A DNA stretch of 62,723 nt, filler included, from Deltaproteobacteria bacterium (GTDB lineage: Bacteria > JAUYMQ01), in NCBI GenBank assembly GCA_030698575.1. It is 15 parts of 15 records of this genome, joined end to end, with 100 filler letters (N's around TTAATTAATTAA, not from the genome) between each part and the next. Parts side by side here need not be neighbours in the genome. Positions count along the whole stretch, not along the records: positions 59,551 to 62,723 come from JAUYMQ010000117.1; 14 more parts are not named here. One strand, given 5' to 3'. This document shows positions 1-62,723 of this stretch, in pieces (within the stretch, counting starts at the first letter, position 1; every line of letters begins with the position of its first letter). The position numbers and the translations under genes are program-made. The notes beneath the pieces were generated by a model that searched no databases, was not told the DNA's origin, and was given only the letters and a program-made list of their open reading frames with translations.

Positions 1-611
1 GCTTCCCGCAGATCCTTCAGGCGTTCGCGGCGTTCCGCGAGCGGCACCCGGACGCGGTGCTCTATCTGCACACGGAGCTGACCGGGCGAAACGGCGGGGT
101 GAACCTGCCGGTCCTAGTCGAATCGCTGGAGCTTCCCCAGGGGTCGGTTCTGTTCGCGGATCAGTACCGCTACCAGTTCGATCCCTACTCGCCCGAGCTG
201 ATGGGCAAGGTCTACTCGACGTTCGATGTCTTGCTGAATCCGGCCAAAGGCGAGGGGTTCGGCCTGACACCGCTGGAGGCACAGGCTTGTGGGACTCCGG
301 TGATCGTGACCGACTTCTCCGCGATGAAGGAGGTCTGCGGGGCAGGGTGGAAGTGCGAGTATGACTTGGAGTGGACGCCTCAGTTGAGCTGGCAGGCGAA
401 CCCGCGGGTCGTCGACATCGTTGACGCGCTGGGGCGCTGCTACTCGTTGCCCGAGCCGACCCGTAGTGACTTGTCGGCGCAGGCTGTCGAGCACGCCGCG
501 CAGTACGACGCGGACCGGGTGATGCAGAAGCACTTCCTGCCCGCGATGGAAGAGGTCGCGGAGCGGTTCGCAGATCGTGAGCCGCAGACACTCAAAGCGG
601 TGGCGGCATGA
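1..611 (+). CDS. Glycosyltransferase family 4 (GT-B), 5' truncated, phage-like
   Basis: EX7E motif GEGFGLTPLEAQACGTPVI; the frame is open from the window start. Confidence 0.85.
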   Translation, partial: FPQILQAFAAFRERHPDAVLYLHTELTGRNGGVNLPVLVESLELPQGSVLFADQYRYQFDPYSPELMGKVYSTFDVLLNPAKGEGFGLTPLEAQACGTPVIVTDFSAMKEVCGAGWKCEYDLEWTPQLSWQANPRVVDIVDALGRCYSLPEPTRSDLSAQAVEHAAQYDADRVMQKHFLPAMEEVAERFADREPQTLKAVAA

Positions 612-838
612 GCAGAACTGAGACAGAGCAGCTGATCCACATGACGATTAGGCATAAATGTGGTGCGGCGCAGCGGACGCACCTTGCCTCGCGTGAGGAC
701 TATCCACGCCCGCTGTGCGGGGCTGGGTGCAGCGGCTCACACCCCCATGCTGAAATCGTTGTAGGGGGGCCAATAACTTGGCGCATATGCGGGAATTGCT
801 TTCGGTTGGCTCAGGGCAGGCCGATAGGATCACGATGA
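608..838 (+). CDS. Small Cys/His-rich hypothetical protein, possible zinc finger
   Basis: 76 aa; ATGA overlaps with both neighbours; H...LCG...CGNC pattern. Confidence 0.6.
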   Translation: MSRTETEQLIHMTIRHKCGAAQRTHLASREDYPRPLCGAGCSGSHPHAEIVVGGPITWRICGNCFRLAQGRPIGSR

Positions 839-1569
839 AGGTCGGTTGGCTGTCCGACAAGTCCGAGTACACCGGCGGCGCCGAGTTGACTGCCTCGGAG
901 TTCCGCGCAGCGGCTCCCGAGGGCGTCGAGATCGTGGACTGCCCGCCGGGGGAAGTGGTGCCGGAGCTAGATACCTACGTGGTCCACAACTGCACGACCT
1001 ACGGCGAGTACCCGGAGCGCACCGATGGCCCGGTGGCGCGCTATCTCCACGATCTTCGCGGCGGCTTCAACGAGGGCGACGAGTTGATCTTCTGCTCGCC
1101 TGCCCAGCAGGACCGCTACAACCTAGGCGGGCATTTGATCCCCCCGCCCCTCGACCTTCAAGCTTTCCGCCCCGCGCGCCAGCAACCCACCGAGATCAAA
1201 CGAGAGGGTGCGTGCTGCGTCGGGGCCTTCATGAACCCCGGCAAGGGCGGACACCTCGTCAGCGAGTGGGCCGACCGGAACGAACCCGTCGATGTCTGGG
1301 GCTTCGGCCCGTTCATGCCCGCCGGCCCGAACATCCGCAACCGCGGGCGGGCGAAGCAAAATGAGCTACCGACGATCTTGCAGCGCTATGAGCGGTTCGT
1401 CTTCTTGCCGCCCGCGCTTGAGCCGTTCGGCCGCTGCGTGGTAGAGGCGTGGGCGGCAGGGTGTGAGCTGATCGTGAACAGCAACGTGGGCGCGAGATGG
1501 TGGATCGAAAACGAACCCGAGGCGTTGGAAACGGCAGGCGAAAGATTTTGGGAGGTCATCCTTGCCTGA
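835..1569 (+). CDS. Compact GT4-like glycosyltransferase
   Basis: ATG at 835 overlaps the upstream TGA; N-terminal GGAE motif; EPFGRCVVEAWAAGC (EX7E). Confidence 0.8.
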   Translation: MKVGWLSDKSEYTGGAELTASEFRAAAPEGVEIVDCPPGEVVPELDTYVVHNCTTYGEYPERTDGPVARYLHDLRGGFNEGDELIFCSPAQQDRYNLGGHLIPPPLDLQAFRPARQQPTEIKREGACCVGAFMNPGKGGHLVSEWADRNEPVDVWGFGPFMPAGPNIRNRGRAKQNELPTILQRYERFVFLPPALEPFGRCVVEAWAAGCELIVNSNVGARWWIENEPEALETAGERFWEVILA

Positions 1570-2224
1570 CATAGCGATCCTAATCCCTTCCCTGAACCGC
1601 GCCCCCGCGCTTGAGGCGTTGGTCCGGAACATCAACGAGACCACCCCCGAGGGCGCGCACTCTACACTGTTCATTCTCGACATCGCCGACCGCGAGTCCC
1701 GAGAGGTTGTCCGAGGTCTTCCGCGGTGCCGTTACCTGCTCGCGGACGGCACCTTCCCAGTCAAGATCAACGCTGGGGTGATGGGCACAACCGAGCCGCT
1801 GATTCTGTCCGCGAATGACGACGTGGTTTTCTACCCCGGTTGGTATGAGGCGGCAACAGATGCGTTTGAAGAAAAGGGGGTCCACGTAGTCGGCACGGAT
1901 GACCTCACCCCGATCACCCGTGACCGGACCCACACCACCATGCCAATCCTTCGTCGGTCTTACGTCAAGGGCCCAGGCGCTGCCTTCAACGAGACTGGGA
2001 CGGTCTTCCACGAGGGCTATCACCACAACTATTGCGAGACCGAGCTATGGCAGCTCGCCTGCCACCGTGGGGTCGCCAAGTTCGCGGAGGAATGCGTGAT
2101 CGAGCATCGTCACCCGAACTGGGGGACGGCCGCTCTCGATGAGACCTATCGCAAAGGTGGGCGCAGCAACGTGGAGCAAGACAGGCAGACCTTCGAGCGA
2201 AGGAAGGCAGCATGGGAGGCTTGA
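1562..2224 (+). CDS. Glycosyltransferase family 2 (GT-A)
   Basis: IAILIPSLNR N-terminus, ANDDV DxD-like motif, IEHRHP. Confidence 0.8.
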   Translation: MPDIAILIPSLNRAPALEALVRNINETTPEGAHSTLFILDIADRESREVVRGLPRCRYLLADGTFPVKINAGVMGTTEPLILSANDDVVFYPGWYEAATDAFEEKGVHVVGTDDLTPITRDRTHTTMPILRRSYVKGPGAAFNETGTVFHEGYHHNYCETELWQLACHRGVAKFAEECVIEHRHPNWGTAALDETYRKGGRSNVEQDRQTFERRKAAWEA

Positions 2225-2601
2225 TTCACGTTGGAGGGTGGCATGGCATCGAGTACATCGGCACAGAGCGACGCCTGCTGGTCTTCGAGCCGCAGCGCGA
2301 GGCGTTCGCCCGGTTGAAGCTCAACCTCGGTGCCCTCCCCAACGTGGAACTCGTCAACGTAGCTCTCGGCGCAGAGGAGGGGGTCGGCGTGATGCACACC
2401 GCCCACCCCAGCCATTCTTCGTCGCTGCTGACGCCGCGCCAAGCACCCGCTGACGGCGTTACCTTCGAGGGCACCGAGGCCGTGTCAATAACCACGCTCG
2501 ACAGAGCGATGCAGGGGCGCGAGGGCTACGACGAGCTGAGAATCGACACCCAAGGGTATGAGCTGGAAGTGCTGCGAGGCGCTCGGCGGACCTTGGAGCG
2601 C
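2212..2601 (+). CDS. FkbM-family methyltransferase, 3' truncated
   Basis: IHVGGWHG, FEP, NVALG and RIDTQGYELEVLRGA motifs. Confidence 0.85.
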
Positions 2602-2701
2602 NNNNNNNNNNNNNNNNNNNNNNNNNNNNNNNNNNNNNNNNNNNNTTAATTAATTAANNNNNNNNNNNNNNNNNNNNNNNNNNNNNNNNNNNNNNNNNNN
2701 N
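2602..2701. other. Artificial contig spacer (first of 14; others at 5887-5986, 10586-10685, 13640-13739, 16382-16481, 20660-20759, 24439-24538, 27419-27518, 34080-34179, 44089-44188, 48493-48592, 53587-53686, 56452-56551, 59451-59550)
   Basis: Identical 44N-TTAATTAATTAA-44N blocks with stops in all six frames; genes are truncated at the junctions. Confidence 0.99.
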
Positions 2702-3201
2702 ACGCAGCGCACATCCGCGCTCTCGTCCGAGACGACGTTCATCGTGCCGAAGGTGAAATGGTCGGCGTGACCGGTCTGCACGCCGCACTAGTTGCCCGGC
2801 GTGATGACGTTAGGGGTTCCAAGGTAGGTGGCGAAGCGCTGCGCGAAGGCGTAGTCCAGGCTCTTGGGCTCCCCCAGGACCATGGCGATGCTTTCGGGAC
2901 CGAAGCTGTCGCGATAGAACTTCATTTTCTCGGCGATCGTGTCGAGTGCCTCGTCCCAGCTTATCCGGCTCCACAGGTTGCGGCCCCGCTCGCCGGCCCG
3001 TTTCATCGGAAATTGCAGGCGCTTGCCGTGGCTGTGCACTTCGGGAATGGTGTTCGGCCCCTTGGCCGAGTCACAGATGTCGCAATGCAGGCCGCTGCGT
3101 GAGTCGGCGATGACCTTGACAATCCTGCCGTCTTCGAAGGTTGCCGTCAGTGCGCAGTGACTGGGACAAACGAAACAGAAAATGCCTTCCTTTGTCTTCA
3201 T
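2702..3201 (-). CDS. Molybdopterin oxidoreductase (acetylene hydratase-like) N-terminus with in-frame TAG at 2788-2790, 3' truncated
   Basis: CFVCPSHC Fe-S motif; RLQFPMKRAGERG..WSRISWDEALD; FGPESI; family-like sequence continues past the TAG (CGVQTGHADHFTFG). Confidence 0.85.
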
Positions 3202-3446
3202 GATCAGCGTTCCATTGAACAGGTGAAGCAGTTGGGCCGGTACTTCATTCTACTGAGGCAGCAAGGCTTCAGCCCGCCCCCGGGGGCGATTATGCTTCGA
3301 ACCAACAGCCTCGCTATTCTCTCAAACTTTGACTTCCCGGCAAAGACCTTGCTCCGCGTTCGGAACCGCGCGGCATCGCGTGTGATGCGGGGCATCATGC
3401 CGACCGTGATACGCTACCCTCGAACAAGGTTAAACGGAGAAATATC

Positions 3447-3836
3447 ATGCCCCGCAACATCCTTGACGAGGCCCGCATCCACCCCTCGATCCGCGAGTTC
3501 GTCGCCGGCAATAATGCCGACATCTTACGCGAGGTACAGAGCGCAATAGGCGCCAACGACGTCGTGGTCGTCGGAATGGCGCAGAATCCGTTTCCGAAAA
3601 AGGCACACAAGCTGCTTGAGGGGGCCGGCATTGTCCACGGGTATCTCGAGTACGGGAGCTACTTCGCCGGCTGGCGACGCCGCAACGCCCTGAAGATGTG
3701 GTCCGGGTGGCCCACCTTCCCGATGGTGTTCGTCAAAGGGGTGCTCGTGGGAGGAGCGAATGACCTGGAGCGGCTGCTGAAAAGCGGGGAACTCATGCAG
3801 ATGCTGGGCGGCAAGCCCGGCGCCGCAGCTGCCTGA
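3447..3836 (+). CDS. Glutaredoxin-like protein without cysteine
   Basis: WSGWPTFPMVFVKGVLVGG Grx signature; QNPF at the active-site position; GGAG RBS. Confidence 0.85.
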   Translation: MPRNILDEARIHPSIREFVAGNNADILREVQSAIGANDVVVVGMAQNPFPKKAHKLLEGAGIVHGYLEYGSYFAGWRRRNALKMWSGWPTFPMVFVKGVLVGGANDLERLLKSGELMQMLGGKPGAAAA

Positions 3837-3938
3837 AAGCGGCTCGATGCAAAAGGTGCACGCCTGCTAACGCGACGCCATGCTCAACACGGAATTCGAT
3901 CGCCGGCTCCCCGGACAGGGCGCAATAGGCGCATAATC

Positions 3939-4184
3939 CTAGACCGTCAGCCGCGAGGATTCTTCATCAACCATTCTTCTCCCAAGATCGGCCGCGTACC
4001 GGGTCGCGCCCTTCGCAGTAGCGAATATCGGGGTCAGACCGGGAAACGCCTGGCTCTTGGAGAGCTTGTTTGCGCAAGGCAGCCGGGTCATGGTGAGTCG
4101 CGGCTGCCACTTGTTTTCGCCGGGCAGGAGATACGCGCCGGCCTCGATCAGATAGTGTCCGCGCTCCTCGCGATGGGTCGACAT
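3939..4184 (-). CDS. Small hypothetical protein (81 aa)
   Basis: GGGAGG RBS before the ATG at 4184; MSTHREERGHYLIEAGAY... Confidence 0.65.
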   Translation of the reverse strand: MSTHREERGHYLIEAGAYLLPGENKWQPRLTMTRLPCANKLSKSQAFPGLTPIFATAKGATRYAADLGRRMVDEESSRLTV

Positions 4185-4368
4185 GCTGTCCTCCCTGTTG
4201 CCAAACACGGTATCACACATGTTGATATCGCTTGCGGCTCCCCGGGACCAAGGTTGACGGCGATCGGGGGGTGCCCGGTGAAATGGCGTTCGGTGCTGAA
4301 AATGCAGATTCAGGCGCATTGCGGCGTGATCAACTGAAGTATTGACCAACTGGTGCAGAGCCCGAACT

Positions 4369-4608
4369 ATGAACAAGCAAAAATACTGGCGCGAGCAGGA
4401 GCAGGAACTGATCAACCGGTGGAACGCTGCTGCGGATCGCTATCGTGAAGCCCAGGCCGCCGTGACGCTCCAGGTTGCTCCCCAAAGCGATGGCAGGCCA
4501 ACCAAAGACAGTGTGCAGGCAGTCGAGGCGGCCCGGGCCGAACTCGAGGCCGTGAGGAAGCGGGTTGCGCGGTTCAAGGCAGAGTTCAGCGCCGGGAAGC
4601 GGTACTAG
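4369..4608 (+). CDS. Small helical hypothetical protein (79 aa)
   Basis: ATG at 4369; coiled-coil-like composition. Confidence 0.55.
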   Translation: MNKQKYWREQEQELINRWNAAADRYREAQAAVTLQVAPQSDGRPTKDSVQAVEAARAELEAVRKRVARFKAEFSAGKRY

Positions 4609-4657
4609 ATCTTCCTGCTTCGCGGCGTGACGAAGCTGGAAACGTTGTCCTGCGCCT

Positions 4658-5886
4658 TCAGCCGCAGGCGGCGCGCACCTGCTGCATGTCGGTCAGCCCC
4701 TGCATGACCTTGTCGATACCATCCTCCTTGAGCGTGCGCATCCCGGCCGCCAGCGCCGCGTCCCTCACATCGGGCACGGGCGCGCGGGACTGAACCAGCT
4801 GCCTCAGTCCCGAATCGGCAACCAGCAGTTCGTACAACCCCAGCCTGCCCTTGTAGCCTGTGGCGTCACAACGCTCACAACCGCGGGCGCGGTACAGCGT
4901 TATCTTTCGCTTGGCACCGCCAAGGCGACGGAGCCAGGTATCGGACTGGCTCTTTGCAACGATCGAGGTGCCCTCGCAGTACTCCCTGGCGAGTTCATCG
5001 AGCTCCGGCGCTGTCGCTTCGTGGGGAACCTTGCACGCCGGACAGAGCCGCTTGACCAGGCGCTGCGCCAGGATGCCAAGCAATGCGTCGGCAAAGTTGA
5101 ACGGATCCATGCCCAGATCGAGCAGCCGAACGATGCTTTCCGGTGCGCTGTTGGTGTGCAACGTCGACAGCACGAGGTGGCCGGTCAACGACGCCTCGAT
5201 ACCGATCTTCGCCGTTTCCGCATCGCGCATCTCACCGACCATCACGACGTCGGGATCGGCGCGCAGGAAGCTGCGCATCGCGGCTGCAAAAGTCCACCCG
5301 ATCTTGGCATTGACCTGGACCTGGCGCAACCCGGGTTGCGTGATTTCAATCGGGTCCTCTGCCGTCCAGATCTTGCGCTCGTCCGTATTGATGAATCCGA
5401 GCAGCGTGTGCAGGGTCGTGGTCTTTCCGGACCCCGTCGGGCCGCATACGAGGAGCAGCCCCTGCGGCCTTGAGATCAGGCGCTTGATGGTGTCCAGACG
5501 TGCGGCATCGAAACCCAGGTCATCGATGGGCACGGGCTTGGAGGCGGCGAGCACGCGCATGACGACGTCTTCCAGGCCGTCGCGCATCGGTATCGTCGCT
5601 ATCCGCAGTTCCACCCGCGCCGGACCGAACCGGCTGAAATCGATCTTCCCGTCCTGGGGCTTGCGGCGCTCCGAAATGTCCAACTGGCTCATGATCTTGA
5701 CCCGCGAGATCACCGCCTTGCGAATCCGCGATGGGATCTCGAGGTAAGTCACCAGCGTGCCGTCCTTGCGGACTCGCACGCGCGTGCTCCTGTTGCCGGG
5801 ATTGGACTCGATATGGATGTCGGAGGCCCGCTGCTCGACAGCGTCGAGGATGATCTTGTTGACCAGCTGTACCAGCGTGCTGTCGC
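4658..5886 (-). CDS. GspE/PilB-family secretion ATPase, 5' truncated
   Basis: Walker A GPTGSGKTTT; TAEDPIE; RADPDVVMVGEMRD; STLHTN; CPAC...CERC Zn motif. Confidence 0.95.
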
Positions 5887-5986
5887 NNNNNNNNNNNNNN
5901 NNNNNNNNNNNNNNNNNNNNNNNNNNNNNNTTAATTAATTAANNNNNNNNNNNNNNNNNNNNNNNNNNNNNNNNNNNNNNNNNNNN

Positions 5987-6177
5987 CCGAGGATATCGTG
6001 ACGGAGTATGACGGGATGGCCGTCGAAGGCGCACTGGAACTCAAGGCGCTGGCCCGCGGAACGCAGCCCAACCGGTCGGTTCGACTGCAGGTTCTGCGCG
6101 ACGGCCGCACCTTCTCGATGAGCGTCACGGGTGGATTTCTCGGAGTTGCCATCGAGGACGGCGTCGCTCGGAACTGA
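5987..6177 (+). CDS. PDZ-domain C-terminus, 5' truncated
   Basis: Own translation: EDIVTEYDGMAVEG...VRLQVLRDGRTFSMSVTGGFLGVAI*. Confidence 0.65.
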
Positions 6178-6196
6178 AGGCAACTTTCCCCGTGCT

Positions 6197-7030
6197 TCAG
6201 GCGGCCACCATCGCAATGCCGTTGGAAAGCACCACATCTCCGGTCTGGCGTTTGCACCGGACGAGATACTTCCCTTTCTCCAGCGCCCAGCCTTCCGTGA
6301 TGATCGTGTCGCCCGGAAAGACCGTCCCGGAGAACCGCGCCTCGAAGGACTTGAAGCGCGCCGGATCCCCCCCGCACCCGCGTGAGAGCACAGCCCGACC
6401 GGCGTGGCCGTAGGTGCCGAGGCCGTGCAGGATGGGTCTGTCGAAGCCGGCAATCTTGGCGAAGTTCGGATCAGCGTGAAGGGGGTTCAGGTCCCCCGAG
6501 AGCCGGTACATGAGCGCCTGGATCGGCAATGTGGGCATGTCGGTCCGGAAGTCCGGGTCCCGATCCGGATACTCGATGGCCCCGGCGGATGGGCCGCGAT
6601 CCCCTCCGAACCCTCCCTCCCCACGGGCGAAGAAGACAAATTTCCCGTCGAAAAGTGCCTCGCCTTTCTCGTCCGTCGACGTTGTCTTCACGAGGATGAC
6701 CGCCCCCGAGCCCTTGTCATAGATCGCCTCGATGGCCGCCTTCGTGAGGATCGTGCCCTCATCAGGGATCGAGCGATGGAGGGTGATCCCCTGCTCACCA
6801 TGCACCACCATCATGGGGTTGGCCCCGGTCTCCATCATGCCCATCATCGCAGCCGGGAAGGCCGGGATCACGCCGAAGGTCGGAAGCACCTTCAGATCAT
6901 TCTCGTAAACGAAATTGAGCTCATCGGGCCCGCTGCCGACGCCGAGGGCGTAGAGAATGGTGTCCTTGCTCGTGTACTTGTATTCGGTGGGCCCGTAGGA
7001 CTTGCCCACGAGGTCCGTGTTGATGGCCAT
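6197..7030 (-). CDS. MaoC-family (R)-specific enoyl-CoA hydratase 2
   Basis: YALGVG, VHGEQ and the hydratase-2 motif YRLSGDLNPLHADP...ILHGL. Confidence 0.93.
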   Translation of the reverse strand: MAINTDLVGKSYGPTEYKYTSKDTILYALGVGSGPDELNFVYENDLKVLPTFGVIPAFPAAMMGMMETGANPMMVVHGEQGITLHRSIPDEGTILTKAAIEAIYDKGSGAVILVKTTSTDEKGEALFDGKFVFFARGEGGFGGDRGPSAGAIEYPDRDPDFRTDMPTLPIQALMYRLSGDLNPLHADPNFAKIAGFDRPILHGLGTYGHAGRAVLSRGCGGDPARFKSFEARFSGTVFPGDTIITEGWALEKGKYLVRCKRQTGDVVLSNGIAMVAA

Positions 7031-7041
7031 CGTTCTTCTCC

Positions 7042-7683
7042 TTACTTCCGGACGACGATCTCGCGCATTCGATTCTTGAGCATGATGAAGTGCAGCACGC
7101 GGTGGGGCACGAAGGCGTCAAGAATGTCGCGGTTCTTGAGGCGGGTGACGAAAACCTTGACCGCATTTGGCTTGTCGCCGGGCTCGTGCTCGAGCATGCC
7201 CGAGTCGACAATGCGGTAGCGCTGTGAGGGCTCCGGGCGCTCAGCCCGCTCGCTGCAGAACAGCGCGAAGAGCAGCGCGTCGTTCTTCAGCACCCGAAAC
7301 AGCTCTCCGATGACCGCTGGAACTTCCTCGGGGCGGAAGTAGTCGAGCAGGTCCCAGGCCAGGATGCCGTCGAACTGGCCGTCGGCGTACGGTAGCCCGC
7401 TCCAGCGCGTTCCGGGAACAAGACGCGCGGGACGCTCGGCCGCGTCGAGATCGGCCCGGCGCTCCGCGCTCACGTCGTGCACGAAGACCTTGCACCCCAT
7501 GCGGGCGAAGTACTCGATGTTCGTGCCGATGACCTGCCCGGTATCCAGCAGCTGAGGAGAGGTTCGGTCGCGGATCTCCGAGACGAAGATACGGAGAGCT
7601 TTGGAGGGGTGGACCAAGCCACCCCTCTCGCCCCCGCGCGGCTCCGCGAATCCGGCGGTCGGTTCTGTCTTGCGCCAGAGCAT
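7042..7683 (-). CDS. Class I SAM-methyltransferase-like protein
   Basis: LPYADGQFDGILAWDLLDY, ELFRVLK; degenerate motif I LLDTGQVIG. Confidence 0.7.
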   Translation of the reverse strand: MLWRKTEPTAGFAEPRGGERGGLVHPSKALRIFVSEIRDRTSPQLLDTGQVIGTNIEYFARMGCKVFVHDVSAERRADLDAAERPARLVPGTRWSGLPYADGQFDGILAWDLLDYFRPEEVPAVIGELFRVLKNDALLFALFCSERAERPEPSQRYRIVDSGMLEHEPGDKPNAVKVFVTRLKNRDILDAFVPHRVLHFIMLKNRMREIVVRK

Positions 7684-7805
7684 GAAAAAGGAAGCCCCCC
7701 TCGCCCCGGGCTACCCGCCGCCCCTGAGGGCCGGCGGGCGCATGCGGTTCCGATCGTTCAGCCGCGCGGACCGGTGATCGAGAGAGGTTGCCTGAAGCGA
7801 TTATG

Positions 7806-8348
7806 TCAGGCAGTTCCTTCCGTCGTCGCCGGAGCGCCGAAGGAAATTTTAGACTCGGTCTTGGAGAACGATTTTTCGGCGGATGCGGGCGCCTTCGCCA
7901 TGTCCACCGCGCCCTTGAAGTGCGCGCCGTCCATGATGTTGACGCGAGGAGCGATGATGTCCCCCTCGAGGGACCCCACCTCGCGAATTTCCACCCGCTC
8001 GGATCCAATCACGTTCCCGACCACGCTGCCGATGATCTGGATGTTCTTGGCTGCGATCTCCGCCCGGATCTGGGCGCACGAGCCAATCACCAGGTTGTGA
8101 TTTTTAAGCTCGATCTTCCCTTCGACCTTCCCTTCGATCGTGAGATCCTCGTCACCAGTGATTTCACCCTTCACGCACACGGACTTGCCAATATGGATAA
8201 CCCCGCTGCTCATAACTTCCTTTCCTCCGCTCGGGCGGGTTTTCGGGGGGATAATTGACACATTCCGATTCTCGAAGCTGGGAATAGAAGGAGTTTCCTC
8301 CTGCTTCGTGATCGGGTCGGGCCCCTCATCCTTCTTGGTCTTCCACAT
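7806..8348 (-). CDS. Bactofilin (polymer-forming cytoskeletal protein)
   Basis: IGKSVCVKGEITGDEDLTIEGKVEG...IMDGAHFKG; GGAGG RBS before the ATG at 8348. Confidence 0.93.
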   Translation of the reverse strand: MWKTKKDEGPDPITKQEETPSIPSFENRNVSIIPPKTRPSGGKEVMSSGVIHIGKSVCVKGEITGDEDLTIEGKVEGKIELKNHNLVIGSCAQIRAEIAAKNIQIIGSVVGNVIGSERVEIREVGSLEGDIIAPRVNIMDGAHFKGAVDMAKAPASAEKSFSKTESKISFGAPATTEGTA

Positions 8349-8786
8349 GGGTCGCAGGCCTCCGTAGAGCATGCGGTTTGGCCCGGGGCGAGGAGTATTC
8401 GCCCATTTGGACCGTTTCCTGTTGCCGGGGTGGGGGGAAGGAATGCGTCAAGAGAGGCTGTCCGGGCGCTCGGCTCTCACGGGCGTTCTGGACGGCGCCC
8501 CCTCCTGATGGGGCAACGGCTCTCGGGCATCACCAAAGGCATTGCGAAAGGCCGTTGAACACTGTCTTTCTACCAAAGGCTCCGCCGGGCTGTCAAGCAG
8601 CATCATCCCATCGATCGGCGCATCGATTGGCCCCGCTTCGTGGCCGCTGGCCTGGCCACCTCGCAATCTCCCGGAGCGGATGAAGATGCTATAATTCCGC
8701 GCTCGATCCCCCCCTGCCCCACCATGAAACGAGCCCCCGGGGCGCTGCGCCGAACTTTGCCACCCTGCCCAGGAGTCCATCGAACC

Positions 8787-10421
8787 ATGAAATCGGTGAC
8801 GCGACAGCTCGAAGAAATGCTCCAGAGCGACGACTCGGAGCGGCGGAAGGCAGCCGCAATCGTCATTGGGGAGATCCAGGTTCGGGATGGAAAAATCCTG
8901 AAGACGCTCGGGAAGATGGCGGCCTCGGGCGACCGGGAGATTCAATGGACCGCGCTCCGCGCGCTTGCGGGCATCAAGTCGCTCGTCACTGTGCGCTCGC
9001 TTATCCCGCTGCTCGAGGAAGACGAAGACCTGCGCAGGCGGGCGGAGGACACCATGGCGGCTTTCGGGCCCCAGGTCGTCGCCCCACTCAAGCGCGCGGC
9101 CCTGAAGGATCCCGCCAGCACCGTGCGGCGCCGGCGCTCGATCATCGGCATCATCGCCCGTGCAGGGGGGCGCAGGGCAGCGCCCGCGCTTCTGGAATTC
9201 CTCTCCGACAAGGATCTCGACGTGGTCCGCCTCGCGGGGCTCACCATCCGGCATGGCATGGATGCGCTGACGCCTCGCGAGCGCGCCGACCTCCTCCGGC
9301 GCATTCAGATTTTTCTCAGGCGCATTCCGCCAGGCGATCCGAACCTTGCCATCATGGCGGTGGATCTGCTGGCCTCATTCAACCAGGCATCGGCGCGCAC
9401 TTCTCTCGTCCAGCTCTCGCGGAAAGGCCATCATCCGAACGTCCGCCGCGCCGCGCTTCTCGCTTTGCTCCGCTACCTGCAGGGGAAGCGAACTGATTCG
9501 GCGCTCGTCCGGCATCTCCTGGCCTGCGTCCAGGAACTCCCCTACCAGCCCGTGCCGGCGACCGCGCTCGATCTCCTCTACCGAATGGATCTGGGCCGCG
9601 AATACGAACGCGAATGCCTGAAGCTGCTGGGGTCGATCCACTTCCCCGTCCGAAGCTTCGCGCTTCGCAAGCTTGCCGGCATGGAAAGCCATGCAGCCGC
9701 CACGGCCCTGATCGAGACGGTCAGCGCGGAGGATCCGAAGCTCCGCGAGGTGGCCCTCGAGTGCCTTCAGAAGCTTGGGAAAGCGCGAAAACTCCTCCTG
9801 GAGGGCTTCCTCAAGGCGAAGGATCCCGCAACGGCGGCGACATTCGCCGCCGCACTCGAGGCGCACCGCGACAAGCTGTCGCCCGACGCCCGGCGGCGCA
9901 TCGCAACCCGGGGCTGGCGCCTCTGGCTCAAGGAGGACCCGCTCGCGCCGCCGACCCTGCGCCTCGGCAGGGGGCTCGACCCGAAGCGCTTTCACAAGGA
10001 GGCCCTCGCCTGCGCGAACACCCTCAAGCGGGGAAAGAAGTACGGCCGCCTCGCCGAGTGCCTGCGCATGGCGTCGCGCACGGACTTCGCTGACAATGAT
10101 CTGCGCTTCGACCTCGCGGTTGCGGAGCTGAAGCTCTCCAGCCGCGATACCGGCCGCGCGGCGCGCGCCGCCGACCCCGCCGTGGATATCTTCACTCACC
10201 TGCTCGATCAGCCGAAGTTTCCGCTGCTCGCCCGCCTCAAGAAAGAGAAAGTGCACCTCTCTCCCGAAGATCTCTTTTACCTGGGGTTTCACTTCTCGGA
10301 GATCGACGGAAAGGCCAGGGAGTTCGGGGGTGACGTGCTCTCGCTGGTGGTCCAGCGCTCGCCGCGCACGAAGTACGGTCGGGCCGCCCGAAACAAGCTC
10401 AAGCTGCAGGGCCTCGCCTGA
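8787..10421 (+). CDS. HEAT-repeat protein
   Basis: Repeated helical units (ERRKAAAIVIG, VRRAALLAL, VRSFALRKL, LREVALECL); AGGAG RBS. Confidence 0.8.
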   Translation: MKSVTRQLEEMLQSDDSERRKAAAIVIGEIQVRDGKILKTLGKMAASGDREIQWTALRALAGIKSLVTVRSLIPLLEEDEDLRRRAEDTMAAFGPQVVAPLKRAALKDPASTVRRRRSIIGIIARAGGRRAAPALLEFLSDKDLDVVRLAGLTIRHGMDALTPRERADLLRRIQIFLRRIPPGDPNLAIMAVDLLASFNQASARTSLVQLSRKGHHPNVRRAALLALLRYLQGKRTDSALVRHLLACVQELPYQPVPATALDLLYRMDLGREYERECLKLLGSIHFPVRSFALRKLAGMESHAAATALIETVSAEDPKLREVALECLQKLGKARKLLLEGFLKAKDPATAATFAAALEAHRDKLSPDARRRIATRGWRLWLKEDPLAPPTLRLGRGLDPKRFHKEALACANTLKRGKKYGRLAECLRMASRTDFADNDLRFDLAVAELKLSSRDTGRAARAADPAVDIFTHLLDQPKFPLLARLKKEKVHLSPEDLFYLGFHFSEIDGKAREFGGDVLSLVVQRSPRTKYGRAARNKLKLQGLA

Positions 10422-10685
10422 TCCCTCCTTCGCGCCACAGCCGCGACAGATAATTGCCGGCTCCTCAGCGCCGCTCCAGGATTGTCCTGACAGACACCGG
10501 GAAGGGACGCCGAACGCGCCGGGCGACGACAAATTGTGTAACTTTCGCCGGCCGCCAGCCCGTCCGCGCGACCCGGGCGCGCGCGNNNNNNNNNNNNNNN
10601 NNNNNNNNNNNNNNNNNNNNNNNNNNNNNTTAATTAATTAANNNNNNNNNNNNNNNNNNNNNNNNNNNNNNNNNNNNNNNNNNNN

Positions 10686-11423
10686 CGCCTGCTGATCGCC
10701 GACGACGCCCGCGATGGGAATGCTTGCTCCGAAAAGCGCCGGATCTGTCTCTCCCAGCACGCCGGACGAGGGGCGAACTTCAGGGAGCATCGCACGCGGA
10801 AGCTGCAGCAAACGGAGCAGGTCGTCGTCCCAATCGAGATCGCGGATGTTGTAGAGAAGCGTTCGGGATGCGTTCGTGTAGTCCGTCGCGTGCACGCGCC
10901 CGCCGGTCAGCCGGTAGATGAGCCAGCTATCCACCGTGCCGAAGAGCGCCTCACCTTTCTCCGCGCGCGCGCGGAGACCCGGCACCTCATCGAGGAGCCA
11001 GCGCACCTTCGTTCCCGAGAAGTAAGGGTCGGTGGTCAGCCCGGTGCGCTCCCGGAAGGTTGACTCGTGTCCGTCACGGCGCAGGAGCTCGCACATCTCG
11101 GCGGTTCGGCGGCACTGCCAGACGATGGCGTTCGCAAGCGGCTTGCCGGTTCCCTTCTCCCAGACCACGGCCGTCTCGCGCTGGTTCGTGATGCCGAGGG
11201 CCCGGATCTCCGACGCCTGGATCTTGGCATTGGCGAGGGCGGAGCGGGCGGCCCGCAACTGCGAGTCCCAGATCTCTTCGGGGTTATGCTCCACCCAGCC
11301 CGGGCGGGGGAAGATCTGCGGAAACTCGTATGCCGCACTGCCCCGGATGTGCCCGGTTTCGTCGAAAACGATCGCGCGGCTGGAGGTGGTTCCCTGATCG
11401 AGTGCGAGAACATAAGCGGACAT
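10686..11423 (-). CDS. glpK: Glycerol kinase, 3' truncated
   Basis: [41 protein letters not shown]. Confidence 0.97.
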
Positions 11424-11454
11424 GACAATCTCCCGGGTCAGGTAGAGGGACGCG

Positions 11455-12681
11455 CTAGGCTCGGGTGAAGAGCGCCTCGACGAAGGCATGGGCGTCGAAG
11501 GGGCGAAGGTCGTTCACCTTCTCACCGACGCCGATGTACCGGATTGGCAATCCAAGCTCTTCGTGCACCGCGATCACAATCCCGCCCTTCGCCGTGCCGT
11601 CGAGCTTCGTGAGGGCGATGCCGGTCACGCCCACGGCCTCATTGAACTGCCGGGCCTGGCTGAGTGCGTTCTGGCCGGTCGTGGCGTCGAGCACCAGGAT
11701 GACCTCATGGGGCGCCCCGGGCAGTTCCCGCCCGAGGATTCGCTTCATCTTCTTCAGTTCCTCCATGAGATTCGCCTTCGTGTGAAGGCGCCCGGCCGTG
11801 TCTACCAGGAGCACGTCGACGCCGCGGCTCCGGGCCGCCGCCGCTGCGTCGAAAGCGACGGCGGAGGGATCGGAGCTGGCGGCCTGCTTGATTACCTGCG
11901 CGCCGATGCGCTCGCCCCAGATCTCCAGCTGCTCGATGGCCGCGGCCCGGAAGGTGTCGGCGGCTGCGAGGATGACGCGCTTTCCCTCTGACACATACTG
12001 CGCGCCCACCTTTCCAACGGTGGTCGTCTTACCGACGCCGTTCACCCCCACGAACATGACGACGCGCGGGCCGCTCTCGGGTCCTTCGGGGAACGCCTTG
12101 CCGTCGGCGGAGAGTATCTCCTCCACCGATGTCTTGAGGGCGTCGCGAAGCGCCTGCGCGCCGCCGCCCTTCGCGGCCCGATCGCGCAGCGCCTCCATCA
12201 GGCGCGTCGCCGTGGCGACGCCCAGGTCGGCCGTGTAGAGAACTTCCTCGATCTCCTCGAAGGCCTCCTCATCGAGCTTCTCTCGCCCCGCGAAGATCGA
12301 ATCAAGGCGCCCCACGAAGGCGTCTTGCGTCCGTGCAAGCCCGCGGCGGAGGCTCTGGAAGAAACTCTCGGCCGGCTCCGGCGGTTCTGGCTCGAGTAGC
12401 CCGGGCTCGACGGCTTCAGGCTCGACAGTCTCAGGCTCGACGGCTTTCGGCTCGGGCATCGCAACCGGCTGCGGCGCCTCACTCGACCGCAGGAGCGCTT
12501 CCGTATCTTTCGCCGATGCTGATTCCGGCGCGGGCGTGCGTGACCCGCGTCCCCTCCTCACCAGGACGACGAGCAAGATTAGGATGAGGAACGCCCCCGC
12601 CGAGGCCAGGCCGGCCTCCTGCGGATGTGCGGCTGCCAGCGCGCGGGCGGTCTCGAGGAGGTATGTGATGCGCTCGATCAT
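11455..12681 (-). CDS. ftsY: Signal recognition particle receptor FtsY with N-terminal TM anchor
   Basis: [32 protein letters not shown]. Confidence 0.97.
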
Positions 12682-12823
12682 GCGGAGGTTTCTCCCGAGG
12701 ACGGTTTCGCAGCCCCCTCAGGACCCGGGGGGTTCATAACGTCAGGACGCTATTCTGTATAAGCCAGCGGATTGGGGAATGACAAGCGCGCTCGCCTGGC
12801 GAGCAGGTGCAGATCATGCATCA

Positions 12824-13561
12824 TCATGTATCAAGGAGGGAGGTCCGTTTCCTGAGGAATCGCACGGCGAGATAGAGAAGGAGAGCGGCCCCGAGGAGTC
12901 CCATCCAGCCTGCGTCAATCTTCAGGTGCCCCTCGCCCAGTAGATCCATTCCGATGTCTGTAAGGGTGAAACTGAGAACCGTGGCAAAGAGGGTCGAGGT
13001 TTCTCGCTTCAGCACGGTCTTCAGCCCGAAGGGCTGGTCAGGGTGTTTCCAACGACTTATACGGGGCACAAAAATAGGCGTATCACTCGCCCATGATTCA
13101 TAAGCTTCGCCGAATCTCTCCCGGAGAAACGCTTCTTCCGCCAGAATGATTCGTTCGTAGTAAAGCCAGTAGGACAGAATGCCGATGACTGCAAACCACC
13201 AGACCTGGGTAAGCAGAACCACGCCCAGAAAAATACAGAAATTGCCGAGGTAGAGGGGGTGCCTGACGACCGCGTAGATACCGGCTGTATTCAGCGCATC
13301 CGCCCTTTGCCTCTTCGTGTTCCTCCCCGAAGTCCCGTAGGCGGCATATCCGATCGTCACGGCGCGAATGGCGACCCCGAGAAGTGAGATGGCGAGGCAG
13401 AAACCCTCCCAGACATCCTCCGCCTTCTCGCCGAGCAGTTGTTCGACCATCTCCGATTGGCTCAGGGCGACCAGCAGAATCGGAAGAAGGAGGAAGGGAA
13501 GGAAGCTCCTGAAGCGGAACAGCCATGCGCCTTCTTGCGCCAGACGATCCTTCAGCTGCAC
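12824..13561 (-). CDS. ICMT-family membrane methyltransferase (LmtA/lipid A phosphate methyltransferase-like)
   Basis: LFRFRSFLP, GTSGRNT...LNTAGIYAVVRHPLYLGN, YERIILAEE. Confidence 0.8.
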   Translation of the reverse strand: MQLKDRLAQEGAWLFRFRSFLPFLLLPILLVALSQSEMVEQLLGEKAEDVWEGFCLAISLLGVAIRAVTIGYAAYGTSGRNTKRQRADALNTAGIYAVVRHPLYLGNFCIFLGVVLLTQVWWFAVIGILSYWLYYERIILAEEAFLRERFGEAYESWASDTPIFVPRISRWKHPDQPFGLKTVLKRETSTLFATVLSFTLTDIGMDLLGEGHLKIDAGWMGLLGAALLLYLAVRFLRKRTSLLDT

Positions 13562-13743
13562 GGCTCGAGTCCCTTCAAGTTAACGGCGACGTCATTGTAG
13601 TTTCGAAAAGTGGGATCCGCTGTGGACGCATTTGGAAGGNNNNNNNNNNNNNNNNNNNNNNNNNNNNNNNNNNNNNNNNNNNNTTAATTAATTAANNNNN
13701 NNNNNNNNNNNNNNNNNNNNNNNNNNNNNNNNNNNNNNNGACG

Positions 13744-14157
13744 TCAGCGTTTCGGCGTCTTGTTCTGGACCAGTTCGTAGAGGACTTTTCCCGTGGATCG
13801 CGGGTGGATGAATGCCACCCGCGATTCTTCTTTTCCGGTGCGCGGCGTGGCGTCGATGAGTTCGGCTCCGCCGGCTTTGAGGCGGGCGAGTTCGGCGGCG
13901 ATGTCGTCGACTTCGAGGGCGATGTGGTGGATGCCGGGGCCGCGCTTTTCGATGTACTTCGTAATGGGGGAGTCGGGTGTCGTGCCCTGTACGAGTTCGA
14001 TGGTGGTGGGGCCGAGGCGGATGGTGGCCACCTCCACGCCGTAGCCGGCGATGACTTCGCGGTGCAGGGCCTCGAGGCCGAGCGTGTTCTTGAACATGGC
14101 GAGCGTCTCGTCGATGTTTTCGACGGCGATGGCGACGTGGTCGATTCCGCGGATCAT
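13744..14157 (-). CDS. mce: Methylmalonyl-CoA epimerase
   Basis: IDHVAIAV, GIHHIALEV, AFIHPRSTGKVLYELV; directly after the mutase gene. Confidence 0.93.
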   Translation of the reverse strand: MIRGIDHVAIAVENIDETLAMFKNTLGLEALHREVIAGYGVEVATIRLGPTTIELVQGTTPDSPITKYIEKRGPGIHHIALEVDDIAAELARLKAGGAELIDATPRTGKEESRVAFIHPRSTGKVLYELVQNKTPKR

Positions 14158-14159
14158 GA

Positions 14160-15812
14160 TTAACGGCCTCCCTGGTCGCGGTAGCGACCGAATGTGCGCT
14201 CGAGCGTCGCGCAGATCTCTCCGACGGAGGCGCGCACGGTGACGGCGTTCAGAATGAGCGGAAAGAGATTCTCGTCGGTTTTCGCGGCAGCGTCGAGTGC
14301 TGCGAGTGAGCGGTCCACCTTCGCCTGGTCACGATCCTTCTTGCGTTCTGTCAGTTCCTTGACCTGCGCCTTCTCGAGCTTTGGGTCGATGCGGAATACG
14401 GCGGTCGAAGTCTCGTCCTCCTCCTCGTACGCGTTGACGCCTATGACCTTCGCGTCGCCGCTTTCGATGGCGCGCTGGTAATTGTAGGCGGCGCGCTCGA
14501 TCTCGCGCTGGGGATAGCCGGCGTCGATGGCCTCCACCATGCCGCCCATCTCGTCGATGGCCGCGATCTCGGCCGTCGCGCGCCTCTCGAGCTCGTCGGT
14601 GAGGGACTCGATGTAGTAGCTCCCGCCCAGGGGGTCGATGGTGTCGGTGACGCCGCTCTCCTCGGCGATCACCTGCTGTGTGCGCAGCGCGATCTTCGCG
14701 GCGTGGTCGCTGGGGAGCCCCAACGCCTCGTCGAAGCTGTTGGTGTGGAGCGACTGCGTGCCACCGAGGACGGCGGCCAGCGCCTGCAGCGTTACGCGCG
14801 CGATGTTGTTGTGCGGCTGCTGCGCGGTGAGGGTGCTGCCCGCGGTCTGCGTGTGGAAGCGGAGCAGCATGCTCTCGGTCTTCTTCGCGCCGAAGCGATC
14901 GCGCATGATGGTTGCCCACATGCGCCGCGCAGCGCGAAATTTGGAGACTTCCTCGAGCACATTGTTGTGCACGTTGAAGAAGAAGGAGAGGCGCGGCGCA
15001 AAAGCATCGACGTCGAGGCCGGCGTCGATACCGGCCTGGACGTAGGTGATGCCGTCTGCGAGCGTGAACGCGAGCTCCTGTACGGCAGTCGACCCCGCCT
15101 CCCGGATGTGGTAACCGCTGATCGAGATGGGATTGAACTGTGGGAGCTCGGCGGCGCACCACGCGAACATGTTCGTGATCAACCGCACCGATGGGGCGGG
15201 CGGGAAGATGTAGGTTCCGCGCGCCATGTACTCCTTGAGGATGTCGTTCTGCACAGTGCCTGCGAGCGTCCTGCGGTCGACACCGCGTTCCTCGGCCATA
15301 GCCACGTACATGGCAAGCAGCACGCTGGCGGTGGCGTTGATGGTCATGGAAGTGCTGACGGTCTCGACGGGAATGTGGTCGAGGACGACACGCATGTCGT
15401 CGATGGTGTCTATAGCGACGCCGACGCGCCCGACCTCGCCGAGCGCGCGCGGGTCGTCGGAGTCGATCCCCATCTGTGTGGGGAGGTCGAACGCGATGGA
15501 GAGCCCCTTCTGCCCGCGCTCGAGCAGATAGCGGAATCGCTCGTTGGTCTCGCGCGCGGTGCCGAAGCCGGCGTACTGGCGAGTCGTCCATGGGCGCCCG
15601 CGGTACATGGTCGGATACACGCCGCGGGTAAACGGGTCTTCCCCCGCGTATCCCAAGCGCTTAGTGGCTGAGGGCGGCGTCTCCTCGCCGCTGTACAGTG
15701 CATCGATATCGATCCCCGAGCTGGTGTGAAACGCCGCCTTCCGCTCCGGGTGCTTGCTGCGATAGGGGCCGTACGTTTTCTTGACCCATTCTTTTTTGTT
15801 CTTCGATCCCAT
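14160..15812 (-). CDS. Methylmalonyl-CoA mutase, substrate-binding large subunit (no B12-binding domain)
   Basis: RQYAGF (Tyr specificity residue), [36 protein letters not shown]. Confidence 0.95.
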
Positions 15813-16330
15813 CAGCGTTTCTCGATGACAACGAGCGGCGCCTGGGAGTCGACGGTTCCGCCCACGGCCACGAGAACCTCCCTGACCACGCCCGCGACGT
15901 GTGTGACGAGTTCGTTCTGCATCTTCATCGCTTCCATGATAACGACGGGCGATCCGGCTTCCACCTCGTCTCCCACGGTAACCTTGACGCCGACGATGCG
16001 GCCCGGCATGGGGGAGAGCACCGTGTAGGGGCCGGTGTGCTCTGTCGCCGACTCTGCGTCCCGGACCGCGACAAGGAGTTCGTCGAGGACGTCGAGTTCG
16101 TAGTGGCGGCCCATGACTCGCGCATAGTACCGGCCCTGGTCCGGTTTGACGGGGCCACTCTCGATCATATACGATTCGTTGTCGATGAGGAGCGAGAGGA
16201 AGTCCTTGTTTCCAAAGCTCCGGCAGTCCACGGTGACCGGCTTGCCGTCGATCTCGACGTTGTAGTGACCGTTGCTAGCCTCGATGAACACGGTCTTCTC
16301 CTGGCCTTCCACGCGTACGACGAACTTCAT
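15812..16330 (-). CDS. Biotin carboxyl carrier protein
   Basis: SPMPG and EAMKM biotinylation motif; ATG overlaps the stop of a truncated upstream ORF (16327-16381). Confidence 0.93.
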
Positions 16331-16719
16331 CGGCTCCACCAGCTCAATTTTCTCAGGGAACTCCTGCGCGCGGCGTCACCCNNNNNNNNNNNNNNNNNNN
16401 NNNNNNNNNNNNNNNNNNNNNNNNNTTAATTAATTAANNNNNNNNNNNNNNNNNNNNNNNNNNNNNNNNNNNNNNNNNNNNTACCGGCGGAGGAAGACGG
16501 CGCAGAGGAGGCCGGCATCGACAAGCCCCTTGCCTCTCCGGGAGCCGTGCTGAACGTCGAACCGACGCCCGACGTTCCCGAAGACAACGCCATTTACGCC
16601 CCGGGCGCCGGCAAGGGCCGCGCCGGAGAGGCCTACCCGGCCGAGCCGGCGGCGCAGGATCCAGCTCTCGGTCCCGACGCGCCGGGCTCACCGGACCTGC
16701 CTGATCGGGAGGACCCGCA

Positions 16720-17355
16720 GTGACTTGCCTGCGCTCCTTCCGGCTACTCGCTTTCCCGCTCGCGATCCTGTTCGCGATCCAGGCGGGTTGCGCGCGCTAC
16801 AGTCCCGATCGGGACATCAAGATCGGATCAAAAAACTTCCGCAAGCAGGGTGAGGTTGAAGGGATCGCGCGGGTGCTCGACCGCGAGCAGATCAAGAAGG
16901 CGCTCGATTACGAGGTCGAGGCCAAACGCCTCGTGGCGGTGTCGGCCGTGATCCGAAATCGGGGGGAGAATACGCTGCGCCTCGACTATCTCCGGACACG
17001 GATCGTCGACGGAAACCTTTCCTACGGGCTCGTTCCCGTGGAAGTCGTAATTCTCAGGACGCAGCGGACGGGCTTCTGGAAAGCACAGCTGTGGATGCGC
17101 ACGGGGGGACTATTCGGGTATCTGTACCACAAGCACCAGATCAACAAGACGAACAATCAGCTGCGCGAGGATTTCGAGTGGCAGGCCCTTCCTGACAAGC
17201 CAATCATCCCGAACGCGACACTGCGCGGGATGCTCTTCTTCCAGATCGACCCCGCCTCGGCCCGCAACTTCGTCCCCGGACGCTACAACGTGGTCATCTC
17301 GCTCGTTTCGACTGGAAACCCGCCTATCGTCGAGCTCCGCTTCCCCCCCGAATAG
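16720..17355 (+). CDS. Hypothetical lipoprotein
   Basis: Hydrophobic N-terminus with AGC lipobox-like site; GGAGG RBS; GTGA overlap with a truncated upstream acidic ORF. Confidence 0.65.
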   Translation: MTCLRSFRLLAFPLAILFAIQAGCARYSPDRDIKIGSKNFRKQGEVEGIARVLDREQIKKALDYEVEAKRLVAVSAVIRNRGENTLRLDYLRTRIVDGNLSYGLVPVEVVILRTQRTGFWKAQLWMRTGGLFGYLYHKHQINKTNNQLREDFEWQALPDKPIIPNATLRGMLFFQIDPASARNFVPGRYNVVISLVSTGNPPIVELRFPPE

Positions 17356-17400
17356 GGCCGGGCTTGACTTGTTTGACTCCTGGAATCCCGGTCGCGAACA

Positions 17401-17808
17401 TCAGCAGCGGGACCGGGCCCCGGCCGGCCCGGAAGCCTCCCGGGTGGACGGACGCCAGCCGTAGCACGCCAGGCTCACCCGCCCCCGCGCGTCGAAGACC
17501 ACCCCTTCTCGCTCGAGGCGAGTCCGCTGGATGATCTCGGGACCGGGTGACGAGCGCGGGCTGATGCACCCCTTGTGGTTGATGACGCGGTGCCAGGGGG
17601 CGCTGCTTACCCGCCCCAGCGCGTGCAACGCATAGCCCACCTGCCGGGCGTGCCCCGGAATGCCCGCCAGCCGGGCCACCTGCCCGTAGGTCGCCACGCA
17701 CCCGGCGGGGATGCGCCGCACCACGGCGAAGGTCCGCGCCCGGGGGTCAGGCTTTTCTTTTTTCGTTTTTCGACTTTTCGCTGTCCGCTGCCCCCGACTC
17801 TGGCTCAC
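17401..17808 (-). CDS. Alkyltransferase-like protein (ATL/YbaZ, MGMT family)
   Basis: VRRIPAGCVATYGQVARLAG...ARQVG...PWHRVIN; Trp replaces the catalytic Cys. Confidence 0.9.
   Translation of the reverse strand: MSQSRGQRTAKSRKTKKEKPDPRARTFAVVRRIPAGCVATYGQVARLAGIPGHARQVGYALHALGRVSSAPWHRVINHKGCISPRSSPGPEIIQRTRLEREGVVFDARGRVSLACYGWRPSTREASGPAGARSRC
17683..17760. repeat. 78-bp direct repeat, copy 1 (5' part of the ATL gene)
   Basis: Aligns without gaps to 19581-19658 with 8 mismatches by my count. Confidence 0.92.
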
Positions 17809-17897
17809 GCGTTCCTCCGAAAGTCAGCTAAGTCAAGCCTGAACCCATTGCGTTCGGTCGCGAGTTCGTGGGAGATCGGGCCCCACGCAACAACAGG

Positions 17898-18209
17898 ATG
17901 CGCCGCCTCACCTTCACCGTTCTCGCCGGCCTGGCGGCGGCGCTCCCCTACTCCCTCAGCGGCGTGAGCGGGTGGCGCTATTTCACGGACATCGGCGTGT
18001 GGGTCGCGCTCTGCTGGGGCCAGCTCGCCGATCCGTTCGTCGCCAGCCGCCGGTTCGCCCGAGGGATGGTGCTCTTGTGCGCCCTAATGTCCCTGATTAA
18101 CATCCTATCGACCCAGCAGATCCGATCCACTTACGACTGGCTCGGACGGGCGACCTACCTGCTGTGCGCCGAGATCGAGGGAAGCGTAAAAAGGATGCAT
18201 GATGGATGA
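17898..18209 (+). CDS. Short membrane-protein ORF, possible gene remnant
   Basis: Hydrophobic segments; overlaps the start of the next gene. Confidence 0.35.
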   Translation: MRRLTFTVLAGLAAALPYSLSGVSGWRYFTDIGVWVALCWGQLADPFVASRRFARGMVLLCALMSLINILSTQQIRSTYDWLGRATYLLCAEIEGSVKRMHDG

Positions 18210-19587
18210 CTTCACGGGCCATAGGGCCGCAAGGACGCTGTTCCTGATACTGGGGGTATCGCTCTGCCTGCGTGTGTTCCTCGTTCTCGCGGGCGGCACG
18301 CTCTATCTTCCCGACGAGTCGCAGTATACGCGGGCCCGCATCGCGGCCGATGCCGCGCTCTCCGGAGATCCGGGCGGCTTCCTCGACCAGCTGCGCTACG
18401 CGGATCATTTCGGAAACACCGTAGTCTTCGCCATTCCGGCGGCCATCGCCAAGGCCGTCTGGCCGAGCCCGAAGACTCCCGCACTGCTTTTCACCCTTTT
18501 CGGCGTGCTCAACATCTGGCTCGTCTGGAAGATCGCCCTGAGAGCGGGCGCGGCCCGGCGTGAGGCCCTCGCCGCTGCCTTTCTACTGTCCGCTTCCACG
18601 ACGTTCTTCTACTACGCGCGGCACCTCCTACCATACGACCTCTCCGTGACCTTCGGGCTTCTGGCTCTCCTTGTGGCGCTCAGAGAATCGCCGAGCAACA
18701 GGGACTCATGCACATGCGGACTGCTGTCGTCGGCCTCTTTCCTGATCTATCCGGGCTACTGGACGCTCGCCGGCTTCGCGCTCCTGGTGCACGCCTTTTT
18801 TGCGTCCCGGGAGGCAAGAGCGGTCATCCGGCGTGCCGTTCTCTCGGGGAGTTGCCTCGTGGCGCCGTTCGCCGCCATCACCCTGCTGGACGCCCTCTTC
18901 GGCGGAAATCTCTTCCTGCAGTTCATCTGGTTCACGCACAGCATCACGCAGGGCGTGTACGCGGAGGGATGGCGCCTGCCGGTCGAATATCTCTGGTACG
19001 CGGAGCATTTCCTGTTCGTTCTCTGGGTCGCGGCGCTGGCGTACTGCCTTTGGGAGGCGCGAAGGGGCGCCCTGCCCACGTCGGCGGCAATTGGGTTGGC
19101 GGGGGTTCTCTTCGTCTACGGAACGCTCGTCCTTTTCTCGGTCGGCCTCGAAAAGTTCGTCGTTTACGGGCGGCTCGTGCGACAGTGCGTGCCGTTCTTC
19201 TGCCTGCTGACGGCGCATGCGCTGGAGCGGCTCGCGCGATCGCCCGCGTTCGGCCGGAAACCGCTCGCCGCCATTTACGTTCTGATCCTCATCCAGGCGG
19301 GTGTCAATTTCCAACATCCGCTGACACAGATTTTTCCTGCGAATTTCAAAGCGCGCGCGGAAGCGATCGTGGCCCAGCGGCCGGAGGGCAACTATGATCT
19401 CGTGTATGCTGGGTACATCTATCCGGTGCCGAAGAAGCTGTCTCTCCAGCCACACAAAATCGTCCTCGAGGCGCCGCACCCGCTGGGGTTCCTCCCCTAT
19501 CAGTACGAGGGATACACACCAGAAGAGCGCGCGAAGATCCGCGCAGCGGACATCCGCATGCGCCTCATCCGGTACCCGGACCCGTAG
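18199..19587 (+). CDS. GT-C (ArnT/PMT-like) polytopic membrane glycosyltransferase
   Basis: Many TM segments; PDE motif after TM1; YYARHLLPYD. Confidence 0.75.
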   Translation: MMDDFTGHRAARTLFLILGVSLCLRVFLVLAGGTLYLPDESQYTRARIAADAALSGDPGGFLDQLRYADHFGNTVVFAIPAAIAKAVWPSPKTPALLFTLFGVLNIWLVWKIALRAGAARREALAAAFLLSASTTFFYYARHLLPYDLSVTFGLLALLVALRESPSNRDSCTCGLLSSASFLIYPGYWTLAGFALLVHAFFASREARAVIRRAVLSGSCLVAPFAAITLLDALFGGNLFLQFIWFTHSITQGVYAEGWRLPVEYLWYAEHFLFVLWVAALAYCLWEARRGALPTSAAIGLAGVLFVYGTLVLFSVGLEKFVVYGRLVRQCVPFFCLLTAHALERLARSPAFGRKPLAAIYVLILIQAGVNFQHPLTQIFPANFKARAEAIVAQRPEGNYDLVYAGYIYPVPKKLSLQPHKIVLEAPHPLGFLPYQYEGYTPEERAKIRAADIRMRLIRYPDP

Positions 19588-19658
19588 GCCTCCCCACGCC
19601 CGGCGGGGATGCGCCGAACCACGGCGAAGATCCGCGCCCGGGGGTCAGGCTTTCCTTT
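19581..19658. repeat. 78-bp direct repeat, copy 2 (truncated ATL 5' remnant on the minus strand)
   Basis: Minus strand reads KPDPRARIFAVVRRIPAGRGEAYG, matching the ATL N-terminus. Confidence 0.92.
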
Positions 19659-20659
19659 CAAGCCTGCCCCGGGTTCACGACCCGGCGGTAGACGTTCAGC
19701 GCCTGCCGGCCAATCGATTCGACCAGCGTGTTCCCCCCCAGGCACTTTGCGCAGGTCCTGGTCGGGGGACGAAGCGACTTGAAGGAGCCGACGAAGTCCG
19801 AGACCGGCGTCGCTCCCAGAATCTCCTTCAGCGGAAGATCCTTCACGTTTCCAAGCGAGGTCCTCCCCTCGGCGTCCAGGCAGCACGCAGTCACCCGGCC
19901 GTCCGCCAGAACGGCGAACTGCTCGTTGTAGCCGCCGCAGTAGGAAATGCGCGCGGGATATTTTGTCTCGACCTGGTCGGCTTCCTGTTGCCACCATCGC
20001 ATGATCTGCCCGGTCAGGATGCTCGCCCCCGGGGTCAGGGGAATGCGGTCGCTGCCCCTGAAGCGGTCGGGGTAAGCCTCCCGCAGCGCCTCGGCGGACA
20101 TGCCGGAAAATTCCTCTCCCCAGGCGCGCAACCGCGCCATCACGGCCTCCGTGCTGTAGAGCGCCCCCTGGTGCGGTACCTTCTCCCGCAGTTTGTCCCT
20201 GAATCGATCCACGAACAGGCGGACGACGACTGCCGTGGGATGATCCGGACCCCGCGCGCAGGAATCGGAGATGAGGGAGCGCACCTGCTTGAGATAGCTC
20301 TCGTAGTCAAGCGTCTTCGACGCCTTGAAGATCTCCGAGTAGTACTCATCATTCGGGCTGCGCAGGCTGACCGATATCTTCCGGAGACCGGTGTCGAGCA
20401 GCGCGGCGCTCATCGCCGGGGAGAGGCGGCTGCCGTTTGTAACGAGGGATACATCGAGGCCGGACTCCGTCGCGACGCGGCAGAACTCCACGAGGTGCTT
20501 GTGCAGCGTCGGCTCGCCCATGACGTGAAAGCTGATCGATTCGGCGAGCGCGTCGCGGCTGATCTGCCCGATGAGGTCCAGCACCATCTCGCGTGGCATC
20601 GTGAGCAGGGGGCGTTCGAGGCTCACGAGGGGGCAGAAGGAGCACCGGAAGTTGCAGGC
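19658..20659 (-). CDS. Radical SAM/SPASM-domain protein, 5' truncated
   Basis: CNFRCSFC at the contig edge; MGEPTLH; VTNG; C-terminal C...DGRVTACCLD...GNV...CAKC. Confidence 0.9.
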   Translation of the reverse strand, partial: ACNFRCSFCPLVSLERPLLTMPREMVLDLIGQISRDALAESISFHVMGEPTLHKHLVEFCRVATESGLDVSLVTNGSRLSPAMSAALLDTGLRKISVSLRSPNDEYYSEIFKASKTLDYESYLKQVRSLISDSCARGPDHPTAVVVRLFVDRFRDKLREKVPHQGALYSTEAVMARLRAWGEEFSGMSAEALREAYPDRFRGSDRIPLTPGASILTGQIMRWWQQEADQVETKYPARISYCGGYNEQFAVLADGRVTACCLDAEGRTSLGNVKDLPLKEILGATPVSDFVGSFKSLRPPTRTCAKCLGGNTLVESIGRQALNVYRRVVNPGQA

Positions 20660-20759
20660 NNNNNNNNNNNNNNNNNNNNNNNNNNNNNNNNNNNNNNNNN
20701 NNNTTAATTAATTAANNNNNNNNNNNNNNNNNNNNNNNNNNNNNNNNNNNNNNNNNNNN

Positions 20760-21950
20760 AAGCAGTTGCTCGCGCGGCACGGCGTGCCGCTGCCGAAGAG
20801 CAAGTTCGTGACCGACGCGGACGCCGCCGCGGGCGCTGCGTTCGACTTCGGCGTGCCCGTGGTGCTCAAGTCGCAGGTGCTCTCCGGCGGCCGCATGAAG
20901 GCCGGCGGCGTGAAGTTCGCCGACACCCCCGGCGAGGCCGCGAAGCACGCCGAGGCGATACTCAAGCTCGAGATCAAGGGCCTCAAGCCTGTCTGCTTAC
21001 TCGTCGAGCAGAAGGCCCCCGTCAAGAAGGAGTACTACGCGGGGGTCACCTGGGACGGCGTGGCCAAGAAGCCGGTCATCATCTTCAGCGACATGGGCGG
21101 CATCGACATCGAGGAAGTCGCCGAGACCCATCCCGAGCACATCTCGAAGACCCACTTCTCGAACATCGTCCCGTTCACCGACTACATCGCCAAGGAAGCG
21201 GTCTCCAAGGTCGGCGTCAGCGGCAGCGAGCTGAACGCCATCTCGCGCATCGTGGCCAACCTGGCACGGCTTTTCACGACTTACGACCTGACGCTCGCCG
21301 AGATCAATCCGCTGGGCCTCATCGAAGAGGGGGGAAAGACCCGCTTCGTCTGCCTCGACGGCCACGTCGACATGGAGGAGGAGGCGCGGGACCGGCAGGC
21401 GAAGATCCTCGACGAGCTGGGGATCGACAAGAGCGAGACGCGCCAGGCGCGCCCGCCGACCCCCTTCGAGATCAAGGGGGCCGAGGTCGACGCGGCGGAC
21501 CACCGCGGCGTGGCGGGACGCGTGGTCGAGTTCGAGGGCGATCTCGGGCTGGTGATCGGCGCGGGCGGCGGGAGCCTCACACTCTTTGACGCCGTCAGGA
21601 AGCACGGCGGGCGGGCGGCGAACTACTGCGAAATCGGCGGCAATCCCAGCGTCAAGAAGGCCTGCGAGCTGACCAAGCTCATCCTCTCGAAGCCCGGCGT
21701 GAAGAAGATCGCCGTCATGATGAACGTCGTTTCGAACACCCGGGTCGACATCGTGGCCCGCGGCGTCATCAAGGGCGTTGTCGAGTCGGGGCACGACCCG
21801 GCTGAGAAGATCGCCATCTTCCGCATCCCGGGCTCTTGGGAGGACGAGGGGTTCAAGATCCTGAAGAAATACGGCGTGGAGTACTGCGACCGCACTGTCT
21901 CAATGCACGAGGCCGCGCGCCGCGCCGTCGCCAAGATGAAGGAGCTCTGA
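20760..21950 (+). CDS. Succinyl-CoA synthetase beta-like subunit (atypical), 5' truncated
   Basis: VVLKSQVLSGGRMKAGGV, EINPL, ANYCEIGG; substrate loops diverge from SucC. Confidence 0.88.
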   Translation, partial: KQLLARHGVPLPKSKFVTDADAAAGAAFDFGVPVVLKSQVLSGGRMKAGGVKFADTPGEAAKHAEAILKLEIKGLKPVCLLVEQKAPVKKEYYAGVTWDGVAKKPVIIFSDMGGIDIEEVAETHPEHISKTHFSNIVPFTDYIAKEAVSKVGVSGSELNAISRIVANLARLFTTYDLTLAEINPLGLIEEGGKTRFVCLDGHVDMEEEARDRQAKILDELGIDKSETRQARPPTPFEIKGAEVDAADHRGVAGRVVEFEGDLGLVIGAGGGSLTLFDAVRKHGGRAANYCEIGGNPSVKKACELTKLILSKPGVKKIAVMMNVVSNTRVDIVARGVIKGVVESGHDPAEKIAIFRIPGSWEDEGFKILKKYGVEYCDRTVSMHEAARRAVAKMKEL

Positions 21951-21953
21951 GCG

Positions 21954-22859
21954 ATGTCAATCCTCATCACGAAGGACTCGACCTTCATCATCCAGGGCAT
22001 CACCGGCCGTGAGGCCGTGAACACCACGCGCGAGGCCCTCGACTACGGCTCGAAGGTCGTGGGTGGCGTGACCCCGGGCCGGAAGGGGCGCGATGTTTAC
22101 GGCGTGCCTGTCTACGACACGGTGAAGGAAATCACCAGCAAGACGCGCGTCGACGGCACCGTCATCGCCGTGCCGGCGCCCTTCGTGCGCGACGCGGCCT
22201 TCGAGGCCATCGAGGCCGGCATCAAGATTATCGTGATCGTGACCGAGCGAATTCCCCGCCGCGAGGTGGCGCAGCTCGTTGAACTGGCCGACATGCGCGG
22301 AGCGCGTGTCATCGGGCCCAACTGCCTCGGCATCCTCTCGCCCGGCGAGGCGAAGATGGGGGCGCTGGGCGGCCGCGCCGACGACGTGAAGAAGGCCTTC
22401 AAGAAAGGGCCCATCGGCGTCATGAGCCGATCCGGCGGCATGACCACCGAGATCTCGAGCACCCTCACCGCCGCCGGCCTCGGACAGAGCACCGCCGTGT
22501 CGATCGGCGGCGACGCCATCATCGGCTCGGCCTACGCCGACCTCATGCCGCTCTACGAGGCCGACGCCCAAACGAAGGCGATCGTGATCTACAGCGAGCC
22601 CGGCGGCCAGATGGAGGCGCAGCTCGCGACCTGGGTAAAGGAGAACAACTCGCGCCTTCCCGTGGTGGCTTTCATGGCGGGACGCTTCATGGACGAGATG
22701 CCGGGCATGCGCTTTGGCCACGCCGGCACGATCGTCGAGGGGAAGGCCGACACCACGGCCGAGAAGATCAGGCGCATGGAGGACGCGGGGATCACGGTGG
22801 CGGAGGAGATCTCGCAGATTCCGGATCTGGTCAAGAAACGTTTAGCGGAGATTAACTGA
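21954..22859 (+). CDS. Succinyl-CoA synthetase alpha-like subunit
   Basis: QGITG, GGVTPG, IGPNCLG, SRSGG, phospho-His motif RFGHAG. Confidence 0.92.
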   Translation: MSILITKDSTFIIQGITGREAVNTTREALDYGSKVVGGVTPGRKGRDVYGVPVYDTVKEITSKTRVDGTVIAVPAPFVRDAAFEAIEAGIKIIVIVTERIPRREVAQLVELADMRGARVIGPNCLGILSPGEAKMGALGGRADDVKKAFKKGPIGVMSRSGGMTTEISSTLTAAGLGQSTAVSIGGDAIIGSAYADLMPLYEADAQTKAIVIYSEPGGQMEAQLATWVKENNSRLPVVAFMAGRFMDEMPGMRFGHAGTIVEGKADTTAEKIRRMEDAGITVAEEISQIPDLVKKRLAEIN

Positions 22860-23077
22860 TGGCGATGTTCATCCGGGTCGAGGTCGATCCGAAGACGGCG
22901 TCCGACGCAGCCTTGGCGAAGAAACTGGTCGAGGTCTGCCCCGTGAACATCTTCGCGCTAGACACCAGCAGTAAATTGAAGATCGAGGAGGACAACCTCG
23001 ACGAGTGCACGCTCTGCGACCTCTGCCTCCAGGCCGTCCCCGATGGCAGCGTGCGGGTGGTGAAGCTGTACGAGTAG
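22859..23077 (+). CDS. Small ferredoxin (probably one [4Fe-4S])
   Basis: VCPV plus CTLCDLC; only four Cys. Confidence 0.85.
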   Translation: MAMFIRVEVDPKTASDAALAKKLVEVCPVNIFALDTSSKLKIEEDNLDECTLCDLCLQAVPDGSVRVVKLYE

Positions 23078-23085
23078 CGCTTCTC

Positions 23086-24102
23086 TCAGAACTCCACCAT
23101 GACCTTCGATTGCGTGTTCGGGATCGCGAGCGCCTTGAAGGCGTCGGGCACACCCTCCACTCCGATGACGTCGGTGATCATCGCATCGGCATTGAGGCCG
23201 CCGCCGGCCAGCGCGTCGACGACCTCCTGGAACTCGCCTTTCGTGTAGGCAAGCACGAACTTCAACTCCACTTCCTTCATGATGCCGATGACGGGCATGA
23301 GCGTGTCGGGCTCCATGCAGACGCCCACGACCACGACGCGCCCCTGGATTCCCGCCATCTGGACTGCCTCGTTGATCGTCCCCGGCACTCCAACACATTC
23401 GAAGATCACGTCGGGCTCGCGCCCGCAGGCGTCGAACAACGACGAGCGGGGATCCTGCTTGCCAGGATCGACGACCAGGTCGGCGCCGAGGCGTTCGGCT
23501 AACTTTCGCCGCCCCTCGGCGGGATCCGAGACAACGACGCAACCCGCTCCCTCACGCTTCGCCCAGAGGGTGCAAACCTGTCCGATGGGCCCGCCGCCCA
23601 TGACGACCACGCCGGCTCCCGCCTGCATGCGGGCCTGCCGCACGGCGTGAAGGCCCACCGCCAGCGGCTCGACCAGCGCGCCCTGGCGGAAGCTCACATT
23701 CTCGGGGAGACGCACCAGATCCTGCGGAGAGACGCGCGCATATTCCGCGTAGGCGCCCGGGATATCGCCCCAGCCGATCGCCCGGGCACCGCGGGTGCAA
23801 AAGGTCACCTCGCCAGCCTTGCAGCGCTCGCACCCGCCGCAGGAGTGGAGCGGTAGCGGCGCCACGCGCTCGCCGACCCGCCATCCGGTGACGCCCTGCC
23901 CCAGCTCCGCGATGACGCCCGAGAACTCGTGCCCCATGATGCAGTCGGGGACCAGCGTCAGGCCGAGTTTTGCGGCGTGCAGATCACTGCCGCAGATGCC
24001 GCAGTTCTTGACTTCGAGCAGCATCTCGCCCGGCTCGGGACGCAGATCGGCCACGTCTTCGACGGCGAGCGAGTCAGGGCCCTTCCAGAGCACCGCCTTC
24101 AT
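23086..24102 (-). CDS. Zn-dependent medium-chain alcohol dehydrogenase
   Basis: CGICGSDLH, GHEFSG, CGGCERC...C, GGGPIG. Confidence 0.93.
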   Translation of the reverse strand: MKAVLWKGPDSLAVEDVADLRPEPGEMLLEVKNCGICGSDLHAAKLGLTLVPDCIMGHEFSGVIAELGQGVTGWRVGERVAPLPLHSCGGCERCKAGEVTFCTRGARAIGWGDIPGAYAEYARVSPQDLVRLPENVSFRQGALVEPLAVGLHAVRQARMQAGAGVVVMGGGPIGQVCTLWAKREGAGCVVVSDPAEGRRKLAERLGADLVVDPGKQDPRSSLFDACGREPDVIFECVGVPGTINEAVQMAGIQGRVVVVGVCMEPDTLMPVIGIMKEVELKFVLAYTKGEFQEVVDALAGGGLNADAMITDVIGVEGVPDAFKALAIPNTQSKVMVEF

Positions 24103-24177
24103 GATTCCTCCTCGGTGGCAAGCAACGGAGCGTCATTCTAGGGAGCGCCCCTCGGCGGATCAAGCGCCTCCCCGCAT

Positions 24178-24234
24178 GTCATTGCGAGGAGGGCCGCCGG
24201 GGAATTGCTTCGTCGCTTCGCTCCTCGCAACGAC
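24178..24234. repeat. GTCATTGCGAG-type palindromic element, internally deleted copy
   Basis: GTCATTGCGAGGAG...ATTGCTTCGTCGCTTCGCTCCTCGCAACGAC. Confidence 0.85.
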
Positions 24235-24325
24235 AGGGCCGGGCGCCCGACGCCTGGATTGCCCCCGGGGACCGCGTTGCGTATCATACCCGCGTCCCCA
24301 CCTCGCACGCCGGAGTGCGCCCTCC

Positions 24326-24438
24326 ATGGAACTCCCACTCCTGAAGCACGAGTACGCCACGGTCCGCGGGCTGCGCATTCACTACGTCACGGCTGGCGAA
24401 GGCGACCCCGTACTCCTCCTGCACGGCTTCCCGCAAAC
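24326..24438 (+). CDS. Alpha/beta hydrolase (epoxide hydrolase-like), 3' truncated
   Basis: RIHYVTAGEGDPVLLLHGFPQ. Confidence 0.85.
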
Positions 24439-24538
24439 NNNNNNNNNNNNNNNNNNNNNNNNNNNNNNNNNNNNNNNNNNNNTTAATTAATTAANNNNNN
24501 NNNNNNNNNNNNNNNNNNNNNNNNNNNNNNNNNNNNNN

Positions 24539-24804
24539 TCGTCGGCCTCGAGATGGGCGTCACGACCTTCGACGCCGCCATTGGCGGGCTTGGCGGCTGC
24601 CCCTACGCGCCCGGCGCCTCGGGCAATCTCCCCACGGAGGATCTCGTGCAGCTCCTTCACGGAATGGGCGTCGAGACCGATATCGATTACGAGAAGCTCA
24701 TCGAGGCGGCGCGGCTGGCGCGCCAGCTTGTGGGCCGACCGCTCCCGAGCCACATGCTCGCCGCCTCGGAAGGCCCCCGCGGCGTGCCACCCATTCACGG
24801 CTGA
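24539..24804 (+). CDS. Hydroxymethylglutaryl-CoA lyase C-terminus, 5' truncated
   Basis: FDAAIGGLGGCPYAPGASGNLPTEDL. Confidence 0.93.
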
Positions 24805-24818
24805 GGATCCGACCCCCC

Positions 24819-25871
24819 ATGACGGGATTGCTCGACCCCGAACAGATAGTCGCCCAGTACCACGACATCCTCGAACCGCTCTTCGAGATGAAGGGTATCG
24901 AGGCCTTCGAGTTCGTTTGCACGCTGCTCCAGGTGGGAACGGACGAATCCATCGGCTGGGATCCGCTGCAAGAGTCGCGGGAGTTCGTGACCGATCTGAG
25001 CGCGCTCTCGGGCATGGAGCTGCCAAAAAAGCGGCTCGCCAACGCGGGGCGCACGCGGGTCAGGCTGGCGCTGCTCTATTACTCACATCTCATGGAGATG
25101 GCGGCGCCCTATCACACCATCGCCAACCTCCTGCGCGTGCGCGCGGGGATGCCCTACGTCGACGATCCATTCTTTCACCTGGTGCCTCGGCGGCCGGGCG
25201 GGAAGGAGCGGCGGCGCTCGCGCTGGATGGGCTCGGCGGTCGGCACCCACCAGAAGATCGACGAGATCAAGCGCATGGCCGAGGTGGCCGGTCACCCGCG
25301 CGTCGGGCGCGCCTTCGACGCCTTCTACCAGCCCGATCTTTTGCGCGCGGTCCACGAGTCGGGCTTCGTGCTGCGCGGCGGCGAGCTACTGATGCCCCGG
25401 GGACCCCGCGCCAGGGCCGGCGACGAGGCCGGCGAGAACACGATGCCCGCCGAATGGCTTGCCGAGATCTTCACGCGGGCCTACGCCTACTTTCACGCCT
25501 TCATGAAGCTCGAAACGAGGGCGCGGAAGGAATACGCGAAGCTCCGGGGAAAGTGCGTGCCCTATGAAATTGAACTGAAGGCGCTGCTCGAGCTGCTCTT
25601 CGACAAGCAGGAGGTCCTGCAGGGGTTCAAGGTGCACTGGCCGAACAAATTGGAGTCGGTCTTTCGGCGGACGGGTGCGCGGTGCGAGCTGGTGAACGTC
25701 AAGATTGATTCCGACGGCAGCGTGAACCTCTACATGGGGGAGATCCATCGCGACCACCACCCCCAGACCGCGCTGGTGCCCAAGGGTGGCGCGCTGGAGT
25801 ACACTCCGGCCGAGGGGAGCGACCAGCCCCCGCGCTGGCCCAAGGGGCTGGAGTCGAAGCCGGAAGAGTAG
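24819..25871 (+). CDS. Hypothetical protein (350 aa)
   Basis: Long ORF with host-like GC-rich third positions; GAGG RBS; no recognised motif. Confidence 0.8.
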   Translation: MTGLLDPEQIVAQYHDILEPLFEMKGIEAFEFVCTLLQVGTDESIGWDPLQESREFVTDLSALSGMELPKKRLANAGRTRVRLALLYYSHLMEMAAPYHTIANLLRVRAGMPYVDDPFFHLVPRRPGGKERRRSRWMGSAVGTHQKIDEIKRMAEVAGHPRVGRAFDAFYQPDLLRAVHESGFVLRGGELLMPRGPRARAGDEAGENTMPAEWLAEIFTRAYAYFHAFMKLETRARKEYAKLRGKCVPYEIELKALLELLFDKQEVLQGFKVHWPNKLESVFRRTGARCELVNVKIDSDGSVNLYMGEIHRDHHPQTALVPKGGALEYTPAEGSDQPPRWPKGLESKPEE

Positions 25872-25894
25872 GGCAGGGCGCGCAGAACGCGCAT

Positions 25895-25997
25895 ATCATT
25901 GCGAGGCCCCCGAAGGGGGCCGAAGCAATCCCCCGCGCACTCGGCGCGGGAGGCATTAGCCGGGAGATTGCTTCGTCGCTTCGCTCCTCGCAATGAC
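25895..25997. repeat. GTCATTGCGAG-type palindromic element
   Basis: ATCATTGCGAGG..GAAGCAATC..GATTGCTTC..CCTCGCAATGAC nested inverted repeats. Confidence 0.9.
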
Positions 25998-26021
25998 AGC
26001 ATTAAACCGGAGCAACCGTAA

Positions 26022-27418
26022 ATGCGTGACGATTCAGAACTTGAAAAGCAGATAGGGCGCATCAAGAAGGGTGGGGCGCCCAAGTACCACGAGAAGGCGA
26101 AGGAGAGCGGCAAGCTCTTCGTGCGCGACCGGCTCGCGCGGCTGCTCGACGCGGGCTTCGAGACGGTCGAGGACGGCCTCCTGGCCCACGTCTCCGACGA
26201 CGCATTCCCGGCCGACGGCGTGGTGACAGTGATCGGAAAGATCGCCGGGCGCCCCGTGGCCGTCATGGCGAACGACTCGACGATCAAGGCGGGGAGCTGG
26301 GGGAGGCGCACGGTCGAGAAGATTATTCGCATCCAGGAGACGGCGCTGCGGCTGGGCATCCCGATCCTCTATCTGGTGGATTCGGCCGGCGCGCGCATCA
26401 CCGATCAGATCGACATGTTCCCCGGGCGCCGTGGCGCCGGGAAGATCTTCTACAATCAGACGAAGCTTTCGGGCCGTGTCCCGCAGGTCTGCCTCCTGTT
26501 CGGGCCGAGCGCTGCCGGCGGCGCCTACATTCCGGCCTTCTGCGACATCGTGGTCATGGTCGAGAAGAACGCGAGCATGTACCTCGGCTCGCCGCGCATG
26601 GCCGAGATGGTCATCGGCGAGAAGGTCACGCTTGAGCAGATGGGTGGCGCGCGCATGCACTGCAGCGTGTCGGGCTGCGGCGACGTGCTGGTGCCGACCG
26701 AGGAAGCGGCCATCGAGTACTGCAAGCACTACCTGGCGTACTTGCCGACGAACTGCGGACAGGAGGCGCCGCTGGCGGCGGCCGCACCGCCCGCCGACAC
26801 CGAGGCGGGACTCGAGGATCTGATCCCCAAGAACCAGAACGTCCCCTTCGACATGCACCTGGTGCTGGCGCGGCTCATCGATGGCGGCTCGTGGGTCGAG
26901 ATAAAGTCGCTCTTCGCGGGCGAGCTGCTCACCGGCTTCGCCCGCATCGAGGGCCGTCCGGTCGGCATCGTGGCGAGCCAGCCTGCGGTCAAGGGGGGCG
27001 TGCTGTTCGTCGACTCGGCCGACAAGGGCGCGCGGTTCATCTGGCTCTGTGACGCCTTCAACATCCCGCTCGTCTTCCTCGCCGACGTGCCGGGATTCAT
27101 GATCGGCACGAAGGTCGAACGCCAGGGGATCATCCGGCATGGCGCCAAGATGATCGCGAGCGTGTCGGAGTCGACCGTGCCGCGCATCAGCGTGATACTC
27201 AGGAAGGCCTACGGCGCGGGCCTCTACGCCATGAGCGGCCCGGGCTTCGAGACCGACGTGACGCTCGCGCTGCCGAACGCCATGATCGCCGTTATGGGCC
27301 CCGAGGCGGCGGTGAACGCCGTCTACGCCAACAAGATCGCCGAGCTTCCCGAGAAGGACCGACCGAAGTACATCGAGGAGAAGCGCGCCGAGTTCCGCGA
27401 GGACGTCGACATCGCGCG
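26022..27418 (+). CDS. Acyl-CoA carboxylase carboxyltransferase subunit (MCC/YngE-like), 3' truncated
   Basis: LVDSAGAR, AAGGAYIPA, DVPGFMIG, RKAYGAG, AVMGPEAA. Confidence 0.95.
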
Positions 27419-27518
27419 NNNNNNNNNNNNNNNNNNNNNNNNNNNNNNNNNNNNNNNNNNNNTTAATTAATTAANNNNNNNNNNNNNNNNNNNNNNNNNN
27501 NNNNNNNNNNNNNNNNNN

Positions 27519-28158
27519 GAAGAGCAGCGCACCTGATCTGATGGAGCCCACGGCCGCGACCTGGCTGGGAGCGCCCGCCGAGCGGGTTGCGCTCGGGCCC
27601 ACACCGATCGGGCTCCAGCCGACCCCTTACATCCAGGCCCGCTATGAAGGGGTGCCCTACGGCGAGACCGCCCAGGTCGAGGTCCGCGCACTGACCGACG
27701 GCCAGGCGATCTTCATTCACCTCACCTGGTCCGACGGAACGGACGATCACCAGCCGCGGGGCACCGAGGGCTTCGCGGACGGCGCGTCCCTCGCGTTCCC
27801 GCTGCTCGGCGACGCGCCAATCATCACGATGGGCAGCCCGGACGCCCCGATCAACGCATGGCTCTGGCGGGCCAACCAGGAGGGCGAAGCCGGCCGAAAC
27901 GTGATCGCGAGCGGCATCGGCACTTCCTTCGCGACCGCCCCGAGCACGGTCCGCTGCAAGGGCGTCTTGAATGAAGGCCGCTGGTCCGTCGTATTCTCGC
28001 GGCCTCTCAGCGTGCCCGAGGCCGCGGGGGGCGGCGTACAGCTGGGGCCAGGTGCGGAGACCAAGTTCGGAGTGGCGATCTGGAACGGCTCCAAGAACGA
28101 GCGGGCGGGTATCAAGGCCTACTCCGAGGCCTGGCACACCCTCAAGATCGCAGGCTGA
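27519..28158 (+). CDS. Type II DMSO-reductase-family heme b gamma subunit (EbdC-like), probably 5' truncated
   Basis: FADG...TMGS (Met ligand), NAWLW, AIWNGSKNERAGIK (Lys ligand). Confidence 0.88.
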
Positions 28159-28175
28159 GGAAAAGGGGGTAGACG

Positions 28176-29204
28176 ATGAGCGTCACGACGGCGAAGCGGC
28201 AACTGGCGATGGTCATGGATCTCAACAAGTGTCTCGGTTGCCACACCTGCACGATTGCCTGCAAGCGGCTCTGGACCCGCGAGGAAGGCATGGAGTACAT
28301 GTGGTGGAACACCGTGAACACTCAGCCCGGGGGCGGCACGCCGAGAAACTGGGAGGAGATGGGCGGCGGGTACCGCGACGGGAAGGTCCGGCCCGGCAAG
28401 CTCCCCTCCCGCAAGGACTTCGGCGAAGCCTGGGAGTTCAACTACGACGAGGTCTTCTACAAAGGCAAGGGTGACAGCGTCCATCTGAAGGTCGTCGGCG
28501 AAGAGCCGGACTGGGGACCTAACTGGGACGAGGACCAGGGCGCGGGAGTGTATCCGAACAGCTACTACTTCTACCTGCCGCGGATCTGCAACCACTGCAC
28601 CCACCCCGCGTGCCTCGAGTCGTGCCCCCGCAAAGCCATCATCAAGCGCGAGGACGACGGCGTCGTGCTCATCGACGAGGAGCGCTGCCGCGGCTACCGC
28701 TTCTGCATGGAGGCCTGCCCCTACAAGAAGATCTACTTCAACGAGAGCACGAAGGTCGCGCAGAAGTGCATCTTCTGCTTCCCCCGGATCGAAAAGGGCG
28801 TGGCCCCGGCATGCGCACGGCAGTGCCCGGGCCGCGTGCGCTTCGTGGGATATCTCGATGATCCGGCCGGCCCGATCCACAAGCTGGTAAAGACGTGGAA
28901 GGTGGCGATCCCGCTCCACCCGGAGTTCGGCACGGAGCCCAACGTCTTCTACGTGCCGCCCATCGCCCCGCCGCAGTTCGACGCCGAGGGGAACATCGAC
29001 GAGACCAATCCGCGGATCCCGACGGAGTATCTCCACTCGCTGTTCGGACCCGCGGTCGACGGCGCGCTCGAGACCCTCAAGGCCGAGATGGCCAAGACAC
29101 GGGGCGGGGCGAAGTCGGAGCTGATGGATCTGCTCATCGCCTACAAGTGGACCGACATGTTCAAGCCCTTCGACAAGGACCCGGCGAAGATCATCTGGAC
29201 GTGA
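28176..29204 (+). CDS. Type II DMSO-reductase-family Fe-S beta subunit (EbdB-like)
   Basis: DLNKCLGCHTC, PNWDED, YLPRICNHCTHPAC, CRGYRFC, KCIFC, PEFGTEPN. Confidence 0.95.
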   Translation: MSVTTAKRQLAMVMDLNKCLGCHTCTIACKRLWTREEGMEYMWWNTVNTQPGGGTPRNWEEMGGGYRDGKVRPGKLPSRKDFGEAWEFNYDEVFYKGKGDSVHLKVVGEEPDWGPNWDEDQGAGVYPNSYYFYLPRICNHCTHPACLESCPRKAIIKREDDGVVLIDEERCRGYRFCMEACPYKKIYFNESTKVAQKCIFCFPRIEKGVAPACARQCPGRVRFVGYLDDPAGPIHKLVKTWKVAIPLHPEFGTEPNVFYVPPIAPPQFDAEGNIDETNPRIPTEYLHSLFGPAVDGALETLKAEMAKTRGGAKSELMDLLIAYKWTDMFKPFDKDPAKIIWT

Positions 29205-29232
29205 CCGTTTCGCACTCCCCGGAGGCATCCCC

Positions 29233-32094
29233 ATGGCCCTTCCGGCCCTGACGCGCCGGGCGTTTCTCATCACGGCCGGCACCGCCACGCTCTCGCTCAC
29301 CCTCGGGCAGTTGAGGCACAGACCGGCGCCCGGCGGCGTCGCGGCCGCTTCCGCAGCCGCTCCTTCCAACGCATACACCAGCTTCGAAGATCTCTACCGC
29401 AGCCAGTGGCGCTGGGATCGCGTCGCAGCCGGCACCCACCTGCGTGTGAACTGCATCTCGGCCTGCGCCTTCGATCTCTACGTGAAGGACGACGTGGTCC
29501 TCCGTGAGGAGCAGGCGGCGATCTACGACCAGTCGGCACCGGACGTGCCGGACTTCAACCCCCGGGGGTGCAACAAGGGGGCTTGCTACAGCGAGCTGAT
29601 GTACGCGCCCAGCCGGATCAAGTATCCCCTGATGCGCGTGGGCGAGCGCGGGGCCGGCAAGTGGAAGCGCATCAGCTGGGACGAGGCGCTCGACCGCCTG
29701 GCCGATGCAATCGTCAGCAACGCGGTCGAGCACGGCCCCGAGTCGATCGTCTACGACCACGGCACCACGAACATCGATTTCGGGCCCGGCACGGGCGCGG
29801 AGCTGCGGCTCTTCTCGCTCCTCCGATCGACCATGCTCGACTCCTGGGCCGGCGTCGGCGACATGCCCATGGGCGCGGTGCAGACCTGGGGAATGTTCAA
29901 CGTGGAGGGGACGAGCGACGACTGGTTCCGGAGCGACTACATCGTCGTCTGGGCCGGCAACCCGGTCGTGACGCGCATCCCCGAGGCCCACTTCCTCCAC
30001 GAGGCCCGGTACCGCGGCGCGCAGCTGGTGATCGTCGCGCCGGACTACAGCCAGAGCGCCATTCATTCCGACCTCTGGGTGCCCGTTTCGCCGGGCGCCG
30101 ACGCGGCCCTGGCCATGGCCTGTGCAGGCGTGATTCTCGCCGAAGGGCTTCACGACGAGGACTACATCCGCGAGCAGACCGATCTCGCGTTTCTCGTGCG
30201 GGAGGACACCGGCCGATTCCTCCGCGAAGCGGATCGCAAAGCGGGCGGCGCCGAGGATCGCTTCTACTTCTTCGACGAGGTTTCCGGCGAGATCGTGGAA
30301 GCCCCCGGCACGCAGGGAAGGCCGCGCGGGAAGCTGGCGCTGAAGGCGTGGCGCCCCGCGCTCTCGGGACGGCGGGAGGCGCGGCTGGCGGACGGCCGCG
30401 CGGTGGGCGTGGTGCCGGTCCTCGATCTGCTCCGGAAGGAGCTGGAGCGCCACGCGCCCGAGCAGGCGGCAGCAGAGACGGGAGTTTCACCGCAAGTCAT
30501 CCGGAAGCTGGCGCGCGACATGGCCCGCGCGCCCGCGTCGATGATCATCGCATCCTGGGGGGCCTGCAAGCACTACCACAGCGACCTCGCCATGCGCGCG
30601 ATGATTCTCCTGATGGCGCTTACGGGAAACCAGGGAAAGCCGGGCGGTGGGTTGCGGACGGCCGCATGGTGGTCTCTCGCGGGTTTCGAGGAGTTCGCCG
30701 CCGCCAAGGAACAGGGGCTTTTCGAGAAGTGGGCCATGAAGATTATCGGCAGGCCGCCTGTGCGCGTCGCCGAGGAGTTCTACACGAAGGAAACGCGCAC
30801 GCGCATGCTGACGCCCTCGTCCCTCTGGCTCTACGTCCACGGCGGGCTCGACAAGGTCGCCGGCAAGCCCGAGCTGGGCGATCCGACACAGGGCGTTTCG
30901 CTGGACAAGGCCGTCGCGACGGCGCTCGACAAAGGATGGATGCCCGTCTTCCCCGCCCCCGGCAAGGACCCGAAGGTCTTCATCTTTACAGGTCCCAACC
31001 CGCTCCGACGCTGGCCCGCGCCACAGGTGATCAAGGAAACGCTCTGGCCCAAGTTCGATCTCATCGCGTCGGTGAACTTCCGCATGTCGACCACGACCCT
31101 GCTCTCCGATCTCGTCCTTCCCGCCGCCGGCTACTACGAGAAGATCGGGATCAAGTACACCATGAGCTACGTGCCCTACGTGATCTTCGGCGACCAGGCG
31201 GTGAAACCGTTGCACGAGTCGAGGGACGAGTGGGACATCGTGGCGTCGCTGGCCAAGCGCATCCAGAATCGCGCCCAGGCCGCCGGCTTGAAGCCGCTCG
31301 AGGCGCCCCAGGGCGAGCCCTGCGATCTCGGCCGGGTCTACGACCAGTGGAGCGAGAACGGTCGCTTCAAGGAAGGCGACCCGGTCTCCGGCATGCAGTA
31401 CATTCTCGATCGTTCGGACGTCACGGCGGGGCTCACCTGGGAGGAAGCGCGGAAGCGTCGCGCCGTTCCCATCAAGAGCGCGGGGCCCTACGCCCCGGTG
31501 AACGCCATCGGCACGACCGTCAGCGGCCCGGGGCCGGTCGCCCCCTCCCAGTGGTTCGTGGCGGAAAAGGAGCCCTGGCCCACGCTGACCGGGCGGCAGC
31601 AGTTCTACATCGATCACCCCTGGTACATGCGGGCGGGCGAGGCGCTGCCGACGGCCAAGCCCGCGCCCCCGACCGGCGGCGCCCATCCCTTCATCTTGAG
31701 CGGCGGGCACACGCGCTGGAGCGTTCACACCATGTGGCGGGACCAGCGGCACATGCTGAGGTTGCAGCGCGGCGAGCCGGTGATCTATATGAATCCCGGC
31801 GACGCCGCCAAACGCGGTATCGGGGAGCACGGCCGGGCGCGCGTCGCCAACGACATCGGCGCATTCGAGATCAGGGTCAAGCTCTCGCCGGCCATCCGCC
31901 CAGGGCAGCTGTTCATCTACCACGCCTGGGAGCCCTATCAGTTCGCCGGCTGGCACGGGCCGCATGAGCCCATCGCCTCGCCCTGGAAGCCGATCCACCT
32001 CGTGGGTGACTACGGGCAACTCCACTACCGGATGTACTACGCTGCCCCTGGCTTCCACCCCCGGGGAACGACGGTGGACATTCACCCGGCCTGA
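29233..32094 (+). CDS. Type II DMSO-reductase-family molybdoenzyme alpha subunit (EbdA/steroid C25 dehydrogenase-like)
   Basis: Tat motif TRRAFL; THLRVNCISAC...NPRGCNKG FS0 motif; Asp ligand in GVGDMP; TLTGRQQFYIDH; HTRWSVH. Confidence 0.93.
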   Translation: MALPALTRRAFLITAGTATLSLTLGQLRHRPAPGGVAAASAAAPSNAYTSFEDLYRSQWRWDRVAAGTHLRVNCISACAFDLYVKDDVVLREEQAAIYDQSAPDVPDFNPRGCNKGACYSELMYAPSRIKYPLMRVGERGAGKWKRISWDEALDRLADAIVSNAVEHGPESIVYDHGTTNIDFGPGTGAELRLFSLLRSTMLDSWAGVGDMPMGAVQTWGMFNVEGTSDDWFRSDYIVVWAGNPVVTRIPEAHFLHEARYRGAQLVIVAPDYSQSAIHSDLWVPVSPGADAALAMACAGVILAEGLHDEDYIREQTDLAFLVREDTGRFLREADRKAGGAEDRFYFFDEVSGEIVEAPGTQGRPRGKLALKAWRPALSGRREARLADGRAVGVVPVLDLLRKELERHAPEQAAAETGVSPQVIRKLARDMARAPASMIIASWGACKHYHSDLAMRAMILLMALTGNQGKPGGGLRTAAWWSLAGFEEFAAAKEQGLFEKWAMKIIGRPPVRVAEEFYTKETRTRMLTPSSLWLYVHGGLDKVAGKPELGDPTQGVSLDKAVATALDKGWMPVFPAPGKDPKVFIFTGPNPLRRWPAPQVIKETLWPKFDLIASVNFRMSTTTLLSDLVLPAAGYYEKIGIKYTMSYVPYVIFGDQAVKPLHESRDEWDIVASLAKRIQNRAQAAGLKPLEAPQGEPCDLGRVYDQWSENGRFKEGDPVSGMQYILDRSDVTAGLTWEEARKRRAVPIKSAGPYAPVNAIGTTVSGPGPVAPSQWFVAEKEPWPTLTGRQQFYIDHPWYMRAGEALPTAKPAPPTGGAHPFILSGGHTRWSVHTMWRDQRHMLRLQRGEPVIYMNPGDAAKRGIGEHGRARVANDIGAFEIRVKLSPAIRPGQLFIYHAWEPYQFAGWHGPHEPIASPWKPIHLVGDYGQLHYRMYYAAPGFHPRGTTVDIHPA

Positions 32095-32155
32095 GCCAAT
32101 TTCGGGAGCGGAACGGTGGGGAATCGGTATCTTGATCTTGAAAGGAGAGACGACC

Positions 32156-32839
32156 ATGACGACAGCGGCCGCCGCGGAGATCTCCGACCTGCGCCAGGGA
32201 TTTGAATCCCAAACGGCACGTCGTAGCGAGCTGTACCGCCTGCTCGCAACCGCCTTCGGCTTTCCCTCCGCGGATCTCCGCAAGGCGGTTTCCGCCGGGG
32301 AAGTCAGGGCCGCCCTCGCGGAGACGGCGGGAGGACTCCCCTACTCGCTTGCGATACCGTTTGATGCGCCGGCCCTCGCCGATGCCGGAACGGGCGAGGA
32401 CACTCTCGAGACGGAGTACATCCGGCTATTCGACGTGGGGGCGGGAAGCGGACCCCCCTGCCCGCTCTACGTCGGAAACTGGCGCGGCGACCGTCTTGGT
32501 GTCATGGAGGAGTGCCTGCGCTTCTACGATCACTTCGGGCTGGGCCTTCCCGAGCCGCGGCCGGAGCTTCCGGATCACCTGACGGTCGCGCTGGAGTTCC
32601 TCCACTACCTCACTTTCCGTCAGGCGGAAGCGCTGAGGGCGAGCGCTCCCTGCGGTGACTACGTCCGCGCCCAGCGCGACTTCCTCGATCGAGCGGTTCT
32701 TTCGTGGTTCCCGCGCATGACGTCGAAGCTGTCCGGTGAATCTCCTCCGCCCTACTACGTAACCCTCGCATCCCTCGCCCTTGCCTTCTTCGAAGCGGAG
32801 AAAGCCTACCTCGCTGATCTGGCGAAGACCGCTGCCTGA
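32156..32839 (+). CDS. TorD/NarJ/EbdD-family maturation chaperone
   Basis: EYIRLFD, PPCPLY, ELPDHLTVALEFL; AAGGAG RBS. Confidence 0.9.
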   Translation: MTTAAAAEISDLRQGFESQTARRSELYRLLATAFGFPSADLRKAVSAGEVRAALAETAGGLPYSLAIPFDAPALADAGTGEDTLETEYIRLFDVGAGSGPPCPLYVGNWRGDRLGVMEECLRFYDHFGLGLPEPRPELPDHLTVALEFLHYLTFRQAEALRASAPCGDYVRAQRDFLDRAVLSWFPRMTSKLSGESPPPYYVTLASLALAFFEAEKAYLADLAKTAA

Positions 32840-32916
32840 GCCACGGGACGCCGTTCGCGGTTTCGGGTAAACGTGATAGATCTCGCGGGGGTGCATCCGG
32901 GCGCCCGTCCACAAGT

Positions 32917-33660
32917 GTGAGGAATCAGCGAGTGCGAATCCACTGGCTCCAGCACGTCCCCTTCGAGGGGCTCGGCAGCATCGAGGCCTGGGCCTCCGAG
33001 ACGGGCCACCTTCTGCGTTTCACCCGGCTCTTCGCCGGGGAGAAGCTTCCCGGCGTGGCGGATTTCGACTGGCTCATCGTGATGGGCGGTCCGATGAACG
33101 TGGACGAGGAAGATCGCTACCCCTGGCTCGCCGCCGAGAAGCAGCTGATCTCGCGCGCCATCGAGGAAGGGAGGGCCGTTCTCGGACTCTGCCTCGGCGC
33201 CCAGCTCATCGCGCGCGCGCTCGGCGCGCGTGTCTACCCGAATGCTCAAAAGGAGATCGGCTGGTTTCCGATCGAGATGACGGAAGCTTCACGGCACGAT
33301 CCCCTCTTCCGCGAGTTTCCAGGGCGGTTCGAAGCCTTCCACTGGCACGGCGACACCTTCGATCTCCCGGAAGGCGCAGTCCGCATCGCGCGCAGCGAAG
33401 CGTGCGAGAATCAGGGTTTCGTCTACCGCGACCGCGTCATCGGCCTCCAGTTCCATCTCGAGACTACCCCGGCCGGAGCGGGCCAGCTCATCGACGCATG
33501 CGGTGACGATCTCCGGCCCGGCCCCTTCGTCCAGGACGCCGCCGCCATCCTGGCGGACCGGCAGCGGTTCCGGACCGTGAACGGCCTGATGCGAGCCCTT
33601 CTCGAAGGCCTCCCCCCGGGGCGCCCGGCCGGAAAGAGGACTTCCGAGCTCCAGCCGTAG
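32917..33660 (+). CDS. Class I glutamine amidotransferase-like protein
   Basis: LQHVPFEGLG, GGPM, GLCLGAQL, HWHGD, LQFHLE. Confidence 0.92.
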   Translation: MRNQRVRIHWLQHVPFEGLGSIEAWASETGHLLRFTRLFAGEKLPGVADFDWLIVMGGPMNVDEEDRYPWLAAEKQLISRAIEEGRAVLGLCLGAQLIARALGARVYPNAQKEIGWFPIEMTEASRHDPLFREFPGRFEAFHWHGDTFDLPEGAVRIARSEACENQGFVYRDRVIGLQFHLETTPAGAGQLIDACGDDLRPGPFVQDAAAILADRQRFRTVNGLMRALLEGLPPGRPAGKRTSELQP

Positions 33661-33745
33661 TTTCCCGCCACCGCCGCCCTGGCAAATTTTGCGCTGTTCT
33701 TTGTTAAGATGCCCCGACGCCATTCACACGCGCGGGGTTCATCCT

Positions 33746-34079
33746 TTGGACTGTCCCAACTGCCAGCGATCCAACCCGGCCGGCAACGCCTTCTGCGGCG
33801 GCTGCGGCGCTCCGCTGGCACTCGCCTGCCCGACCTGCGGGCGGGAGAACCCGCCTGATCACAAATTCTGCGGAGGCTGCGGCCGGTCGCTCGAAAGTGT
33901 GACAGTCCCTCTTTCCGGCGCTCCCGGCGAAAACCTGGGACAGTCCCAGGGAGAGGGACAGTCCCCTTTTTCGCCACGGGACTACACGCCCAAGCATCTC
34001 GCCGACAAGATTCTGACCCGCAAGAGCGCCCTCGAGGGCGAGCGCAAGCAGGTCACAGTGCTCTTCGCCGACGTGAAGG
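33746..34079 (+). CDS. Double-zinc-ribbon class III adenylate/guanylate cyclase, 3' truncated
   Basis: Four CxxC pairs; YTPKHLADKIL...GERKQVTVLFADVK. Confidence 0.9.
33901..33970. repeat. Three (GG)GACAGTCCC REP-like palindromes inside a CDS
   Basis: GACAGTCCC at 33901, CCTGGGACAGTCCCAGG at 33934, GGGACAGTCCCC at 33955. Confidence 0.8.
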
Positions 34080-34179
34080 NNNNNNNNNNNNNNNNNNNNN
34101 NNNNNNNNNNNNNNNNNNNNNNNTTAATTAATTAANNNNNNNNNNNNNNNNNNNNNNNNNNNNNNNNNNNNNNNNNNNN

Positions 34180-34733
34180 CCTTCACCGAGACCGGCATCA
34201 TGCTTCAATCCGGAGAGGAGCTGCCCGCCCACATCATCGTCACTGCAACCGGCATGAACCTGGTGACCCTCGGCGAGGCCGAATTCGTGGTCGACGGAAA
34301 CCCTGTCGACTTCTCCAGGACCTGGACCTATAAAGGCTTCGCCAGTTCCGACGTCCCCAATCTTGCCTCGTCGTTCGGCTACATCAACGCGTCGTGGACG
34401 CTGCGCGCCGAGCTCACCTGTGAGTATGTCTGCCGCCTGCTGAACCACATGCGCGAGACGGGGACCGACCAGTGCACGCCCCGTCTCCGGCCCTCCGACC
34501 ACGAGATGCCAGAGCGACCCTGGATCGACAGCTTCACTCCCGGATACATCCAAAGGAAGATCCATCTGTTTCCGAAGCAGGGGGACCGGGCCCCCTGGAT
34601 CAACCCCCAGCTTTACTCGAAGGACAAGAAGCTGTTCCGCGAGGCCCCGGTTAACGACGGCGTCATGCAGTTCACGAAGTCGAATCGGGATCGTTCCGGC
34701 CGCGCGCGCAACAAGTCAATAAGTCACGCCTGA
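34180..34733 (+). CDS. Flavin-containing monooxygenase (EthA/BVMO-like) C-terminus, 5' truncated
   Basis: IIVTATG, YKG..SDVPN..FGYINASWTLRA, FTPGYIQR, PKQG...PW. Confidence 0.9.
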
Positions 34734-34739
34734 CCCCGC

Positions 34740-34765
34740 AAAAGTCCCCGTCTTTACGGGCTTTT
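34740..34765. terminator. Probable intrinsic terminator after the monooxygenase
   Basis: AAAAGTCCCCGT-CTTT-ACGGGCTTTT imperfect hairpin. Confidence 0.45.
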
Positions 34766-34768
34766 CGC

Positions 34769-34797
34769 TTGACGCATGCCCCCGCCGGGGCTAGACT
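34769..34797 (+). promoter_or_regulatory. Sigma70-type promoter for the lysS operon
   Basis: TTGACG-N17-TAGACT. Confidence 0.65.
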
Positions 34798-34920
34798 CCC
34801 GCCAACTCAAGGGATTTCGGCGATCAGGGCCCGCGCGGGGGGCGGCGGGAGCCCTGAACCTCGTCCCGCCATAGGGCTGCGCCCACCGCTTCATCCCCCT
34901 GGAGAGCCCCCCGGAGAGCA

Positions 34921-36480
34921 ATGCCCATGGCGTCCGCCGACGAGTCGAACCGGCTGATCCAGAACCGCCGGACGAATCTTGAGGCCGTCCGCGCGGCGGG
35001 CGGAGCGGCCTATCCGAACCGGTTCGTTGTCACCTCCACTACGGCCGCGATCCGCGAGCGCTTCGGTGACACCCCGGCGGAGGATCTCGCCAAGGTGGGC
35101 GAGCAGTTCCGCCTGGCGGGACGCATCATGGCGCTGCGTGCCCACGGGAAGACCGCCTTCGCGGATCTCCACGATCGGACCGGCCGCATCCAGCTCTTCG
35201 TCAGGAAGGATCAGCTCGAAGGGGCGGGGACGGAGACCCTCTCCCACCTCGATCTCGGCGACCTGGTGGGGGCCGAGGGGGGCGTTCTGCGCACGCGCAC
35301 GGGGGAGCTGTCCGTCGAGGTCACAAACATCGTCCTTCTTGCAAAGTCCCTCCGGCCGCTCCCCGAGAAGTGGCACGGGCTCAAGGACGTCGAGACGCGT
35401 TTCCGGGAGCGCGCGGTCGATCTGCTGGTCAACCCCGGGGTGCGCGAGATCTTCGTCAAGCGCGCCCGGATCATCCAGTTCATTCGCGAGTTTCTGTCAT
35501 CCCGGGGGTTTCTCGAGGTTGAAACCCCGATGATGCAGGCGCTCCCGGGGGGCGCGACGGCCCGCCCCTTCCGGACCCATCACAACGCCCTCGGCATGGA
35601 TCTCTACCTCCGCATCGCGCCCGAGCTCTATCTGAAGCGGCTGGTGGTCGGAGGGCTCGATCGCGTCTTCGAGATCAACCGGAACTTCCGCAACGAGGGG
35701 CTCTCGACGCGCCACAACCCCGAGTTCACGATGCTGGAGTTCTACCAGGCCTACGCCACCCACGAGGATCTGATGGCGCTCACCGAGGAGATGCTGAGCG
35801 AGTGCGCCCGGGAGATCCTCGGGAGTGCGCAGATCGAATATCAGGGGCAACCGATCGATCTCTCTCCGCCGTGGGGGAGGCTCTCGCTCCGGGATGCCAT
35901 CACACGGCATACGGGCATCGCCGGCGACGCGCTGGCCGATCGCGGCAGCGCCCTCGAGGCCGCCCGGGCCCTCGGCGTCAAACTGAAGGATGACGACAGC
36001 CTCGGCAGAATTCTGGCCAAGGTCGTCGACGCCCTGGTGGAGCCCCATCTCGTGCAGCCTACCTTCGTCGTCGACTACCCCACCGAGGTGAGCCCGCTTT
36101 CGCGGCCGCGGGACGACGACCCCTCCCTCGTGGAGCGATTCGAAGCCTTCATCGGCGCGCTCGAGGTGGCCAACGGCTTCAGCGAGCTGAATGATCCCGA
36201 TGAGCAGCGCCGCCGCTTCCTGTCGCAGCTTGACAATCGGGATCCGGACGATCCAGACGTCGACATGGACATCCGGGAGATCGACGAGGACTACATCCGC
36301 ACGCTCGAGGTCGGCATGCCGCCGACGGCGGGCGAGGGGATCGGAATCGACCGGCTGGTCATGCTGCTGACGAACAGTCATTCCATCCGCGAGGTAATCC
36401 TCTTCCCGCAGCTCCGGCCGGAGCACGGGAGGGGTGTGGCGGGAGAGGGCGGAGAGCCGCCGAGCTCGGAGAGCGCCTGA
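34921..36480 (+). CDS. lysS: Lysine--tRNA ligase (class II)
   Basis: PLPEKWHGLKD, LEVETPMM, RIAPELYLKRL, FRNEG, GMPPTAGEGIGIDRL. Confidence 0.98.
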   Translation: MPMASADESNRLIQNRRTNLEAVRAAGGAAYPNRFVVTSTTAAIRERFGDTPAEDLAKVGEQFRLAGRIMALRAHGKTAFADLHDRTGRIQLFVRKDQLEGAGTETLSHLDLGDLVGAEGGVLRTRTGELSVEVTNIVLLAKSLRPLPEKWHGLKDVETRFRERAVDLLVNPGVREIFVKRARIIQFIREFLSSRGFLEVETPMMQALPGGATARPFRTHHNALGMDLYLRIAPELYLKRLVVGGLDRVFEINRNFRNEGLSTRHNPEFTMLEFYQAYATHEDLMALTEEMLSECAREILGSAQIEYQGQPIDLSPPWGRLSLRDAITRHTGIAGDALADRGSALEAARALGVKLKDDDSLGRILAKVVDALVEPHLVQPTFVVDYPTEVSPLSRPRDDDPSLVERFEAFIGALEVANGFSELNDPDEQRRRFLSQLDNRDPDDPDVDMDIREIDEDYIRTLEVGMPPTAGEGIGIDRLVMLLTNSHSIREVILFPQLRPEHGRGVAGEGGEPPSSESA

Positions 36481-37772
36481 TGCCCTACGAGTGGTTCATC
36501 GCCATGCGGTACCTTTTCGCGCGGCGAAAACAGACCTTCATCTCGATCACGAGCGCCATCACGCTGCTCGGCGTCGCGCTGGGCGTGTGGGTGATGATCA
36601 CCGTCCTCTCCGTCATGAACGGTTTCGAGGAGCAGTGGCGCGACAAGATCATCGGCGCGAACGCTCACGTGATCGTGACCCGCGTCGACGGCGCCATGGA
36701 TCAGTACGATCAGGTACTCGCACGAATCGACAAGGCGCCCGGCGTGACGGGGGCCGCCCCCTTCCAGCTCTCGCAGGTCATGCTTCGCTCGGAGTCGGGG
36801 GTCATCGGCGTCGAGCTGAAGGGGATCGACCCGGAGCGGGCGCCGGACGTGACCAACATCAAGGTGGATCTCCGCGAGGGAAAGCTCGAGTGGCTGGACA
36901 ACCCTCCGCCGATTCCCCCCGCCGAGGGCGAAGAGCCGGGGGAGCCCACGCGCTACCCGGGAATCATCATCGGCGAGGAGCTGGCCTCACTCCTCGACGT
37001 CCGGCTGCAGGACACGCTCGTGATGGTGAGCCCCTTCGGAGGCCGCCTCACGCCGGCCGGCCCCTCGCCCAAGTACAAGCGCTTCCAGGTCGTCGGCCTG
37101 TTCAAGTCCGGCTTCTACCAGTTCGACGCGCAGGTGGCCTACCTCTCACTCGACAGCTCCCAGGAGCTTCTCTCGACGGGGAAGGTCGCCTCGGGAATCG
37201 AGGTCAAGACCACCGGGGTCTTCGAGGCGGAGAAGGTGGCGCGAGCCCTCGAGACTGAGCTCGGATTCCCCTTCAACGCCCGCGCCTGGACCGAGTTCAA
37301 CCCGACCTTTTTCAGCGCGCTTCGCACCGAAAAGGTCACGATGACCATCATCCTGGTCTTCATCGTCGCCGTGGCCGCCTTCGGCATCATCAGCACCCTG
37401 GTCATGATGGTCATGGAGAAGCACAAGGATATCGCCATCCTGAAGACCATGGGCGCCACGAATGGGGGCATCAGCCGCATCTTTCTGATCGAGGGGCTTC
37501 TCATCGGCGGCGGCGGAATCGCGAGCGGGCTCAGCCTCGGGCTCTACACCGTGGCGAACATCGAGAGGTTGCAGCGGGGGGTGGAGAAGATCGTCGGTTT
37601 CAACCCGCTCCCGCCGGACATTTACAACCTCTCCCAGCTCCCCGCGAAGATCGAGGATGCCCAGATCACCCTCATTCTCGCGTCGGCGCTCGCGGCGAGC
37701 GTGATCGCCACGGTCTTCCCGAGCTGGCAGGCGAGCCGGGTCGATCCCGTGGAAGGGTTAAGGAGCGAATAA
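36480..37772 (+). CDS. lolE: Lipoprotein-releasing ABC permease LolC/E
   Basis: IAMRYL, VLSVMNGFE, KDIAILKTMGA, DPVEGLRSE. Confidence 0.9.
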   Translation: MPYEWFIAMRYLFARRKQTFISITSAITLLGVALGVWVMITVLSVMNGFEEQWRDKIIGANAHVIVTRVDGAMDQYDQVLARIDKAPGVTGAAPFQLSQVMLRSESGVIGVELKGIDPERAPDVTNIKVDLREGKLEWLDNPPPIPPAEGEEPGEPTRYPGIIIGEELASLLDVRLQDTLVMVSPFGGRLTPAGPSPKYKRFQVVGLFKSGFYQFDAQVAYLSLDSSQELLSTGKVASGIEVKTTGVFEAEKVARALETELGFPFNARAWTEFNPTFFSALRTEKVTMTIILVFIVAVAAFGIISTLVMMVMEKHKDIAILKTMGATNGGISRIFLIEGLLIGGGGIASGLSLGLYTVANIERLQRGVEKIVGFNPLPPDIYNLSQLPAKIEDAQITLILASALAASVIATVFPSWQASRVDPVEGLRSE

Positions 37773-37812
37773 TGAAGGAAGTTTTTGACCGTCAGGGAGG
37801 CTGTGTTATCAT

Positions 37813-38487
37813 TTGACCCCTTTGATCCGGGCCGAAGGGCTCTCCAAGTCCTACAAGACGGGCGAGACCACGCTAGAGGTGCTGAGCGATCTCCACTTCA
37901 GCATTCTCCCGGGGGAGACCGCGGCGGTGGTAGGTGTTTCGGGGGTGGGGAAATCCACGCTACTTCATATTCTGGGGACGATCGATCGGCCGACCTCGGG
38001 GCGGGTCCTATTCGAGGACCGCGATCCCTTCGGGCTCAATTCCGCCGATCTGGCGAGATTTCGGAACGAAACGATCGGCTTCGTATTTCAGTTTCATCAT
38101 CTGTTGCCCGAGTTCTCGGCGGTCGAAAACGTCATGATGCCCGCGCTCATCCGCCGCCTGCCGCGCCGCGAGGCACGGGAGCGCGCGGAGGCGCTTCTTG
38201 AAGAGGTCGGGGTGTCGAACCGCCGGGGGCATCGGGTCGGGCAGCTGTCCGGCGGCGAGGCCCAGCGGGTGGCCATCGCCAGGGCGCTCGTTCTCGAGCC
38301 GCGCGTCCTGCTCGCGGATGAGCCGACAGGAAATCTCGATCCCCGGACAGCGGGAACGATCCAGGATCTTATTCTCGGCCTCAATTTGAGGAAGAAGCTG
38401 ACCATCCTGATGGCGACGCACAACGAGAAAATGGCGGCAGGGATGGGCCGCCAACTTCATCTCTCGGACGGCAAGCTGAACCCTTGA
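37813..38487 (+). CDS. lolD: Lipoprotein-releasing ABC ATPase
   Basis: GVSGVGKST, FQFHHLLPEF, LSGGE, ADEPTGNLD. Confidence 0.93.
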   Translation: MTPLIRAEGLSKSYKTGETTLEVLSDLHFSILPGETAAVVGVSGVGKSTLLHILGTIDRPTSGRVLFEDRDPFGLNSADLARFRNETIGFVFQFHHLLPEFSAVENVMMPALIRRLPRREARERAEALLEEVGVSNRRGHRVGQLSGGEAQRVAIARALVLEPRVLLADEPTGNLDPRTAGTIQDLILGLNLRKKLTILMATHNEKMAAGMGRQLHLSDGKLNP

Positions 38488-38532
38488 GGCCCCGCGCGGA
38501 GCGCGGGCCGAAGAGGCTCTTACGATCGGGGT

Positions 38533-41500
38533 GTGATGGCGGGGACACCATCAAGGGCGGTTGGTTCCATCGCGGCAGCGATCGGGTTCTTCCTGATCCT
38601 GGCGCATGGGCTATTTGGCGTTGCTCCGGCCCATGCGGTCGAGGGCGCGAGCGCACCGACGCGTGAGACGCGGGTCGTACTCGCGATCTTGCCCTTCGAG
38701 GTGAGCGAGCCCGAGCGCATGACCTACCTGCAGGAGGCCGCCATGGACCTCCTGAGTTCCCGCCTCGAGCAGCACGGCGGCATCCAGGTCATCCAGAAGT
38801 TTCTTGTGCTCGAGGCCGTGGGCGACGCCGCCGGCAAGGCCCTCGCCGAGCAGCGGGTCCAGGGGGTGGGGCAGCAGCTCCAGGCCGACTACGTCGTGCT
38901 GGGGAGCATCACGAAGGCGGGGAGCAGCTACTCGCTCGATGTGAAGGTCTGGAGCGTCGCCACAGCCTCCACCGCCGGCCGGGTCTACTCACTCGCCCGC
39001 GGAGACGACGCCATCGTCCCGCGAATCCAGGAGGTAGCCGACAAGGTCGCGTCCATCGTGGCGGCGCCTCCGCCATCCGCGCCGGAGCCCGGTAAGGAGA
39101 CCCTCAGCTTCATCTCCGAGATTCAGATCCAGGGGGCCGATGAAGGGGAGGAAGACGAGATTCTGCTCTCTCTCGAGAGCCACGTCGGGTCCACGTTCTC
39201 CGAGCCTTCGCTCGGGGAGGACATCCGGCGCCTCCTGACCAGGCGCAACGTCCGCGACGTCGAGGTGCGGGTCACGGACACGCCGGAGGGGCGCGTGCTC
39301 ACCTACCGCATCACGACGGGCAAGGGGCCCAAGGCCTCGGTGAGCGTTCCCCAGGCCGAGCGTGTCGCCGAGGTCCGCATCACGGGCAACTCGCGTATCG
39401 AGGAGGAGACGATCCGCTCCCGAATCGTGATGCAACCCGGCGATCCCTACACGCGAGAGGGGCTCCAGGATGATGTCCGCAACGTTCACCGGCTGGGTTA
39501 CTTCCGGGACGTCCAGGTTGACGTTCGCGGGTCCGAGCAGGGTAAGACCATCACCTTCATCGTATCCGAGAATCCGATCATCCGTTCGATCAACTACGCC
39601 GGGAACCGCCATACCAAGAAGGACAAGCTCGACGAGGTTCTGACGATCAAGCCGAACGAGACGCTCGACTTCAAGAAGCTCTACGAGAATCAGCAGCGGC
39701 TCCAGTCCTACTACTCCCAGAGCGGCTACTACCTGGCCAGCGTGAAGTACAGCCTCCTCCAGGTCGACGAAAACAGCGTGGCGGTGACCTTCGACGTGGA
39801 GGAAGGGAACAAGCTCAAGCTGAAGTCGGTCGAATTCGTCGGGAACGAGAAGTTCAGCGATCGGCAGCTCAAGGGCGTGATGAAGACCAAGACCTGGGAC
39901 TTCATCTCGCCCATCATGAGCAAGATTAACAATCGCGGAATCTACCGCGAGCCGATCTTCTACGAGGATATCCAGAAGGTGCAGGAATACTATCTCGATC
40001 ACGGCTACCTGCGTGCCCAGGTTGGAGAGCCCGACGTGACGCACGACCAGAAGTGGCTCTTCGTGAAAGTCGATATCACCGAGGGGGATCCCTACAAGGT
40101 CGTCCAGGTCGACGTCGAGGGGGACGAGTTTCTCGACAAGGGCGCCGTGCGCAACGACTTCCAGATCAAGACGGGTGAGACCTTCAATCGGCAGCTCATG
40201 ACCAACGACATCGACAGGCTGACCGAGCGATACTCGAACCGGGGTTTCTTCTACGCCAATGTGACGCCGCTTACTGAAGTCGACGACGAGAAACAGTCGG
40301 TCGAGATCACCTACGACGTCGAGAAGGGCAACATCGTTTACTTCGAGGACATCGACATCGTCGGCAACACCAAGACGCGCGACCCAGTCATCCGGCGGCA
40401 GGTGGCCGTGAGCGAGGGCGAGCTCTACAACGCCTCGGCCGTGGAGTACTCCAAGAACCGCGTGAAGGCCACGGGCTTCTTCGAAGACGTGACCGTCAAC
40501 ACGCGGGTGGGGTCCACGCAGAACCAGCTCGATCTCACCGTCGGGGTCAAGGAGCGCCCGACGGGCTCCTTCAGCTTCGGCGCAGGCTTCAGTTCGGTCG
40601 ACGAGTTCATTTTTGCCGCCCAGATCCAGCAGCAGAACCTCTTCGGCCGCGGCCAGCAGCTCGGGCTCTCGGGGGACTTCGGCGGACGCCGGACCGACGT
40701 CACGGCCCGCTGGTCCGACCCGTACCTGTTCGGCTCGAACTGGGGCGGGAACGTGAGCGCCTTCGCTGATCGCCGCGACTTCAACGATTTCGAGCGCCGC
40801 GCGGCGGGCGCCAGCGCGAACATCGGCTATCCGATCTTCGACAACACGCGGGTCTTTGTCGGCTACAGCTACCAGAATCTCGAGGTGGATCAGGTCGGGT
40901 TCGACTCCACGGCGCTGCTCATCCGGGAAGATCTGAGGGGCGGCGCCACGACCGGCGCCTTCACTCCCTCGATTATCCGCGACACGCGAAACGACCGGCT
41001 CGAGCCGACGGCGGGCTCGCTCTACAGCCTGGGGTTCGAAGTGGCGGGGGGTGGACTCAGCGACAACGAATTCACAAAGGTCGAGGCGCGCGCGACCTGG
41101 TGGTGGCCCTTCAAGCTCTTTCCCTGGGATTCCGTGGTCGCGCTGAACGTCCGCGCCGGTGGGGCCGACCCGAAGAACACGCTCGACGACTACGGTATCG
41201 TCGAGCCGGTTACGAACCTCGGGACGGTCGGCGCCGACGGCTTCGAACCTCCCATTTGCTGCTCCGGCGGGCGCGAGGCGGTGGCGGTTCCCGGGAACGT
41301 GAAGATGGCCGTGGGGGACTCGTCCCACCCGGACACGACATTTCCCCTCTCGGTTCTCGACAGCGACCAACTGCTGCCGATCACCGAGCGGTTCTTCCTC
41401 GGCGGCCTGAATTCCGTCCGCGGGTTCGAGGCGCGCTCCCTCGGGCCGCGCCGGGCCATCATGCAGCGCGTGGAGCTGGAGGACGTGGAGGGCGGCATCG

Positions 41501-41871
41501 GCGCGGGGGCCGGAAGCCCTATTCCCAACGGTACCATTCAGTATATTGCGTTCGACTCCAACGGAAACGGCATCGTCGATTTCGAGGAGTCGGAGGTCAT
41601 CGGCGGCAACAAGTACGCGGTCATCAATTTCGAGTACCAGTTCCCCATCAGTCGGAAGGCGGGCCTGGGCGGGCTCTTTTTCATCGACAGCGGCCAGGCC
41701 TTCGCCGAGGGCGACTCCATCAACCCGAGCGATTTCCGGACCGGCGCGGGCGTGGGGGTGCGCTGGCGCTCCCCCTTCGGTCCGTTAAGATTCGAGTGGG
41801 GAGTCCCGCTGGACAAGGAAGAGGGAGAGGATAGTTCCGTTTTCGAGTTCAGCGTGGGCAGCCCCTTCTAG
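38533..41871 (+). CDS. bamA: Outer membrane assembly factor BamA (extended)
   Basis: POTRA repeats, KERPTGS, NLFGRGQ, ERFFLGG..VRGF, WRSPFGPL, C-terminal Phe. Confidence 0.96.
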   Translation: MMAGTPSRAVGSIAAAIGFFLILAHGLFGVAPAHAVEGASAPTRETRVVLAILPFEVSEPERMTYLQEAAMDLLSSRLEQHGGIQVIQKFLVLEAVGDAAGKALAEQRVQGVGQQLQADYVVLGSITKAGSSYSLDVKVWSVATASTAGRVYSLARGDDAIVPRIQEVADKVASIVAAPPPSAPEPGKETLSFISEIQIQGADEGEEDEILLSLESHVGSTFSEPSLGEDIRRLLTRRNVRDVEVRVTDTPEGRVLTYRITTGKGPKASVSVPQAERVAEVRITGNSRIEEETIRSRIVMQPGDPYTREGLQDDVRNVHRLGYFRDVQVDVRGSEQGKTITFIVSENPIIRSINYAGNRHTKKDKLDEVLTIKPNETLDFKKLYENQQRLQSYYSQSGYYLASVKYSLLQVDENSVAVTFDVEEGNKLKLKSVEFVGNEKFSDRQLKGVMKTKTWDFISPIMSKINNRGIYREPIFYEDIQKVQEYYLDHGYLRAQVGEPDVTHDQKWLFVKVDITEGDPYKVVQVDVEGDEFLDKGAVRNDFQIKTGETFNRQLMTNDIDRLTERYSNRGFFYANVTPLTEVDDEKQSVEITYDVEKGNIVYFEDIDIVGNTKTRDPVIRRQVAVSEGELYNASAVEYSKNRVKATGFFEDVTVNTRVGSTQNQLDLTVGVKERPTGSFSFGAGFSSVDEFIFAAQIQQQNLFGRGQQLGLSGDFGGRRTDVTARWSDPYLFGSNWGGNVSAFADRRDFNDFERRAAGASANIGYPIFDNTRVFVGYSYQNLEVDQVGFDSTALLIREDLRGGATTGAFTPSIIRDTRNDRLEPTAGSLYSLGFEVAGGGLSDNEFTKVEARATWWWPFKLFPWDSVVALNVRAGGADPKNTLDDYGIVEPVTNLGTVGADGFEPPICCSGGREAVAVPGNVKMAVGDSSHPDTTFPLSVLDSDQLLPITERFFLGGLNSVRGFEARSLGPRRAIMQRVELEDVEGGIGAGAGSPIPNGTIQYIAFDSNGNGIVDFEESEVIGGNKYAVINFEYQFPISRKAGLGGLFFIDSGQAFAEGDSINPSDFRTGAGVGVRWRSPFGPLRFEWGVPLDKEEGEDSSVFEFSVGSPF

Positions 41872-41937
41872 AAGGACTAAACCCCAACCCAATCCGTTTA
41901 TAGAGAGCCGTCCCCGGGACGGCAGGGAGCCTGAAGC

Positions 41938-42483
41938 ATGCTCGGCAGACACCTGACCTATTCGCTTGCAGTCGCATTGCTCATTGGGGCGTTCGCCGTG
42001 CCGGCGATGGCGGAAGACCTGAAGGTCGCCTATGTGGACATGGAGCGCGCGTTCACCGAGTGCGAAGCCGGAAAGACCGCGAAAGGCGTGTTCACGCGGA
42101 AGCTCGAGAGCCTCACCCGCCGCATCGAGGGCGAGGAAGGCCAGCTGACCCGGATGCGCGATGATCTGGAGAAGTCCGCCTCCACGCTGAGCGGGGACGC
42201 CCGCAGCGAAAAGGAAATTAGCTACCGGGACAAGTACCGCAACTATCAGCGGCTCGTGAAGGACTCCCAGGACGATCTCAGGCGGGAGGACTCAGAGCTG
42301 ACGAACAAGATCGTGGGGACGTTGCTCCAGGTAGTCGAGAAGGTGGGGAAGGGTGGGGGCTACACGCTCGTTCTCGAGAAGAAGTCGGTTCTCTACGCGG
42401 CGCAGTCGATCGATATCACCGACCAGGTGATCCAGGAGATGAACACGCGACCCAATCCTGTAACCGTGACGGAAAAGAACTAG
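41938..42483 (+). CDS. skp: Periplasmic chaperone Skp/OmpH
   Basis: Signal peptide, KVAYVD, coiled coil, DITDQVI; follows bamA. Confidence 0.9.
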   Translation: MLGRHLTYSLAVALLIGAFAVPAMAEDLKVAYVDMERAFTECEAGKTAKGVFTRKLESLTRRIEGEEGQLTRMRDDLEKSASTLSGDARSEKEISYRDKYRNYQRLVKDSQDDLRREDSELTNKIVGTLLQVVEKVGKGGGYTLVLEKKSVLYAAQSIDITDQVIQEMNTRPNPVTVTEKN

Positions 42484-42490
42484 GAGAGCC

Positions 42491-42988
42491 ATGTCGATCC
42501 CCCCGTCCCTGGATCAGGAACGGATCTGCGAGCTGCTGCCGCACCGCCCACCCGCGCTCATGATCGAGATGGTGACGGACGTGAAGCCGGGCGAGTACGC
42601 GGTCGGCATCAAGACGGTCCGGCCGGGAGATTCGTTCCTTCAGGGGCACTTCCCGGACCAGCCTGTCATGCCGGGCGTCGCGATCATCGAGTGCATGGCG
42701 CAGACGGCGGCTGTGCTCAGCCACCTGACTGCGCCCGAGGCGCTGAGCACCGGTGCTGTGGTTCTCCTGGGGATCGATCGGGCGCGTTTTCGGCGGCCGG
42801 TGGTTCCCGGCGACACGCTGCGGATTGAGGTCCGGATAGTCCAGCGCCGCGACCCGATCTGGAAGTTCCATGGCCTGGCCCTGGTGGGAAATGAAAAAGC
42901 GGCGGAGGCGATGATTACCGCGGGCCTGACGACCCGGGGTGAGTGGACCTTCAGCCCCACCCGCTCGAAACCGGAGGGGAAGAGATGA
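42491..42988 (+). CDS. fabZ: 3-hydroxyacyl-ACP dehydratase
   Basis: LPHR, GHFPDQPVMPGV..E.MAQ, RFRRPVVPGD. Confidence 0.93.
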   Translation: MSIPPSLDQERICELLPHRPPALMIEMVTDVKPGEYAVGIKTVRPGDSFLQGHFPDQPVMPGVAIIECMAQTAAVLSHLTAPEALSTGAVVLLGIDRARFRRPVVPGDTLRIEVRIVQRRDPIWKFHGLALVGNEKAAEAMITAGLTTRGEWTFSPTRSKPEGKR

Positions 42989-43764
42989 CCGAGATCCATT
43001 CCACGGCCATCATCCATCCGAAAGCCCAGCTGGGCGAGAACGTGCAGATAGGCCCCTATTCCACGGTCGGGCCCAACGTGAAGATCGGCGACGCCGCCGT
43101 GATCCACAGCCACGTCGTGGTGGAGGGCTGGACGGAGATCGGCGCGAGCGTCCAGATTTTTCCCTTCGCCTCGGTCGGGCCGGCGCCCCAGGATCTCAAG
43201 TACCAGGGTGAGAAGACGGTCCTCCGCATCGGCGACGGCACCGTGATCCGCGAGTCGGCGACCCTACATCCTGGCACGACCGGGGGCGGCAGCATCACGG
43301 TGGTGGGTTCGAACTGCCTGATCATGGTTGGCGTTCACATCGCCCACGACTGCATCCTCGGCAACAACATCATCATGGCCAACGGCACTCACCTGGGGGG
43401 CCATGTCACGATCGACGACGGAGCGATCCTCGGTGCGCTTTGCGGAATCCATCAGTTCGTGCGGATCGGCGCGCTTGCCATGACAGGCGCCGGCTCGATG
43501 CTGGCGCAGGACCTCGCGCCCTACTGCATGGCCCAGGGCGATCACGCCTCGCTGGTGGGACTCAACCTTATCGGCCTCCGGCGCAACGGCATGACCACGA
43601 AACAGATCTCGAACATCAAGAAGGCCTACCATATCCTCTTCCGCAGCAAGCAACTTTTCAAGGACAGGCTCGCCCAGCTCGAGCGCGAGCTGTCGGGCGC
43701 TTCCGAGATCGACCGCATGATCAAGTTCGCGCGCGGCGACTCGAAACGCGGTCTGCTGAATTGA
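42985..43764 (+). CDS. lpxA: UDP-GlcNAc O-acyltransferase
   Basis: Hexapeptide repeats, PQDLKY, HIAHDC, HQFVRIG, GLNLIGLRR; ATGA overlap with fabZ. Confidence 0.96.
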   Translation: MTEIHSTAIIHPKAQLGENVQIGPYSTVGPNVKIGDAAVIHSHVVVEGWTEIGASVQIFPFASVGPAPQDLKYQGEKTVLRIGDGTVIRESATLHPGTTGGGSITVVGSNCLIMVGVHIAHDCILGNNIIMANGTHLGGHVTIDDGAILGALCGIHQFVRIGALAMTGAGSMLAQDLAPYCMAQGDHASLVGLNLIGLRRNGMTTKQISNIKKAYHILFRSKQLFKDRLAQLERELSGASEIDRMIKFARGDSKRGLLN

Positions 43765-44088
43765 CCTCAGACGTCCCGAAAACCGTGGGCCTCATCGCGG
43801 GTAACGGGCGGCTCCCCTTCGCATTCGCAGAAGCCGCGCGCGCGCGCGGTGTTTCCGTGGCGGCTGTCGCCATCCGGCAGGAGACCGATCCGGCGCTCGA
43901 GGGGCAGGTCGATCGCGCCGGATGGTTCCACGTCGGCGAACTCAGCGGCATGATCGCTTTCCTGAAAGCCGCGGGCTGCAACGACGTCGTCATGGCGGGG
44001 CAGATCCAGATTCGCCACGTGTTCGAGGATTGGGAAAAACTTGCGGTCGATCCCCTGGCGCTCGACCTCCTTACGCGCATGGGCGATC
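43761..44088 (+). CDS. lpxI: UDP-2,3-diacylglucosamine pyrophosphatase LpxI, 3' truncated
   Basis: GLIAGNGRLP, VVMAGQI; TTGA overlap with lpxA. Confidence 0.88.
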
Positions 44089-44188
44089 NNNNNNNNNNNN
44101 NNNNNNNNNNNNNNNNNNNNNNNNNNNNNNNNTTAATTAATTAANNNNNNNNNNNNNNNNNNNNNNNNNNNNNNNNNNNNNNNNNNNN

Positions 44189-45621
44189 GGTGCGTCAACA
44201 CGAACAACACGGCGTCCTGCAACGACAGCAATGCGTGCACCACGAGCGACACTTGCAGTGGCGGTGCGTGCGTCGGCGGCTCCCCGCCGAACTGCGACGA
44301 CTCGAACCTCTGCACGAACGACAGCTGCAACCCGGGCTCGGGGTGCGTCAACACGAACAACACGGCGTCCTGCAACGACAGCGATGCGTGCACCACGAGC
44401 GACACATGCAGTGGCGGTGCGTGCGTCGGCGGCTCCCCGCTGAACTGCGACGACTCGAACGTCTGCACAAACGACAGCTGCAACCCGGGCACCGGGTGCG
44501 TCAACACGAACAACACGGCCTCCTGCGAGGACGGATTGTTCTGCAACGGCGCGGAGACCTGCGACGGTGCGGGAGCCTGTGTTGCAGGCCCGGCGGAGAC
44601 CTGCGCCGACGCCGACATCTGCACGGACGACTCCTGCAACGTGGGCACGGATCAGTGCGCCAACATCTTCGACGAAGGGAACGATCCGACCTGCGTCATC
44701 CCGGTCTGCGGGAACAATGCAGTCGAGTCGGGCGAGCAGTGCGACGACAACAACACCGTCAACGGTGACTGCTGCTCGTCGACCTGTCAGTTCGAGGGGT
44801 CCGGATCGTCCTGCGCCGACGGCATGTTCTGCAACGGCGCGGAGACCTGCGACGGTGCGGGGACCTGCGACGCGGGCACGTCGATCGACTGCGACGACGC
44901 CGACCTTTGCACGGATGATTCGTGCAACGAGGCGTCGGATCAGTGCAACAACATCTTCGACGTGACCAACGATCCGATCTGCCTGGAGCGGGAGGTGACC
45001 ATCGAGGGGATTCTCGCCTTCTTCGATGACGCCTGCGATCAAGGGACGCTTGTCGGACGCGGCCCCGGCAAGTCTGCGGACGGACGGAAGAACGCGTTGC
45101 GGAAAATGCTCGAGACGGCCGAGACTCTGATCAACAACGAGTCGCCCAACGATGCGTGTCATCAGCTCCTCTCCGCTCTGCACAGGACCGATGGGGGTCG
45201 CGATCCGAAGAAGGACTTCGTGGAGGGCGAGGCGGCTCCGACTCTTGCGGACATGATCTTCGACCTGTGGCTGAGCATGGACTGCAACGAGAAGAAGCTC
45301 AGTCTTTCCCTCGGCGTGACCAAGAGGATAAAACTGGAGAAGGTCAAGCCGGTGGACGTCAGCGTAAAGGTCAAGAACTCGGCTGACATCGCCTGTTCGA
45401 TGGACGTGAATGTGGTCGGAGTCCAGAACTGGACCGAGGTTTATAACGAGACCAGGCTGTTCGACGATCCCATGGGGAATGCGAACATGAAGATGGATTT
45501 CCCGAGCTACACGCCCGTCGTGCCCGGCGACATCCTGTGGTCTGCAACCACGGGTGACGGCGACGGCGACGATCAGGAGGAAACGGCACTGACCGAAGTC
45601 ATGAACGGTAACGGGACCTGA
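44189..45621 (+). CDS. Cys/Asp-rich repeat surface protein (myxobacterial/Dictyostelium-type repeats), 5' truncated
   Basis: 153-nt tandem units starting at 44191, 44344 and 44497 (CNDSNACTTSDTC..CDDSNLCTNDSC); CGNNAVESGEQCDDNNTVNGDCCSSTC. Confidence 0.88.
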
Positions 45622-45661
45622 TAGAAGGGTAAGGACGACCAAACGAAGAAGGCGTGTAAGC

Positions 45662-45700
45662 AACAGCGTCTCCGCCTCATGAGCGGGGGCGCTGTTTTTT
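45662..45700 (+). terminator. Intrinsic terminator
   Basis: AACAGCGTCTCCGC/GCGGGGGCGCTGTT stem followed by a T run. Confidence 0.75.
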
Positions 45701-45750
45701 CTGTGCCCGGCACACAAGCTTCGCCGGGGTGACGGCCGCGTGGCCGGCGC

Positions 45751-47004
45751 TCAGGAGCCGAAGTAGGCTTCGAAGAAGTGGCGTGCGACCTGATTGCCCT
45801 TGAAGCTGTAGCCGCTGCGCGGGATGACCAGTGCGGAAACCGCGATGGTGGGGTTATCAACGGGCGCGGATCCGATAAACCAGTAGTTGAGCCCCGGCGG
45901 GTTCTTGCCGGAGAGCGACCCGGTCTTGCCGGCCACGTCGAGATCGGGATGCGAGGCGGTGAAGGTCGAGAAGGCGCGGCGGCTGGTTCCCTCGAGCACC
46001 GTGTTGACCATCATGCGATTGATCTCCTGCGCGACTTCGGGCCGCAGCGGCCGCGCGATGACGCGCCGCTCGGGCATGTAAAGGACGCGCCCCTCGGAGT
46101 CCTCGATCTTCTCGACGATCCTCGGCTCCATCATGCGCCCGTTGTTGGCGATCGTGGCCGCCACGAGCGCCGCGTGAAGCGGCGAGAAGTACACATCGCC
46201 GAAGCCGGCGCCCGTACGGGCAAGCTCGTAGCGATCGCGTGGGATGCTGGCCTTGCTCATCTCGACAGGCAGATCGAACTCAAAGGGGTAGTTGAAGGCG
46301 AAGGCGTCGGCGTAGGCCTGGAGCGTGTCGGTGCCGACGAAGCGGGTGGCCACCTTGCCGAAGCAGTGGTTGCACGACATGCCCAGCGCCTTAGCGACCG
46401 TGAGGTGATTCCGGTCGCTGCGCGAATTGTCGTTGAGAACGCTCCTGTTCATGCTCCAGTAGCCGCCCCGGAAGCGCAGGACCGTGTCGGGCGTGATCTT
46501 GTTCTCCTGCAGCGCGGCGGCGACGGTCACGAGCTTGAAAATCGACGCCGCCGGGAAGGTTCCCCGGAGCGCCGCGGGCGTCACCGTGCCCTCCTGCCCC
46601 CGCGAGTAGCTCACGAGCGCCAGCACCCGGCCCGTCGCCGGCTCGACCGCCACGAAGGCGGCGTGCTGAATGGAACGGTTGTTCCGGAGGTAGCGCTCCA
46701 TGGTGCGCTGGAGCTGCTTGTCGAGGGTGTAGGTGATCTTGACGTCGTTCTTCAGGAGCGCGACGAACTTGTCGCCCTCGACAGCGCTGACCGGCGTCGG
46801 CCCGTTGCGCTCGAGGAAGGTGCGGACGTCGGCCTTGTCGATGGTGTTGAAGGAGACGCGGGTAGCGGGCGGGAGGCCGCGGCGCGAAAGCTCGGATTGC
46901 CCGAGCGCCGCCGCGGTGAACGCCGCCCCTGTCAGGAACGCCCCGATCGTTGCAAGCGCCAGGAAGATCGAACGCCGATGTGTCGTGCGGCGAGCTGGGA
47001 ACAA
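45751..47004 (-). CDS. Monofunctional penicillin-binding transpeptidase
   Basis: SIFK (SxxK), SCN (SxN), KTG; N-terminal TM; start (TTG at 47004 with GAGGT RBS) uncertain. Confidence 0.88.
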   Translation of the reverse strand: MFPARRTTHRRSIFLALATIGAFLTGAAFTAAALGQSELSRRGLPPATRVSFNTIDKADVRTFLERNGPTPVSAVEGDKFVALLKNDVKITYTLDKQLQRTMERYLRNNRSIQHAAFVAVEPATGRVLALVSYSRGQEGTVTPAALRGTFPAASIFKLVTVAAALQENKITPDTVLRFRGGYWSMNRSVLNDNSRSDRNHLTVAKALGMSCNHCFGKVATRFVGTDTLQAYADAFAFNYPFEFDLPVEMSKASIPRDRYELARTGAGFGDVYFSPLHAALVAATIANNGRMMEPRIVEKIEDSEGRVLYMPERRVIARPLRPEVAQEINRMMVNTVLEGTSRRAFSTFTASHPDLDVAGKTGSLSGKNPPGLNYWFIGSAPVDNPTIAVSALVIPRSGYSFKGNQVARHFFEAYFGS

Positions 47005-47220
47005 AGGTGAGATACCTCGGGTAAGCTCGGCGCGGCCGGCCTTGCCAGGGGGGCGGCAAGGTTCGGGCGGGGGGGTCCGGGAGCGCCGGGACGGTTGCGC
47101 CGGCTCGATGGGGCCGGCGCTTGTGGTCGGGCTAGAAGCCTGAAATTTCAAGCTATTTTCACTCTTTCTATCCCACCTGAGGGGTCCTGTCAAGCGCCGG
47201 GTGCCCCCCGAGGCGCGCAG

Positions 47221-47249
47221 TTGACTCCCCCCGGCGCCTGGGCTAGCTT
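47221..47249 (+). promoter_or_regulatory. Sigma70-type promoter for the panBC leader
   Basis: TTGACT-N17-TAGCTT. Confidence 0.65.
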
Positions 47250-47309
47250 CGATCAGCGTTGCCACAAGGGGCGCGCCCCGCAGCATTCGTGCTACGGGCG
47301 CACCCACCG

Positions 47310-47419
47310 CTTGGATCCAGTTCCTGGACTGAGACGGAAGGCGGGCACTGCCACGGTTCCACGGTTCGCGGCCACCGCATGGCGCGGGGACGACGAACGC
47401 TCGGGACGGCGGCGTCATC
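47310..47419 (+). ncRNA. Candidate cis-regulatory leader RNA (pan motif-like)
   Basis: Structured 5' UTR upstream of panB and of a terminator; resemblance to the pan RNA motif is recalled, not computed. Confidence 0.5.
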
Positions 47420-47461
47420 GGGCCTTTCGGACAATACGTCCGGAAGGCCCTTTTTGTTTTT
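47420..47461 (+). terminator. Attenuator-type intrinsic terminator in the panB leader
   Basis: 13-bp stem GGGCCTTTCGGAC/GTCCGGAAGGCCC followed by TTTTTGTTTTT, about 40 nt before the ATG. Confidence 0.85.
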
Positions 47462-47502
47462 CGGCCGTTCGGTGCCGTGGCTTGAACAATAGGGAGCCAG
47501 CT

Positions 47503-48306
47503 ATGAGCCGGAACAAGGTCACGGTCCCCACGCTCCAGCGCATGAAGCGCGAGGGGCGCAAGATCACGATGCTCACCTGCTACGACGCGACATTCATGCG
47601 CATCCTCGACGATGCAGGCGTGGACGTGGTGCTGGTGGGCGACAGCCTCGGCATGGTCATACAGGGTGGTACGAGCACCACGCCCGTGACAATGGAAGAG
47701 ATGATCTATCACGCCCGCATCGTCTCGCGGGGCGTGACCCACGCCCATCTGCTCGTCGACATGCCCTTCATGTCCTACCAGGCCTCGGTCGAAGACGCCG
47801 TCCGCAACGCCGGGCGGCTCGTCAAGGAAGGCGGCGCCGAGAGCGTCAAGCTCGAGGGCGGCCGCGAGCGCGCCGACGCCGTGCGGGCCATCGACCAGGC
47901 CGGTATTCCCGTCATGGCGCACATCGGCCTGACCCCCCAGTCGGTTCACAAGATCGGCGGCTTCAAGGTGCAGGGGAAGGATCAGGCGCAGGCGATGCGG
48001 CTTCTCGAGGACGCCAAGATTCTCGAAGAGGCCGGCGCCTACGCGCTCCTTATGGAGTGTGTCCCCGCCCCGCTCGCCGAGGAGATCACCCGCGCGGTCT
48101 CGATACCCACCATCGGCATCGGCGCCGGGCCGGGGACCGACGGGCAGGTGCTCGTCATCTACGACATGCTCGGGATGAACAACAGCTTCAATCCGCGCTT
48201 CGCGAAGCGGTACGCCGATCTCCACAGCGTGATCACCGGCGCCGTGCAGGCGTACATCGAGGAGGTGCGCTCGGGCGTGTTCCCTTCGAAGGAGAATTCC
48301 TATTAA
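47503..48306 (+). CDS. panB: 3-methyl-2-oxobutanoate hydroxymethyltransferase
   Basis: [43 protein letters not shown]. Confidence 0.98.
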
Positions 48307-48325
48307 GACCGGAGCCGCCCGCCGG

Positions 48326-48492
48326 GTGCGCACCCGGTCGAGGATAGCCGCCCTCAGGGAGTCGAAGGGCCTCTTCGAAGTCGGGAGTGTCGGCGAGATG
48401 CAGGCGCTGGCCGATGCCTGGCGGCGCGAGGGGCAGCGGATCGCCTTCGTGCCGACCATGGGCTTTCTGCACGAGGGGCACCGGCGCCTGCT
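48326..48492 (+). CDS. panC: Pantoate--beta-alanine ligase, 3' truncated
   Basis: [14 protein letters not shown]; follows panB; start uncertain. Confidence 0.92.
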
Positions 48493-48592
48493 NNNNNNNN
48501 NNNNNNNNNNNNNNNNNNNNNNNNNNNNNNNNNNNNTTAATTAATTAANNNNNNNNNNNNNNNNNNNNNNNNNNNNNNNNNNNNNNNNNNNN

Positions 48593-49375
48593 GGCAAGTC
48601 GACGCTCGTCGACAAGCTCATCGCCGCCTTCCGGGCCGAGGGCAAGACGGTCGGCGTGCTCGCGGTTGATCCCACCAGTCCCTTCACCGGCGGCGCCATT
48701 CTCGGCGACCGCATCCGCATGCAGACCCACGCGACCGACCCGGGCGTGTTCATCCGCAGCATCGCCACCCGCGGCGCGATGGGCGGGCTTTCGCGATCAA
48801 CCAGCGCGATGGCGCACATCCTCGACGCGATGGGGTGGGACATCGTCCTCATCGAGACGGTGGGCGTCGGGCAGGACGAGGTCGAAGTTTTCAAGACCGC
48901 GCACACGGCCGTCGTGGTGACCGTGCCGGGCATGGGTGACGACGTGCAGGCCATCAAGGCGGGCATTCTCGAGATCGCCGATATCTTCGTCATCAACAAA
49001 GCCGACCGCGAGGGTTCCGACCGGACGGTGGCCGAAATAACGATGATGCTCGATCTCAACGAGTACGCCGAGGGCGACTGGCGCCCACCCGTGCTGAAGG
49101 CCCAAGCCGTGGTGAACCAGGGCATCGACGAGATCCTGGAGGCCATCGAGGGCCACCGGGCCTTCCTGAGCACGGGGGAGGGGTTCGAAAAGCGGCGGGA
49201 AGAGCGCATAAAACGGGAGTTTCTGGAGATTCTGCGGGAGACCCTCTCGGAGCGGGTCCTGCGGACCCTCGAGCGGGAAGGGCGTCTCGCCGAAATTATC
49301 GCTCAACTTACCGGGAAAGAGGCCGATCCATACAGCGTGGTGGAGGGGATCCTCAAGGAGCGGCTCAGGGACTGA
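48593..49375 (+). CDS. meaB: MeaB/ArgK mutase-associated GTPase, 5' truncated
   Basis: GKST, AVDPTSPFTGGAILGDRIRM, ETVGVGQ, INKAD. Confidence 0.95.
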   Translation, partial: GKSTLVDKLIAAFRAEGKTVGVLAVDPTSPFTGGAILGDRIRMQTHATDPGVFIRSIATRGAMGGLSRSTSAMAHILDAMGWDIVLIETVGVGQDEVEVFKTAHTAVVVTVPGMGDDVQAIKAGILEIADIFVINKADREGSDRTVAEITMMLDLNEYAEGDWRPPVLKAQAVVNQGIDEILEAIEGHRAFLSTGEGFEKRREERIKREFLEILRETLSERVLRTLEREGRLAEIIAQLTGKEADPYSVVEGILKERLRD

Positions 49376-49467
49376 GCCCGGGGGTCCCCGCGCGCTCCTT
49401 CTATCGGCCGTGTCCGGCGCTGCGCCCCTGGGGCGGGGCGGCGGGCTGAAGGTCCCGGGATCCCGAG

Positions 49468-50130
49468 ATGGTCCAGTTCAACGTTGCGAGCCGCGAGATC
49501 ATTCTCAAGATCGTCTATTACGGCCCCGCGCTGTCGGGCAAGACGACCAATCTTCAGCAGCTGCACGGGCGCATCGACACCGCGGCCTGCGGGAAGATGA
49601 TCTCGCTCGACACCAAGGACGACCGCACTCTTTACTTCGACTTCCTGCCGGTTCAGTTCACCACCGACGCCGGTTTCAAGATCAAGCTGAAGGTCTTCAC
49701 CGTGCCGGGCCAGGTGATGCACCGCTCGACGCGCAAGGCCGTGCTGGCCGGTGCCGACGCGGTGGCCTTCATCGCCGACAGCCAGAAGTCGCAGGCCGTG
49801 GCCAACGCCTACAGTTTCAAGGACCTCGAGAAGAACCTCCAGGCCAACGGCATCGACTTCGCGAGCATCCCGCTGGTCGTCCAGTTCAACAAGCGCGACC
49901 TCGGGGAGATCAAGACCATGGAGGAGGTCAAGAAGAGCTGGGCCGACACCGACATTCCGATTTACCCCGCCGTCGCCATTCGCTGCGAGGGCGTCGTGGA
50001 AACCTTCGACGCGCTCGTCCGGCGGATGTTCCACAGCCTCGACAAGAAGCACGACTTCCAGCGCAAGTTCAAGATCACCGAGGACCAGTTCCTCGAGAAC
50101 ATCCTGAAGAGCCTCGCCTCCAGCAAATAA
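49468..50130 (+). CDS. MglA-family small GTPase
   Basis: KIVYYGPALSGKTTNL, DRTLYFDFLP, TVPGQV, FNKRDL. Confidence 0.92.
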   Translation: MVQFNVASREIILKIVYYGPALSGKTTNLQQLHGRIDTAACGKMISLDTKDDRTLYFDFLPVQFTTDAGFKIKLKVFTVPGQVMHRSTRKAVLAGADAVAFIADSQKSQAVANAYSFKDLEKNLQANGIDFASIPLVVQFNKRDLGEIKTMEEVKKSWADTDIPIYPAVAIRCEGVVETFDALVRRMFHSLDKKHDFQRKFKITEDQFLENILKSLASSK

Positions 50131-50151
50131 TTGCCGCAATCAGTGCCGATA

Positions 50152-50327
50152 CGCATGTCATTGCGAGGCGCCCCGAATCGTAAGTGGAACAGTCCCCCTT
50201 TCGCCCCTCGCCGCATGTCATTGCGAGGCGCCCCGAAGGGGTGCCGAAGCAATCCCCCGCGCTAATGCCACCCGTCCCGATGGCGCAGGAGATTGCTTCG
50301 TCGCTGCGCTCCTCGCAATGACATGCG
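50152..50327. repeat. GTCATTGCGAG-type palindromic element (partial copy 50152-50177; full copy 50212-50327)
   Basis: 17-bp perfect terminal inverted repeat CGCATGTCATTGCGAGG/CCTCGCAATGACATGCG. Confidence 0.92.
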
Positions 50328-50454
50328 CGCTTGACCCCCTCACTGGCCCCCTGCGGGGGGTTTGTGCTATCCTCGCCTCAATCATCACTGCCTGTTTCCC
50401 TAGCGTTCGCAAGCAAATCAAGGGTTCCGGACCCATCCAAGAGGAGGCATCCCC

Positions 50455-51612
50455 ATGCCCAACGCAGTCATTGTCAGCGCCGTCCGATCGGCCGTCGGGA
50501 AGGCGAAGAAAGGCAGCTTCATCAACACGCGAATCGACGACATGGCCGCCATCGTGGTGAAGGAGGCCGTCGCGCGCGTGAAGGGGCTCGACCCGGCCGA
50601 GATCGAGGACGTGATCATGGGCTGCGCGATGCCCGAGGGCGAGCAGGGGATGAACGTGGCAAAGATCGTCGCGTTCCTGGCCGGGCTTCACCTCTCCGTC
50701 GCCGGTACGACCGTCAACCGCTTCTGCGGTTCGAGCCTGCAGACCATCAACATGGCGGCCCAGGCCATCATGGCGGGCTGCGGCGATGTGCAGGTGGCCG
50801 CCGGCTGCGAGCACATGACCCACGTGCCCATGGGCGGGTTCAGCCCAAGCTTCAACCCGAAGTTCACGACCGGCGACTACCCGGAGGCCTACATCCCGAT
50901 GGGCATGACCGCCGAGAACCTCGCCGAGAAGTACAGCATCGGCCGCCAGGCGCAGGACGAGTACGCCGCCTGGAGCCACGAGAAGGCGTCGAAGGCGATC
51001 GAGCAAGGATTGTTCAAGAAAGAGATCGTCCCCATCGAGGTCGAGATCGAGGGCCAGAAGAAGATCGTGACGATCGACGAGACCGTGCGCCCGGGCACGA
51101 CCGCCGAGAAGCTCTCAACGCTCCAGCCCGTCTTCAAGGAAGGGGGGTCGGTCACGGCCGGCAACTCGAGCCCGCTGAACGACGCGGCCGCGGCCTGCGT
51201 GCTCATGAGCGAGGAGCGGGCCAAGGCGCTGGGCATCAGTCCCTACTTCCGCATCAAGGCGATGGCGGTGGCGGGCTGCGATCCGGCACTTATGGGCATC
51301 GGCCCGGTGCCGGCGGTGCAGAAGGTGCTCAAGCGCGCGGCGATGACGTTCAAGGACATCGACGTCATCGAGCTGAACGAGGCCTTCGCCGTGCAGAACC
51401 TGGCGGTCATCCAGGAGGGCGGCTGGCCGAAGGAGAAGATCAACCCGCGGGGCGGCGGCGTGTCGATCGGGCACCCGCTGGGCGCCACGGGCGCGCGCAT
51501 CATGGCGACGCTCGTCCACGAGATGATCGACAACAACTGGACGATTGGCCTCGAGACCATGTGCATCGGCGGCGGCCAGGGCATCGCGACCATCATCGAG
51601 CGCGTGCGCTGA
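50455..51612 (+). CDS. Thiolase (acetyl-CoA C-acyltransferase)
   Basis: NRFCGSS, ELNEAFA, GHPLGATG, MCIGGGQG; GAGGAGG RBS. Confidence 0.96.
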   Translation: MPNAVIVSAVRSAVGKAKKGSFINTRIDDMAAIVVKEAVARVKGLDPAEIEDVIMGCAMPEGEQGMNVAKIVAFLAGLHLSVAGTTVNRFCGSSLQTINMAAQAIMAGCGDVQVAAGCEHMTHVPMGGFSPSFNPKFTTGDYPEAYIPMGMTAENLAEKYSIGRQAQDEYAAWSHEKASKAIEQGLFKKEIVPIEVEIEGQKKIVTIDETVRPGTTAEKLSTLQPVFKEGGSVTAGNSSPLNDAAAACVLMSEERAKALGISPYFRIKAMAVAGCDPALMGIGPVPAVQKVLKRAAMTFKDIDVIELNEAFAVQNLAVIQEGGWPKEKINPRGGGVSIGHPLGATGARIMATLVHEMIDNNWTIGLETMCIGGGQGIATIIERVR

Positions 51613-51635
51613 GCAGCCCGCATCCCGGAAGCATC

Positions 51636-51672
51636 GAAGCCCCCCGGGCCACTCCCGGGGGGCTTCTTTGTT
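51636..51672 (+). terminator. Intrinsic terminator after the thiolase
   Basis: GAAGCCCCCCGGG/CCCGGGGGGCTTC stem followed by TTTGTT. Confidence 0.8.
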
Positions 51673-51694
51673 GGCCGCCGTGGGGAGACGAGCG

Positions 51695-51846
51695 CGCATG
51701 TCATTGCGAGGAGGGCCGGAGGCCCGACGAAGCAATCCCCTTGGTACTCGGGACCGGTGGCATTAGCCGGGGGATTGCTTCGTCGCTTCGCTCCTCGCAA
51801 TGACATGCGAAATTCCCCCCGGGTCCCCTGCTCGCAATGACATGCG
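51695..51846. repeat. GTCATTGCGAG-type palindromic element (full copy 51695-51809; extra half copy 51831-51846)
   Basis: 19-bp perfect terminal inverted repeat CGCATGTCATTGCGAGGAG/CTCCTCGCAATGACATGCG. Confidence 0.92.
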
Positions 51847-51874
51847 GCCCCTCCGCAGGCCTTGCAGGCCCCCC

Positions 51875-51903
51875 TTGACGCCCCCGTCAAATCGGATTAT
51901 CCC
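51875..51903 (+). promoter_or_regulatory. Putative promoter with overlapping palindrome
   Basis: TTGACG-CCCC-CGTCAA palindrome over the -35 box; TATCCC 17 nt after TTGACG. Confidence 0.45.
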
Positions 51904-51993
51904 ATACATACTTTTTAGGTAGCTCCTTTCCTGCCCGATTCATGCTGGATCCGGCCAACAGGTCCGGCAATCAGGTCCGGCCAAGGCAAGCCC

Positions 51994-53238
51994 ATGCGCA
52001 GCCCCGAAGATCGCTCCGCCCTCGCCCTCAGCTCCATTGAGGAAGCCGTCGCCGAAATCTCCGCCGGCCGGACCGTCATTCTCATCGATGACGCCGCCCC
52101 GGAGAACGAGGGGACCCTCGCGATGGCCGCCGAGAAGGTGACCCCCGAGGCCATCAATTTCATGGCGAAGGAGGGGCGCGGGATCATCTGCGTGAGCTTC
52201 ACCGAGCAGCGCATGCGCAAGCTCGCCATCGCGCCTCAGCCATCGGATAAGGCCACGACCTACGCGGCAGCCGTGGGTGTGATGATCGACGCCCGCAAGG
52301 GGACCACCACGGGCATCTCGGCCGCCGACCGCGCGCTCACCATCCGCACGGCGGTCAGCGCGCGATGCCGGCCCGAGGATCTCGTCCGGCCCGGCCACGT
52401 GCCGCCGCTCTGCGCCAAGCGCGGCGGGGTTCTGGCGCGAACCGGCGCGGCGGAGGGCTCGGTAGATCTCGCGAGGCTCGCCGGATTGGCGCCCGCCGGC
52501 GTCGTCTGCGGCATCATGCGCGATGACGGCGAGATGGCCCGCCTGCAGGATCTTTCCGCGTTCGCGAAGAAGCACAGCCTCAAGATCGTCACCATCGCCG
52601 ACCTCGTTCGCTACCGCATCCAGAAAGAGCTGCTCGTCCGGCGCTTCGCCGAGGCAACGCTCCCCACGCGCCACGGCAGCTTCCGCGCCATCGTCTACGA
52701 GAACGACCTCGACAAGCACCACCACATGGCCCTGGTGCTCGGCATGGAGGGGCGCGCCTTCAGCCCCGGCGAGGCGCTTCTCGTGCGCATGCACTCCGAG
52801 TGCCTCACGGGCGACGTCTTTGGTTCGTCGAAATGCGATTGCGGCGACCAGCTCGACTCGGCGCTGCAACAGATCCGCGAGGCAGGGAAGGGTGTGCTGG
52901 TGTACCTGCGGCAGGAGGGGCGGGGCATCGGGCTCGTCAACAAGATCCTCGCCTACAAGCTCCAGGACGCCGGCCGCGACACCGTCGAGGCCAACGAAGA
53001 TCTGGGCTTCAAGGCCGATCTGCGCGACTACGGCGTGGGCGCGCAAATCCTGGTCGATCTCGGCGCCCGGAAGCTCCGGCTGATGACCAACAATCCGAAG
53101 AAGATCGTCGGCCTCGAGGGTTACGGCCTCGAGATCGTCGAGCGCGTGCCGATCGAGGTCGATCTGAACGAGAAGAACATCCAGTACCTCAGGACCAAGA
53201 AGGAGAAGCTCGGGCATCTCCTCAACATCAAGCGGTGA
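51994..53238 (+). CDS. ribBA: RibBA-type fusion: degenerate DHBP synthase domain plus intact GTP cyclohydrolase II
   Basis: [39 protein letters not shown] intact; RibB catalytic motifs altered. Confidence 0.92.
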
Positions 53239-53586
53239 AGCATTTGAAGAGCAAAGCCTCCGTGGCGAGCACGGTGGATCACACGATCCTGGGCCTCATC
53301 GTCGAGACCCCGCGGCACGGCTATCTCATCAAAAAGATTCTCTGCCAGGGCAACGGCCGCGACTTCGGCATCAACGACGGCACGCTCTATCCCGCGCTCC
53401 GGCGCCTCGAGAAGGCCGGGTTCATCCGCAAGCGCGTCGTTCACCAGCAGAAGAGTCCGGCCAAGCACATTTATCACGCCACCCGCGAGGGCGAGGAGGC
53501 CTTTGTCGACTGGCTCACGAGCCCGGTCGGCGAGGAGGATCCGTTTCGCTATGACTTCTACTGGCGGTTCGGATTCCTGGTGAAGG
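53235..53586 (+). CDS. PadR-family transcriptional regulator, 3' truncated
   Basis: ILGLI..PRHGY..GTLYPALRRLEKAG..KHIYHATREG; GTGA overlap with ribBA. Confidence 0.88.
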
Positions 53587-53686
53587 NNNNNNNNNNNNNN
53601 NNNNNNNNNNNNNNNNNNNNNNNNNNNNNNTTAATTAATTAANNNNNNNNNNNNNNNNNNNNNNNNNNNNNNNNNNNNNNNNNNNN

Positions 53687-56451
53687 CGGGACATCCGCGC
53701 GCGCGCCTCCGCTCCGAGCGCGCGAAGCGTCCCGGTGTCGGCGGCGATCTCCTCCGGGCTGAACAGCCCCTCGGCGTCCCGCTCGGCGTGGCCACGCCCG
53801 GGGTGTGCTGCCGCCTGCAAGCCGGGGAAGAACCAGCGCGCGCCGTGGCCGTCGGCGCGGGCGTCGCTCCCCTCGGCGCCAAGCTCCGCCATGAGCGCCA
53901 TCACGTCGTTCCCGTCCGGGAGCCGGTCGCGAAGAAGGCCCATGTGGCTCTCCTCCTTCGGATCCTTGCCGCCCGGCCGCCTGGAACCCGCCATGACGAG
54001 CCGCTTCTTCGCGCGCGTCAGCGCCACGTAGAGGGTGCGGACCACCTCCGCCCTGGCCACCCGCCGCCGGCTTTCCTCGACCGCGTCGTAACCCGGCGTG
54101 GCGGCGCCGAGAAGCTTGTACTCCAGCCGTCCATCGATCACTTCCGCATCGTCGAGCGCTTGCTTTCCCGCTCTGGACGATCGGTGCAGCTGCATGACGT
54201 AGACGTGATCGAAGTCGAGGCCCTTCGCCTGGTGAATCGTCATGACCTGGACGGCGTCCTGCACCGTGTCCTTCGGGCGCGCTTCCTCGGCTTCTTCCTC
54301 CTCCGCGACGGCCTGGCGAAGCGCGCGGGCGATCGCGGGCGCGTCGCCGCCTCCCTCCTCGATGGCCTGGAGCAGCTCCCGGAAGAAACGATCGAGATTC
54401 GCCGCGCGGTAGGTGCCGAGGGATCGCGCGGACTCCGTGGCTTCGACGAGGAAGCGGATCCGGAGCTTTTCGACGAAACGATCGGCCGGATCGCGGCGGA
54501 AGGAGCTTCGCGCCAGGGCGATCTCCTGGACGGCGGCGAGCAGGGCGTGCTCCCAGCCCGCGATGCGTGCGAGGCCGGGGATGTCCTCCGGGAGCTCGCG
54601 CTGGACCTCCGTCACGAGGGCGGCAATCTTCTCGAGGCGCCGCTCGTCGGGGCCCTCGAGATCGGTCATTAGCTCGGGCAGCTCGCCCCGCCAGAGCGGG
54701 ACGATCGCGGCGTCGGGCGCGCCGACGAGCACGGAGCGGAGGAGGGTCAGGAGGGCCAGGTGGTCGTTCGGATCGAGCACGCATCGGACGAGCGCCGCGG
54801 CCTCGACGATCTCTCGCCGCTTGTAATAGGTGCGATCGCCCTCGACGGAGAAGGGGACGCCCTCGTCCCGAAAAGCCCGGAGGTAGATCTCGAGGTCGCC
54901 GCGCGCGCGGAAGAGCACGCCGAAAGACGGCCACTCCACTCCGTGGTCGTCGTGGAGGCGACGGATGTCGCGGGCCAGCGTTCGCGCCTCGAGGCGCGCC
55001 GCGGGGCCGGCGTTGGTTTTCTCGGAGGGGGCGCCGGTTTCCTGATTCCAGCTCTGGGAGACCCAGTGCTCCACAGGCGCGCATCCGCCCTCGATGAATC
55101 CCCGATCCGACGCGTTGTGCTCCACGGGCGCCAGGGGCTCGAAGCCCGGCTGCACGCCTTCCTCGCGCCGCATGACGGGGCGCATGATCCGATCGACCTC
55201 GTCCAGGACCGCCGGCACCGACCGGAAGTTCACCGAAAGAGTCTTCTTCACACCCCCGGCGTCCTCGAGCGCGGCGAGAAAAGATTCGTAGGCGGCCATG
55301 TCCGCGCGGCGCCAGCCGTAGATGGACTGCTTGGGATCGCCCACCACGAAGAGGCCGGGCTGGGCCTCCGGATGCATGTCGAGACCGATGTTGCGGATGA
55401 TCTCGCACTGGAGAGCGTCGGTGTCCTGAAATTCGTCAACGAGCAGCTGGTCGATCCCCTCGCGGATGCGGGCGAGCACGCCCGGGTGCCGGCCGAGTAG
55501 ATCGTGCGCCTCCTGGAGGAGCCCCTCGTAAGAGATGGCGCCCCGGCGGCGAAGGCGCCGCGCGATTTCCGCTAGGAGCGGCGCGAGCGCCCGCCGCGCC
55601 AGGTCGAGCAGGATCGGATCGAGCGGGGTGATCCGTGACAGGGCCGCATGCAGATCCGTCGCGGCGGCGGTTATGTTGACGGCCGCATCGCCGAAGGCCT
55701 TTTCCTCGTTCTTGTTGAACTTGCCGCTGGACCACTCGCCCAGCCGCTTCATCGCGCTCGCATCCCAGGTCTCTCCGAGCTTCGCGACGAACGCGGCGAC
55801 GTTTTCCGCGCCGGCGCCCGGGGAGGCCCGGAGCAAATCCGGGGTCCGCTCGCTTGCCTCCATCACCCGCAGAAGGACGTCTTTGCGGCCCTTCACCTCC
55901 GCCTGTCTGCCGGCCATCGCCCCGGTGAGCGCCCGGAGCGCCGATTCCAGGGCCTTCAGCGCCCGCCCGACCGCCTCCCCATCGAACGGATCCACGCCCA
56001 GCGCATCCGGCGGAACCCCCTTCTCCACGAGTACGCCGAGCGCATCCGCGAGATGTTGCGGCCCGTAGCCGCGGGCCGCCAGCTCGAGGAGCACCGGCGA
56101 GCCTGGCTCACCGTAGCCCTCGCGAAGCGCAGACTCGACGACCTCGCGCGTGATCTCGGTGCGCCATGCGCCATCCGCGTCGATCTCGAAGCCGGGGTGG
56201 ATGCCGGCCTCGAGCGGGTGCGCGGCCAGAAGGCGGCGGCAGTAGGCATGAATGGTCCTGACGACGAGGTGATCGAGCGAGCCGAGGAGAGCCTCCGCGC
56301 GGGCCCGCCGCAGATCGTGATCTCCCGGCAGGCAGGTCTCGAGGATGCCCAGGGGCGTGTCTTGGCCCAGCGCGATCTCTCGCAGGCACGCGCCGGTCAC
56401 GGATGCCATATGGGCGGCGGCGGCTTCGGTGAAAGTGATCGCGACGACGCG
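53687..56451 (-). CDS. AddA/RecB-like UvrD helicase, truncated at both ends
   Basis: VAITFTEAAA, TIHAYC, LLVDEFQDT, VGDPKQSIYGWRRAD, NFRS, MTIHQAKGLDF, LYVALTRAK. Confidence 0.93.
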
Positions 56452-56551
56452 NNNNNNNNNNNNNNNNNNNNNNNNNNNNNNNNNNNNNNNNNNNNTTAAT
56501 TAATTAANNNNNNNNNNNNNNNNNNNNNNNNNNNNNNNNNNNNNNNNNNNN

Positions 56552-56744
56552 CGTGCGGGCCTCGACCACCGAGCTGGAATGGCCGGAAGTCTCGACCTCG
56601 GAGACGATCACGCATGTCTCGGCGTGGGATGCGGCCGAAGCGGGGAGCCCGGAGTGGGTGGCGGCGCTGGCGGAATCCGCAGTGCTCACCGCCGGAGATG
56701 CCCTCCGGATCAAAGCCGCCTCGCTGACTTTCACCCTCACCTAG
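56552..56744 (+). CDS. Small phage tail protein C-terminus, 5' truncated
   Basis: ITHVSAWDAA..G...LTAGDALRIKAASLTFTL resembles small virion/tail-fibre proteins. Confidence 0.6.
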
Positions 56745-56751
56745 GGACGCC

Positions 56752-59205
56752 GTGCCGACCCCCGCCCAACTCGCTGGACTCCCGCTCCTCGATGCCCTCA
56801 ATAACCGCGGCGAAGAGTTCGGAGGGATCGGCGAACCCTGGGAGGCGACCACCTGGGCCGACCAGATCGGTGCTACCAACGAAGGCTTCGGCTACTTTTT
56901 CTGGGCCGCGCTGGAAGGCACTACCGCGGCGGCCCGGCTGGGCGGCACCGAACTGCCCGATGACTGCGCCGTCTCCCTGGAGCTGTTCCCCGAACCAGCG
57001 GGCGAACCCGCCGAAGGCCGCTACTTCGAGGTCTGGCTGCGGATGGAGACGGAATCCCAGCAGGGCTGGCGGCTGCGAGCCTCCCCGCTGGGCGGAGGGC
57101 TGCACAAACTGGTGCTGTCGCTGTGGATCGAAGGCGCAGAACAAAACCCGGGAACCTACGGCCTGACCCTCGAAGAAGTCGCGCTCGAAGAAGACGGAGC
57201 AATCGGCCTCGCCATCGAAGCGGGCGTCGTCTCGGTCTGGGGCCGCGCCGGGGCCGAAGGGGAATGGGAAGAACTCGGCTCACCCGAAGGCGATGCCGAA
57301 CTTGAATCGCTCCCCTCCAAATTCGCCGGGGTCGGCGCGGCTGGGAACGCGAACCCAATCGTCCGCAACTTCTCCGGCGGGGAAGTGGGAGAAGAAGCGC
57401 CGAAAACCGTCGATGCCTCGGCAGCGGGCACCGGGGTAGGGACCGGGGCGGCGACGGCGAAAGTCCTGACACCGGGTGGCGAAGCCTTCGGCGAAACCCT
57501 CAGCTTCACGACAGAGCTAGAACCACGAGTTGCCGTAGTCCAGGAGTACCCGCCGGATCGGCTCGCTTGGTCGGTCAGCCCACCCGGGGGCGCACCGAAC
57601 CGCTGGGCCGCAGACGAGCCAGACCCGGCTAACGTCATTGACGACATCACCCTGACCTCGGAGATGCCCGGCGGCTACAAGGAGGCCACCGGCACACTCG
57701 CCCGCGACCCGCGCCGCGACTACCGCGACCTCGCCGCCTACGGCGACATTTCCATTTACGAGCCCGGCGTCGAGGAGATCTGGAACGGCCGCCTGGAGAA
57801 AGCCTCAGAGGCCAGCGGCGAGCGACAGTCGATCAGGGCGGAGTGCGCCGGCTGGCAGGTGGCGCTGGAGGATGACAAGGCTGTCATCGGGCCTGGGTTC
57901 ATCGACGGGGATCTGAGCAAATGGGGGGAGCCATCCACGGAGCGGCGGTTGCAGTTGATCGAAGCGGGAATCAGGCTGATGGCCTCTACCTCGGTCGGTC
58001 ATTCCTCGAAAGACCTCGAAGCGGCAGCTGCCGCCATCATCAACGACTTCACCAACGTCGAGACGGTGGCTACGGACACCGAGGCGGGAGAGGCGCACTA
58101 CTACGGCGGCGGTGTGGACATCGGCGCCGTCCGCTACGACACCAAAGGCGACCTCGCCGGCGGCGGGGCAAGCGCCGATTGGGAAAGCAACGTCGGCCTC
58201 GGCACGACCGACACCTTCTCCGTCTCCGAAATCGGGTCTGACCATGACGCGAGCGCCGCGACAAATCAGACTGTCGAGGCACCGGGCGCTGGCTACAAGT
58301 TCGCCCGCATCCGGAACCGCCTCGCCGTCGCCTCCGAAGGCGTCGATCTCGCACGAATCTTTAGCTGGCCGAACCTCCGCGTTTTGGGCGACCACGGCCT
58401 CGCTGCGCAGGGCACCTGGCCGAACGTCGGTTTCACCGCGTCGCAGATGTTGGAGTATGCGATCCCGCTCTACGCCACGCCGCTGACGGTTGACTCCGAG
58501 CTGCTGGAAGACGACGGCTTCGTGATCCCCCAGGCTTGGTTCGCAGAGCCGGGGCCGATGAGCGCGGTGGTAGACGAGCTGACCCGCTATGGACTGTTCG
58601 ACTGGTTCGTCTACGGGGGCAAGCTGTTCCAGCTTCGCGCTCCCGGCGTCTACGGGCGGACGTGGAAGGCATACACCGGCCCCTCGGGGTTGGAGGAGGT
58701 CGGCGTCGACGCGCAGCGGCTCTGGCGCTCCATCGTGGTCCGCTGGGCCGACGTGGATGGGCGGACCCTCACCGCTGGCCCCCCGGGGTCCGGCGCCGAC
58801 GTGGAGACAGAAGCACTCGAAGTCACCGACCCCGACCATCCGGCGGTCAAGGCGGGACTGACCCGTACGGACGTGCTCGACATCGGCGGCATCTGCACCG
58901 AAGAACCCGCTATCGCCGCCGGGGAACGGTGGCTAGAAGAAGCCAACGCCCTCAGCCGGGCGGGGCAGGCGTCCCTCTCGGGATATGCGCTGGACGATAA
59001 GAGTGTCTACAGGCCGGTTGCCCAAGTGCGAGCGGGCGACCTGATTTCGTTTGCCGACTCTCCGGACACGTCACCCCGTCGCATTACTGCGGTGTCATAC
59101 AGCCATCGGTCGCGCACGGCGAGTATCACCATCGACGCGCCACCCGGCGGCGTCGCCGCTTTGCTCGAACGCTTCAAAGCAACCCTCTCAACGCTCGGGC
59201 TCTGA
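56752..59205 (+). CDS. Phage minor tail/baseplate-hub-like protein (817 aa)
   Basis: Acidic, beta-rich; PGGY.., IWNGRLE, VRAGDLI, RITAVSYSH..ASITID patterns recalled from siphovirus tail proteins. Confidence 0.6.
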   Translation: MPTPAQLAGLPLLDALNNRGEEFGGIGEPWEATTWADQIGATNEGFGYFFWAALEGTTAAARLGGTELPDDCAVSLELFPEPAGEPAEGRYFEVWLRMETESQQGWRLRASPLGGGLHKLVLSLWIEGAEQNPGTYGLTLEEVALEEDGAIGLAIEAGVVSVWGRAGAEGEWEELGSPEGDAELESLPSKFAGVGAAGNANPIVRNFSGGEVGEEAPKTVDASAAGTGVGTGAATAKVLTPGGEAFGETLSFTTELEPRVAVVQEYPPDRLAWSVSPPGGAPNRWAADEPDPANVIDDITLTSEMPGGYKEATGTLARDPRRDYRDLAAYGDISIYEPGVEEIWNGRLEKASEASGERQSIRAECAGWQVALEDDKAVIGPGFIDGDLSKWGEPSTERRLQLIEAGIRLMASTSVGHSSKDLEAAAAAIINDFTNVETVATDTEAGEAHYYGGGVDIGAVRYDTKGDLAGGGASADWESNVGLGTTDTFSVSEIGSDHDASAATNQTVEAPGAGYKFARIRNRLAVASEGVDLARIFSWPNLRVLGDHGLAAQGTWPNVGFTASQMLEYAIPLYATPLTVDSELLEDDGFVIPQAWFAEPGPMSAVVDELTRYGLFDWFVYGGKLFQLRAPGVYGRTWKAYTGPSGLEEVGVDAQRLWRSIVVRWADVDGRTLTAGPPGSGADVETEALEVTDPDHPAVKAGLTRTDVLDIGGICTEEPAIAAGERWLEEANALSRAGQASLSGYALDDKSVYRPVAQVRAGDLISFADSPDTSPRRITAVSYSHRSRTASITIDAPPGGVAALLERFKATLSTLGL

Positions 59206-59216
59206 CCGCCTGACCC

Positions 59217-59405
59217 TCAGACCTTCAGCCGCTCCCGTTCTCCACAAGCCGCCCGACCCGCCCTCTCTCGGCCCCCGGCCAATTCGTATTCGAGCTGACG
59301 GATAGCACGAGCGTTCTGGCTGCGAAGCCAGGTGCTTTTCGGTCGCGCCCGCTGGAGGTCATGGAGCAACAGCCACCGCTGGCGTCTGTTCTGTGTGCGG
59401 GTCAT
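59217..59405 (-). CDS. Small basic hypothetical protein
   Basis: 62-aa ORF convergent on the tail gene. Confidence 0.4.
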   Translation of the reverse strand: MTRTQNRRQRWLLLHDLQRARPKSTWLRSQNARAIRQLEYELAGGRERAGRAACGERERLKV

Positions 59406-59550
59406 GATTAATCACGCGCCACAAAGCGTAGCCAAACGATGTGACGTTCCNNNNNNNNNNNNNNNNNNNNNNNNNNNNNNNNNNNNNNNNNNNNTTAATT
59501 AATTAANNNNNNNNNNNNNNNNNNNNNNNNNNNNNNNNNNNNNNNNNNNN

Positions 59551-59835
59551 TTGAACCTTTCCGACAACTGCCCCGACACCCCGAACGCCAATCAGACGGA
59601 CACCGACGCGGACAACCTGGGCGACGCCTGCGACGCCGCGCCCACAAACCCCGACCAGGACGGCGACGGTCTTCTGGACGGCGACGAGGTGCGCACGCAT
59701 CACACCGACCCGGCCAATCCCGACACGGACGGAGACGGGGTGAGTGACGGGGTGGAGGTGGCGCAGGGGTTTGATCCGCTGGACCCGGCCTCGACGCCGC
59801 CGCTCGGGGGCGCCGTGCCGGCCTTGTCGGCGGCG
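59551..59835 (+). repeat. 285-bp direct repeat, copy 1 (copy 2 at 62138-62422)
   Basis: Near-identical and colinear at a constant offset of 2587 nt; encodes LNLSDNCPD...AVPALSAA. Confidence 0.93.
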
Positions 59836-61082
59836 GGCCTCGCGCTCTTCCTGCTCCTCTTTTTCCTGTCGGCAGCCATCGTGCGCAGGCGGCGGCGGGG
59901 GGCGCTGGACCGCGCGGCGCGGCTGTATCTCGCGCTGTTTGTCTGGCTGGCCCTTCAGGTGCAGCTCTCGCGCGAGGCCTTTGCGGCGCTGGGCGAGTAC
60001 ATCCACCCGGATCACCTGGGCAGCACCCGGGTGCTGCGCGACGGCGCGGGGCAGGAAACCCGGCGGCTTACGTACAAGCCCTTCGGCGACACGGAGAGCA
60101 GCACGGGGGCGGGGGAAATCCCTACGAGTACGCCGGCGGGGTCTTCGACGCCGAGACGGGCCTCTACTACCTCGGCGCCCGCTACTACGCCCCGTCGATC
60201 GGCCGCTTCCTGCAGCCTGACGACCTCGGCGATCCTTTTGATCCCCAGTCCCTCAACCGCTACACTTACGCGCGCAACAACCCGGTGATGTTCCTAGACC
60301 CGACGGGGCAGTTTTTTGGGTTCTTCGCGGCGTTCTTTGGTTTCCTCGGCGGGGTCCTGGGAGGCACGGCCAATCTCATCGGTGGTTTTGCCAGCGGCCT
60401 CACGGGCGTCAACTTGAGTTCATTGCCGGTCCTTGGGGGGGTGTTCAACGCCGACAGCGGCGCGTTTTTCCTGGCCCAGCAACTGGGCTCCCTTGCCGCA
60501 ACCGTCGCCAACCAGCGGGGCCCCGGCTTCTCTGTGGGTGACGCGGGGCTCTTGGGCGTCGAGGTGGGCAGCGGCGTCTCGGGGGCTAGGTCGCCGCTGC
60601 TAAGGGATGTCAGCACAACCCTCGAGAGAGGGGGGTTCGGTAACGGCGCGAGCAGGTTCGGGCTGAGTGATGCGGAGAGAAGGCAACGGATCATCGACAA
60701 TGCGTTCGCGGCGGCAGGCGGAGAGGAAGGGGAGATTCCGTTTACCGACGTACTGGATCCGAAGAAACTGGGCGAGGAGCTTTTGAGGAAGATCGGCACG
60801 GCCCGAGGGAATGTGCAGCTCATGGTCACGGGAAGGGGCGAGGGCGAGATCACGGGGACTTTCAAGAATGTCGGCACACCGGTGGATGAGACCATAACGA
60901 AATTCGGGGGGCTTCCGGTCGGACGAATAAAGATCGGAATGGAGGTCACAGGAAACTTCAGAGTCACACGTGAGAGCCTTAGCTTGACGAACATAAGAGG
61001 GTTAGAAGCGAGGGAGTTTCCAGGAAGCTTAAGCCCCGTGACATCTGTAACGGTAACCCCCAAAATGACTGTCTTTGAGTGA
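59551..61082 (+). pseudogene. Rhs repeat protein C-terminal part (TSP3 repeats, CTERM-like TM pair, Rhs core, toxin tip), frameshifted near 60105-60120, 5' truncated
   Basis: First frame gives YIHPDHLGS..YKPFG; the -1 frame continues NPYEYAGGVFDAETGLYYLGARYYAPSIGRFLQPD..SLNRYTYARNNPVMFLDPTG. Confidence 0.9.
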
Positions 61083-61178
61083 GCGGGGTATCTAAGCGCT
61101 ACAATACGGTCAGTCAACCATGCGTTGAGCGGTGGGGGGATGGGTCGTTTGGATAATACAAAACGCAAAGCAGGATCG

Positions 61179-61721
61179 ATGAAGCGTGCGATTCAGACTA
61201 CCTTTCTGGTGGTTGGCATGATGCTTCTCGGTGGGTGCGACTATGGTTCGGAAGTTCCGCTGGGCGCGGTTAATGAAGCGTCCATCGACGAGCAGTTGGT
61301 TGGAATGTGGACCTGTGTACGACGGACTCCGAAAGAGGTGATGAGCGGGGAGACGCTGTTTCTCCAATTCAATGATCGCGAGTACTATCTCCAAATGTCA
61401 GGCGAGACCAGAATTTTGTCCGAGCCCGACAAGGAGCAGTTCTACCTAACTTCATTCAGACGGGCCTATTCGACGGAAATCTTTGGTACCACATTTCTAA
61501 ACGTTCAGAACATCACCGTTTCTGGAAAACGACGCTATGTCTTCTACTCCTACTCCATGCCTTCACCTGACAAATTGATCATTCAATTTGTAGACATGAA
61601 TCTATTCCCCCAGGATCTCTCGACCATCGAGGAAGCGCGCCGAATCGTTCAGGAGAAGATCAACAATCCTGACCTCTATGAAGATGACGCGATGAAGTGC
61701 CAGAGGGTTCAAGAGAATTGA
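61179..61721 (+). CDS. Lipoprotein, candidate immunity protein
   Basis: MKR + hydrophobic stretch + LGGC lipobox; visibly more AT-rich than the flanks; directly follows the Rhs tip. Confidence 0.75.
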   Translation: MKRAIQTTFLVVGMMLLGGCDYGSEVPLGAVNEASIDEQLVGMWTCVRRTPKEVMSGETLFLQFNDREYYLQMSGETRILSEPDKEQFYLTSFRRAYSTEIFGTTFLNVQNITVSGKRRYVFYSYSMPSPDKLIIQFVDMNLFPQDLSTIEEARRIVQEKINNPDLYEDDAMKCQRVQEN

Positions 61722-61792
61722 GCGGCATCCGCATCATCGAAGGATCGTGAATTCCTGAAGCGCTTACAATCTTCCCGAACGGCGGCCAAGCG

Positions 61793-62473
61793 CAGGATCT
61801 CGCCTACAGCTACGACCCGAGCGGCAACATCGCATCGGTGACCGACGCGCTCGACCCGAATGGGTCCCGGAGCTTCACCTACGACGGTCTCGACCGCCTG
61901 ACCGCGGCCACGGGGCCCTCCACGAGCGACACCTACGCCTACAGCCCCTCGGGGAACCTCCTCTCGAAGGAAGGGCAGCCCCAGCTCTACACGATCCCCG
62001 CGCACCCGCACGCCGTCTCGGAGGCCATCGGCCTATCGATGAGCTACGACGCGGCGGGTAACCTGACCGGGGCCGGGGACAACGCCTATAGCTACGACGA
62101 GGAAGGGCGGATGAGCGAGGCGCGCCAGGGGGGCGTGCTGAACCTTTCCGACAACTGCCCCGACGTGACGAACCCCGCCCCGACCGACACCGACGCCGGC
62201 AATCTCGGCGACGCCTGCGACGCCGTGCCCTTCAATCCGGACCAGGACGGCGACGGCTTGCTCGATGGCGACGAGGTGCGCACCTACCACACCGACCCGG
62301 CCAATGCTGACACGGACGGCGACGGGGCGTCGGACGGGGTGGAGGTGGCGCAGGGGTTTGACCCCCTGGACCCGGCCTCGACGCCGCCCCTCGGGGGCGC
62401 CGTGCCGGCCTTGTCGGCGGCGCGGGGCGATCGACCCGGGATGCTCTCGCGCGGCTCCCGCCGTCCAGCGTGA
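61793..62473 (+). pseudogene. Orphan Rhs fragment: YD repeats plus TSP3 repeats, truncated within the CTERM-like motif
   Basis: QDLAYSYDPSGNI, FTYDGLDRL, PHAV, SYDAAGNL, YSYDEEGRM, then DNCPD...AVPALSAA. Confidence 0.85.
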
Positions 62474-62723
62474 CCAGCCGTCCGCTCGAAGGTCCCTTCG
62501 AGGAAGCCTTGTATCTTTTCTCGTTGACGGGAAACCCCGCCCAAGGCACCGCAGTCGAGAATTCCTTCGGAGCAGAACAGGGACAAGCTGGGAATCGCCT
62601 CCAAGTCCGAGGATTGACAGGCCGGGCGCCCGGCAAGAATTCGCCTTGCGCACGTCTTTGAACAACCTTCCGTTTTCCCTTCAATTCCAATCGCTTGCCA
62701 CGCTCTCCCAGCGCAGGTGTCGG

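Follow-up and report, generated by a model that had tools for sequence, protein, structure and literature searches.

How Rhs toxins are displayed, loaded and diversified without a type VI secretion system (T6SS) is an open question, and the available text of a paper on teneurin-like proteins describes delivery without obvious machinery as still to be elucidated (PMC13018210). The locus studied here raises this question in a specific form: what could a C-terminal-type sorting signal and a signal peptide do in the middle of an Rhs protein? The original prediction, made from the sequence alone, placed both elements directly before the Rhs core of a deltaproteobacterial toxin and suggested a mode of delivery distinct from that of T6SS Rhs proteins with PAAR or VgrG.

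The window, i.e., the whole 62,723-nucleotide stretch of DNA that was analysed, consists of short contigs strung together with N spacers, and positions count along its full length. The contig of interest, C151, spans positions 59551-62723 (3173 bp) and carries the Rhs feature in its 5' part. Its host genome comprises 4.1 Mb in 653 contigs at a completeness of 91.6%, and the phylum is represented by three genomes in the genome collection (completeness 72-92%). The sequencing runs listed as containing the stretch are groundwater and cave metagenomes, with no RNA dataset among them. Other parts of the stretch carry what we take to be genes for outer-membrane assembly as well as lipid A-like genes, which suggest a diderm host. 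On the neighbouring contig C150, an 817-aa phage-tail-like open reading frame of differing style (56752-59205), unlinked to the Rhs gene and without Pfam or NCBIfam matches, possibly stems from another organism in the bin.

Architecture of the gene and its paralogs

Frame analysis and domain matches confirmed the predicted order of elements: from the contig edge onwards, thrombospondin type 3 (TSP3) repeats, a VPAL motif with helix 1 and RRRRR, helix 2, AFAA and the core start YIHPDHLG lie in a single frame (Table 1). Helix 1 is hydrophobic (Kyte-Doolittle 19-mer peak 2.39) and helix 2 weaker, i.e., moderately hydrophobic (1.24). The segment around helix 2 shows the pattern of a signal peptide, with a basic n-region, an h-region and small residues at -3/-1, and this pattern is mirrored in the free core cassettes described below. 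The TSP3 block is inserted in a loop behind the last shell strand, which directly precedes it in C570, C233, C121, C613 and L190, the last being a contig of another metagenome. In C151, the contig edge cuts the gene upstream of the block; since the contig begins within the gene, the N-terminus of this first copy lies outside the data. Its own YD-repeat shell is likewise off-contig, and such a shell (PF05593) is present in the second copy, the paralogs and L190. A frameshift near 60110-60122 puts the remainder of the core up to DPTG into another frame. The core is intact in C127 and L190, and the frameshifted copy of C151 probably serves as a silent or orphan module.

Table 1. Features of contig C151, with positions counted along the window
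Feature	Position	Strand	Support
TSP3 (Asp-rich, Ca-binding type) repeats and Pro-rich linker	59551..59814	+	PF18884, 54 bits, E 1e-14
Internal IPTL-CTERM-like sorting signal (VPAL, helix 1, RRRRR)	59815..59898	+	C-terminal tails of the genome, hydropathy
VPAL motif	59815-59826	+	
RRRRR	59884-59898	+	
Predicted internal signal peptide (basic loop, helix 2, A-F-A-A)	59899..59988	+	codon comparison, free cassettes
AFAA	59977-59988	+	
Rhs core (last barrel strands, aspartyl-protease plug)	59989..60308	+	TIGR03696, 74.5 bits
YIHPDHLG (core start)	59998-60021	+	
DPTG (core end)	60297-60308	+	
Putative toxin: variable C-terminal domain of 257 aa with Gly-rich, hydrophobic start	60309..61082	+	GC 0.60
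Lipoprotein with lipobox-like LLGGC, candidate cognate immunity protein	61179..61721	+	GC 0.49, pairing in L190
Degenerate second copy (YD repeats, TSP3 block, VPALSAA, break-off)	61793..62422	+	PF05593, PF18884
YD repeats of second copy	61793-62137	+	PF05593
TSP3 block of second copy	from 62138	+	PF18884

Profile searches bore out the proposed domains in part. The Rhs core was recovered, and the TSP3 repeats were recognized by PF18884, with PF02412 remaining under its cut-off (22 bits). The IPTL-CTERM model (TIGR04174), by contrast, gave no match to the internal copies, and only two C-terminal tails of the genome exceed its cut-off. Scores of the NF033207 midcut-by-XrtH model on internal motifs (19.5 bits for C151, 23.1 and 26.5 bits; cut-off 45) reflect a partial match to positions about 29-94 of 175, i.e., to the N-terminal half of the model only. 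A rule for helix pairs, applied to long Rhs proteins chosen for this feature, picked out the segment preceding the core in 17 of 17 and none of 155 other windows of the same shells; two further long Rhs proteins were skipped in this control as the core pattern failed on them. It also fired on 230 of 2000 composition-keeping shuffles of the C151 segment; the rule alone is therefore weak, and position and recurrence carry the case.

Recurrence begins within the host genome, where six of seven Rhs cores follow a helix pair (C151, C127, C555, C233, C613 and C121; the contigs C127 and C555 begin inside helix 1), the seventh, C178, being an orphan that begins just 5' of the core. The pair occurs in two shell families, SpvB/TcdB-type and DUF6531-like. 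N-termini are signal-peptide-like, both in C121, a complete protein of 1789 aa, and in C567, an N-terminal part with the order signal peptide, SpvB, FG-GAP, TcdB_midN and YD repeats and the one of the two that has SpvB/FG-GAP. The 3' end of C567 is 93% identical to positions 61778-61949, and the contig is not physically joined to the C151 copy. No full-length relative (>2087 aa) of the C233 junction was found among 282 candidates, a weak negative. C121 (L003, 10563-12664) may sit on a mobile island, because it lies upstream of genes that we presume to be recombinase-like.

The internal motif, helix and basic cluster follow the same pattern as C-terminal tails of this genome. The arrangement [IV]P[AT]L-helix-basic is found 14 times, in ten C-terminal tails and at four internal positions, all four in Rhs proteins. 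IPTL tags pair with the exosortase XrtH, as the model names TIGR04174 (IPTL-CTERM) and TIGR04177 (XrtH) imply, and the co-occurring exosortase gene that had been suggested as a check was found on C634 (XrtH, 110.8 bits; cut-off 86). The genome also encodes two signal peptidase I genes and two fragments of GspD, which exceeds its cut-off in both relatives. VgrG and VipB were unmatched in all three genomes of the phylum (72-92% complete), which, together with the signal-peptide-like N-termini, fits the predicted delivery unlike that of T6SS PAAR/VgrG Rhs. The MYXO-CTERM model (TIGR03901) had no match over cut-off in four genomes, and a scan of the host genome for Cys tails returned none. Rce1-like proteases, present in 7 of 7 genomes, are uninformative on myxosortase because they also occur in 11 of 14 controls.

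Contigs of two sequencing runs, X1 and X2, cover the motif, the helices and the core junction without a difference, X1 possibly being the source sample. The core frameshift of C151 recurs in X1 and is absent from L190 and from a relative in run X3. L190 holds a close relative of the C151 gene in one continuous open frame, with YD repeats, last shell strand, TSP3 block, VPAL, both helices, core, homologous tip and homologous lipoprotein in this order. Between C151 and L190, 11 of 30 codons of the loop and helix 2 differ silently and none by replacement, and motif and helix 1 show 10 silent and 3 replacement codons of 27; the helix 2 segment of C127 differs from that of C151 by 5 silent and no replacement codons. 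Judged by these codon comparisons, the helices are under purifying selection.

Downstream of the core, the GC content falls from 0.68-0.71 to that of the variable tip. The tip has no Pfam match and belongs to no known toxin family, and its best Atlas score of 0.83 is a lead without a family. Between C151 and L190, 166 of 257 tip residues are identical, and in both a homologous lipoprotein gene follows 3' of this domain; the lipoprotein falls into unnamed Atlas clusters at 0.95 and would likely shield the producer. Small genes 3' of tips were also seen in C613, C233, Hahella and others, and known tip domains occur elsewhere (PT-TG in C233, Ntox16 in L134).

Homologues, tag classes and two-gene forms

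The order TSP3, IP[AT]L, helix, basic cluster, helix and core is kept in seven independent near-full-length homologues (P0003, P0006, P0007, P0009, P0013, P0014 and P0015), and P0037 keeps the order from TSP3 and IP[AT]L as far as helix 2. Further relatives were collected by a profile search of 1.84 billion representatives, which gave 5585 matches. The best 150 of these comprise 49 helix pairs, 48 signal-peptide-plus-core proteins, 46 with neither and 7 without a recognized core, according to a rule that errs both ways (one false call, P0255; P0126, P0137, P0154 and P0175 missed) and in a set chosen for the feature. The 49 helix pairs among these best 150 divide into 29 with a Cys tag, 8 with IPxL and 12 with other sequences, and by a crude pattern for their ends into 16 with A-x-A, 6 with a lipobox and 27 with neither. 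The last of these figures, like the moderate hydrophobicity of helix 2 in C151, counts against the processing route proposed below.

The tag itself varies. In the two family relatives, the site is taken by a Cys tag (GCG, SCG), and in G001 and G002 the Rhs tag is of the Cys type, yet XrtH-like genes are present. P0162 exceeds the cut-off of GC_trans_RRR/MYXO-CTERM at the tag site, L121 combines a Gly-Gly-type tag, assigned by eye with no model match, with a lipobox, and L131 has TSP3 repeats and an IP-type tag in a genome whose XrtH match is weak (35 bits). By sequence comparison, the tag at the barrel/plug loop is thus interchangeable between IPxL, Cys and Gly classes. The helix pair is uncommon. 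Core matches were obtained in 134 of 401 sampled genomes, with at most five candidates scored per genome, and among the 17 classified of 26 top loci outside the phylum there were one helix pair and three signal-peptide cassettes.

Golvesin_C, CBM6 or PPC domains also occupy the same loop, Golvesin_C and CBM6 even in unsplit Rhs proteins, and since soluble domains are inserted there as well, the loop is likely outward-facing. Four further sequences (P0067, P0109, P0241 and L179) have TSP3 repeats and a dockerin in this loop, followed by an amphipathic stretch that ends in A-x-A (e.g., FPQAEA); lacking a clear helix pair, they possibly represent a third processing type. The core genes P0150, P0158, P0176 and P0187 have a very basic start, one helix and a c-region-like motif, 'REAVAQ', and are classed on these features as a separate type of cassette anchored in the membrane.

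The strongest evidence on mechanism, as read from sequence, comes from bacteria in which shell and core are separate genes. In G069, a 1.9 Mb genome from another family, three long YD proteins lack a core. Two of these shells continue behind the last shell strand with a Cys-type tag, a helix, an Arg run and a stop, and the third ends behind a helix pair; a fourth long protein is fused like that of C151. Short frames account for 59 of 62 core matches in this genome, and all 26 cassettes fetched with an intact 5' end, a count that leaves out one cut cassette and one long protein, begin with a signal peptide directly 5' of the first strand of the core. About 59 signal-peptide-core-tip genes stand in tandem arrays (L065-L068, L077 and L093-L112), mostly without immunity-like genes between them, and a G069 shell has one homologue besides itself. 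Small toxin-antitoxin-like pairs lie between some cassettes of L067. Two unrelated shell loci (L066, about 8330-8385; L077, about 16435-16490) share an inverted repeat in the spacer between shell stop and first cassette, possibly a regulatory RNA hairpin, a pattern unmatched at the other fetched cassettes.

Two-gene forms also occur in cultured bacteria. A single-cassette query yielded 77 named loci, mainly from Proteobacteria, all of which were pattern-screened and 25 read closely. Seven of the 77 are adjacent pairs of a shell and a signal-peptide-core gene, from Hahella sp. CCB-MM4, Microbulbifer sp. 2304DJ12-6, a Granulosicoccaceae, an Oleiphilaceae, Thalassocella blandensis and Pseudoduganella ginsengisoli, which has two such loci and whose shell stops exactly at the last strand. 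The same 77 include five cassettes without a shell seen alongside and two fused helix pairs. In Proteobacteria, the split shells bear no tag at their end but either soluble domains or no addition at all, and four of these genomes have VgrG; anchoring is therefore optional, and the absence of a T6SS is not general. In Oxalobacteraceae, we also observed a three-piece form, in which the shell itself is divided into two genes, each with a signal-peptide-like start (L142 and L153 in Pseudoduganella, L181 in Undibacterium, L162 in Duganella). A core tree of 108 rows and 111 columns was built by a quick method after 10 rows in which the pattern found no core had been dropped. Its starred branches imply no fewer than three changes for the IPxL label and likewise for the split label, and the fused L131 groups with the free cassette P0224 at a support of 98; as the tree is poorly resolved, it leaves the order of fusion and fission unfixed.

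Structure models place the point of division within the Rhs fold. AlphaFold models of C121 (937 aa, pLDDT 79) and C233 (715 aa, pLDDT 82) both show confident strands flanking a low-confidence insert with two helices. The C233 model aligns with YenC2 over 520 residues (2.1 Å, Z 40.4), only about 449 of its residues preceding the insert, and the C121 model with TcdB2-TccC3 over 709 residues (2.9 Å), about 667 preceding it. Because the alignments outrun the residues before the insert, the core falls into its native place in one superposition and is thus modelled as in solved Rhs structures despite the insert, as had been proposed for checking; the models mirror likeness to solved intact Rhs folds and are silent on the assembly of separate chains. 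In Rhs1, the barrel comprises residues 420-1262 and the plug 1263-1357, with cleavage behind Leu1342, according to the accessible part of PMC8636562. With a split about 105 residues N-terminal to DPxG, the cassette would keep the plug together with the final strands of the barrel.

Proposed processing route and competing explanations

We consider it fairly likely, for the chain of steps as a whole, that the protein is exported and processed into two pieces, a shell anchored in the membrane and a core with its toxin, the latter of which would re-join the shell. The N-terminal signal peptide, taken from the paralogs C121 and C567, would route the shell via Sec. Following the rule for CTERM tags, helix 1 would stop transfer and the Arg cluster would remain cytoplasmic. 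At helix 2, export would resume for core and toxin, with cleavage behind A-F-A by signal peptidase I; the two-gene forms are strong backing for this step, and helix 2 is very probably a true signal peptide. XrtH would cleave at VPAL and likely lipid-anchor the shell, the least certain step, for which sortase cleavage at the tag appears moderately likely. As modelled, the core would complete the barrel and plug it, with the payload inside. By analogy with MYXO-CTERM proteins and the Rhs literature, the complex would likely reach the surface via type II secretion, and self-cleavage at DPxG would free the payload. Matching C-terminal tails, XrtH and the natural two-gene splits thus support the predicted sorting tag and internal signal peptide, whereas the predicted release is refined: as the core belongs to the shell wall and its plug, it would not just be set free but would join up with the shell again.

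Since other bacteria encode the two pieces separately, shells are likely loadable with interchangeable toxin cartridges. More tentatively, and with slightly less than even confidence, we suggest a T6SS-independent, two-component Rhs system, in which a lipid-anchored shell at the surface is loaded in trans, outside the cytoplasm, with any one of many separately exported cartridges of plug and toxin, the C151 gene being its polyprotein form, which a sortase and signal peptidase would cut. If so, many of the Rhs core modules that are called orphans would be live genes and independent of recombination, and in G069 a single small genome would have three shells for about 59 payloads.

Several other explanations were weighed against export followed by cleavage and re-joining. 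With the same topology, the sortase might not cut at all, and helix 1 or the whole pair would hold the shell at the inner membrane; signal peptidase might still free the N-terminus of the core, and the shell would be released or extracted later. This would accommodate the 12 of 49 helix pairs, among the best 150 of 5585 matches, that have neither a Cys nor an IPxL motif, as well as one fused protein and one shell of G069 with helices and no evident tag, and uncut MYXO-CTERM proteins can still reach the surface, as the part of PMC11980579 at hand reports. We regard it as unlikely, given that tags, where present, match C-terminal sorting signals of the same genome and that two of the G069 shells finish with a plain Cys-type tag and a stop. 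The same assembly could also carry a non-toxic payload and act as a device for surface recognition or adhesion, as in teneurins or Bd0109. The C151 tip without a toxin family, the few immunity-like genes in the G069 arrays and the adhesion-type domains in the same loop point in this direction; we judge it improbable in view of the low-GC tip with its lipoprotein of still lower GC, a pair conserved in L190, of the small genes behind other tips and of the PT-TG and Ntox16 domains.

That the helices are a device for insertion into target membranes, rather than an export signal on the producer side, has precedents for hydrophobic helices in Rhs proteins in the chaperoned TMDs of T6SS Rhs proteins, e.g., TMD1 of Rhs1 (PMC8636562), and the buried helices of SGS1 (PMC9935623), as far as the available text of both papers goes. 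Those helices, unlike the present ones, precede the shell or follow the cleavage site. Moreover, split forms swap helix 2 for a plain N-terminal signal peptide, the end is sometimes a lipobox, and VgrG was not found in the three genomes of the phylum, so that we give this explanation very little credence. An artefact, i.e., misassembly or a chance read-through joining a CTERM protein to an orphan core, might be suspected from the short, repeat-bearing contig, the frameshift and the truncated copy. It is scarcely credible: the X1 and X2 contigs are identical across the junction (though X1 may be the source sample), L190, which stems from a different metagenome, is in frame and unbroken, the order recurs in seven independent near-full-length homologues, and helix 2 shows purifying selection. 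Because L190 and the paralogs keep the order of TSP3 block, tag and core, misassembly is excluded and the artefact refuted; the block is truly joined to the core.

Relation to described systems and the second copy

The closest published relatives are Sec-exported, TcdB/TcaC-like toxins with SpvB, beta-propeller and RHS domains (Zhang et al. 2012, PMC3482391), which share YD shell, core, variable tip and a downstream immunity candidate as well as the signal peptide, SpvB and FG-GAP seen in C567. In the available text they are described as one chain, and neither a sorting tag nor another signal peptide is mentioned within the shell; 'sortase' occurs 0 times in its 300,000 characters. The MYXO-CTERM/MrtX (PMC11980579, bioRxiv 2023.06.07.544157) and GlyGly-CTERM (PMC3237569) systems have the same tripartite tag, families that swap tag class, lipid anchoring and type II surface display, the last two of which we assume here by analogy; in the passages available, their tags are defined at the extreme C-terminus, whereas here a re-exported second polypeptide would follow. 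T6SS Rhs proteins (Rhs1, RhsA, Tse5, RhsP) and Tc B-C toxins have the same barrel, aspartyl-protease plug and enclosed payload (PMC8636562, in part), the same fold as in our models; unlike the former, the proteins described here come without PAAR or VgrG, and the Tc split lies much earlier, between B and C, compared with about 105 residues 5' of DPxG, next to the barrel/plug boundary. Teneurin-like proteins are also Sec-exported, surface-attached YD shells, but with an N-terminal anchor and one chain, in the available part of PMC13018210. Bdellovibrio Bd0109 is a YD shell without protease or tip, with no separate core cassette described in the text at hand (PMC4267844). Partial texts of PMC8671808 and PMC9935623 provided further background on known systems.

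For a non-Rhs family, mid-chain cleavage by XrtH has already been proposed, as the name of the midcut-by-XrtH model says. We take NF033207 to describe an IPTL-like motif, helix, basic stretch and second helix in mid-protein in genomes with XrtH. Here, the feature lies in an Rhs shell, is replaceable by other tag classes and matches this model partially and under its cut-off. Searches of the open-access literature turned up neither an Rhs protein that carries a tag and another signal peptide internally nor a division of shell and core genes at the barrel/plug loop, although the domain-architecture files of PMC3482391 may list such proteins. The finding pinpoints where these proteins are split in nature, namely at the barrel/plug junction, and adds anchoring tags of three interchangeable kinds and cultured two-gene strains (Hahella, Microbulbifer, Pseudoduganella). 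Whether shells are loaded in trans, whether a sortase cleaves in mid-chain and what role orphan cassettes have can thereby be tested directly. If cleavage occurs as proposed, C-terminal sorting signals would extend to the processing of bacterial polyproteins.

That the module lies inside the Rhs protein, originally deduced from YD repeats upstream of the second TSP3 block, is borne out by the paralogs C121, C613 and C233 and by L190; the second copy itself, a relic, is weak proof of it. Its DNA is 87% identical to that of the first copy, it lacks about 70 shell residues between YD repeats and TSP3 block relative to the paralog C233, and it ends behind VPALSAA. Both of its breaks are bridged by a single 546-base contig of run X3.
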